Origin: Shewanella sp. KX20019
GTDB lineage: Bacteria > Pseudomonadota > Gammaproteobacteria > Enterobacterales > Shewanellaceae
Assembly (NCBI RefSeq): GCF_016757755.1
Contig: NZ_CP068437.1
Coordinates: 761,588 to 785,587, forward strand
DNA length: 24,000 bases
Direction: 5' to 3'
Positions 1-24,000 of the stretch are shown here, one piece after another. Both the position numbers and the translations under genes were made by a program. The notes beneath the pieces were generated by a model. That model made no database searches, was not told the DNA's origin, and was given only the letters and a program-made list of their open reading frames with translations. How positions within the stretch are numbered: position 1 is the stretch's first letter; each line of letters begins with the position of its first letter.

Positions 1-81
1 ACAGCAAATCGTGAAATAGTCACAGCGTCATGGACTGCACTTAACGGTGAAGTTTATGAGCATAGGTTAGCACCAGAGTAA
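1..81 (+). CDS. 3' end of an upstream CDS (partial, product unknown)
   Basis: Frame +1 is open from the window edge and ends at TAA 79-81 (...NGEVYEHRLAPE*). A hairpin plus T-run follows directly. Too short to name. Confidence 0.4.
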   Translation, partial: TANREIVTASWTALNGEVYEHRLAPE

Positions 82-111
82 GCCATCTTTAATGATTAAG
101 GTGGCTTTTTT
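82..111 (+). terminator. Rho-independent terminator
   Basis: Stem 82-89 (gccatctt) pairs with 98-105 (aaggtggc, one G.U). The loop is 8 nt and is followed by TTTTTT at 106-111. Confidence 0.7.
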
Positions 112-890
112 ATTGCTGATTTATCTACATATTGCAATGCGGTGGCGAGTAATTGAGCGTTAGTTTTAAGAAATAGCCTGTTAGCCTTAAAACTGATCAT
201 TAGTGCGCATAATAGATGGTTTTATGGTTTGTTTTTGTGGTGGATTGAGCATTAATGGTTAGTGGTAATGAGTATTTAGCTCTGATTACTGTCCGCTATA
301 GCATATGTTTATCGGTAGAATTGTTCTATAAATAAGTTGGTTAAGGCTAACCACTGTTTCTTTTCTTTTTGTGTGACGCTGTCCTTGTTGTATTTTTGTT
401 GTGGCTGGCGATATGTAAGCCATAATACGATGAAAATATCACTTATCTGCGCAAAATAGGGCGGATTTACTTGCAGTAAAATTGTGATTGTATACACTGC
501 GGCCATATCACAATACTGTTGCCTTTTAATAGGGTATGCGCTCAGCAATAAAATTGCATTTGCAGTTCTTGTTACGAATGCAAACCGACATTAACACTTA
601 GTTAAGCTTACATTGATAGAGTCGTGCTAAGACTACCTATTACCCTATGGCGCGTGGTTAGGCACATAAGTTGAACGTGCAAGCGTATCAATACCTAACA
701 TTAAGCCTAATCGCGCGCCAATTCTATGGTTATTATCTATCGCCCGTCTAAATTCAGTAAAGCGTTACCGTCAAGGTTAAGGTGACGAACACCCATCTAA
801 TGATCAGCTACTTATACTCATCTTACCTGTTTAAACATTTTTGATTAGGCAGTAAACTGTCGACAATAACTACAAAAATGGATGTAACAG

Positions 891-1328
891 ATGTCAATTT
901 GGTTTAGACCGGTAAGCTTAGAAACATGTGCCAAAATGGATTCAGGGATGCATGGTAAAGGCACATTAATGCAAACCATGGGGATCACCATCTCTGAAAT
1001 TGGTGATGATTATATGAAAGCGACGATGCCTGCGTCCCCTGCAGTGCACAATCCGTTAGGTATAGTTCATGGTGGTGCGAATGTCGCCTTGGCCGAAACT
1101 GTCGCCAGCTATGCTGCAAATTTTGCCGTCGATTTCGAGCAGTATTACTGCGTTGGCCAAGAGATCAATGCTAACCATTTGAAAGCATCACGCAATGGCA
1201 CATTAACCGCAACAGCCAAAGCCATACACCTTGGAAAGCGCAGCTCTGTATGGGAGGTGTTGATCCACAATAGTGCAGGCGAATTGTGCTGCATATCTCG
1301 AATGACTGCAGCTGTGGTAAAACGTTAA
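891..1328 (+). CDS. Hotdog-fold acyl-CoA thioesterase, PaaI/YdiI/YbdB (MenI/EntH-like) family
   Basis: 145-aa ORF. Motifs GIVHGGANVALAETVAS, EINANHLKA and HLGKRSSVWEV...LCCISRMT parallel E. coli YdiI/YbdB as I recall them. Confidence 0.8.
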   Translation: MSIWFRPVSLETCAKMDSGMHGKGTLMQTMGITISEIGDDYMKATMPASPAVHNPLGIVHGGANVALAETVASYAANFAVDFEQYYCVGQEINANHLKASRNGTLTATAKAIHLGKRSSVWEVLIHNSAGELCCISRMTAAVVKR

Positions 1329-1447
1329 CCTAGCGCTAGCAGCTTATATTTAGCACTAAAGCATAAATAATTGTTCGGCAAGCTGTTGCATTAGCAAACT
1401 ATTGCCATACTCAATATATTGGTTTTTTGATAAGGATTGGAGCGAGA

Positions 1448-1690
1448 ATGGATAGCGCAACAATATGGGAATGGGTAGGGTATTTAGCATCGGTGGTGGT
1501 AGCGATATCACTGATGATGTCGAATATCAAAAAGCTACGCTGGTGGAATCTCGTCGGCGCGGCATTATTTGTTGCATATGGCTTAGCCATTGATGCCTTG
1601 CCAGTGGCATTAGTTAACTTTTTTATCGTGCTTATCGATGCTTATTATATTGTTAAGCTCTATAAAACGGATAAAATTCTGCAGGAATAA
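1448..1690 (+). CDS. Small integral membrane protein (about 3 TM helices, YgjV/PQ-loop-like size), function unknown
   Basis: The ORF track starts at TTG 1427. ATG 1448 has a GGAG about 8 nt upstream and gives 80 aa with three hydrophobic segments. The family assignment is only a guess. Confidence 0.5.
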   Translation: MDSATIWEWVGYLASVVVAISLMMSNIKKLRWWNLVGAALFVAYGLAIDALPVALVNFFIVLIDAYYIVKLYKTDKILQE

Positions 1691-1695
1691 TAGCT

Positions 1696-1728
1696 TTAGC
1701 GTGGCTTAATAGCGTCAAGCCACGCTAA
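1696..1728 (+). terminator. Perfect 12-bp hairpin after the small membrane protein gene (no clear U-tract)
   Basis: ttagcgtggctt (1696-1707) pairs with aagccacgctaa (1717-1728) around a 9-nt loop. It is followed by an A-run rather than a T-run, so intrinsic termination is uncertain. Confidence 0.45.
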
Positions 1729-2107
1729 AAATGATTAACTTAAAGTGATTAAAGCTATTCATTGAAACCACTGCAACATAGCATTTCAGTGAAGATCTTA
1801 CGTTTAATTTTGTTTGAAAAAGAAGATACATAGCACAAAGTCTAATTCAGCTCCGTTCAAACTAACCTCATCTAACTCAACTCCACAAAATAGTTAGCGT
1901 ATACAGAAGGCTTAATTGTCTGCAGCACTAGTCTCTACTGACAAAAGCTAACTCATCACCACATTACACCCCTCTTAATCGTTAAAGTAGTTTGTACTTA
2001 TCGAATCTAATCGTTTTGTAGCTTTCGGTTAAACGACTACTATTACTCCATCGAGACAGAGTTTATTTGCACTAACGCCATAGCGACCCGTTTAAAGGAG
2101 AGCAATC

Positions 2108-2161
2108 ATGGCCACTATATTTGATTTAATCGAAACTTGGTTGCAAGCGGATCAAGATTAA
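2108..2161 (+). CDS. 17-codon upstream ORF / leader peptide preceding the catalase gene (MATIFDLIETWLQADQD)
   Basis: ATG 2108 is preceded by AAAGGAG with 7-nt spacing. Its TAA stop (2159-2161) is embedded in the TAAGGAG Shine-Dalgarno of the catalase gene, whose ATG is at 2172. Confidence 0.3.
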   Translation: MATIFDLIETWLQADQD

Positions 2162-2171
2162 GGAGTAATTT

Positions 2172-3635
2172 ATGAGTCAGCAAAACAGAGTACTTACTGC
2201 ACAAAATGGCGCCCCTATCAGCGATGACCAAAACTCAGTATCAGCGGGCGAGCGCGGGCCATTACTGCTGCAAGATTGGCATCTTATTGAGAAGCTGGCT
2301 CACTTTAACCGTGAGCGAATTCCTGAGCGTATAGTGCACGCTAAAGGTACTGGGGTTTACGGTACGTTTACCCTAACAAAGGATTTAAGCGATTTTACTC
2401 TGGCTGACCATTTTAACGGTGTCGGCAAGCAAACTGAAACTTTTGTGCGCTTCTCAACCGTGGGCGGCGAAATGGGCTCTGCTGATGCTGAACGTGACCC
2501 ACGTGGCTTTGGTTTGCGTTTTTACACTGAGCGCGGCAACCACGATATTGTCGGTAATAACACGCCGACATTTTTTCTGAGAGATGGTATTAAGTTCCCC
2601 GACTTTATCCATACACAAAAGCGTAATCCACAGACCAATCTTAAAGATCCACATGCAATGTGGGATTTCTGGGCGTTAAACCCAGAGGCGTTACATCAAG
2701 TCACGATCTTGATGTCTGATCGCGGTATCCCGGCTAACTACCGTCAAATGCATGGATTTGGTTCGCACACCTTCTCTTTCTGGAATGCTAAGGGTGAACG
2801 TTTCTGGGTTAAGTTCCACTTTAAGACTAAGCAAGGCATTGCCAACTTAACCGCAGAGCAGGCCGATATCCTTAAAGGGATTGACCCTGACTCGTCGCAG
2901 CGCGATATGGTGGCAGCGATTAATGACGGTAACTTCCCTAAGTGGGCAGTGAAAGTACAGATAATGGCAGAAACTGAAGCTAACACTTATAAGATCAACC
3001 CGTTTGACCTGACCAAGGTGTGGCCACATGCTGACTACCCATTGATTGAGATTGGTGAGTTAGAACTGAATCGAATGCCTGAAAACTACTTTGCAGAGGT
3101 TGAGCAGGTTGCATTAGCCCCGAGTAACTTAGTACCTGGAGTTGGTGCATCGCCAGACAAGATGCTGCAAGCGCGTTTGTTTGCTTATGCTGATGCCCAG
3201 CGCTACCGTATTGGTGCTAACTACAACCAGTTGCCGGTTAACTGCCCCCATGCAACCACCGCAAATCATCATCAACGTGGCGGCGCAATGGCGGGAACAC
3301 AATGTCCTTTCTCTAGCAGCCAAACAGGCGCTGATGCAAGCCGCAACTATGGACCTAATAGCCATGATGGCTTGCAAGACCAAGCACAGTTTGCAGAGCC
3401 ACCGCTACGTTTAGACGGCGAAGCAGATCGCTATAGCCGTTACGATCAAGATGACTTTAGCCAAGCGGGCGACCTTTATCGTCTATTGCCTGAAGATGAA
3501 AAATCCAGATTGATTGCCAATATTGTCGGCACCTTGAGTGTGGTGAGTGAAGCAACGCAGGCGAAAATGGTTGAGCACTTTAGCGCCGCGGATAGCGATT
3601 ATGGCCAACGTGTAAAGCAAGCATTAGGGTTCTAG
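2172..3635 (+). CDS. Monofunctional heme catalase (small-subunit, clade 3 type)
   Basis: 487 aa with FNRERIPERIVHAKGTGVYG (distal His), RFSTVGGE, DPRGFGLRFYT and RLFAYADAQRYRIG (proximal Tyr region). There is a strong AAGGAG SD. Confidence 0.95.
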   Translation: MSQQNRVLTAQNGAPISDDQNSVSAGERGPLLLQDWHLIEKLAHFNRERIPERIVHAKGTGVYGTFTLTKDLSDFTLADHFNGVGKQTETFVRFSTVGGEMGSADAERDPRGFGLRFYTERGNHDIVGNNTPTFFLRDGIKFPDFIHTQKRNPQTNLKDPHAMWDFWALNPEALHQVTILMSDRGIPANYRQMHGFGSHTFSFWNAKGERFWVKFHFKTKQGIANLTAEQADILKGIDPDSSQRDMVAAINDGNFPKWAVKVQIMAETEANTYKINPFDLTKVWPHADYPLIEIGELELNRMPENYFAEVEQVALAPSNLVPGVGASPDKMLQARLFAYADAQRYRIGANYNQLPVNCPHATTANHHQRGGAMAGTQCPFSSSQTGADASRNYGPNSHDGLQDQAQFAEPPLRLDGEADRYSRYDQDDFSQAGDLYRLLPEDEKSRLIANIVGTLSVVSEATQAKMVEHFSAADSDYGQRVKQALGF

Positions 3636-3704
3636 GAGATAAAGAAGGTTCTAGCGACTAGAAAAAGCAGATTCTAGGAGGAGAGAATAAGCCTAAAACA
3701 ACTA

Positions 3705-3744
3705 CAAAAAAGGCAAAACAGTTGATTCTGTTTTGCCTTTTTTG
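3705..3744. terminator. Bidirectional rho-independent terminator between convergent genes
   Basis: aggcaaaacag (3711-3721) pairs with ctgttttgcct (3728-3738) around a 6-nt loop. An A-run lies upstream (3705-3710) and a T-run downstream (3739-3744). Confidence 0.85.
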
Positions 3745-3751
3745 AATCATT

Positions 3752-3833
3752 ACCTAGCACCTAGCACCTAGCACCTAGCACCTAGCACCTAGCACCTAGC
3801 ACCTAGCACCTAGCACCTAGCACCTAGCACCTA
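3752..3833. repeat. Heptanucleotide microsatellite (acctagc)n, 11 full units plus 5 nt
   Basis: Counted directly. Perfect 7-bp units run from 3752 to 3828, followed by the partial unit accta at 3829-3833. The array ends 4 nt from the TAG stop (3838-3840, minus strand) of the UPF0016 gene. Confidence 0.98.
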
Positions 3834-3837
3834 ATGC

Positions 3838-4392
3838 CTAGACAAGTAATGTAACCACACCCAATACGGCGAACAATACTGCGCAGCCGCGATGGATCCA
3901 GTGCATAGGCAGTTTTTCTGCACTAAAGTGGCCGGCGATAACGACCGGCACATTAGCGATTAGCATGCCAAGCGTGGTGCCCATCACAACCATAGCTAAT
4001 GCATCGTATTTGGCTGAGAGTACTACAGTGGCTATCTGGGTTTTATCACCCATCTCGGCAATAAAAAACAGGAAAAAAGTGGCTAAGAAAGGCCCCATGG
4101 CATAAAAGCGGCTCTCCTCTTCATCAACTTTATCAGGAATAAGCACCCACAGTGCAATGGCAAAAAATGATGCAGCGACTAGGTAGCGACCAACTTCTGG
4201 ACTGATAAAACTAATAGCCCATTGACCAAGCCAAGCGGCGGCAAAATGGTTTGCAAGTGTCGACAGAAAAATACCGAGAATAATGGCGGTTTTATTTTTG
4301 AAACGAACCGCTAGAATGAGCGCGAGTAGCTGTGTTTTATCACCGATTTCGGCAATAGCAACAGTAAAGGTTGAGGCGAGAAAAGCTTCCAC
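3838..4392 (-). CDS. UPF0016 / GDT1 / TMEM165-family cation (Mn2+/Ca2+) exporter, MneA-like
   Basis: 184 aa with a GTG start and an AGGAA SD. Two internal repeats each carry the E-x-G-D-K-T motif (AEIGDKTQ and AEMGDKTQ). About 6 hydrophobic helices. Confidence 0.8.
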   Translation of the reverse strand: MEAFLASTFTVAIAEIGDKTQLLALILAVRFKNKTAIILGIFLSTLANHFAAAWLGQWAISFISPEVGRYLVAASFFAIALWVLIPDKVDEEESRFYAMGPFLATFFLFFIAEMGDKTQIATVVLSAKYDALAMVVMGTTLGMLIANVPVVIAGHFSAEKLPMHWIHRGCAVLFAVLGVVTLLV

Positions 4393-4460
4393 AGATGTTT
4401 CCTATAGCGGGGAGGCAAAATTCTAAGCACAATACACCCCTCCCCAATACGAGTGGCATT

Positions 4461-4600
4461 GTGCTCAGGTCTTGCTGGGTTAACGACATAGTCATTAACT
4501 GTAAGTACCATGGCATTTGGCCAATTATGTTGATACTTACTCAATCGATGCTGATGTGTTGCAAAGATTGATAGCTACTCCCCCGAAGCAGAGCCGAGCA
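4461..4600 (-). promoter_or_regulatory. Probable yybP-ykoY (Mn2+) riboswitch aptamer in the 5' leader of the UPF0016 gene
   Basis: The minus strand reads ...cttcGGGGGAGTAGCtatc...(about 100 nt)...cccaGCAAGACCTGagc. GGGGAGUAGC and GCAAGACCU are the two most conserved blocks of the yybP-ykoY motif as I recall the L. lactis and E. coli examples. Downstream, at about 4415-4453, a GGGGAGG/CCTCCCC hairpin precedes the SD. The genomic context (metal exporter) fits. Confidence 0.6.
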
Positions 4601-5054
4601 TTATAGTGATAATGTGGCCAATATCAATGCTAAAAAAGCGTCCAATGCCTCAATTTTGAGCGAAAACAGTAAAACGTAAATTAACTGTTACTAAGCCTTT
4701 ACAGCCTTATTGTCGATTAGTATTAAGTTGATTTTATGCTGTGTCGATGGCTTGCCCGCGCGGTTAGTAGCTGTTAATGTCGCTAACAGTCATTTTTTAG
4801 AGAAAGAGTCGTAATGAAACATTCTTATCGATATTGCCCTCGATTTATACAGCCTCAGTGGCGAAGTTGATAAGGTGAATATCCGTATTATTTAACTAAG
4901 CCGTTGGGGCCAATTGGAATCGCTAAGGTTGATGATGACCAGATTCGATTGGGGGCTGTTAATAGTATTGTTAACGTGCGAAAAACCTCTCCCTCAAAGT
5001 CGTTCTAAATCTGACCTACCAAAAAGAAATTATAAAATCTAACAGGACAATTTT

Positions 5055-6254
5055 GTGAACTCAAAAATACTTGGCTCTATCGCCATTGTAGCTGGCACTG
5101 CAATTGGTGGTGGTATGTTGGCATTGCCACTTGCTACAGCTTCACTAGGTACCATCCCAGCACTGCTTTTATTAGTGCTGATCTGGGGCGTATCTATCTA
5201 CACCTCTTTATTAATGCTCGAAATCAATTTACGTGCAGGCGTGGGCCTAAATGTACATGCGATTACCGGTAAAACCTTAGGTAAAGTCGGTCAACTTATC
5301 CAAGGAGGCTCATTTCTAAGCCTACTGTTTGCGTTAACTATGGTTTATCTAATGGGTGGTTCATCGCTGCTTGAGTCTAAGATGGATCTGGTTGGCATGA
5401 AGATGGACAACCAACTGGCAGTGTTAATATTTACCGCTATATTTGGTGGTTTCATTGCGGTCGGCGTACGCTGGATAGATAAAGTATCACGGGTGCTGTT
5501 TACCTCAATGATCGCCCTGCTAGTTATTGTTGTCGCCTATCTGCTTCCTGAAGTGGATATGAACTTGATGATGAACAACTCTACCGCCGGCATAGTTGGT
5601 GGCAGTGATTTAACTAACTTGTGGTTAGCTGCTATTCCAATTGTGTTCACCTCATTTGGTTTTCATGTTTGTATTGCAACCATAGTGCGCTATTTAGATG
5701 GTGACGCGATGTCACTGCGTAAAGTGCTTATTATTGGTTCTACCATTCCATTAGTTTGTTACATACTTTGGTTGATGGTGACATTGGGCACGTTAGGTGG
5801 TGCAACGGTTTATGGCTTTGAAGGGTCATTACCGCTGCTGGTAACCGCACTGCAAGGGGTTGCAGACTCTGCCATTTTACAGCAGTTTATTGACCTATTT
5901 GCTAACCTCGCCTTGGTGACATCTTTCCTCGGTGTGACCATGAGCTTGTTTGATTACGTGGCAGAGCTAACGCGTGCAAAAGACAATCTGCTTGGCCGTG
6001 CTCAAACGTGGTTAATCACCTTTATTCCACCGTTATTGTGTGCGCTTTATTATCCAGATGGCTTCTTTCAGGTCCTCGGGTTTGCCGCTATTCCATTGGT
6101 TGTGATGATTATTTTCCTACCCATCGTGATGGCACTTGGTCAGCGCAAGCAAAACTTAGGCGGGTACCAAGTCTGTGGCGGCACTGCTGCCATGGGTGTT
6201 GCAGGCTTGTTAGGTGCAGGGATTATCGCGGCGCAGTTGTGGGTTGCTTTATAG
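5055..6254 (+). CDS. tyrP: Aromatic amino-acid:H+ symporter, HAAAP family (TyrP/Mtr/TnaB-like; closest by eye to TyrP)
   Basis: 399 aa with a GTG start. GSIAIVAGTAIGGGMLALPLA, IPIVFTSFGFH, FANLALVTSFLGV..SLFDY and ITFIPPLL..LYYPDGF are collinear with E. coli TyrP as recalled. About 11 TM helices. Confidence 0.8.
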   Translation: MNSKILGSIAIVAGTAIGGGMLALPLATASLGTIPALLLLVLIWGVSIYTSLLMLEINLRAGVGLNVHAITGKTLGKVGQLIQGGSFLSLLFALTMVYLMGGSSLLESKMDLVGMKMDNQLAVLIFTAIFGGFIAVGVRWIDKVSRVLFTSMIALLVIVVAYLLPEVDMNLMMNNSTAGIVGGSDLTNLWLAAIPIVFTSFGFHVCIATIVRYLDGDAMSLRKVLIIGSTIPLVCYILWLMVTLGTLGGATVYGFEGSLPLLVTALQGVADSAILQQFIDLFANLALVTSFLGVTMSLFDYVAELTRAKDNLLGRAQTWLITFIPPLLCALYYPDGFFQVLGFAAIPLVVMIIFLPIVMALGQRKQNLGGYQVCGGTAAMGVAGLLGAGIIAAQLWVAL

Positions 6255-6464
6255 ATAGTTGCCGAAATGCAGTAATAGCTTTGTAACAGATTAATTTAGA
6301 GTCTGTTTCTTGGCTAACATCTTGTGCTAAAGTCGAGTGTCAATATTTGCATATTGAGCTCGGCTTTTTTGTATCTAACCCGCCGTTAAATCAATATAAC
6401 TTGCGTAATACAGCAAGCAAAAAATAACAATAATCTTAAAATATTAAAAAATGGACTTAACAAA

Positions 6465-8621
6465 ATGAAGAAATGGCTTTTGACAGTAGCTATCGCGACC
6501 TCTTTTGGCGCTGTGGCTGACGAAGGTATGTGGCAGCCCTATCAGCTTCCTGCGATGGCAGATGAGCTGAAGGCAAAGGGACTTGAAATTGACGTTAATT
6601 CGATTTCAAAACTTACCGAATATCCAATGAATGCCGTGATTAGCCTTGGTGGTTGTACGGCATCATTTGTATCTCCAAAAGGCCTAGTGGTGACAAACCA
6701 TCACTGCGCTTACGGCTCAATTCAATACAACTCTACGCCAGAAAAGAACCTGTTGCGTGATGGCTTCTTAGCTAAGTCATTTGGCGAGGAGCTGGCTGCA
6801 ACGCCGGGTTCACGTATTTTCGTAACTGAGAGCGTAGTAGATGTAACTGACAAGGTCAAAACAGGCCTTGAAAATGAAATCGGTAATGCGTTTTACAAAG
6901 GCATTGAGCAGCAAGAAAAGAGCTTAGTTGCGGAGTGTGAGCAAGAAGACGGTTACCGTTGTCAGGTTTACAGCTTCCACGGCGGCCTTGAGTATTACCT
7001 CGTTAAGCAGCTTGAAATTCGCGATGTACGTTTAGTGTATAACCCAGCAGCAAGCGTCGGTAAGTACGGCGGCGATGTTGACAACTGGATGTGGCCACGC
7101 CACACAGGCGATTATTCTTTCTACCGTGCTTATGTATCTAAAGACGGTAAGCCAGCAGACTTTAGCAAAGACAATGTGCCATACGAGCCAAAGAGTTTCC
7201 TGAAAGTGTCAGCTAAAGGCGTCAGTGACGGTGATTTTGTGATGGTTGCTGGTTATCCTGGGCGCACCAACCGCTACCGCACCGCTAACGAAGTTGAAAA
7301 CCAATTTGAGTGGTCGTATCCAGAAGGCAAAGTCTTGCGTGAACGTCTAATTGAGATCATCAAAGACACCGCGCCAGAAGGCAGCGATGAGCGCATCAAG
7401 TATGAAAGCTCAATTGCAGGTCTTGCTAATTACGCTAAAAACTTCACTTCGATGATCGAGTTCTATGGTAAATCAACTATGCTCGATGACCGTAAAGGGC
7501 TAGAGCAAGACTTAGCAAACTGGATCAAAGCTGATAAAAAACGCCAAGCTAAATATGGCGAAGTGCTGGCCCAGCTTGATAAGTTAATTGCTAAGGGGCA
7601 GCAAGGACAAGAGCGCGATTTACTGATGAGCTACATGGGTTACAGCACCATGTTAAGCACGGCTGACCGCTTATATCGTTTAGCGAATGAAAAAGCCTTG
7701 CCAGATATGCAGCGTGAGCCAGGTTATCAAGAGCGTGATATGACCCGCTTTACCTCTGGTATGGAGCGTATTGAGCGTCGTTATGCAGCCAGTGTTGATA
7801 AAGCGATGCTAGCGGACTTAATCGGCCGTTACGCAGCACTGCCACAAGATCAGCGCTTACCGGCGTTTGATAAAGCCTTTGGTATTAATAACAACTTTGA
7901 CGCGGCTAAGTTCAATAAGACGCTAGATAAGATGTATGCAAATACTAAGCTATCAGACAAAGAAACACGTTTAGCGTGGATGGAAAAGCCTGTAGCTGAC
8001 TTTAACAAGTCAAAAGATCCATTCATTCAGTACGCAGTAGCGACTTTTGATGAACGTATGAAGCGCGAGAAAGAGCGTAAACAGCTTTCGGGTGACTTAA
8101 TGAAGGTTCGTCCACAATACATGGACGCCATCATCGCTTACAACCGTGAACAAGGTAAGCCTGTTTATGCGGATGCTAACTCAAGCCTACGTGTCACCGT
8201 AGGTCATGTGAAAGGTTACTCACCTGAAGATGGCATGCGCGCTGAACCATTTACCCGTCTTGAAGGTATCTTAGCGAAAGACACAGGTGTTGAGCCATTT
8301 AACGCGCCTAAGAAGCAGCTTGAGCTGATTGCCAACAAGCAGTACGGCGATTACTACGTGAAGCCATTAGACTCTGTACCGGTTAACTTCCTATCGACGT
8401 TAGACACTACAGGTGGTAACTCAGGTTCGCCAACCTTGAATGGCCGCGCTGAGCTAGTGGGCCTGCTATTTGACGGCGTATATGAAAGTATCATTGGTGA
8501 TTGGGGTTACGACCCACAGACTAACCGTTCAATTCAGGTTGATAGCCGTTATATGCTTTGGGTAATGAAGTACTTAGATAATGCAGACAACTTGCTTGAA
8601 GAGATGGAAATTGTGCATTAA
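6465..8621 (+). CDS. S46-family dipeptidyl-peptidase (DPP7/DPP11-like), secreted/periplasmic
   Basis: 718 aa. A signal peptide is followed by the hallmark mature N-terminus ADEGMWQP. It has the catalytic His context VVTNHHC and the Ser context TTGGNSGSP, with a long helical insert between them. Confidence 0.85.
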   Translation: MKKWLLTVAIATSFGAVADEGMWQPYQLPAMADELKAKGLEIDVNSISKLTEYPMNAVISLGGCTASFVSPKGLVVTNHHCAYGSIQYNSTPEKNLLRDGFLAKSFGEELAATPGSRIFVTESVVDVTDKVKTGLENEIGNAFYKGIEQQEKSLVAECEQEDGYRCQVYSFHGGLEYYLVKQLEIRDVRLVYNPAASVGKYGGDVDNWMWPRHTGDYSFYRAYVSKDGKPADFSKDNVPYEPKSFLKVSAKGVSDGDFVMVAGYPGRTNRYRTANEVENQFEWSYPEGKVLRERLIEIIKDTAPEGSDERIKYESSIAGLANYAKNFTSMIEFYGKSTMLDDRKGLEQDLANWIKADKKRQAKYGEVLAQLDKLIAKGQQGQERDLLMSYMGYSTMLSTADRLYRLANEKALPDMQREPGYQERDMTRFTSGMERIERRYAASVDKAMLADLIGRYAALPQDQRLPAFDKAFGINNNFDAAKFNKTLDKMYANTKLSDKETRLAWMEKPVADFNKSKDPFIQYAVATFDERMKREKERKQLSGDLMKVRPQYMDAIIAYNREQGKPVYADANSSLRVTVGHVKGYSPEDGMRAEPFTRLEGILAKDTGVEPFNAPKKQLELIANKQYGDYYVKPLDSVPVNFLSTLDTTGGNSGSPTLNGRAELVGLLFDGVYESIIGDWGYDPQTNRSIQVDSRYMLWVMKYLDNADNLLEEMEIVH

Positions 8622-8667
8622 TGATTTGAATGATCATTAATGGTTTAGATTTCCATTGTTAGTGGCA

Positions 8668-8699
8668 AAAGTCGAAATGCTCATGTGTTTCGGCTTTTT
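8668..8699 (+). terminator. Rho-independent terminator after the S46 peptidase gene
   Basis: gtcgaaa (8671-8677) pairs with tttcggc (8688-8694, one G.U) around a 10-nt loop, followed by TTTTT at 8695-8699. Confidence 0.7.
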
Positions 8700-9121
8700 G
8701 TTTAGTAGGTATTAATGCCTATATGATTGATAATCCATTTAATCTAGTGGCCCCTATTAGATCAAACTTTTAATGCAATTGGTATTACTTAAATCCTCCT
8801 TAGGAAGAGTTGTCTCTATGTCAGGTTATATGGCACTGCGCATGAAGGTGTTTAGGAGTAGTTTTAGAAGTATGATGTCCTTATCAATCCGATAAATTTG
8901 CTAGTCATCCATGTTTCAAAACAACAATCGCATATTAGGGGGGGAAGCTTTTAAAAATCAATAGGGAGAGTCCGCTTATATTTGATTGCAAGGAGTCACG
9001 TCTTCAGTGTTATAGCTGAGCACAAATAAACAGTCGAGATAGTGCTTAAATGTAATAAAGCCTCTTGGTTGATGTTATAAGCGGCTCCTTGATACGCCAT
9101 AATGGGGCTAGTCGTTAGATA

Positions 9122-9715
9122 CTACGCAACTAACTGAGTCCTGCTAGCCAAAACTGCATCCACGTCAATCCAAAGAGCGACTGAGCGTTCAACTCCAATT
9201 TGCATCGACTTGCCTTTCCCCATTCGTCTTGATGGTATCTCTAGTAACCTAAGAATTCTTTCACATGCAAGGGTAGTGACTAAGACGTAATGTTTGATGT
9301 TATTTTCAATAGCGAAATCAAAGAATGAATTAACTAAGTCCGCTGTGGATGAGGTCACTAGGCTCGTGCCTGCTTGTCCATCACCTTTTTGAATTGCAAA
9401 GCGGCTAATTTCCCACACTTCTTTATTTTGAGGTGCTAGCTCTCCTTGCAGTAGTTCTGGGAATACATCTTTCAACATATATTTTCCTTGAGTAGGGAGA
9501 GCTCTCCAGCAGCCTATGACTTCATCATTGTCGTTGGTCATCGCGATATGAGAAACTTCAAGCTGATCAAAACTGTCTCGTTCAAGGCCATTTGTAGTGC
9601 TTACTTCCCAATCAAGTCTTTGTTTAAAAGTTTGTTCACGTAATTTAAAAATTCTGTTTAACACTGGTTGATTAGTCTTTATATCGCTGTTTTTTAGGAA
9701 TGTAATTTTTTGCAT
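9122..9715 (-). CDS. luxI: LuxI-family acyl-homoserine-lactone synthase
   Basis: The 245-aa ORF in the track is over-extended. ATG 9715 (MQKITFL...) follows a GGTGGA SD and gives 197 aa. LuxI signatures are present: RxxxF..LxW, ERDSFD, GCWRALPT and VWEISRFA. Confidence 0.85.
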   Translation of the reverse strand: MQKITFLKNSDIKTNQPVLNRIFKLREQTFKQRLDWEVSTTNGLERDSFDQLEVSHIAMTNDNDEVIGCWRALPTQGKYMLKDVFPELLQGELAPQNKEVWEISRFAIQKGDGQAGTSLVTSSTADLVNSFFDFAIENNIKHYVLVTTLACERILRLLEIPSRRMGKGKSMQIGVERSVALWIDVDAVLASRTQLVA

Positions 9716-9790
9716 AGTATCCACCTGAAGGTTCCGAAGACATGAGCGAAGATATGAACTTTTTAGGAACGCTATAACTGTCAGTTCTAG

Positions 9791-9810
9791 CTGTGTCAGA
9801 TCTGACAGGT
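9791..9810. promoter_or_regulatory. lux/tra-box-like operator in the divergent luxI / orf306 intergenic region
   Basis: CTGTGTCAGATCTGACAGGT contains a perfect 14-bp palindrome TGTCAGATCTGACA (9794-9807). It matches 13/20 positions of the V. fischeri lux box ACCTGTAGGATCGTACAGGT and shares the CAGATCTG core with the tra box. The centre lies about 85 nt from the luxI ATG and about 73 nt from the orf306 ATG. Confidence 0.5.
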
Positions 9811-9873
9811 AACGTCTTTGAGCAGTTTTGTCTAAGCTAACGGTAAGGATTAATTGCAAGTTGAAATAAGTAT

Positions 9874-10794
9874 ATGAGTGCTCAATTACATAGTTTTTCC
9901 TCCCAAACGCAGGTGGATAAAGAACTGTTGTTCATATTTGATAAGGCACATTACCTATCTAAGAGAGCTGGGTGGGCATGGTCTTTGATTCGAAATGGTC
10001 GACGCGTTAATTCTGGTAGCGGTATGTTCGGATATCCAGCAAGTAACTTACATATTCCGGTTGATGAAACTTGCAACCAAGGAGCGTTATATCTGTCATC
10101 GCCACCTCATGCTGGATTTATTACATGGGACGAACTACTGCCAAATTTAAAAGCTGCAAATATCCTTGAGGTAAATATTCCAAGCGTGCTGGAGGGAAGC
10201 ATCTCACTTGATGACAGTCGGAGGCAACAGGCTGAAAATGGGATTGAAATTTTTTGCCATGAAGTAAAAGGAATAGGTAGTCAAAGTTACTATGGGGCTT
10301 ATTGCTTAAAAATGAAAAAACGGCCCTGGATTACTTGTGTTACGGCTACTGGCATAGGAGGAGGGAATGTTGATTTATCGAATTTTTATGATGAGTTTGG
10401 ATTCAAACAAAGGGTAATTGGCAAAATAAGAGGTAGTCATGCACTCATTATTGATCCAAGAATTAATTGCGAAGTCTTTAAGAAAATCAGGAACGTAGCA
10501 GGCTGTCGTCTACAGACTCATGAATATGAAAGTATTGAGGGACTAAAAGCATTCCTTAGGGGGTTAGAACTAATGGATCTGTCTACAGTCGTTGCGATAG
10601 TCCATCACGATCTCTACCAGACAATGCTTAGTTTGGGCTTGATTGACGAGTTATCAATAAGTTACGAGTTGATGAGTTTGTGCTCAAACGTACAGAGCAC
10701 ATTTACTATACTAGATTATAAAGATTGGCAAATAACAGAATGTAGCCCTTTAAGTTCGGGTATAAATGTTGAATTTATTAATAAGCCATTTTAA
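9874..10794 (+). CDS. Hypothetical 306-aa protein between luxI and luxR (possible degenerate RibD-like fold, speculative)
   Basis: Long uninterrupted ORF divergent from luxI, with no obvious SD. Segments in RibD order include GALYLSSPPHAG, ENGIEIF, KKRPWITCVTATGIGG and GLIDELSISY, but the HAE and PCxxC Zn motifs are absent. Confidence 0.55.
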   Translation: MSAQLHSFSSQTQVDKELLFIFDKAHYLSKRAGWAWSLIRNGRRVNSGSGMFGYPASNLHIPVDETCNQGALYLSSPPHAGFITWDELLPNLKAANILEVNIPSVLEGSISLDDSRRQQAENGIEIFCHEVKGIGSQSYYGAYCLKMKKRPWITCVTATGIGGGNVDLSNFYDEFGFKQRVIGKIRGSHALIIDPRINCEVFKKIRNVAGCRLQTHEYESIEGLKAFLRGLELMDLSTVVAIVHHDLYQTMLSLGLIDELSISYELMSLCSNVQSTFTILDYKDWQITECSPLSSGINVEFINKPF

Positions 10795-10812
10795 TAAAGA
10801 GGAGAAGGTTTT

Positions 10813-10846
10813 TAAGCCCCTAAAATAGTAGACACTCATAGAGTAA
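10813..10846 (+). mobile_element. Solo IS3-family terminal inverted-repeat remnant
   Basis: taagcccctaaaatagtagacactcatagagt aligns with the inner part of the left IR of the intact IS3-family element at 18336-18369 (taagcccctagaacagtagacacttcatagagt). There are 2 mismatches and a 1-nt indel. No transposase gene is adjacent. Confidence 0.55.
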
Positions 10847-11109
10847 TTCTTATCTAACACTAGTTGCGCAGATTCAAGTTTGAACTCTGCACTAAAAAGC
10901 CTTCTTGTACGTTTTCATAGTGTCACTTGTTCACTTATGAGGTGATGATATCACCTCTAACTAGGTGGCCAAATTCACTATACTACTACATACCCTTATC
11001 AAGATTACTTCTTATATTATTTAGCTTTTCTAACAGCAGGGTATGCGTGTGCGCTTGCTGTTTACCCGTAAGGTAGGTAACTTATGGGATGTTAGATTGA
11101 TTTTCAAAC

Positions 11110-11868
11110 ATGGAGCAAGAGTACATGGATAGTAATGTCTTTTCTCAAATTCTACAGAATTTGGAGTTTTTAAAGTCGGCTGAACAACTGAAGACAGCTT
11201 GCGAAGAGTTTTGTTTACTGCTTGGTATACCCTACTATTTAATGGGGATCGTATCCCCTGATTCACTGAATTCCCCTTCTATGAATGTCCTGAGTAATTA
11301 CCCTGAAGAATGGCTTGATAGCTATTTCAAACAGAATAAGCAGAAGGATGATCCCGTCGTAGCTTATATGATGAATAAGCATGCACCGGTTGAGTGGAAC
11401 CAATTACTTCAGCTTAGCCAGTTTAATAATGCACAGAGTCAGAGTTTCATGTTGGAAGCTAAAGAGTACGGTTTAAAAAATGGTCTTAGCATTCCTATTC
11501 GCTCTTCGTTGGGAAAATTTGCAGTGTTTAGTTTAGCGATAGATGATGATAGTGAGGCGGGAAAACGCAAATTAAATGACATTTTGCCTTTCGCACATAC
11601 ATTCGGAGTGAATTTATTTGAAAGGCAAATAAATATAACCTCAGAAGAATCAATAGCAGCTAAATTGACGAATAGGGAGACTGAATGCCTATTTTGGGCA
11701 TGTGAAGGGAAAACCGCCTGGGAGATCTCTCAAATAGTCGATATTACCGAGCGCACGGTTCTATTTCACTTAAATAATTCAACTAAAAAGTTGGGAGCCA
11801 CAAATCGGCAGCATGCTGTTTCTTTGGCTATGCGCTATGGAATAGTGACTCCTAACTTGAGAACGTAA
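11110..11868 (+). CDS. luxR: LuxR-family AHL-responsive transcriptional regulator
   Basis: 252 aa. The N-terminal autoinducer-binding domain has conserved W..Y...D-P (WLDSYF..KDDPVV), W (VEW) and G (GLKNGLSIP). The C-terminal GerE/LuxR HTH is LTNRETECLFWACEGKTAWEISQIVDITERTVLFHLNNSTKKLGATNRQHAV. ATG 11125 (GGAG upstream) is an alternative start. Confidence 0.9.
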   Translation: MEQEYMDSNVFSQILQNLEFLKSAEQLKTACEEFCLLLGIPYYLMGIVSPDSLNSPSMNVLSNYPEEWLDSYFKQNKQKDDPVVAYMMNKHAPVEWNQLLQLSQFNNAQSQSFMLEAKEYGLKNGLSIPIRSSLGKFAVFSLAIDDDSEAGKRKLNDILPFAHTFGVNLFERQINITSEESIAAKLTNRETECLFWACEGKTAWEISQIVDITERTVLFHLNNSTKKLGATNRQHAVSLAMRYGIVTPNLRT

Positions 11869-12013
11869 AGGAAACAAAAGGTTTAATTTACAGATTTAGA
11901 CTTTATTAATTTATTGGCTTTACTTTTATCTTCATAAATGGGTTTATAGCCTAATTTAGTTATATTATTAGTCACTCTGTACTTTGTGTTAATTTATACA
12001 GAATGAATGGTTT

Positions 12014-12042
12014 AGCTCACTTAAACCTTATTTAAGTGAGCT
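12014..12042 (-). terminator. Perfect 12-bp hairpin overlapping the stop codon of the ABC gene (possible end of the lan operon)
   Basis: agctcacttaaa (12014-12025) pairs with tttaagtgagct (12031-12042) around a 5-nt loop. There is no U-tract on either strand. It lies in the convergent luxR / lan-operon spacer. Confidence 0.4.
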
Positions 12043-13620
12043 GGAAATAATAAGTCCATTTCCTGAAATGGTAATGCTGGTATCGAATATATCAGCAAAT
12101 CGCTCTCCCTCATGCATTATCATCATCAACGAAGCACCTTTGGTAAATGTGTCTATTAATTGGATGATAGAGGCTTTACTTGCATCATCTATGTTTGCTA
12201 ATGGCTCGTCAAAGAGGTAAGTTTTTGCTGGCTTTAATAAACATATTGCAATTTGACACTTCTTTTTTTGCCCTTCAGATAAAGAGTCATACTGTGATTC
12301 TAAGCAGTCTTGTAATTTCAGTTCATTTACTAATTGGTCAACCTTATCTTGGCTTTGGTACTTTTCGGCTAATATACTGAGGTTCTTGCCTATACAACCT
12401 GGTAATAAACCGAAAGGATAAAGTGAAGCACTGATATCTTCTAGATTTTGTCCCGATATCTTCCCGCTATTCGGGTGATAGAAACCGGCAAGTAAATTAA
12501 TAAAAGTGCTTTTGCCTGAACCATTAGGCCCACGTATGATTGTTCTATTCGACGCCTCAATATTAATGCTGACATTGTCAAATATCGATTTCCCTTGATG
12601 TTCATATGCAACATCAGTCATTTTTAGACCTGCGTGAGGTAGCCTTTTTTTAGGAGATATCGCTGCCTCATATTTGAATATTCTATACCTAGTGACGAGA
12701 GTATTTAAACTTGCTAGCTGAGGTAAGATAGATGATAGCTGTTGAACTGCATTGATAATCATTGAAAATGCACGTGTTAGTGCAAATAAAGAGCCTATTG
12801 TAATGATGCCTGTAATAACCTGAAAACCTGCTACAACCATTACTGATAATTCAGCGTACGATAGGAAGACCGAGCTTATAGAACGGTACATACTTGAGTA
12901 CTTAACGCTCTGATAGCCTGCGTCAAGAGGTTGCTCTAAGCCATGTTTAACCTCTCTAGTGGCAGTGCCGTCTAAGCTATTTAATTTAACTAATTTGAAG
13001 CTATCAATCACAGTAGATAGAATTGATTTGAATTCAGCTTCAGATTCATGGAGTTTTTCTGTTACGACACCGATCTTTCCACTAAACTGACTTGCAAGTA
13101 AGTAAAGGATAGGCAAGATTATGACTAGACCCAAAGTGACCTTCCAGCTAATCCAGACTGCGACGCCAATGCCTGAAATAGCGACAACAACCCCAGTAAG
13201 CATTGATACTGCTGTATCTACCACTGTCGCCAGATGTTTAGGTTCATCATGGATTCTGGATATATAGTACCCTTTACCGTTCGAATCAATCTCTTTACAG
13301 TCCTGTAAGTAATAGATGGAGGTGAGCTCGATGCTCATTTGCTGCTGTAAGTTATTTTTAACTTGCTTACGCAGTAAAGAGGTAAAGTAGCCAATTAACC
13401 TACCAGCGGTAACAACCCCTGTAACGGCCAACGAGAGAATGACAAAGTAGCGCGTATTTCCATCTGTAATGGCATCAATTAGATATTTTATAGCCATCGG
13501 GTCCAAGATTGTAAAGACGACGGCTTGTAAAATACTTAGTGTAAAAAGCAAGCTAAGTTTAACCTTTTGCGGGTAAAGTAATTTATAGATCTCTTGCAGA
13601 TTCTCTTTGCTTATTGACAT
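12028..13620 (-). CDS. ABC exporter, fused permease-ATPase half-transporter (no C39 peptidase domain)
   Basis: 530 aa. The N-terminal half is hydrophobic with about 6 TM helices. Walker A is GPNGSGKST, the signature is LSEGQKKK and Walker B is YLFDEP. The start lies 13 nt after the LanKC stop, indicating an operon. Confidence 0.85.
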   Translation of the reverse strand: MSISKENLQEIYKLLYPQKVKLSLLFTLSILQAVVFTILDPMAIKYLIDAITDGNTRYFVILSLAVTGVVTAGRLIGYFTSLLRKQVKNNLQQQMSIELTSIYYLQDCKEIDSNGKGYYISRIHDEPKHLATVVDTAVSMLTGVVVAISGIGVAVWISWKVTLGLVIILPILYLLASQFSGKIGVVTEKLHESEAEFKSILSTVIDSFKLVKLNSLDGTATREVKHGLEQPLDAGYQSVKYSSMYRSISSVFLSYAELSVMVVAGFQVITGIITIGSLFALTRAFSMIINAVQQLSSILPQLASLNTLVTRYRIFKYEAAISPKKRLPHAGLKMTDVAYEHQGKSIFDNVSINIEASNRTIIRGPNGSGKSTFINLLAGFYHPNSGKISGQNLEDISASLYPFGLLPGCIGKNLSILAEKYQSQDKVDQLVNELKLQDCLESQYDSLSEGQKKKCQIAICLLKPAKTYLFDEPLANIDDASKASIIQLIDTFTKGASLMMIMHEGERFADIFDTSITISGNGLIISSSLK

Positions 13621-13633
13621 GAATATACCCTTA

Positions 13634-16297
13634 TTAGCCTAAGTCATGTAACCAACGAGGCTGTCCATCAACGAGCCTCTGCAGAAACAACCCTATACCT
13701 GAAGAACCAAACGCTAAATCAGTGGATAAGCGTTGTGCAAATTTACCCGGATAGATATGGCCATTAGGTTTTTCGATTGAAAATTGCATTATGCTATCCG
13801 CGATATGACGAGCTGACTGTAGGTAAATTGGATCCTTAGTTGCTCGATTAATATCCAGTAATAACTCCCCTAATCCAGCTAGTCCATTAAAGCTGCCTTG
13901 CTCTGCGGAATATCGAGAAAAATTATTGGTCGCCAAAGGTTGTAATAAGTTGAGATAGAAAATGGATTGGGTAACTTCATAGAATCGAACTATCACAGCG
14001 CCAATCCCAGCTGCGCCAAACTCCCAGTAAGGAAGGCGTTGGTCGCTATCGGATGTTTCTCCCCAGCTCAGAGGGTTTTTAGCTTCTAAGCCAATATTGA
14101 TATCATAGCGTATGGCATCTTCAGCTTGCTCTAAGGTGTCTTTGGAGCCGTTGAACTTATAAAGCTGTAACAGAAATAGTGCTATGCCTGAGCTACCATG
14201 TATTAGACCTATATGCTCTTTACTGTCATCTTCTTGCGGGTATCGTGTGCCACTGGAGCTGGCAATACTCATACTCTCAAGTCGACATGCGATATCAGCA
14301 GCATATTCCAAATAACTGTCATCATTAGTTTTCTTGTAAACTGAAAGTAACATGAACCCAATACCCGCTAAGCCATATCCAAAACTGCAGCATTGATTCA
14401 ATAGCGGGGATTGAATACTCTTTCGGGCTAAATACTCGGCTTTCTCTAGTCGCCCAATCTCAATTTCTGCCAATGCCATACCCGCAGAACCAACTAATAT
14501 CCCCGGTGCGACATTGGTTTGCATTGCATTATCTATTTTATCTATAAGGTGATTAGGTACCGTTCTTCCTGCGCGGGTGAGCATCACTGCTGGTCCGTAG
14601 TAGCCGTATGCAATGGCATTTTTATGTAAGTCGAAGGCTCTGTAATCTAGAGGAACGAAGTTTTTACTCGTCTTACGTTCAACTCCTGTTTCAATAAAGC
14701 GGGCAATCTCGCTAACTTCATGCTGGATCTGTTTGTCGTCGAATAGGCTCGGAGTCGAGGGTAATATCTTGTATGGTTGCGCATGCTTTTCAGCTATTTG
14801 TGGTTGGAACTGCTGCGCTAAGGTGAAAACTAGTTTTTTCGCTTCTAGATGCTGACTATTGGCAAGAAGTTTAATGACCTCGCTAATACGAGTATCTAAT
14901 TTACAATCTTGTTCTAGCTTAGTTAATAGTTTCCAGCAAATGGGTTTATGGAGATCGAAAAAATTTTGAATGGGTAATATCATGCTATAAAGCACCATTG
15001 AAAGAGCATACCAGTCACCCGCAAACGTATTGCCGTTTTTAAGCAGTAAGTCATAATCACTAAAGCCTGGCGTTGTCAGCACCGGAATATTTTCTCTGTC
15101 TATCACAACATTCTCATGATCCAATTTGTAAGAGCCATCAAAGTCTATGAAGCGAATAGTGTGTCTTTCTCCATCAACCATAATATTATTTGGAGAAATA
15201 TCACCTAATACTATGTTTGCATCATGTGCGACTTCAATTGCTTCAATACAACTATTAGCGATCCAAGCGAACACACCTTTGAATCGCTCAGCAGATGCAC
15301 TCGTTCCTGTAAATGGCACTAGAGTACATTCATTACTGGCTCTAAATTGCCTTAATGTGATCCCCGTTACAAACTCTTCAACAAGGAATGAGTGCTCCCA
15401 CTCAAGAAACCAATCGATCGCTTTTGGAAAGTACTGACAATCTTGCAGTGCCTGCAAAGTGTCGTATTCGTTTTGTAGTACTCTTTCGGCATAGACGCTG
15501 GCCTTAGTCATAGAGCGAAAGCTGATATTAGGGCGAGCTTCCTTTATAACCACTTCTGATTTTGTCTTTAGATCTAGGGCTTTATATACACCTCCACTAT
15601 TTGAAAATGCCAATGCCTCGAGTATTTGATAGCGTTGTTTTAGGGGCGTGTTGGTTTCATTTATTGGTAGTGGTTCGGGAAACGGTTCAGCAATCCAATC
15701 TGGTAATTGATAGAAGGGTGTTCGAAGATCCTCCGTGAGCAGTCCGGTGTTATTTTTGATGCAAGCGACTGATTTTCCGCTTACTTGAAGCTTGGGTAAA
15801 AGTAAAAATCCACCATAGCGATAGTGAACTACTTGACTATCTTTGTATCGTTTATCTGACAGTATATAGGGGCCACTGTTGGCTTCTAGAGCGACGTGAA
15901 GTGCGTCTATTAGCGTACGAAAAATGGCATTATTCTGTGGATATATTGTAATCAGCTTTCCTGCACTGCTACGCGAACATGACTTTGAATTCATATTCCC
16001 AGCAATATCTTTGCGACAAATAACTTTAAATGCAGTTCCATACTTTATGCAACAAGCGACTGTTTTTTCTATAACATCAATAATTTCATTCTGTACTGAT
16101 GAAATGTGTATTTTAAAGCCTTGCAAGGGTAAATTTAGAGGGCCATTTGATGCTGACAGCCAAATGCTCTTACGTGTAATAATCCAATAATCAGGCAATA
16201 ATTTTTTGATAGTATCTTCATAGAGTTCGTCGGCAGATAACTCCGTAGGGTGAGTAAAGAAATATCGATCTCCATACGTATAAAGATTATTGCTCAT
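13634..16297 (-). CDS. lanKC: Class III lanthipeptide synthetase (LanKC-type: phospho-Ser/Thr lyase + Ser/Thr kinase + LanC-like cyclase without Zn ligands)
   Basis: 887 aa. The lyase region has GFKIHISS and GKLITIYP...YRYGGF. The kinase has GGVYKA...VVIKEARP, the catalytic loop GDISPNNIMV and IRFIDFDGS. The C-terminus has six GxxG-type LanC repeats including GLIHGSSG. The WCxG and CHG Zn-ligand positions read WEFGAAG and LAFGSSG. Confidence 0.85.
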   Translation of the reverse strand: MSNNLYTYGDRYFFTHPTELSADELYEDTIKKLLPDYWIITRKSIWLSASNGPLNLPLQGFKIHISSVQNEIIDVIEKTVACCIKYGTAFKVICRKDIAGNMNSKSCSRSSAGKLITIYPQNNAIFRTLIDALHVALEANSGPYILSDKRYKDSQVVHYRYGGFLLLPKLQVSGKSVACIKNNTGLLTEDLRTPFYQLPDWIAEPFPEPLPINETNTPLKQRYQILEALAFSNSGGVYKALDLKTKSEVVIKEARPNISFRSMTKASVYAERVLQNEYDTLQALQDCQYFPKAIDWFLEWEHSFLVEEFVTGITLRQFRASNECTLVPFTGTSASAERFKGVFAWIANSCIEAIEVAHDANIVLGDISPNNIMVDGERHTIRFIDFDGSYKLDHENVVIDRENIPVLTTPGFSDYDLLLKNGNTFAGDWYALSMVLYSMILPIQNFFDLHKPICWKLLTKLEQDCKLDTRISEVIKLLANSQHLEAKKLVFTLAQQFQPQIAEKHAQPYKILPSTPSLFDDKQIQHEVSEIARFIETGVERKTSKNFVPLDYRAFDLHKNAIAYGYYGPAVMLTRAGRTVPNHLIDKIDNAMQTNVAPGILVGSAGMALAEIEIGRLEKAEYLARKSIQSPLLNQCCSFGYGLAGIGFMLLSVYKKTNDDSYLEYAADIACRLESMSIASSSGTRYPQEDDSKEHIGLIHGSSGIALFLLQLYKFNGSKDTLEQAEDAIRYDINIGLEAKNPLSWGETSDSDQRLPYWEFGAAGIGAVIVRFYEVTQSIFYLNLLQPLATNNFSRYSAEQGSFNGLAGLGELLLDINRATKDPIYLQSARHIADSIMQFSIEKPNGHIYPGKFAQRLSTDLAFGSSGIGLFLQRLVDGQPRWLHDLG

Positions 16298-16339
16298 AAA
16301 AGTTCCTTTTTTTAATGCACGTAATATTCTAAATTAAAT

Positions 16340-16367
16340 ACGCCGCAGTAAAGGTAATTACTGCGGC
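16340..16367 (-). terminator. Putative attenuator / partial terminator between the precursor genes and lanKC
   Basis: cgccgcagtaa (16340-16350) pairs with ttactgcggcg (16357-16367) around a 6-nt loop. On the minus strand it is followed by tatttaattt. It sits between the lanA4 stop (16421) and the lanKC ATG (16297). Confidence 0.45.
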
Positions 16368-16420
16368 GACTAAACAAATATTAGTGGAAAATTGTTTACT
16401 AATAATTGTTCACGGTTTTT

Positions 16421-16519
16421 CTAGTTTTGTTCACCGCAATGATTACTGATTGTGCTCCATTCCATTAACTCAGCATCGGAAGAACTAGTAAGCGATTGCA
16501 ATTTAAGTATGTTATTCAT
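16421..16519 (-). CDS. lanA4: Class III lanthipeptide precursor A4: MNNILKLQSLTSSSDAELMEWSTISNHCGEQN (32 aa)
   Basis: Hand-translated; not in the ORF track. AAGGAA SD. The leader ILKLQSL is ILELQ-like and the core is S-T-I-S-N-H-C. The C-terminal tail differs from the other copies. Confidence 0.75.
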   Translation of the reverse strand: MNNILKLQSLTSSSDAELMEWSTISNHCGEQN

Positions 16520-16555
16520 TAAATCAATTCCTTTTGTTGGGTATCTAGTTTTGTG

Positions 16556-16660
16556 TTAGTCTTGTCCGCGGTCGCCGCAATGGTTACTGATCGTACTCCA
16601 TTCCATTAGTTCAGCATCAGAAGAGGTGGCAAGTGTTTGTAGATTTAGTATGTTATTCAT
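16556..16660 (-). CDS. lanA3: Class III lanthipeptide precursor A3: MNNILNLQTLATSSDAELMEWSTISNHCGDRGQD (34 aa)
   Basis: Hand-translated; not in the ORF track. AAGGAA SD 8 nt upstream. Leader ILNLQTL and core STISNHC. Confidence 0.8.
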   Translation of the reverse strand: MNNILNLQTLATSSDAELMEWSTISNHCGDRGQD

Positions 16661-16696
16661 TAATTCAATTCCTTTTATTTGGTATCTAGTTTTGTA

Positions 16697-16801
16697 TTAG
16701 TCTTGTCCGCGGTCGCCGCAATGGTTACTGATCGTGCTCCATTCCATTAATTCAGCATCAGAAGAGGCAGCAAGTGTTTGTAGATTTAGTATGTTATTCA
16801 T
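16697..16801 (-). CDS. lanA2: Class III lanthipeptide precursor A2: MNNILNLQTLAASSDAELMEWSTISNHCGDRGQD (34 aa)
   Basis: Hand-translated; not in the ORF track. AAGGAA SD. Leader ILNLQTL and core STISNHC. Confidence 0.8.
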   Translation of the reverse strand: MNNILNLQTLAASSDAELMEWSTISNHCGDRGQD

Positions 16802-16837
16802 TATTTTAATTCCTTTTGTTTGGTATCTAGTTTTGTA

Positions 16838-16942
16838 TTAGTCTTGTCCGCGGTCGCCGCAATGGTTACTGATCGTGCTCCATTCCATTAGTTCAGTATC
16901 AGCAGAGGCAGCAAGTGTTTGTAGGTTTAGTATATTGTTCAT
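16838..16942 (-). CDS. lanA1: Class III lanthipeptide precursor A1: MNNILNLQTLAASADTELMEWSTISNHCGDRGQD (34 aa; an in-frame ATG at 16945 would add one Met)
   Basis: Hand-translated; not in the ORF track. AAGGAA SD. Leader ILNLQTL and core STISNHC. It is the first gene of the operon. Confidence 0.8.
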   Translation of the reverse strand: MNNILNLQTLAASADTELMEWSTISNHCGDRGQD

Positions 16943-17013
16943 CATTTAAATTCCTTTTGTTTTGATTGTCTGTTTGACAGAGTAAAGACTATTTGAAATT
17001 TAGTTTTTAGAAA

Positions 17014-17033
17014 AGCTGTAACAATTAACAGGG
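17014..17033 (-). promoter_or_regulatory. Candidate lux-box-like dyad upstream of the precursor array
   Basis: The minus strand reads CCCTGTTAATTGTTACAGCT, a CTG-N10-CAG dyad with CCTGT/ACAG arms. It matches 12/20 positions of the V. fischeri lux box. A TAGTCT -10-like hexamer at 16991-16986 would place the dyad centre near -44. Confidence 0.3.
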
Positions 17034-17285
17034 TAGTAATTGTGATTAGTTACACTAAATGCTTTAAATTGTTTTTAGTTTTGTAATAAAGGTCGCTGGC
17101 TAGGTTCAGGATTTGTTTAAAATAAACAAATTAATGGTTGTGTCTAATCTCTATATTCACATATTTAAACTTGCTAATAGTAGTTGCACAACATATTTTA
17201 TTTTCACTTCGTATTTATACAAAGGTACTCATTAATAATTATTAGTGCGACGAGTGAGGCTCCCCCAGGGCAACCGCATGAGTGC

Positions 17286-18328
17286 TTAGTTTTCAACCTC
17301 CGCACTCAAGCCTGCAATTAAAACGCTTTCAAGCATCACTGGATTCATTAAACACCGCTTCTGTTTACCGACAATACTCAGTTTGGTTGGCTCTGAACGC
17401 AACATATTCAACGCCATATGACGTAAACAAGCTAAGTTTTCTGCACCGTTATCTTTATAAATCTGGCAAGCATCCTCATCCATACTGACATCGAGCACCC
17501 AATGCATTGACTCGATACCCCAATGTTCACGTACTGCAGACGCGGCCTGCTTAGCGCTCAATTCCTTTGAACTGATGTAGTAACGATACTCAAGTCCAAC
17601 GGACTTACCCTGTTTGTATCGAAAGCTTTCTATCATGATGATACTTTTTAAGTTCTTCCACCGCGTAAAGTTGCCATCAAGCTCTTGCGCATTTAACACG
17701 GTGCATTGTCGAGACTCAATTCGACCATGTCCTTTTTCAAAGTCTATCTTACCCAATACGGCTAAGCGTGTTGGTTTAAAGGATTTTTCAATGGCTTGTC
17801 GCAACTTGCCTTGATTGCTTTTAACCGCGAGTAAATAGTCACCATCTTGAGCTACAATCGTCCTAGCTATCTTTGTCTGGCAAGCCATAGCATCAATTGT
17901 GACTACAGCTCCGCGTAAATCGAGAATCTTAAGCAGTTCTGGAATAGCAGTGATTTCATTGCCTTTCTGAGCCGTTTTAACCTGACCAAGCACGAGTTTG
18001 TTTGATGAAGTGTAGGCACTTATCATGTGAATGGTACTTGACCTGTCTTCGCGGTTATACGAACCACGAAGTGTTTTCCCATCAATAGCGATCACTTGAC
18101 CTTCTGTCAGAGCATGAATCGATTGCATCCAGGCTAAAAAGCATTGTTGGAATTGCTCTGGTTCAATCCTCGAGAGAATACGAGCAATAGTGTCATCAGC
18201 TGGAATATCGTTTATAAACATGCCATTGCTTTTAAACCATTGATGGTGGTCTAAGATATACTCTCTAATATCAAACCAACCTTTAGCGCCCGCAATAACG
18301 GCGCAAAGGGAACCGAATAAGACCTCAA
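17286..18328 (-). pseudogene. ISAs1-family (H-repeat/YhhI-like) DDE transposase gene, 5'-truncated by an IS3-family insertion
   Basis: The track ORF starts at ATG 18221, but the frame stays open upstream (...FEVLFGSLCAVIAGAKGWFDIREYILDHHQWFKSNG-MFINDIPADDTIARI...) right up to the IS3 IR. It is collinear with E. coli YhhI as recalled (AIDGKTLRGS, ITAIPELL, TIDAMACQ, REHWGIES). About 20-25 N-terminal codons are missing. Confidence 0.75.
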
Positions 18329-19569
18329 AGAGTGGTAAGCCCCTAGAACAGTAGACACTTCATAGAGTTATACTTAACCAAAAATATGAGGTGTTACATG
18401 CGCGGAAAACGATATCCCGATGAGTTCAAAATTGAAGCCGTTAAACAGGTCACTGAACGTGGCTATAAAATAGCAGATGTTGCTGACAGATTAGGGGTTA
18501 CTTCCAAAAGTTTGCACAACTGGATTAACAAGTTTGATAAGCCAGAAAAGCAGCACATCACCATTGATAATCAGCAAGACGAAATACGTAAGCTCAAGGC
18601 GGAGCTTCGCCGTGTAACCGAAGAGCGAAACATCCTAAAGGAGGCCGCCGTGTACTTTGCAAGCGAGTCAAAGAAAAGTACACGTTCATAAAGTCTAGGC
18701 TCAAGCAGTATCCTGTGAAAATCTTATGCGAAATACTTGGAGTCCATCGTAGTGGTTTCTATGCCTGGCTGAAGGAACCTCAGAGTCGAAGAGCGACTGA
18801 AGACAAACGCTTGCTGGGTAAGATTAAACAGTTTTGGCTGGAAAGTGGTTGCGTTTATGGCTATCGAAATATCACCTTGGACCTTAAAGATGATGGTGAA
18901 GTTGTTGGTAAAAACCGTGTATATCGAATCATGAAACAGGCTGAAATTAAAGCTGTACGAGGTTATAAACGCAATCCAACCTTTGGCGGAGGCGATGTTA
19001 ACCATACGGCACCTAATACATTAAATCGAGGCTTTGATGTCGTCAAACCCAATATGATTTGGGTGACCGATTTCACTTATATTCGTACCCATGAAGGCTG
19101 GCTGTATCTCACCGTTGTGATAGACCTTTTTTCAAGACAAGTCGTAGGATGGACGATGAAAAGTACACCGAAGGCAGAGTTAGTTATAGATGCTCTATTG
19201 ATGGCTATATGGAGACGCTCACCTACAGAAAAGGTGCTAATACATTCCGATCAAGGAGTGCAATATACCTGCTCAGATTGGCGTAGTTTTCTAAAAGAGC
19301 ACAACCTTGAAGCCAGTATGAGCCGAAGAGGAAACTGCCATGATAATGCTGTCGCTGAGAGTTTCTTCTCGCTGCTGAAAAAAGACAGGGTTAAGCGAAA
19401 AGTCTATAAAACCAGAGATGAAGCACGCTCAGAAGTATTTAACTATATCGAATATTTCTATAATCCAGTGCGGCATCATGGTAGTAATAATGGACTGTCT
19501 CCGATCAAGTTCGAGAAGCAGTATTATGAAAACCTAGAAAGGTCTAGAAAACTGGGGGCTTACCACTCA
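18329..19569 (+). mobile_element. Intact IS3-family insertion sequence (about 1.24 kb)
   Basis: Imperfect terminal IRs: left (a)gagtggtaagcccctagaacagtagac, and the reverse complement of the right end tgagtggtaagcccccagttttctagac. Between them lie orfA and orfB in the 0/-1 frame arrangement. Boundaries are good to about 1-2 nt, and no clear target duplication was seen. Confidence 0.85.
18386..18691 (+). CDS. IS3-family transposase OrfA (HTH + leucine-zipper region)
   Basis: 101 aa. Motifs are RYPDEFKIEAVKQV, the HTH IADVADRLGVTSKSLHNWI, and the C-terminal ILKEAAVYFASES typical of IS3 OrfA. Confidence 0.9.
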   Translation: MRCYMRGKRYPDEFKIEAVKQVTERGYKIADVADRLGVTSKSLHNWINKFDKPEKQHITIDNQQDEIRKLKAELRRVTEERNILKEAAVYFASESKKSTRS

Positions 19570-19572
19570 TAA
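18715..19572 (+). CDS. IS3-family transposase OrfB (DDE catalytic domain; normally made as an OrfAB fusion by -1 frameshift)
   Basis: It is in the -1 frame relative to orfA, and the frame is open upstream well into orfA. A-rich TCAAAGAAAAG (18668-18678) is a candidate A-AAG-type slippery region. The DDE residues are in WVTDFTYI, IHSDQGVQY and NAVAESFF. The stop codon lies just outside the right IR. Confidence 0.9.
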   Translation: MKILCEILGVHRSGFYAWLKEPQSRRATEDKRLLGKIKQFWLESGCVYGYRNITLDLKDDGEVVGKNRVYRIMKQAEIKAVRGYKRNPTFGGGDVNHTAPNTLNRGFDVVKPNMIWVTDFTYIRTHEGWLYLTVVIDLFSRQVVGWTMKSTPKAELVIDALLMAIWRRSPTEKVLIHSDQGVQYTCSDWRSFLKEHNLEASMSRRGNCHDNAVAESFFSLLKKDRVKRKVYKTRDEARSEVFNYIEYFYNPVRHHGSNNGLSPIKFEKQYYENLERSRKLGAYHS

Positions 19573-19619
19573 CCTTCTGAAGCTACTAATTTTTAGTCGA
19601 TTGAACAAATGAATAACAT

Positions 19620-20345
19620 TCACCTTTCTTTTTTATGCACATCTTTATATGCAAGCATATCAAGCAAGCGTTCCTCTCTTTCTGCTGTAAAACCGCAAGA
19701 GTGTCGCCACTCTTTAGGATTCTCGTATGTGCCAAAAAGCATATCCCACCATACAATGTCACCGTAGTTATTCTTGTGACGCCCTGCCTGATGATGAATT
19801 CTATGCATTTCAGGCCTTTGAAATATATAACCTATCCAATGGGGAGTTTTAACATTTGTATGGTAGAAAAACTCGCCAATAGCGGTGCAAAAGGTATAAA
19901 TAGCGGCGCCTTCAAGGGAGAGTCCTAGTAGGGTATAGACAAGCAAACTGCCTAAAATGGAGTTTACGACCATTTCACCAGGGTGTTTATAGAAAGATGT
20001 AATAACTTCTAATCTTCTAGGGCTGTGGTGAATCTGATGAAACCCGATCCATAACATATCAAATTCGTGGCGCCATCTATGCCACCAGTAAAATACAAAT
20101 GTTGCAATAAAGTAGGCTATCAAGGCGCCTAAAGCCGGTGACGCTATTTCTGATAAATTAAAAACAGACCAAGAGGAAAACCACTGCTCCCATGAAACTC
20201 CTGCCAAAAACACCACTCTAATTTGAACAGCGTTAATTAATAGCACTCGAATAGGCCATGTTCTGATGCTGGGCAGAGGCCAACCAGGGATAGCTCGCTC
20301 CAGAATGAAGCAAGCGCAAAATATGATTAAAATTGTTGAAAGCAT
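19620..20345 (-). CDS. Fatty-acid hydroxylase / sterol desaturase-family membrane di-iron oxygenase
   Basis: Histidine boxes HRWRH, HQIHH and HRIHH occur in a polytopic membrane protein. ATG 20345 (GGGAGAGTAAGG SD) is preferred over the track start at 20402. Confidence 0.75.
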   Translation of the reverse strand: MLSTILIIFCACFILERAIPGWPLPSIRTWPIRVLLINAVQIRVVFLAGVSWEQWFSSWSVFNLSEIASPALGALIAYFIATFVFYWWHRWRHEFDMLWIGFHQIHHSPRRLEVITSFYKHPGEMVVNSILGSLLVYTLLGLSLEGAAIYTFCTAIGEFFYHTNVKTPHWIGYIFQRPEMHRIHHQAGRHKNNYGDIVWWDMLFGTYENPKEWRHSCGFTAEREERLLDMLAYKDVHKKER

Positions 20346-20739
20346 CCTTACTCTCCCATAAATACAATGGTTTGTTGTGGCTTGAATGAATGAAGGTATC
20401 ACTCCTATGTCATTGTAGCAAAGTGGTTTTTGTGATTACCCATGGCCGCGTATTCAAGGCTGATTCAGCTCCTGGTAATATTTGGAATGTACTTCTACTT
20501 ATGAGCGCAGTAGAGTGATGTCCAACTCACTGCTGGCCGTTATAAGCTATTGTGTTGCTGCTGAGGTTTGCACTGTAAATCTAGTCTAGCCAACCTCAAA
20601 CAAACCAACTTTCGCTATAGATTTGTCCGATAACGGACATTCTTTTAATTTGTAAAACCGTACTCTGTTCTGTATCGAAAATACGCTCAGTTGTGTAGCC
20701 AAATTCACGGCTGAGTTTTAAATCTTAACAGGTGATAGA

Positions 20740-21024
20740 GTGAAACAGTTTTTAATGGTCATGCTGAGCTTGCTAGCTTTTAGCTGTGGGGCCAGCTTTG
20801 ATGAAAAAGTAGCGGCTTCGTTTGCGGCTAAATACGAAGTTTGTGCCTTAAAGTTAAAAGATACTCAAGGTTATAAGCTTAAGGCGTTAGGGCTTAAAAT
20901 TAAGGCCGATGAGATTGGCAGGGATAAGGTCAGTGCCGACTACGTTAAAGCCTTTATTAAAGAGAAGAATAAAGCTTGGTTGTTACCCTTGCATAAATGC
21001 AAAAAGTTCGCTGATAGACTTTAG
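20740..21024 (+). CDS. Small secreted protein (signal peptide), unknown function
   Basis: 94 aa with a GTG start and an AGGTGA SD. The N-terminus MKQFLMVMLSLLAFSCGA is signal-peptide-like. The mature part is Lys-rich. Confidence 0.5.
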   Translation: MKQFLMVMLSLLAFSCGASFDEKVAASFAAKYEVCALKLKDTQGYKLKALGLKIKADEIGRDKVSADYVKAFIKEKNKAWLLPLHKCKKFADRL

Positions 21025-21111
21025 TTTTTTGAGCGCTGGTCGCCATTGAAACCATCAATCAACATTGAGGCTGTCTTTAGCCTAACCGTTCTCCGTGGAC
21101 GGTTTTCTTGT

Positions 21112-21903
21112 ATGAATATGAAGCCCTTAATGTGCCATGATAATATTTGGCGGCCGTCGGTAGCACTCTTTCGTAAAGGTATTAATGTGATTGACTCAAA
21201 GCTTTTAAAAGCAATTAATTGGAATACTGAACTATCAGCTGATTTGACTGGGAAACTGTTGTCAATTGCGCAGCTAAAAACGCAGTTAACATCAAGTACA
21301 ATGGATGGTTCAAGCATCGCGCATCAAGGAGCCAGCTTCATAGTGGAAGGCACGGTTACTATTTGCTTGCAAACTCCAAATCTTAAAACCGTCAATAACA
21401 TAGTGATGGGGAAAGGTGATTGGTTTGGTAATTATGACAGCCGTAATAGCCTATATACGCCATTTTTCATTACAGAAATTGATGCTGTCACACTTATCCA
21501 CTTTAGCAACTTCGATCTGCATCGCCTCGCGCAGGATAACCTTGAGATTTACAAATGGTTTCATTCGTTATCGTTAGAATCCAAAGCAAAATGGTTGCAG
21601 TCGCAGCTGATGATGAGCGAAAACAAACTTAAACGTGTGGTATATCTGCTGTTAGAGCTTGCAGCTCATATTCCTCTAATACGAGGTGAGACACCGAAGA
21701 TTGATCTCTCTCAGCAACAGATTAGCCAGATAACCGGAATTGCCCGTCAGCGCGTGAATGAGGTTATCAAGCAATTAGAAAAAGAAAAATTAGTGGAAAT
21801 TAAGCGCAGTTGTATCTACTTAACGAATCTAACAGGACTGGGTAGAGTGCTTGATAAAGTTGATTTGAGTATCCGTGATCCTAGATTGATGATTACTCAT
21901 TGA
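21112..21903 (+). CDS. Crp/Fnr-family transcriptional regulator
   Basis: It has a cNMP-binding-like beta-roll (IAHQGASFIVEGTVTICLQ...GDWFGN) and a C-terminal HTH (LSQQQISQITGIARQRVNEVIKQLEKEKLV). The track start at 21046 overlaps the neighbouring region, so ATG 21112 or 21118 is more plausible. Confidence 0.75.
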   Translation: MNMKPLMCHDNIWRPSVALFRKGINVIDSKLLKAINWNTELSADLTGKLLSIAQLKTQLTSSTMDGSSIAHQGASFIVEGTVTICLQTPNLKTVNNIVMGKGDWFGNYDSRNSLYTPFFITEIDAVTLIHFSNFDLHRLAQDNLEIYKWFHSLSLESKAKWLQSQLMMSENKLKRVVYLLLELAAHIPLIRGETPKIDLSQQQISQITGIARQRVNEVIKQLEKEKLVEIKRSCIYLTNLTGLGRVLDKVDLSIRDPRLMITH

Positions 21904-21906
21904 ATG

Positions 21907-21936
21907 AAAAAACCATCGTCACAATGGTGGTTTTTT
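21907..21936. terminator. Bidirectional rho-independent terminator
   Basis: In aaaaaaccat...atggtggtttttt, the stem ccat/atgg extends with aacc/ggtt. It is flanked by an A-run and a T-run and lies between the convergent Crp-like and pseudouridine synthase genes. Confidence 0.65.
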
Positions 21937-21996
21937 CATCAGATAAAGTATCTATAAATGCAGGTGATAATTCCATTCTAGAGTAACCAAGCGCTA

Positions 21997-22734
21997 TTAA
22001 CTGTTTGCTAGTGTTGTAGCCTGTAGTGAAGATTGCAAATTGGTCAACTCTGCCGCGCTCAAAAGCCTCATCGACCCCTCTGCGAGATCCCCAAGCTGCA
22101 AACTCTGAATCGATACCCGTTTAAGGTCGATAACTTTGTACCCTAATGCCTGTGACATGCGGCGTATTTGTCTATTTAGCCCCTGAGTGAGGATAATTTG
22201 ATAACTATCGTCAGCTAAGCGACTCATTTTGCAGGGTAGGGTGGTGATGTCTTTATAGCTAACACCTGCCGCCATCTGTAGGAGAAAATCATCATTGAAC
22301 ATGCGATCGACCCTTACCTGATAGGTCTTGCTGTGACCATAGTCAGGGTGCATTAGCTGGTGGGTCAGTTCACCATCGTTAGTCAATATCAGCAAGCCGC
22401 GAGAATCCTTGTCGAGCCGACCTACAGGGTAAAGTCGCGGCGATTCAGGCAGTAAATGCAGCAAGCTATTGGGTAGATGAGCAAGCAAACGACTATCAGT
22501 GCCGACGGCTTTATTGAATAACCAATAGGCTTTGGCTTCAACTGCGGCGATTAAGCGACCATTGACGAAGATCTGCTCTTGGCAATGCATGCCATTGGGC
22601 GTGTCGATTATCGTCACTGTATCAATGTGGTTCGCGAGGCGTGCTTCAATCATTACCTGACCATCTCTAATCAAGCGAGTGGCGGCGCGGCGAGAACAGC
22701 AACCGGTTAAGGAGAGATATTTAGCGAGTCTCAT
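21997..22734 (-). CDS. rluF: rRNA pseudouridine synthase, RsuA/RluF family (closest by eye to RluF)
   Basis: The N-terminal S4 domain is MRLAKYLSLTGCCSRRAATRLI. The catalytic motif is GRLDKDSRGLLILTNDG. KTYQVRV and LTQGLNRQIRRM are collinear with E. coli RluF as recalled. Confidence 0.8.
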   Translation of the reverse strand: MRLAKYLSLTGCCSRRAATRLIRDGQVMIEARLANHIDTVTIIDTPNGMHCQEQIFVNGRLIAAVEAKAYWLFNKAVGTDSRLLAHLPNSLLHLLPESPRLYPVGRLDKDSRGLLILTNDGELTHQLMHPDYGHSKTYQVRVDRMFNDDFLLQMAAGVSYKDITTLPCKMSRLADDSYQIILTQGLNRQIRRMSQALGYKVIDLKRVSIQSLQLGDLAEGSMRLLSAAELTNLQSSLQATTLANS

Positions 22735-22742
22735 GGTTGGAA

Positions 22743-23453
22743 TTATTGCTCTCCAGCTAGATAGCGTTGTGACAGTTCTCGGTAGTTTTTAATCGCAATT
22801 TTGCGAATAGTCCACGCAAAAGATAAACACCAAAGCATAACGACATTAGTTTGAATCCACATGGTGATAGCGACCCAACAAGGACTTGTTTCTGGATGTT
22901 CACAAGGAACAAAGTCGAGTGTACTCCAATCAAGCTGCACAACGAGAGCGGATGCGGTAATAAAGCCCAAAATACTTAGTAAAAAGATAGGTCCCTTACA
23001 AATAGAATTTTGACTGAATCGATCGGTGATGCATAGGAAGTACATTAACACGGTACCCAGTAGATATGAGGTTGACACTAGGCGGTGCATATCAAGATAA
23101 TTAACTGGAAACATCCCCATCAATAACACCGACATGCCGACCCAACCACCGATTAAGGACAAATAGTGGCTAAAAAATCCTTGCTTAAGTAAGTAGAGCC
23201 CTAACATGGCTAGCATGATGCATATACCTGTGGTCATTAAGGCGATGTTGAATACAAATGCGAGCTTGGCATTGTTGTAGTCTCCAAGGAGATCAGAGCG
23301 ACGATTAAACACTGCACTACCGATGTTTTGATATTCAGCCCATAGTGAGATAAGTACACCCATTGCGGCGATAAGAGCACCAAAGAAAATAGCCATCACG
23401 ACTAAGCGGTGCAAGTCATATTGCATCGATTGGTACTTAATCTTATCTTCCAT
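22743..23453 (-). CDS. Polytopic membrane protein, unknown function
   Basis: It has about 6-7 hydrophobic helices. It is probably co-transcribed with the pseudouridine synthase gene (8-nt gap). The start is uncertain: ATG 23453 versus GTG 23531. Confidence 0.5.
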   Translation of the reverse strand: MEDKIKYQSMQYDLHRLVVMAIFFGALIAAMGVLISLWAEYQNIGSAVFNRRSDLLGDYNNAKLAFVFNIALMTTGICIMLAMLGLYLLKQGFFSHYLSLIGGWVGMSVLLMGMFPVNYLDMHRLVSTSYLLGTVLMYFLCITDRFSQNSICKGPIFLLSILGFITASALVVQLDWSTLDFVPCEHPETSPCWVAITMWIQTNVVMLWCLSFAWTIRKIAIKNYRELSQRYLAGEQ

Positions 23454-23691
23454 ACTTGTGCACCATAAAAGACTGACCTTGCAGTGTCGCGTAGAGGAGG
23501 CATTATGACAAAAAGCACTGCTTGGATGCACTCTTTTTCAGTCAAACACCCATTGATAATGGCCTAATACTTAACCTGCCTCAATCATTGTGCTTACGCA
23601 AGCTGTTCAATCGATGCTAACGGATAAAAAAATGCGCTTCCCCCAGGATTAATTGGGCCAAAGCGCATATCTCATAGTTAGTTCTAGTGGA

Positions 23692-24000
23692 TTACTTTTG
23701 TTGGAATTGGTACTCCTTTACGGGCTTAGCGCCAAGCAGATGTTCTACAAAATAATCCCAACGTTTACGCACAAAGTAGTCACTGTCATTTAGGAAGTGG
23801 TTACGGTTAGGGTAGATCATCAAGTCAAAATCTTTGTTGGCTTTTATCAGTTTATCGACCAGTTGCAGTGTGGCAGCAGGGTTAACATTATCGTCAAGTT
23901 CACCATGGGCTAGCAGTAGCTTACCTTTGAGTTTGGCAATACTGTCCATATTTAAGTTGCTTTGCTGATCCCAATGTTTGGCGACGGGGTAGCCTAACCA
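23692..24000 (-). CDS. C-terminal part of an S9-family (DPP-IV / prolyl oligopeptidase-type) serine peptidase, partial at the window edge
   Basis: The frame is open to position 24000 (WLGYPVAKHWDQQSNLNMDSIAKLKGKLLLAHGELDDNV...YPNRNHFL). LLxHGxxDDNV and the terminal His are the catalytic Asp/His region of S9B peptidases. Confidence 0.75.
   Translation of the reverse strand, partial: WLGYPVAKHWDQQSNLNMDSIAKLKGKLLLAHGELDDNVNPAATLQLVDKLIKANKDFDLMIYPNRNHFLNDSDYFVRKRWDYFVEHLLGAKPVKEYQFQQK

Follow-up and report, generated by a model that had tools for sequence, protein, structure and literature searches.

Class III lanthipeptide systems, such as those of the labyrinthopeptins, SapB/RamC, thuricin-type ThurKC and curvopeptin, share a three-domain LanKC synthetase with a cyclase that lacks metal ligands. 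Their precursors, several in tandem, carry an LxLQ motif in the leader and an S-x2-S-x2-5-C motif in the core, and an ABC exporter but no protease is encoded in the cluster (PMC7268733). An earlier note on the DNA studied here placed the hosts mostly in Actinobacteria and Firmicutes; in the literature searched, characterised class III peptides do come from both groups, and from one myxobacterium besides (PMC9576775). The locus described here has all these traits, but its host is a marine gammaproteobacterium, Shewanella sp. KX20019, of whose chromosome 24 kb were examined (the window). It also differs in its very short core with the single ring motif WSTISNHCG, in the LuxI/LuxR pair for acyl-homoserine lactones (AHL) present in the cluster with lux boxes at the promoter and, in its relatives, in an added MacAB-type tripartite pump.

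In the autoinduced nisin and subtilin operons of Gram-positive bacteria, the lanthipeptide doubles as the signal, which a LanRK two-component system detects. Lanthipeptide production is predicted to be tied to cell density in KX20019 too, but through an AHL, a small molecule distinct from the peptide, and its one-component receptor. LuxR-linked biosynthetic clusters include those of bactobolin, phenazines, carbapenem and violacein. Such clusters, in or beside which a LuxR homologue, in many cases accompanied by LuxI, is the presumed controller, are an established theme in Proteobacteria; a 2018 survey by Brotherton, Medema and Greenberg names lanthipeptide clusters among the luxR-linked types, giving no lanthipeptide class, organism, boxes or partners (PMC5872303). 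The KX20019 locus follows this pattern and differs in its class III product and in a regulon (luxI, orf306-macAB, lanA) that can be read from conserved boxes. The earlier note knew of no described class III system under AHL-LuxR control in a Gram-negative organism, and our literature search likewise found no paper on this quorum-sensing (QS) lanthipeptide system; the QS-linked class III cluster is an uncharacterised combination. The sequences themselves are not new, since related loci (LanKC 53-60% identical) are in public databases and NCBI already names the LanKC enzyme.

The gene order is luxI (-), a lux/tra-type dyad, orf306 (+) and luxR (+), faced by four lanA genes, lanKC and an ABC exporter gene (-). 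All elements claimed in the earlier note were located at or near their expected places by Pfam and NCBIfam profiles and motif inspection, and the profiles uphold the gene identities and the class III assignment behind its reading of a QS module coupled to a lanthipeptide operon. We conclude that the locus is a horizontally acquired island in which the LuxI/LuxR circuit probably activates the lanthipeptide operon directly. As had been claimed, the block is AT-richer than its surroundings (G+C of 39.0% versus 46-49% in the left-flank genes); this, together with the IS elements on the lanA side, agrees with the proposed acquisition. IS debris had been described on both flanks, which holds for the lanA side only. 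There, an N-terminally truncated ISAs1-family transposase ORF (17286-18221, -; NF033564, 381 bits; DDE_Tnp_1_assoc partial) matches profile positions 36-314 of 314, about 35 N-terminal residues being missing. Next comes a complete IS3-family element (18330-19568, +), which has terminal inverted repeats of 32 nt and comprises orfA (18386-18691, +) and orfB (18715-19572, +), with HTH_Tnp_1 and rve domains. On the luxI side, a search for IS remnants revealed only a 500-bp AT-rich gap.

The synthetase, LanKC (13634-16297, -), is 887 aa long and contains the lyase, kinase and LanC-like domains that the earlier reading required (RamC_N, Pkinase and LANC_like). It scores 640 bits against the NCBIfam class III model NF038151 (cut-off 575), and with a LanKC of known structure, 8sao, it gives a match at 6e-88. 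A class IV LanL was considered for this protein and rejected (424 bits, cut-off 650). Residues K62/H64, K252, D366, N371 and D385 are invariant within the clade; no Cys or His of the cyclase domain is. The four tandem precursor genes lanA1-4 (16421-16945, -; individually 16421-16519, 16556-16660, 16697-16801 and 16838-16942/5) encode peptides of 32-35 aa, each of which exceeds the NCBIfam lanthi_III_a cut-off (33-38 bits against 22). The genes lie within a 141-bp tandem repeat with copies 87-89% identical. Their products combine a leader MNNILNLQ.., containing LxLQ, with a core ..EWSTISNHCG.., containing S-x2-S-x2-C, and an identical core is also found in Microbulbifer and Pseudoalteromonas rubra. 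The gap between lanA4 and lanKC holds a GC-rich hairpin with a T-rich tail (16341-16368, -), in which an 11-pair stem with seven G-C pairs, CGCCGCAGTA..TACTGCGGCG, is followed by TATTTAATTT. This strong hairpin probably acts as a partial terminator, increasing the proportion of precursor to enzyme transcripts. In the profile search, the lanT-like ABC exporter (530 aa; 12028-13620, -) matched ABC_membrane and ABC_tran but no peptidase domain; orthologues, 45-67% identical, directly follow LanKC in all clade loci.

The luxI gene (9122-9715, -) encodes a LasI-like AHL synthase of 197 aa (Pfam Autoind_synth, 2.3e-30), whose best solved relative is LasI (1ro5, 2e-33). The mechanical ORF spans 9122-9859; the ATG at 9715 is the likely start, given its AGGTGGA ribosome-binding site and a resulting length that fits homologues of 184-197 aa. 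LuxI homologues are 59-71% identical and adjoin the same partner genes in other loci. The luxR product (11110-11868, +), an AHL-receptor transcription factor (Autoind_bind 2.8e-29, GerE 2.5e-16), is full length, and QscR and LasR can be aligned with it from end to end. It retains the AHL-pocket residues Tyr, Trp, Asp and Trp and shares 73-84% identity with the LuxR proteins of related clusters.

The same gene set is found in other Shewanella, in two Ferrimonas and in one Microbulbifer, in four arrangements. In Shewanella SR44-3 and metagenomic relatives, three to eight lanA genes, lanKC and lanT face luxR-macB-ATPase-MFP-orf310, with luxI divergent. The QS block of a Logan contig is inverted yet still adjacent to the lan operon, luxR and luxI are apart and re-oriented in Microbulbifer EKSA005, and the two Ferrimonas genomes have differing insertions of 5-6 kb between lanT and luxR. 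The lan operon and the luxI/luxR module thus remain together in three genera despite four rearrangements. Such persistence speaks against the two modules being neighbours merely through shared mobile DNA, with LuxR controlling luxI, orf306 and the MacAB genes of relatives while lan is separately controlled, an explanation that we hold to be quite improbable. What favours it is that some loci, L084/L085 and more distant ones, have the luxI-orf306-luxR trio but no adjoining lan operon. One closely related trio (LuxR 84% identical) is followed by a GGDEF gene, so that on this side, at least, the trio can do without lanthipeptide neighbours.

The putative operators bear on the same question. Lux box 1, CTGTGTCAGATCTGACAGGT (9791-9810), is a 20-bp dyad in the promoter region shared by the divergent genes luxI and orf306. 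Its 14-bp core, TGTCAGATCTGACA (9794-9807), is a perfect palindrome, and the distances from the centre of the box to the start codons are 85.5 nt for luxI and 73.5 nt for orf306. Lux box 2, CCCTGTTAATTGTTACAGCT on the lanA strand (17014-17033, -), has the form CTG-N10-CAG and lies in the lanA operon promoter, its centre 81.5 nt 5' of the lanA1 ATG. Its counterparts in an alignment are the lanA-proximal boxes of Shewanella SR44-3 and Ferrimonas, and a TAGTCT hexamer is found 22 nt downstream. A matrix trained solely on the boxes of relatives, without the window sites, ranked box 1 first (24.2 bits) and box 2 second (15.3 bits) in the window, confirming the palindrome near luxI and the second dyad at the operon promoter that had been noticed earlier. 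In 300 Markov shuffles, the 95th percentile was 15.2 bits for the best match and 11.4 bits for the second best, with a maximum of 19.5 bits. Box 2 is thus at the 95th percentile for a best match in 24 kb and alone marginally significant, which leaves some room for separate control of lan. Against this, high-scoring boxes precede lanA in every clade locus for which sequence is available, and in 6/7 loci a TAnnnT hexamer, resembling a -10 element, follows the proximal box at 21-22 nt. Background matches are rare: only three of at least 15 bits occurred when unrelated LanKC loci totalling 1.33 Mb were scanned, about one per 445 kb. In Microbulbifer, which was outside the training set, the top four matches in 22.6 kb fell in the luxI, orf311 and lanA promoters.

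LuxR and TraR activate from a -42.5-type position. The spacing of 21-22 nt between box and hexamer would put LuxR where an activator is expected, in place of a -35 element. Activation of the lan operon by AHL-LuxR is therefore well supported in silico, by the recurring gene set, the matrix ranks, the Microbulbifer matches and this spacing, and the regulatory link proposed in the earlier note is strengthened by the conserved linkage and the fixed-distance boxes. EsaR is a repressor relieved by AHL, and LuxR could likewise be a repressor of this kind or a sensor of a non-AHL ligand; the activator geometry, the cognate LuxI beside the receptor and the retained AHL-pocket residues make this very unlikely, even though the direction of regulation is not readable from sequence. 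More distant clade members pair similar boxes with GerE-type regulators of about 220 aa, which have no recognisable AHL domain, and have no luxI, so the boxes alone are insufficient to prove AHL dependence.

Missed by the earlier note is the absence from KX20019 of the MacAB-type pump operon: the MacAB/MFP genes are present in all close relatives, and no remnant of them was found in this locus. The distal second lanA box of SR44-3, Ferrimonas and Microbulbifer is also absent, leaving a single box that is the weakest of all lanA boxes, and ISAs1 and IS3 lie directly upstream, with an IS element 250 nt from the promoter. The missing pump and the nearby IS element suggest that the cluster may be partly disabled. 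It could even be a decaying remnant, with genes intact but the secreted peptide no longer made. We consider this unlikely, as none of the nine coding sequences is shortened, the catalytic residues are conserved and the four precursors have been kept nearly identical. A short, pump-less luxI-orf306-luxR form occurs elsewhere, and a MacAB paralogue is possible in another part of the 5.3-Mb genome.

For direct activation by LuxR, the following course is proposed. LuxI would, judging from its family, make an AHL, and at high density LuxR with AHL would bind the two 20-bp CTG-N10-CAG boxes, as the pocket residues and the boxes themselves suggest. Through box 1, signal synthesis would stimulate itself, and the accessory gene orf306, whose product has the RibD-like fold, would be driven as well. 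Box 2, its centre some 43-44 nt before the probable lanA transcription start, would replace the -35 element and activate transcription of the four precursor genes. Only some transcripts would run on past the hairpin into lanKC and the exporter gene, so that precursor would exceed enzyme. LanKC would phosphorylate and eliminate Ser/Thr in the core W-S-T-I-S-N-H-C and close a single lanthionine or labionin ring; the ABC exporter would then carry the peptide over the inner membrane, and a protease encoded outside the cluster would cut off the leader. In relatives, the lux-box-controlled MacAB-type pump and its membrane-fusion protein probably expel periplasmic peptide or protect the producer; KX20019 has lost this operon.

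The intervening genes between luxR and luxI known so far (rsaL, rsaM and mupX) are all negative regulators (PMC3386692). Like them, orf306 (JK628_03370; 9874-10794, +) sits between the luxI and luxR genes, which it accompanies in many genomes, but its product is about 306 aa long, has a RibD-like fold and is matched by no RsaL, RsaM or amidase model. No Pfam or NCBIfam profile recognises the protein, RibD_C staying below its Pfam cut-off. Its AlphaFold model (pLDDT 88.4) resembles RibD/RibG, the deaminase-reductase of riboflavin synthesis, over the whole two-domain fold (Foldseek E 7e-13, TM 0.58-0.66), and the family profile reaches a true RibD at E 7e-6. It differs from RibD/RibG in its low identity (~12%) and in the N domain, the deaminase-like half, where no His or Cys that could bind zinc is conserved. 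The family counts 61 representatives among 1.84 billion proteins, and its members adjoin luxI and/or luxR in all ten contexts examined; orf306 is a conserved part of the QS module, which the earlier note had overlooked. In five diverged luxI/orf306 intergenic regions, the box 1 sequence TGTyAGATCTGACAGGT is unchanged, and a surrounding 37-nt block is invariant although the proteins of these loci are only 45-84% identical. Also unchanged in the five regions is the adjoining block ATAACTGTCAGTT (9774-9786), which holds a near-palindrome AACTGTCAGTT (9776-9786) and may be the promoter core or a second operator.

The synthetase gene lanKC of Shewanella sp. KX20019 (13634-16297, minus strand) encodes an 887-aa protein, 100% identical to the NCBI protein named class III lanthionine synthetase LanKC of this strain. 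Pfam HMMs identified an N-terminal lyase domain (RamC_N, 2.7e-51), a central Ser/Thr kinase (Pkinase, 1.5e-14) and a C-terminal cyclase (LANC_like, 3e-25). The solved class III LanKC 8sao can be aligned with the entire protein (6e-88), which scores 640 bits against the NCBIfam class III model NF038151, for which the cut-off is 575. Assignment to class IV (LanL) was rejected because the score against NF038150, 424 bits, is below the cut-off of 650. In an alignment of 15 gammaproteobacterial clade members, the lyase residues K62/H64 and the kinase residues K252, D366, N371 and D385 are invariant. The same 15 members share no invariant Cys or His in the cyclase domain (residues 560-887); like the metal-independent class III cyclases, the Shewanella LanKC is devoid of the Cys/Cys/His zinc ligands.

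The four precursor genes, lanA1-4 (16421-16945, minus strand), form a 141-bp tandem repeat with 87-89% identity. They read MNNILNLQTLAASSDAELMEWSTISNHCGDRGQD, with small variations, and all four carry the leader MNNILNLQ, with its LxLQ motif, and the core STISNHC (S-x2-S-x2-C). An LxLQ-type leader and an S-x2-S-x2-5-C core are the motifs of class III precursors (PMC7268733). Each precursor is above the cut-off of the NCBIfam class III precursor model NF038154, in agreement with the class III operon with four precursor genes that was proposed in the earlier note. A hairpin of 11 pairs with a T-rich tail, which we infer to be a partial terminator, lies between lanA4 and lanKC (16341-16368). The ABC exporter gene lanT (12028-13620, minus strand) follows lanKC. 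The exporter has no peptidase domain, and no protease gene is encoded in the cluster. The gene immediately to the left of the island (6465-8621) encodes an S46 dipeptidyl-peptidase, and the right end of the window holds a fragment of a prolyl-oligopeptidase (S9; 23692-23949). A leader-protease role for these neighbours is unlikely, since they are not kept in relatives.

The quorum-sensing genes were assigned, like those of the operon, from the ORF listing and family scans. LuxI (9122-9715, minus strand) matches Autoind_synth (2.3e-30), and its closest solved structure is LasI (2e-33 over the whole domain). LuxR (11110-11868, plus strand) contains both the autoinducer-binding domain and the C-terminal GerE helix-turn-helix. 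It aligns end to end with QscR and LasR, with the NYP..W, DP and W motifs kept and the AHL-pocket residues Tyr, Trp, Asp and Trp retained. Comparison with relatives revealed no conserved element upstream of luxR. The palindrome GAGGTGATGATATCACCTC (10939-10957), situated in the 315-bp gap between orf306 and luxR, was discarded as such an element, not being common to relatives; it could be the terminator of orf306 or a leftover of a deletion that removed pump genes.

Two 20-bp inverted-repeat lux boxes (CTG-N10-CAG) are predicted, which are kept in orthologous promoters and enriched over controls. Box 1, CTGTGTCAGATCTGACAGGT, is found at 9791-9810 in the 158-bp divergent promoter region between luxI and orf306 (9716-9873), and box 2 at 17014-17033 in the lanA promoter. 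When five luxI/orf306 intergenic regions are aligned, box 1 falls within a block, ATAACTGTCAGTT-N7-TGTyAGATCTGACAGGT, that does not vary although the sequence around it has diverged. The part ATAACTGTCAGTT (9774-9786), 7 nt from box 1, holds the near-palindrome AACTGTCAGTT and is kept in five of the five aligned loci; it could be a promoter core or a second operator. For box 2, the sequences upstream of lanA in KX20019, SR44-3 and Ferrimonas could be aligned on a CCTGT-N10-type box, and a second lanA box is present 39-40 nt further upstream in SR44-3 and Ferrimonas.

The boxes were scored with a symmetrised matrix built from nine boxes, taken from relatives only. The two top scores in the window are the two predicted sites, with 24.2 bits for box 1 and 15.3 bits for box 2. 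In 300 first-order Markov shuffles, the best match had a mean of 10.7 bits, a 95th percentile of 15.2 and a maximum of 19.5, and the second-best match had a 95th percentile of 11.4 bits. Microbulbifer contributed no boxes to the matrix, and its top four matches in 22.6 kb are located just upstream of luxI (22.9), of orf311, its counterpart of orf306 (19.7), and of lanA (18.7 and 15.8). The palindrome at luxI/orf306 and the lux-like dyad at the operon promoter, both reported in the earlier note together with luxI and luxR, are recovered. The AHL-LuxR coupling proposed there as a sequence-based interpretation is supported in silico by the conserved linkage and boxes.

Only three matches of at least 15 bits were obtained in the control set, 70 LanKC loci outside the clade (1.33 Mb). 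The sole one above 18 bits, CCCTGTCAGTTCTGACAGTA (20.9 bits), is at 1548-1567 of L060, a locus of an uncultured Aquimonas MAG, ~550 nt upstream of a xanthomonad LanKC. In view of this lux-box-like match, class III clusters outside the marine clade may also be under LuxR-type control.

A TAnnnT hexamer (TAGTCT, TATTGT, TAGGAT, TATAAT, TATAGT or TATATT) starts 21-22 nt after the lanA-proximal box in six of the seven clade loci. If this hexamer is the -10 element, the centre of the lanA-proximal box would be near -43.5, at the position of the -35 element. LuxR occupies such a site at the luxI promoter, and so does TraR at class II promoters. Based on the conserved boxes and the promoter geometry, the predicted regulon comprises the lanA operon, luxI and orf306, the last together with the pump and luxR in relatives.

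LanKC relatives were collected by a scan of one genome per species, with further look-ups. The closest in the species scan are those of Shewanella sp. SR44-3 (59% identity) and Ferrimonas kyonanensis (55%), and those of Pseudoalteromonas, Arsukibacterium and Rheinheimera share 45-47%. Further loci were found in Microbulbifer sp. EKSA005 (53%), Ferrimonas sp. SCSIO 43195 and several metagenomic contigs. In the SR44-3 type, three to eight lanA genes, lanKC and lanT converge on luxR, the MacB permease, the ABC ATPase, the HlyD-type membrane-fusion protein and orf310 (the orf306 counterpart), with luxI divergent. The entire quorum-sensing block is inverted in a Logan contig, still abutting lanT. 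In Microbulbifer, luxR stands by itself and is inverted; next come orf311 and the pump genes on the other strand, and luxI is downstream of these. Across Shewanella, Ferrimonas and Microbulbifer, the identity is 73-84% for LuxR and 53-60% for LanKC.

In the two Ferrimonas loci, lanT and luxR are parted by differing defence-type insertions of 5-6 kb. The one in F. kyonanensis (L001, 15298-18736) contains HamA and a helicase (Hachiman-like) and integrase fragments; RelA_SpoT, NA37 and DUF4231 genes occupy the same spot in Ferrimonas sp. SCSIO 43195 (L091, 14536-19298). The spot looks like an insertion hotspot.

The more distant clade members have lanA boxes as well, with 23.5 bits in Arsukibacterium, 19.7 in Rheinheimera and 18.0 in Pseudoalteromonas sp. 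SMS1, and all three likewise possess the pump operon, together with a metallo-beta-lactamase-fold gene. The regulators there are GerE-type proteins of ~160-220 aa in which no autoinducer domain can be recognised, and the lan loci of these three have no luxI nearby. The cores in the clade are of two types, (E/D)WSTISNHCG and SWS(T/I)LSGVCRTLA. Since similar peptides and boxes are found in members without luxI or an autoinducer domain, the peptide family is wider than the AHL link. As judged from these sequence comparisons, the predicted link is limited to the branch of Shewanella, Ferrimonas and Microbulbifer. The metallo-beta-lactamase-fold gene (Lactamase_B_2) adjoins the pump or regulator genes in two compared loci with GerE-only regulators and no luxI (L006, 14717-15781; L008, 15675-16787).

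The pump operon of the relatives consists of a MacB-type permease (MacB_PCD and FtsX), an ABC ATPase and a HlyD-type membrane-fusion protein, which occur together in six compared loci (L010, L081, L083, L090, L006 and L009). The genes lie between orf306 and luxR and have their own lux box (L010, 15377-19774; L081, 4668-9053; L083, 6602-10987; L090, 16671-21038; L006, 15795-20250). The role of the pump may be to move the peptide out of the periplasm or to protect the producing cell. It is absent from the window between orf306 and luxR (10795-11109), and tblastn detected no MacAB or membrane-fusion protein genes or remnants in the window. The KX20019 system may be impaired, as suggested by this missing operon, by a lone lanA box that is the weakest of the set, and by an IS element 250 nt upstream. 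All the cluster genes of KX20019 are nevertheless intact, and the system may therefore work. Its luxI-orf306-luxR trio is closest to a short metagenome form (LuxR 84% identical), in which a GGDEF gene rather than lan genes comes next.

The gene between luxI and luxR, orf306 (9874-10794, plus strand; 306 aa), matches no Pfam or NCBIfam family; relaxing the E threshold to 10 added only noise. A word-indexed homologue search matched only five clusters, and an exhaustive profile search among 1.84 billion proteins gave 61 representatives, so the family is a rare one. The fold settled once 57 sequences were used for the AlphaFold model (pLDDT 88.4, pTM 0.88), compared with a pLDDT of 55 with five sequences. 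The model has two domains, one cytidine-deaminase-like and one DHFR-like, and its top 20 Foldseek matches are all RibD/RibG-type chains (a few titled otherwise). The best of these, RibD and RibG, match over both domains (E 7e-13, TM 0.58-0.66, ~12% identity). A profile search against solved structures found nothing. The family profile gave seven matches in a word-indexed search, including one true RibD (E 7e-6), and RibD_C is faintly recognised in three of the 57 family members (best E 0.0046, below the Pfam cut-off). No His or Cys in positions 1-150 reaches 30% conservation among the 57 members, so the zinc site is absent from the deaminase-like half. Orf306 has the same two-domain fold as RibD/RibG, but the zinc ligands (His and two Cys) are missing and RibD_C stays below its cut-off; identity as RibD was therefore rejected, and the modelled protein is described as one of the RibD fold that is probably not a deaminase.

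The known genes between luxI and luxR, rsaL, rsaM and mupX, all encode negative regulators, and a 2012 survey left five such intervening genes unassigned (PMC3386692). Orf306 has no sequence match to the RsaL, RsaM or MupX families and was rejected as a member of them; only the position between luxI and luxR is in common. Each of the ten genomic contexts examined places a member of the orf306 family next to luxI and/or luxR; four of the ten are distant members with no lan genes nearby. This adjacency makes orf306 part of the quorum-sensing module and a candidate for a new accessory component of AHL circuits. Besides the window, family members are located at L010 19799-20731, L090 15700-16635, L092 8001-8933, L093 8001-8951, L094 6001-6930 and L095 281-1201. 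In L092 (Logan SRR20959686, 1-9764), one of the four distant members, the homologue and luxI directly follow phenazine-type genes (isochorismatase, chorismate-binding/GATase protein, flavin monooxygenase and asparagine-synthase-like protein), with luxR at the other end. In L093 (GCA_021412365.1, 1646-6722), another of these four, a distant luxI-orf316-luxR trio stands beside five tandem, near-identical 72-aa genes without Cys and two DUF6895 genes; the locus may be another quorum-linked multi-copy peptide cluster.

Most of the LanKC genes recovered in a genome-mining study are from Actinobacteria and Firmicutes (PMC7268733). According to a study of 2022, the first gammaproteobacterial lanthipeptides to be characterised are of class II, and the only proteobacterial class III product of that study is from Myxococcus fulvus (PMC9576775). 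A 2018 survey of luxR-linked biosynthetic clusters names lanthipeptides among the linked types without detail, and its text supplements list no lanthipeptide case (PMC5872303). Quorum control of secondary-metabolite clusters is already known to be common in Proteobacteria, and proteobacterial class III enzymes are already annotated. The characterised class III lanthipeptides in the literature searched come from Gram-positive bacteria and one myxobacterium. No description of an AHL-controlled class III lanthipeptide, of this gene set or of a RibD-fold partner was found in the full-text literature, a scope outside which many subscription papers fall.

Under laboratory conditions, class III clusters are mostly silent. 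In this case, the likely inducer (AHL), the receptor and the predicted binding sites are all encoded by the cluster, which therefore offers a direct way to switch it on and, with it, a way to find the peptide and its function. The joint reading, put forward tentatively and with considerable doubt, is that of an AHL-controlled Gram-negative class III family, with the orf306 family as a new kind of LuxI/LuxR accessory gene. The peptide, with the core WSTISNHCG, would be secreted in two steps, by the LanT-type ABC exporter to the periplasm and by the lux-box-controlled MacAB/TolC-type pump to the outside, and would serve as a public good under quorum control, acting either as an antimicrobial or, like SapB, as a surface-active peptide. 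Orf306 would be a fourth accessory kind after RsaL, RsaM and MupX, a pseudoenzyme derived from RibD, with a small bound ligand and a tuning role in the synthesis or reception of the signal. If true, a small-molecule quorum signal would control a ribosomal peptide in a Gram-negative bacterium. The value of the system lies in its clear definition and direct testability, and in the candidate it offers for a new component of LuxI/LuxR circuits.

The island is flanked by ordinary chromosomal genes, on the left for a thioesterase, a catalase, a GDT1-family transporter, a Tyr/Trp permease and the S46 peptidase, and on the right for a fatty-acid hydroxylase, a Crp-like regulator and a pseudouridine synthase. 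Its G+C content is 39.0%, versus 46-49% in the left-flank genes, which confirms the AT-richer look of the block described in the earlier note. The insertion context of the cluster varies, being after proBA, after murB/birA or, in KX20019, after the S46 peptidase gene. Together with the lower G+C and the IS elements, these varied contexts support horizontal transfer of the whole gene set, as had been suggested for this block. No tRNA was found at the island boundary in the window, and the RNA search gave only a manganese (yybP-ykoY) riboswitch far to the left (4477-4588, minus strand; 45.5 bits, only slightly over the gathering score of 45). The riboswitch is upstream of the GDT1-family transporter gene (3838-4392), an ordinary arrangement. 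On the other side of the island, an ISAs1-family transposase ORF (17286-18221, minus strand) lacks ~35 N-terminal residues, and a complete IS3-family element with 32-nt inverted repeats (18330-19568, plus strand) lies ~110 nt from its 5' end. The IS3 element may have been inserted into an older ISAs1-family IS (region 17286-19572).

Follow-up and report, generated by a model that had tools for sequence, protein, structure and literature searches.

The open reading frame at 13634..16297 on the minus strand of the window, the 24,000-nt stretch of Shewanella sp. KX20019 DNA analysed here, encodes a class III lanthionine synthetase, LanKC, of 887 aa, and all our tests favour class III over class IV. 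We assign a probability of about 0.9 to the reading that this LanKC from a marine Shewanella is intact, of class III and independent of zinc, and acts in the pathway proposed below. The frame was found exactly where an earlier reading of the bare letters (hereafter, the sequence-only reading) had placed it; it starts with ATG, includes its stop codon within these coordinates, and contains no frameshifts or stops. The protein comprises a lyase domain (residues ~29–208), a kinase domain (~220–500) and a LanC-like cyclase domain (~555–887), with Pfam matches to RamC_N (residues 29–208, E 2.7e-51), Pkinase (233–468, E 1.5e-14) and LANC_like (563–880, E 3e-25). Chance cannot account for these matches, and they bear out the domain order proposed earlier. 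All nine short motifs quoted in the sequence-only reading were located: GFKIHISS, GKLITIYP and YRYGGF at residues 60, 113 and 159 of the lyase; VVIKEARP, GDISPNNIMV and IDFDGS at 249, 365 and 384 of the kinase; and GLIHGSSG, WEFGAAG and LAFGSSG at 697, 758 and 861 of the cyclase.

LanKC passes the NCBIfam equivalog model for class III synthetases, NF038151 (640.1 bits over model positions 3–833, for a cut-off of 575 bits; the match was borne out on the genome), and fails that for class IV LanL, NF038150 (423.7 bits, for a cut-off of 650 bits). Its best solved relative by sequence is ThurKC, a class III enzyme that needs no metal (residues 34–882 aligned, E 6.1e-88). An AlphaFold2 model of LanKC (pLDDT 92.1, pTM 0.91), with 14 helices in the cyclase toroid, also has ThurKC as its closest fold in a Foldseek search (TM 0.76–0.79, all three domains matched), and the best 18 matches to the model are all trifunctional lanthipeptide synthetases. 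The assignment to class III and not class IV made in the sequence-only reading is thus upheld by the profile models, by the nearest structure and by the residues at the zinc columns, and the cyclase does adopt a LanC-like fold. The closest relatives, with 45–60 % identity, carry the class III LanKC name in public records. The lack of the zinc triad is a textbook hallmark of class III enzymes. LanKC is an unexceptional protein of a known family, one that automated annotation picks up, although the gammaproteobacterial branch of the family is unstudied; in itself it carries little weight, because loss of the triad is expected of class III and a curated NCBI model already recognises the protein.

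Mutagenesis of ThurKC identified as required both K65, K108, K117, R163 and R191 and the leader contacts R112, Y243 and E258 (PMC10604976). The former correspond to identical residues K62, K105, K114, R160 and R192 in the LanKC lyase, and the leader contacts to R109, Y238 and E253, also identical. Most of these validated residues are invariant in 76 homologues, including K62, K114, R160 and R192 of the lyase, and so are K252, E277, D366, N371 and D385 of the kinase. The third residue of the kinase DFx motif is Asp, where Glu is usual.

The claim that the cyclase lacks the Cys/Cys/His zinc triad proved correct. A profile alignment of the LanKC cyclase with the class I LanC that this genome also encodes (hhalign, probability 96.7 %, 279 columns) places E759 and F803 opposite the two Cys ligands and N804 opposite the His (codons 759–804; 13886..14023, minus strand), and ThurKC residues S726, F770 and D771 map onto the same three positions. 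This placement is consistent with the published superposition of ThurKC and NisC. A MAFFT --add alignment that included LanC was one helical repeat out of register, with CHG falling on GLIHG, and was discarded. LanKC contains no Cys in its last 216 residues, past residue 671, and in 120 homologues the first ligand column is never Cys, nor the second Cys-His. The cyclase domain does contain C636, C637 and C671, which are absent from the 14 closest relatives; we considered a non-canonical metal site formed by C636, C637 and H700 and rejected it, both Cys being unique to LanKC within its clade. As for the motifs said to replace the ligands, WEFGAAG is indeed the equivalent of WCxG, with E759 opposite the Cys, but LAFGSSG is not that of CHG: it aligns with the last, seventh, repeat of LanC (FLTGYAG), and both the LanC profile alignment and the ThurKC alignment identify the true equivalent as GSFNGLAG (801–808, with F803-N804). 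The class III conclusion is unchanged by this misplacement. The domain also contains seven GxxG motifs, at 565, 603, 642, 701, 761, 805 and 864, and not the six counted previously.

An Arg-Asp-Asp network in the cyclase is presented as a conserved catalytic framework in two recent structural studies (PMC10604976, PMC13504147), and ring formation is lost in the ThurKC mutants F770A and D771A (PMC10604976) and in the TherKC mutants R609A, D666A and D770A (PMC13504147). The network is not kept in LanKC, which has G640, H700 and N804 instead. With E759 and F803 as the further residues at these positions, LanKC falls outside the III-a/III-c type: of its cyclase set (Arg609/610, Asp666/667, Asp770/771, Ser725/726 and Phe769/770), only the Phe is retained. 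The ring chemistry of ThurKC and TherKC is, therefore, not simply transferable to LanKC, where it may be weaker or different. LanKC retains, as H700, the catalytic His of the LanC type, and S638 occupies the position of NisC D141, which is Asp in 96 of the 120 homologues. An enzyme that dehydrates its substrate with poor or no cyclisation, its cyclase being a scaffold devoid of the network and its product a linear dehydrated peptide or one with a spontaneous ring, would agree with these replacements and with the loss of rings in the network mutants; we nevertheless consider this quite unlikely. Position 804 is variable across class III generally, which makes the network a III-a/III-c feature and not a class-wide one, and F803 is the residue common to 98 of the 120 homologues. 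Moreover, the cyclase is full length and confidently modelled (pLDDT mostly >90), all its seven GxxG turns are invariant in the 76 homologues, and the gammaproteobacterial clade has E/Q759 with F/C803 throughout. Finally, the Cys of the precursors is invariant in every lanA copy across five genera, which argues for a Cys that is used.

These precursors are encoded upstream of lanKC, on the same strand, by four tandem genes: lanA1 (16838..16945; 35 aa, MMNNILNLQTLAASADTELMEWSTISNHCGDRGQD), preceded by the ribosome-binding site AAAGGAA; lanA2 (16697..16801; 34 aa); lanA3 (16556..16660; 34 aa); and lanA4 (16421..16519; 32 aa), with a divergent tail, GEQN. The first three fall into one 90 % cluster. 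The two copies scanned with the class III precursor model NF038154 (lanthi_III_a; cut-off 22 bits) pass it, lanA3 with 36.6 bits and lanA4 with 32.8 bits, in agreement with the class III setting that had been suggested. All four products share an ILNLQTL leader, of the LxLQ type, and an identical STISNHC core, that is, a single SxxSxxC motif with three hydroxyl residues and one Cys. No gene for a leader peptidase was found within the cluster.

The four lanA genes are followed by a hairpin, lanKC, a gene for an ABC exporter and then a gene for a LuxR-type regulator; the operon genes are all intact and have ribosome-binding sites. The G+C-rich hairpin, with a T-rich tail, lies between lanA4 and lanKC (16341..16368, minus strand; 11 pairs, 7 of them GC, in a terminator scan), in an intergenic region with a predicted fold of −31.2 kcal/mol (z −4.35), and is likely a partial terminator or attenuator that sets a high precursor-to-enzyme ratio. 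Beginning 13 nt past the end of lanKC, a lanT-like gene (12028..13620, minus strand) encodes an ABC half-transporter of 530 aa with Pfam ABC_membrane and ABC_tran domains, lacking a C39 peptidase domain, which is 54–66 % identical to the product of the gene following lanKC in four other genera. The LuxR-type gene (11110..11868, plus strand), convergent with the operon, encodes autoinducer-binding and GerE HTH domains (Pfam) and occupies the same position, with 73–75 % identity, in Microbulbifer (L012) and in another Shewanella sp. (L014); this regulator is a conserved partner of the gammaproteobacterial LanKC clade. As a putative LuxR site, we identified a candidate lux-box-like dyad, CCCTGTTAATTGTTACAGCT, some 70–90 nt upstream of lanA1 (17014..17033, minus strand). 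The dyad is imperfect and the motif alone is not significant within the window; lux-like dyads also precede the lanA genes of L014, L012 and L011. Farther along, a gene at 9122..9859 (minus strand) encodes a LuxI-type acyl-homoserine-lactone synthase (Pfam Autoind_synth, E 2.3e-30; below the cut-off of the TraI-type NCBIfam model). Between both regulatory genes, a conserved 306-aa protein that accompanies this LanKC clade (9874..10794, plus strand) produced no Pfam, NCBIfam or PDB sequence match; it has only five homologues, and homologues lie beside the lanKC clusters of L012 and L014. Its poor AlphaFold model (pLDDT 61) gave RibD/DHFR-like matches with TM 0.3–0.5, only a hint of such a fold.

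Gene integrity, family, fold, the absence of zinc ligands, the retention of validated residues and gene order could be observed directly for LanKC; its activity, the type of ring, the regulation of the cluster and export we infer, as follows. Transcription would probably start from a LuxR-controlled promoter upstream of lanA1, with the hairpin before lanKC leaving more precursor mRNA than enzyme mRNA, and the four lanA genes would yield precursors of 32–35 aa. The kinase domain, through K252, E277, D366, N371 and D385, would phosphorylate Ser/Thr residues of the STISNHC core, and the lyase domain, through K62, K105, K114, R160 and R192, would remove the phosphate to leave dehydroalanine or dehydrobutyrine. 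Cyclisation in the LanC-like toroid would be metal-free and begin with addition of the only Cys to the central dehydroalanine. The STxSNxC motif also found in the substrates of ThurKC and TherKC suggests by analogy that the resulting enolate may attack the first dehydroalanine to form one labionin; were it protonated instead, a lanthionine would result. The ABC half-transporter encoded downstream of lanKC would export the peptide, and a protease encoded elsewhere would remove the leader.

The cluster lies in a stretch of low G+C content (0.35–0.42, versus 0.44–0.49 in the flanks) bordered by an ISAs1-type gene and by an IS3-family element with further copies in the genome. The nearest sampled relative has no DNA match to positions 8.7–22.1 kb of the window, and a LanKC occurs in just 3 of the 148 Shewanella species genomes. 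The host had been taken for a proteobacterium, and this is confirmed by the flanking housekeeping proteins, which fall in 90 % identity clusters with Shewanella proteins. Clusters with lanA(n)-lanKC-ABC in this order are also present in Ferrimonas, Microbulbifer, Pseudoalteromonas and a further two Shewanella; MacB-type efflux genes adjoin three of the homologous clusters and are missing here, which, together with the insertion sequences at the borders, means that the cluster could be partly decayed. That it is a decaying horizontal acquisition whose pathway no longer functions, as the base composition, the insertion elements, the sporadic distribution and the missing efflux genes might indicate, is in our view very improbable, given that the operon genes, with their ribosome-binding sites, are all intact and free of frameshifts and stops, and that the core is identical in the four precursor copies.

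The intact class III enzyme that we favour compares best with ThurKC, the class III-a andalusicin synthetase of Bacillus thuringiensis (PDB 8SAM/8SAO/8SAP). Both are built from the same three domains, ordered alike, have identical lyase, kinase and leader-binding residues, lack zinc ligands and share a Phe (F770 in ThurKC, F803 in LanKC); each is also paired with a substrate that contains an STxSNxC motif and whose leader is of the LxLQ type, and neither cluster includes a protease. However, LanKC is only 31 % identical to ThurKC overall (28 % in the cyclase domain), far below the values within subclasses (PMC13504147). ThurKC S726, D771, D667 and R610 are replaced in LanKC by E759, N804, H700 and G640, and its kinase motif DFE by DFD; the Thr-rich stretch of the ThurKC substrate is absent here (about 3 dehydratable residues versus 11), and the host of LanKC is Gram-negative. 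The second-best PDB match by sequence is TherKC (E 8e-80), to which the 871-aa entries 9WJ0/9WOP presumably correspond. This class III-c enzyme has a substrate with the motif STVSNNCK, of the same STxSNxC type as the LanA core (PMC13504147); unlike LanKC, with GLIHGSSGIA and no network, it keeps R609-D666-D770 and GLIDGWSGVS. TherKC also dimerises through its cyclase domain. The actinobacterial LabKC, RamC and CurKC, which make labyrinthopeptins, SapB and curvopeptin, have a class III architecture without zinc ligands and convert Ser/Ser/Cys motifs into labionin or lanthionine (PMC7268733). They share these traits with the LanKC system, and the kinase domain of CurKC matches that of LanKC with E 1e-16, but their substrates have SxxSxxxC, usually as two motifs, instead of one SxxSxxC.

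LanL enzymes (VenL, CuvL) have the lyase, kinase and LanC-like domains in the same order, but keep the Cys/Cys/His zinc site that LanKC lacks. CuvL (PDB 8CAR/8CAV), regarded here as class IV, resembles LanKC in its overall fold (TM 0.74) and matches it in sequence with only E 5.1e-45. A class IV LanL with its zinc ligands elsewhere in the alignment and zinc-dependent cyclisation, as the identical domain order, the score still reached with NF038150 and H700 could suggest, is refuted by the sequence and has virtually no chance of being right: that score is far under its cut-off whereas the LanKC model was passed, CuvL (8car) matches far more weakly than ThurKC, the region where both Cys ligands must lie has no Cys, and C636, C637 and C671 are peculiar to LanKC. 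The class I LanC of the genome (G000:C1 ~302987–304186; L009 1477–2700) shares with LanKC the alpha,alpha-toroid, the seven GxxG turns and the catalytic His; its GLAHG, WCYG and CHG motifs are intact, versus GLIHG, WEFG and FNG in LanKC.

LanKC belongs to a gammaproteobacterial clade of 15 members from Shewanella, Ferrimonas, Microbulbifer, Pseudoalteromonas and Arsukibacterium. The literature searched yielded no class III lanthipeptide characterised from a gammaproteobacterium, and none of the papers on class III lanthipeptides of Shewanella, Gammaproteobacteria or other Gram-negatives, or on the core sequence, characterises the clade. Tentatively, and with more doubt than conviction, the clade might be a distinct class III subclass, with a catalytic set H/Y700, E/Q759 and F/C803 replacing Arg-Asp-Asp, a minimal one-ring peptide, quorum control of the LuxR type and an accessory or tailoring protein of ~310 aa, possibly reductase-like. 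Without the network, yet with a LanC-type His, these enzymes lend themselves to testing how rings are closed without a metal and how labionin forms, and their minimal substrate (one STxSNxC motif, three hydroxyls and one Cys) would ease mechanistic mass spectrometry. The Gram-negative marine hosts and the conserved LuxR partner imply that the peptide may be quorum-regulated. The core is near-invariant in the clade (WSTISNHC) and more conserved than the enzyme, which suggests a specific receptor or target and not a generic antibiotic.

The gene lanKC (13634..16297, minus strand, stop codon included) is a single long open frame coding for 887 aa from an ATG start codon, which is backed by an AAAGGAA ribosome binding site and by the identity of the deduced N-terminus (MSNNLYTYGDR...) with that of a Shewanella orthologue. 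The nine motifs quoted in the sequence-only reading were all found, at residues 60, 113, 159, 249, 365, 384, 697, 758 and 861, and Pfam placed three domains in the predicted order: a RamC_N phospho-Ser/Thr lyase (residues 29–208, E 2.7e-51), a Pkinase (233–468, E 1.5e-14) and a LANC_like domain (563–880, E 3e-25). An open reading frame with these domains and motifs is thus present, far beyond what chance would produce. The product scored 640.1 bits against the curated NCBIfam equivalog for LanKC, NF038151 (cut-off 575), and 423.7 bits against the LanL model NF038150, below its cut-off of 650. Its top PDB sequence match was the metal-independent class III enzyme ThurKC, the andalusicin synthetase of Bacillus thuringiensis (8SAO/8SAP/8SAM, E 6e-88, aligned over 34–882), and there was a further match to an 871-aa entry (9WJ0/9WOP, E 8e-80) that is probably the class III-c enzyme TherKC; CuvL (8CAR), which we take to be a class IV enzyme, reached only E 5e-45. 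ThurKC was also the best Foldseek match (TM 0.76/0.78) of an AlphaFold model built with 76 homologues (mean pLDDT 92.1, pTM 0.91), followed by SalKC, CuvL and PneKC, and the C-terminal third of the model was matched by the LanC-like proteins LanCL1, LanCL2 and GCR2. The preference for class III over class IV therefore holds, all the sequence-level marks of LanKC being present and those of class IV failing, and we assign the protein to class III LanKC with a probability of 0.97 or higher; among lanthipeptide synthetases of this class it is intact and ordinary.

A class IV enzyme would require zinc ligands hidden by misalignment. The two Cys ligands of LanC-type cyclases follow the catalytic His in the sequence (in NisC, His212 followed by Cys284 and Cys330-His331; PMC10604976). 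The Cys residues of LanKC are at positions 82, 83, 94, 107, 179, 287, 324, 350, 454, 465, 636, 637 and 671, leaving the last 216 residues Cys-free, so that no alignment can rescue a zinc site. A cryptic metal site built from the Cys residues of the cyclase domain is also unlikely, all three being found in no other protein of the clade. As a zinc-type comparator we used the class I LanC of the same genome, a 407-aa protein from a locus outside the window (L009, G000:C1:301487-305548) where it adjoins a gene for a LanB-type dehydratase; its GLAHG, WCYG and CHG motifs are intact and align with those of 8BYK, a class I cyclase of solved structure. A profile built from the cyclase domains of 121 LanKC proteins aligned to this LanC over 279 columns with 96.7 % probability, setting GLIHGSSG (H700) opposite GLAHGVPG, PYWEFGAAG (E759) opposite the Cys of GWCYGDLP, GSFNGLAG (F803, N804) opposite the Cys and His of GLCHGSSG, and LAFGSSGIG opposite the last repeat, FLTGYAGIG. 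The alignment to ThurKC independently gave the same mapping, the published ligand replacements S726, F770 and D771 of that enzyme (PMC10604976) corresponding to E759, F803 and N804; native numbering in the 8SAO chain is index + 3, as checked on F770/D771 and five lyase residues. The absence of the triad claimed from sequence alone is thus confirmed, as is WEFGAAG as the equivalent of WCxG, but the pairing of LAFGSSG with CHG was one helical repeat off, and the domain has seven GxxG repeats (at 565, 603, 642, 701, 761, 805 and 864) and not six. Among 120 homologues, no protein shows Cys at the first ligand column or Cys-His at the second. Five metagenomic proteins of the clade (P0011–P0015) have Cys for Phe at column 803, followed by Ser, the other two ligands being absent. 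Class III is defined by absent zinc ligands, a long-known property (PMC7268733, PMC10604976), and close homologues of LanKC are named as class III by the NCBI pipeline; the lack of the ligands here, put forward in the sequence-only reading as the point of interest, is an established class trait.

In the sequence alignment, all the ThurKC residues that mutagenesis showed to be needed for dehydration are identical in LanKC (K65, K108, K117, R163 and R191 corresponding to K62, K105, K114, R160 and R192), and the three that hydrogen-bond the leader Gln are also kept (R112, Y243 and E258, as R109, Y238 and E253). The kinase residues K252, E277, D366, N371 and D385 are present, and invariant across 76 homologues; the DFx motif ends in Asp, against Glu in more than 90 % of homologues. 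For ring formation, ThurKC (R610/D667/D771) and TherKC (R609/D666/D770) need an Arg-Asp-Asp network plus a Phe (PMC10604976, PMC13504147), whereas LanKC has G640, H700 and N804 instead and retains only the Phe (F803), together with the LanC-type His. Of 120 homologues, 87 have His and 25 have Tyr at column 700; 68 have Arg, 15 Glu and 13 Gln at column 759; and 98 have Phe at column 803. Column 804 varies widely. Asp occupies the NisC-D141 column, Ser in LanKC, in 96 of them. Because of these counts, the network looks like a trait of the Firmicute subclasses and not of class III in general. In its lyase, kinase and leader-binding regions LanKC resembles ThurKC and TherKC, whose substrate motif it also shares, but it falls outside their subclasses, with 31 % identity to ThurKC and a catalytic network that is not kept. 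We consider the enzymology of the full working model very likely to be right; its mechanistic interest is that of a metal-free cyclase lacking the recently proposed Arg-Asp-Asp framework and acting on a minimal, one-motif substrate.

On its own strand, lanKC is preceded by four tandem precursor genes, lanA1 (16838–16945), lanA2 (16697–16801), lanA3 (16556–16660) and lanA4 (16421–16519), each with an AAAGGAA ribosome binding site. Their products show 72–94 % pairwise identity and share an invariant leader segment, NNIL.LQ.L, and the core ELMEWSTISNHCG, the region corresponding to that in which the labionin of ThurA1 sits (PMC10604976); both copies scanned, lanA3 (36.6 bits) and lanA4 (32.8 bits), passed the class III precursor model NF038154 (cut-off 22). 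Between lanA4 and lanKC there is a G+C-rich hairpin of 11 bp with a T-rich tail (16368–16341, minus strand), and the intergenic RNA has a folding energy of -31.2 kcal/mol (z -4.35); such an arrangement commonly serves to keep precursor in excess over enzyme. A gene for an ABC half-transporter of 530 aa (12028..13620, minus strand), in which Pfam found no peptidase domain, starts 13 nt after lanKC. The cluster encodes no leader peptidase, as is common in class III (PMC7268733, PMC10604976).

The nearest proteins to LanKC are from Shewanella sp. (60 and 59 % identity), Ferrimonas (55 %) and Microbulbifer (53 %), followed by relatives from Pseudoalteromonas, Arsukibacterium and metagenomes (44–47 %), past which identity drops to 36 % or less across many phyla; the first 15 proteins form one clade with full support (FastTree, rooted on ThurKC). 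In the loci of this clade, three to eight or more lanA copies are followed by lanKC and then by the ABC exporter gene. The core is more conserved than the enzyme: WSTISNHC recurs unchanged in Shewanella, Microbulbifer and Pseudoalteromonas, and that of Ferrimonas is WSTFSVNC. An orthologous Shewanella cluster (L008, G102:C133:52952-58558) contains at least eight tandem precursor genes (4452–5543), two of whose products end with the Cys itself (…WSTISNHC), which suggests that the peptides can do without the variable C-terminal tail. A third Shewanella species carries a different, more distant LanKC (L007, G051:C1:4001842-4007409; NF038151, 714 bits); the 1.3 kb upstream of it showed no evident precursor of the WSTISNHC type. 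Our paper search found no published work on class III lanthipeptides of Shewanella or other gammaproteobacteria, and no text containing the core sequence.

The flanking KatB catalase and S46 peptidase cluster at 90 % identity with proteins of Shewanella piezotolerans, S. abyssi, S. pealeana and others, bearing out a proteobacterial host, and specifically Shewanella. LanKC above the cut-off occurs in only three of 148 Shewanella species genomes, the host included. The nearest sampled relative has no DNA match for approximately 8.7–22.1 kb of the window, both flanks matching at 82–86 %; this stretch is lower in G+C than its flanks, and at its edge (17265–19565) an ISAs1-type transposase gene abuts an IS3-family element, with one (98 %) and three (100 %) further copies in the genome, respectively. 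The missing match, low G+C and terminal IS elements indicate that the cluster is in a variable island, probably acquired horizontally.

A convergent LuxR-type gene directly follows the exporter in the window (luxR, 11110–11868, plus strand), Microbulbifer and Shewanella sp. (73–80 % identity). Dyads resembling lux boxes precede the lanA arrays of the window (CCCTGTTAATTGTTACAGCT), Shewanella sp. (ACCTGTCATTAATTACAGGT) and Ferrimonas (GGCTGTCAGATCTGACGGGT and CCCTGTCAGATATGACGGTT, L011 about 6865–6925). The Ferrimonas dyads are nearly identical to CTGTGTCAGATCTGACAGGT, situated between luxI and orf306 (9791–9810), which suggests that a LuxR-type operator may be common to several genera. Since the bare dyad pattern is not significant within the window, we infer LuxR control of the lanA operon from position and recurrence, and give it roughly an even chance. 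Lanthipeptide clusters are among the types listed in a 2018 survey of proteobacterial gene clusters linked to luxR. The ecological interest lies in a peptide family linked to LuxR in marine Gram-negative bacteria. The window encodes a LuxI-type synthase (9122–9859, minus strand); at the homologous clusters of Microbulbifer (L012) and Shewanella sp. (L014), where LuxR looks like a solo receptor, no autoinducer synthase was called up to 8 kb away. Both these loci have MacB-type tripartite efflux genes; MacB-type genes, absent from the window, lie beside three homologous loci. Gene orf306 (9874–10794, plus strand, 306 aa), between luxI and luxR, had no family or sequence match in Pfam, NCBIfam or PDB, and only five relatives in a large protein search. 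Its AlphaFold model is poor (pLDDT 61), the C-terminal half weakly resembling RibD/Rib7/DHFR-type reductases. Homologues of ca. 310 aa (34–45 % identity) adjoin LanKC clusters in Microbulbifer and in another Shewanella, and the orf306 product could have an accessory or tailoring role in this lanthipeptide family.

Follow-up and report, generated by a model that had tools for sequence, protein, structure and literature searches.

Four short genes lying in tandem in a 24-kb stretch of Shewanella sp. KX20019 DNA (referred to as the window, meaning the whole stretch analysed) are very probably functional class III lanthipeptide precursor genes, whose products would be processed by the adjacent lanthionine synthetase LanKC into a peptide with one lanthionine (Lan) or labionin (Lab) motif. 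Together with their LanKC neighbour, the four genes most likely form an operon with the order lanA (four copies), lanKC and ABC exporter gene. At the level of sequence, the original prediction of a tandem class III array adjoining a LanKC, each precursor having an LxLQ-type leader and a single Ser/Ser/Cys motif, is supported, as both the precursor model NF038154 and the synthetase model NF038151 were passed. The genes are already publicly annotated and are of a known kind. What is added here is the group to which they belong, a Gram-negative class III group with no characterised member, whose core is minimal and extremely conserved, which is probably controlled by quorum sensing, and which has an amplified gene dosage and a conserved accessory protein, orf306.

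Translation of the window gave four ORFs of 32-34 codons each on the minus strand between 16421 and 16942, and re-translation bore out the peptide sequences that had been given for them (Table 1). Their start codons (16942, 16801, 16660 and 16519) follow one another in steps of exactly 141 nt, as had been predicted, and Tandem Repeats Finder described the array as a repeat of period 141 with 3.8 copies, 91% matches and 0 indels. The predicted AAGGAA SD site was located 8 nt 5' of each ATG. In all 24 kb, the combined pattern AAGGAA-N8-ATGAA has exactly four occurrences, one for each ORF; shuffled sequence gives 0.02 on average, and the observed number is far above chance. An alternative in-frame ATG of lanA1 is present at 16945 and is the RefSeq start, giving a 35-aa product that begins MMNN. 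The second ATG, which was the one originally chosen, is favoured because it has the same 8-nt AAGGAA spacing as the other copies, and with this start all four lanA products are in register. The genes had been described as unannotated, which is true only of the first ORF track: GenBank and RefSeq hold all four peptides as 'class III lanthipeptide [Shewanella sp. KX20019]' (QQX80932-35 / WP_202287874-77). In 2020, 55% of class III precursors had not yet been called (PMC7268733). The NCBI annotation pipeline now applies a class III precursor model.

Table 1. Features of the lanA cluster and its surroundings, in window coordinates
Feature	Position	Strand	Remarks
luxI-type acyl-homoserine-lactone (AHL) synthase gene	9122-9715	-	Probable ATG at 9715, 197 aa; mechanical ORF extends to 9859
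Second lux-type palindrome	9793-9810	n/a	GTGTCAGATCTGACAGGT; divergent luxI/orf306 promoter region
orf306, conserved 306-aa protein	9874-10794	+	Cluster-associated
LuxR-family regulator gene	11110-11868	+	Autoinducer-binding and GerE HTH domain matches
ABC exporter gene, 530 aa	12028-13620	-	Transmembrane and ATPase domains, no C39 peptidase; 13 nt 3' of lanKC
lanKC, class III lanthionine synthetase, 887 aa	13634-16297	-	Lyase, kinase and Zn-less cyclase domains
GC-rich hairpin with U-rich tail	16341-16368	-	Terminator scan: 11 pairs, 7 GC, tail TATTTAATTT
lanA4	16421-16519	-	MNNILKLQSLTSSSDAELMEWSTISNHCGEQN; class III precursor
lanA3	16556-16660	-	MNNILNLQTLATSSDAELMEWSTISNHCGDRGQD
lanA2	16697-16801	-	MNNILNLQTLAASSDAELMEWSTISNHCGDRGQD
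lanA1	16838-16942	-	MNNILNLQTLAASADTELMEWSTISNHCGDRGQD; class III precursor
-10-like hexamer AATAGT, putative	16988-16993	-	Centre 33 nt from box centre
lux-box-type palindrome, putative LuxR site	17014-17033	-	CCCTGTTAATTGTTACAGCT; 5' of lanA1
ISAs1-family transposase gene, N-terminally short	17286-18221	-	Borders the cluster; context only, outside the pathway

Against the NCBIfam model NF038154 (lanthi_III_a, 'class III lanthipeptide'; cut-off 22), lanA1 scored 38.6 bits and lanA4 32.8 bits. The leader motif is found at residues 4-8 and reads ILNLQ in A1-A3 and ILKLQ in A4, in both cases fitting (I/L)(L/F)xLQ, and the pattern across the whole family is [IV]L.LQ. A stricter form of the motif, with (D/E/N) at its third position, had been quoted, and ILNLQTL had been said to fit it at every position; A4 does not fit, as ILKLQSL places a Lys outside the (D/E/N) set. 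In recognition by LabKC, the hydrophobic leader positions are those that matter (PMC8341899), and all of these are kept in A1-A4. The core, S22-T-I-S25-N-H-C28, is an Sx2Sx2C motif with exactly two residues between Ser22 and Ser25, and its spacing is invariant in the close LanKC group. This spacing had been placed at or below the short end of the quoted range, but Sx2Sx2C lies inside the published class III motif, Sx2Sx2-5C (PMC8341899). Nor is a single compact core unusual, as had been thought, since lipolanthines are known to have a single labionin-type motif (PMC8341899) and single-motif or Sx2Sx2C cores recur beside many LanKCs. Many Sx2Sx2C rings were seen among 70 more distant loci from many phyla, whose LanKCs are uncharacterised, and single-motif cores were found at the distant loci L023, L028, L039, L048, L051 and L088. 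Several distant loci have a core of the S-x-x-S-N-x-C flavour, for example in Luteimonas (...SSVSNHCGGHSDQLEKF) and Elusimicrobia (...GSWISNSCGVE).

The lanKC gene starts 123 nt 3' of lanA4 on the same strand. Its product is 100% identical to a protein of Shewanella sp. KX20019. Its product contains the Pfam domains RamC_N, Pkinase and LANC_like, and scored 640 bits against the equivalog NF038151 (cut-off 575), whereas class IV LanL gave only 424 bits (cut-off 650). It aligned over its full length with the solved LanKC structures 8sao, 8sap and 8sam at 299 bits or less, and is only distantly related to the solved enzymes. Relative to a canonical stand-alone LanC, which has WCWG and CHG, the zinc-ligand positions are changed from C to E, C to F and H to N, and E, F and N are likewise found there in 10 of 10 aligned LanKC relatives. 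Absence of the Cys/Cys/His zinc ligands is what divides class III from class IV (PMC8341899). The active-kinase residues K252, E277, D366, N371 and D385 are invariant in 15 enzymes of the clade. A His at the LanC 'GxxHG' position was also considered and was dropped as a meaningful feature, as H, Y, Q or S is found there among the relatives. The ABC gene is located 3' of lanKC in all relatives examined.

Relatives of LanKC form a tight group at 44-60% identity, after which identity falls to about 36% and below. The tight group is marine and gammaproteobacterial, being made up of enzymes from Shewanella, Ferrimonas, Microbulbifer, Pseudoalteromonas, Arsukibacterium and Rheinheimera. A single-sequence LanKC scan of the reference genomes gave no match, and a clade-alignment scan of them gave matches. 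At every group locus with sequence upstream of lanKC, the tandem precursors are followed by lanKC and then by the ABC gene, a layout seen in five to six other loci with an uncut array, from Shewanella, Ferrimonas, Microbulbifer, Pseudoalteromonas and Arsukibacterium. The number of lanA copies per locus ranges from 3 to 8, with approximately 17 in P. luteoviolacea; several draft contigs break inside the lanA array, and at L008 the contig end leaves one copy. The core of the group reads W-S-x-x-(S/T)-x-x-C throughout, being WSTISNHC in Shewanella, Microbulbifer and some Pseudoalteromonas, WSTFSVNC in Ferrimonas, WSILSGVC or WSVFTSVC in Arsukibacterium, and WSTLSGVC in P. luteoviolacea and Rheinheimera. 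The C-terminal tail is freely variable, and some Shewanella copies stop directly after the Cys. Because the tail is variable or absent, the conserved functional unit is the ring motif together with the Trp before it. When 1.84 billion representative proteins were searched with a profile built from the four peptides, at least 17 clusters matched at E < 0.001, a lower bound since small ORFs are often uncalled. No characterised member from Shewanella, Pseudoalteromonas or relatives was found in the literature searched; for Pseudoalteromonas isolates, the only entries found there were BAGEL annotations of 'lanthipeptide class III, undefined' (PMC10456417). According to a 2020 genome-mining survey, most LanKC genes are from Actinobacteria and Firmicutes, whereas at that time Actinobacteria were the sole source of isolated class III peptides.

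The putative regulatory sequences around the cluster suggest that the lanA operon is probably under quorum-sensing control. The sequence CTGT-N8-ACAG occurs once in the 24-kb window (0.29 sites expected), 72-87 nt 5' of the lanA1 ATG and inside the palindrome CCCTGTTAATTGTTACAGCT. One such site somewhere in 24 kb was present in 25% of shuffles, and the lanA box in the window matches the CTGT-N8-ACAG core only; because a single match is common in shuffles, the weight of the box lies in its position and its conservation across genera. Equivalent boxes are located approximately 90-135 nt 5' of the first lanA in Shewanella, Ferrimonas, Microbulbifer, Arsukibacterium and Rheinheimera. The palindromes upstream of lanA in Shewanella relatives are ACCTGTCATTAATTACAGGT and ACCTGTAGGATCTAACGGTT, the second of which differs at 3 of 20 positions from the V. 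fischeri lux box. The boxes of the group can be aligned without a shift, and each is followed at a constant distance by a -10-like hexamer, such that AATAGT in the window aligns with TATAAT in Microbulbifer, TATAGT in Arsukibacterium and TAGGAT in Ferrimonas. In lux-type promoters the box is centred at -42.5, and the 33-nt spacing between the centres of the lanA box and the -10-like hexamer matches this arrangement. A promoter consensus scan of the window did not pick out the lanA promoter. A LuxR homologue adjoins the cluster at L001, L002 and L004, and CTGT-N8-ACAG was also found 5' of the orf306 homologues orf311 (L004) and orf308 (L008) and 5' of macA (L005). Across loci L001-L010, 10 of 12 stringent sites were in the promoter regions of cluster genes. 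In the literature searched, there was no paper tying class III lanthipeptides to LuxR control.

The intergenic region between lanA4 and lanKC folds with an energy of -31.2 kcal/mol (z = -4.7). A strong stem-loop was found at the equivalent place in 7 of 7 relatives folded, although the sequences are unrelated. This hairpin would act either as a partial terminator or as an mRNA-stabilising stem-loop, and read-through hairpins of such kind are known in other lantibiotic operons. With four lanA copies and the hairpin, transcripts for the precursor would greatly outnumber those for the enzyme.

We infer the chemical steps, expression, quorum-sensing control and export route as follows. At high cell density, the LuxR/LuxI AHL system would most likely activate lanA through the lux-type box, and the four near-identical copies together with the hairpin would provide a large excess of precursor over enzyme. 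LanKC would most likely bind the N-terminal I-L-x-L-Q leader helix. Phosphorylation of Ser22, Ser25 and probably Thr23 by the kinase domain would follow, and elimination of the phosphates by the lyase domain would leave Dha and Dhb. The Zn-independent cyclase would then add Cys28 to Dha25, giving lanthionine, or labionin if the enolate attacks Dha22. The expected product is one compact W-S-T-I-S-N-H-C unit, either bicyclic or monocyclic, carrying a short tail of variable sequence, and it would be exported by the ABC protein. The window encodes no leader peptidase, so trimming of the leader presumably depends on a peptidase from another part of the genome. The determinants of lanthionine versus labionin formation are not known according to a review, and mixed Lan/Lab outcomes are seen with class III enzymes (PMC8341899). 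The most likely overall outcome is a small secreted peptide with one labionin or lanthionine motif, made at high cell density. From the many gene copies and the identical core across genera, our guess would be an abundant secreted peptide over a narrow-spectrum antibiotic.

The same pathway could include a further crosslink, from His27 onto Dhb23 or a Dha, to give a tricyclic and possibly metal-binding peptide. The WSTISNHC core has three dehydratable residues, one Cys and one His and is invariant across three genera; LanKC-type enzymes can make histidinobutyrine (PMC10206099), and a sister family with S-x-x-S-x-x-H, in which the His takes the exact place of the Cys and no Cys is present, is found beside a LanKC-like enzyme, as with the multi-core peptide P0140 and the enzyme at L092 (8328-10865). 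However, Thr2 and His6 of the motif vary in the wider group, among enzymes of 45% identity (WSILSGVC, WSVFTSVC, WSTLSGVC and WSTFSVNC), and a noursin-type His crosslink was for this reason rejected as a family-wide feature. Noursin and its enzyme LanKC(Hbt) resemble the Shewanella system in that the substrate of a class III synthetase has Ser, Thr and His and only one Cys in its core, but they differ in motif arrangement and ring sizes. The noursin-type core S-x3-S-T-x2-H-x3-C is not matched by the arrangement in the window, as in noursin the Thr follows the central Ser, the His is inside the large B ring and the Lab is 3-7-15, and noursin-type enzymes are a separate cluster with members only in Streptomyces and Saccharothrix. 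A link between Dhb2 and His6, spanning two 4-residue rings, would also probably be very strained. We therefore regard the crosslinked product as very unlikely, and the peptide with one lanthionine or labionin motif as the preferred reading. A broader and more tentative proposal is that WSTISNHC is a mass-produced, AHL-controlled minimal Lan/Lab peptide acting among marine Gammaproteobacteria as a second-tier signal or an extracellular good that they share, perhaps with an extra His-derived crosslink; taken as a whole, we hold this to be unlikely. Candidate roles for the WSTISNHC unit include surfactant or biofilm factor, metal binder and interspecies cue.

The orf306 protein had no match in Pfam or NCBIfam, and RibD_C and other weak Pfam matches were set aside as not meaningful (E > 0.1). 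Only five proteins were matched by it in 5.8 billion sequences, one of these being the strain's own. Homologues of orf306 are found in clusters L008 (45% identity) and L004 (34%), located 5' of macA and macB. The AF2 model of the protein was poor (pLDDT 55). A MacAB-type pump is encoded beside the cluster at L001, L004, L005, L006 and L008, and none was found in the 24-kb window, where no cluster-linked protease or leader peptidase was found either. In two relatives an M16 peptidase adjoins the lanA array; removal of class III leaders by peptidases of the M16 family is known (PMC10885120). An S46 dipeptidyl-peptidase of the window (6465-8621) was considered as a leader trimmer and rejected, as none is present near the related loci and it scored only 434 bits with the Dpp7 model, whose cut-off is 1200. 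The GC content is 35-43% in the cluster and 40-49% in most of the flanks, and base composition is not a clear sign of a foreign cluster.

Given the lack of a cluster-linked protease and of the MacAB pump, and the IS elements adjoining the array, the locus in KX20019 could be incompletely functional. Taken further, the lanA array could be a decaying or silent remnant, with IS insertions having cut off the pump and protease genes: ISAs1 and IS3 elements lie directly 5' of the array, the window has no counterpart of the macAB genes located after the orf306 homologue in L004 and L008, and the cluster has no linked protease. In the window, however, the four lanA ORFs, lanKC and the ABC gene are all intact, the SD sites and their spacing are perfectly kept, and differences between copies within the core are only synonymous. 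A promoter box, a -10-like element and a hairpin are present as well, and class III clusters are often without a linked protease (PMC7268733, PMC10885120). We give the remnant interpretation a slim chance and prefer that of a functional precursor array.

Selection on the core was seen both within the window and between loci. Among the four window copies, the codons for EWSTISNHC show 0 nonsynonymous and at most 3 synonymous differences per pair, whereas in the leader codons synonymous and nonsynonymous changes are both present. Between loci, 29 distinct DNA versions of (E/D)WSTISNHC were compared from 8 loci in Shewanella, Microbulbifer and Pseudoalteromonas, and 1,320 of 1,320 codon differences in WSTISNHC were synonymous, including AGY to TCN switches in both directions at the second Ser. 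The WSTISNHC core is under extreme purifying selection. That the repeat is non-coding, a tandem regulatory or RNA repeat with small ORFs arising by chance in AT-rich tandem-repeat DNA where ORFs are very short, is effectively refuted because the between-locus differences are all synonymous, so that the peptide is kept across genera while the DNA has diverged; in addition the curated precursor HMM was passed, an Rfam search of the lanA region matched no family, the SD sites are kept at fixed spacing and the ORFs always lie directly 5' of a LanKC gene.

Labyrinthopeptins (LabA1/A2, LabKC), SapB/RamS (RamC), curvopeptin and erythreapeptin share with the Shewanella system an (I/L)-L-x-L-Q leader, a spacer of approximately 13 residues, a Ser-x-x-Ser-x(2-5)-Cys core, a trifunctional Zn-less LanKC and an ABC exporter, and they likewise often contain two or more precursor genes and lack a linked protease (PMC8341899). 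Unlike these actinobacterial systems, the host is a Gram-negative marine gammaproteobacterium, and its cluster combines four near-identical tandem genes with luxR/luxI and lux-type boxes. The Shewanella core has one motif where two are usual in actinobacterial class III peptides, and its second gap of two residues is at the short end, three being commoner in the actinobacterial cores. Lipolanthines of the microvionin type also have a single labionin-type motif (PMC8341899), but their clusters contain a decarboxylase and fatty-acid/polyketide machinery for avionin and the N-terminal lipid, none of which is encoded in the window. Tandem gene dosage is shared with a Bacillus cereus cluster of 13 identical class III precursors; that cluster is from a Firmicute and has a different core, and the available part of its description mentions no quorum-sensing link (PMC7268733).

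The 8-residue, one-motif unit is a very small natural substrate, and would for that reason be a simple system in which to approach the question of lanthionine versus labionin. If the broader proposal for WSTISNHC holds, the product would be, to our knowledge, the first class III lanthipeptide to be characterised from a Gram-negative host. With V. fischeri lux-type promoters, the putative lanA promoter shares the 20-bp palindrome with its CTGT-N8-ACAG core, approximately 33 nt 5' of the -10 centre, and both systems have adjoining luxR and luxI genes. The second box, in the Shewanella luxI region, would permit positive feedback. Unlike in V. fischeri, the predicted target is a lanthipeptide operon, and an AHL-controlled WSTISNHC peptide, if real, would directly link AHL signalling to lanthipeptide output. 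Given the lux-type boxes and the luxR and luxI genes, the cluster might be switched on by AHL or by LuxR expression.

Loci of other genomes encode a sister family of precursor peptides without any Cys, comprising P0140 (locus L092) and P0131, P0137 and P0146 (L091 and L094). Each peptide contains two to three internal modules of the pattern '...LQ...(E/D)WST(I/V)SNVH', so that these modules read S-x-x-S-x-x-H, whereas the window peptides read S-x-x-S-x-x-C, with His at the exact position of the Cys. The LanKC-like enzyme of L092 scored 482 bits against the LanKC model, under its cut-off of 575, gave a faint LanC-like match only, and shared 24% identity with the window LanKC. His could serve as the ring-forming nucleophile in this family, or else its peptides may undergo dehydration alone. 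According to PMC7268733, the class III mining pipeline of 2020 threw out ORFs lacking Cys, and the sister family may therefore have been missed.

Features of the window and of related loci.
Feature	Location	Strand	Remark
Manganese (yybP-ykoY) riboswitch	window 4477-4588	-	Rfam match
GDT1-family cation transporter gene	window 3838-4392	-	downstream of riboswitch
306-aa protein gene	window 9874-10794	+	no family assigned
LanKC gene	window 13634-16297	-	
Short inverted repeat	window 16961-16985	-	just 3' of inferred lanA operon transcription start
ISAs1-family transposase ORF, then IS3-type orfA/orfB pair on opposite strand	window 17286-19572		
Peptide P0140	L092 8001-8240		
LanKC-like enzyme, 845 aa	L092 8328-10865		directly downstream of P0140 gene
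Precursor array	L007 3201-5854 (Pseudoalteromonas luteoviolacea)		upstream of lanKC
Odd 38-aa ORF, MNTSSDIKTAEEISDGLSFDKTANLSSHFCETRVNRAI	L005 4722-4838 (Pseudoalteromonas sp. R3)		

The precursor array of P. luteoviolacea consists of approximately 17 near-identical 41-aa genes in tandem (core WSTLSGVC, period 158 nt) and one additional divergent copy. It is adjoined by a divergently oriented M16 peptidase gene, as is also the case in Arsukibacterium (L006). The odd ORF of Pseudoalteromonas sp. R3, which has no LxLQ leader, lies after the lux-type boxes (putative LuxR-binding palindromes) and before the first canonical lanA.

In the window LanKC, the His of GLIHGSSG at approximately residue 700 aligned with the canonical LanC catalytic-acid His (GFAHGGAG). 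The equivalent residue is Asp in the solved LanKC 8sao, and H, Y, Q or S in relatives. The inverted repeat near the inferred 5' end of the lanA operon reads TCTGTCAAACAGA in the window; its counterparts in L001 and L004 are GTCATCAAGTGATGAC and GTCATTAAGAGATGAC, respectively. It could form an mRNA 5'-terminal stem-loop or act as a second operator.

The 306-aa protein matched nothing in Pfam or NCBIfam, and just five sequences among 5.8 billion, one of the five being KX20019's own; its AF2 model was poor (pLDDT 55). The L008 and L004 lanthipeptide clusters each encode a homologue, with 45% and 34% identity, respectively, and in both cases its gene lies after a lux-type box and before macA and macB. 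The protein may have an accessory function, or a role in immunity or tailoring.

At the cluster border, the ISAs1-family ORF lacks its N-terminal part, with matches beginning at profile positions 36/314 and 59/88; followed as it is by the IS3-type pair on the opposite strand, this suggests nested IS insertions. The riboswitch match, upstream of the GDT1-family gene, scored 45.5 bits, barely over the Rfam gathering score of 45.
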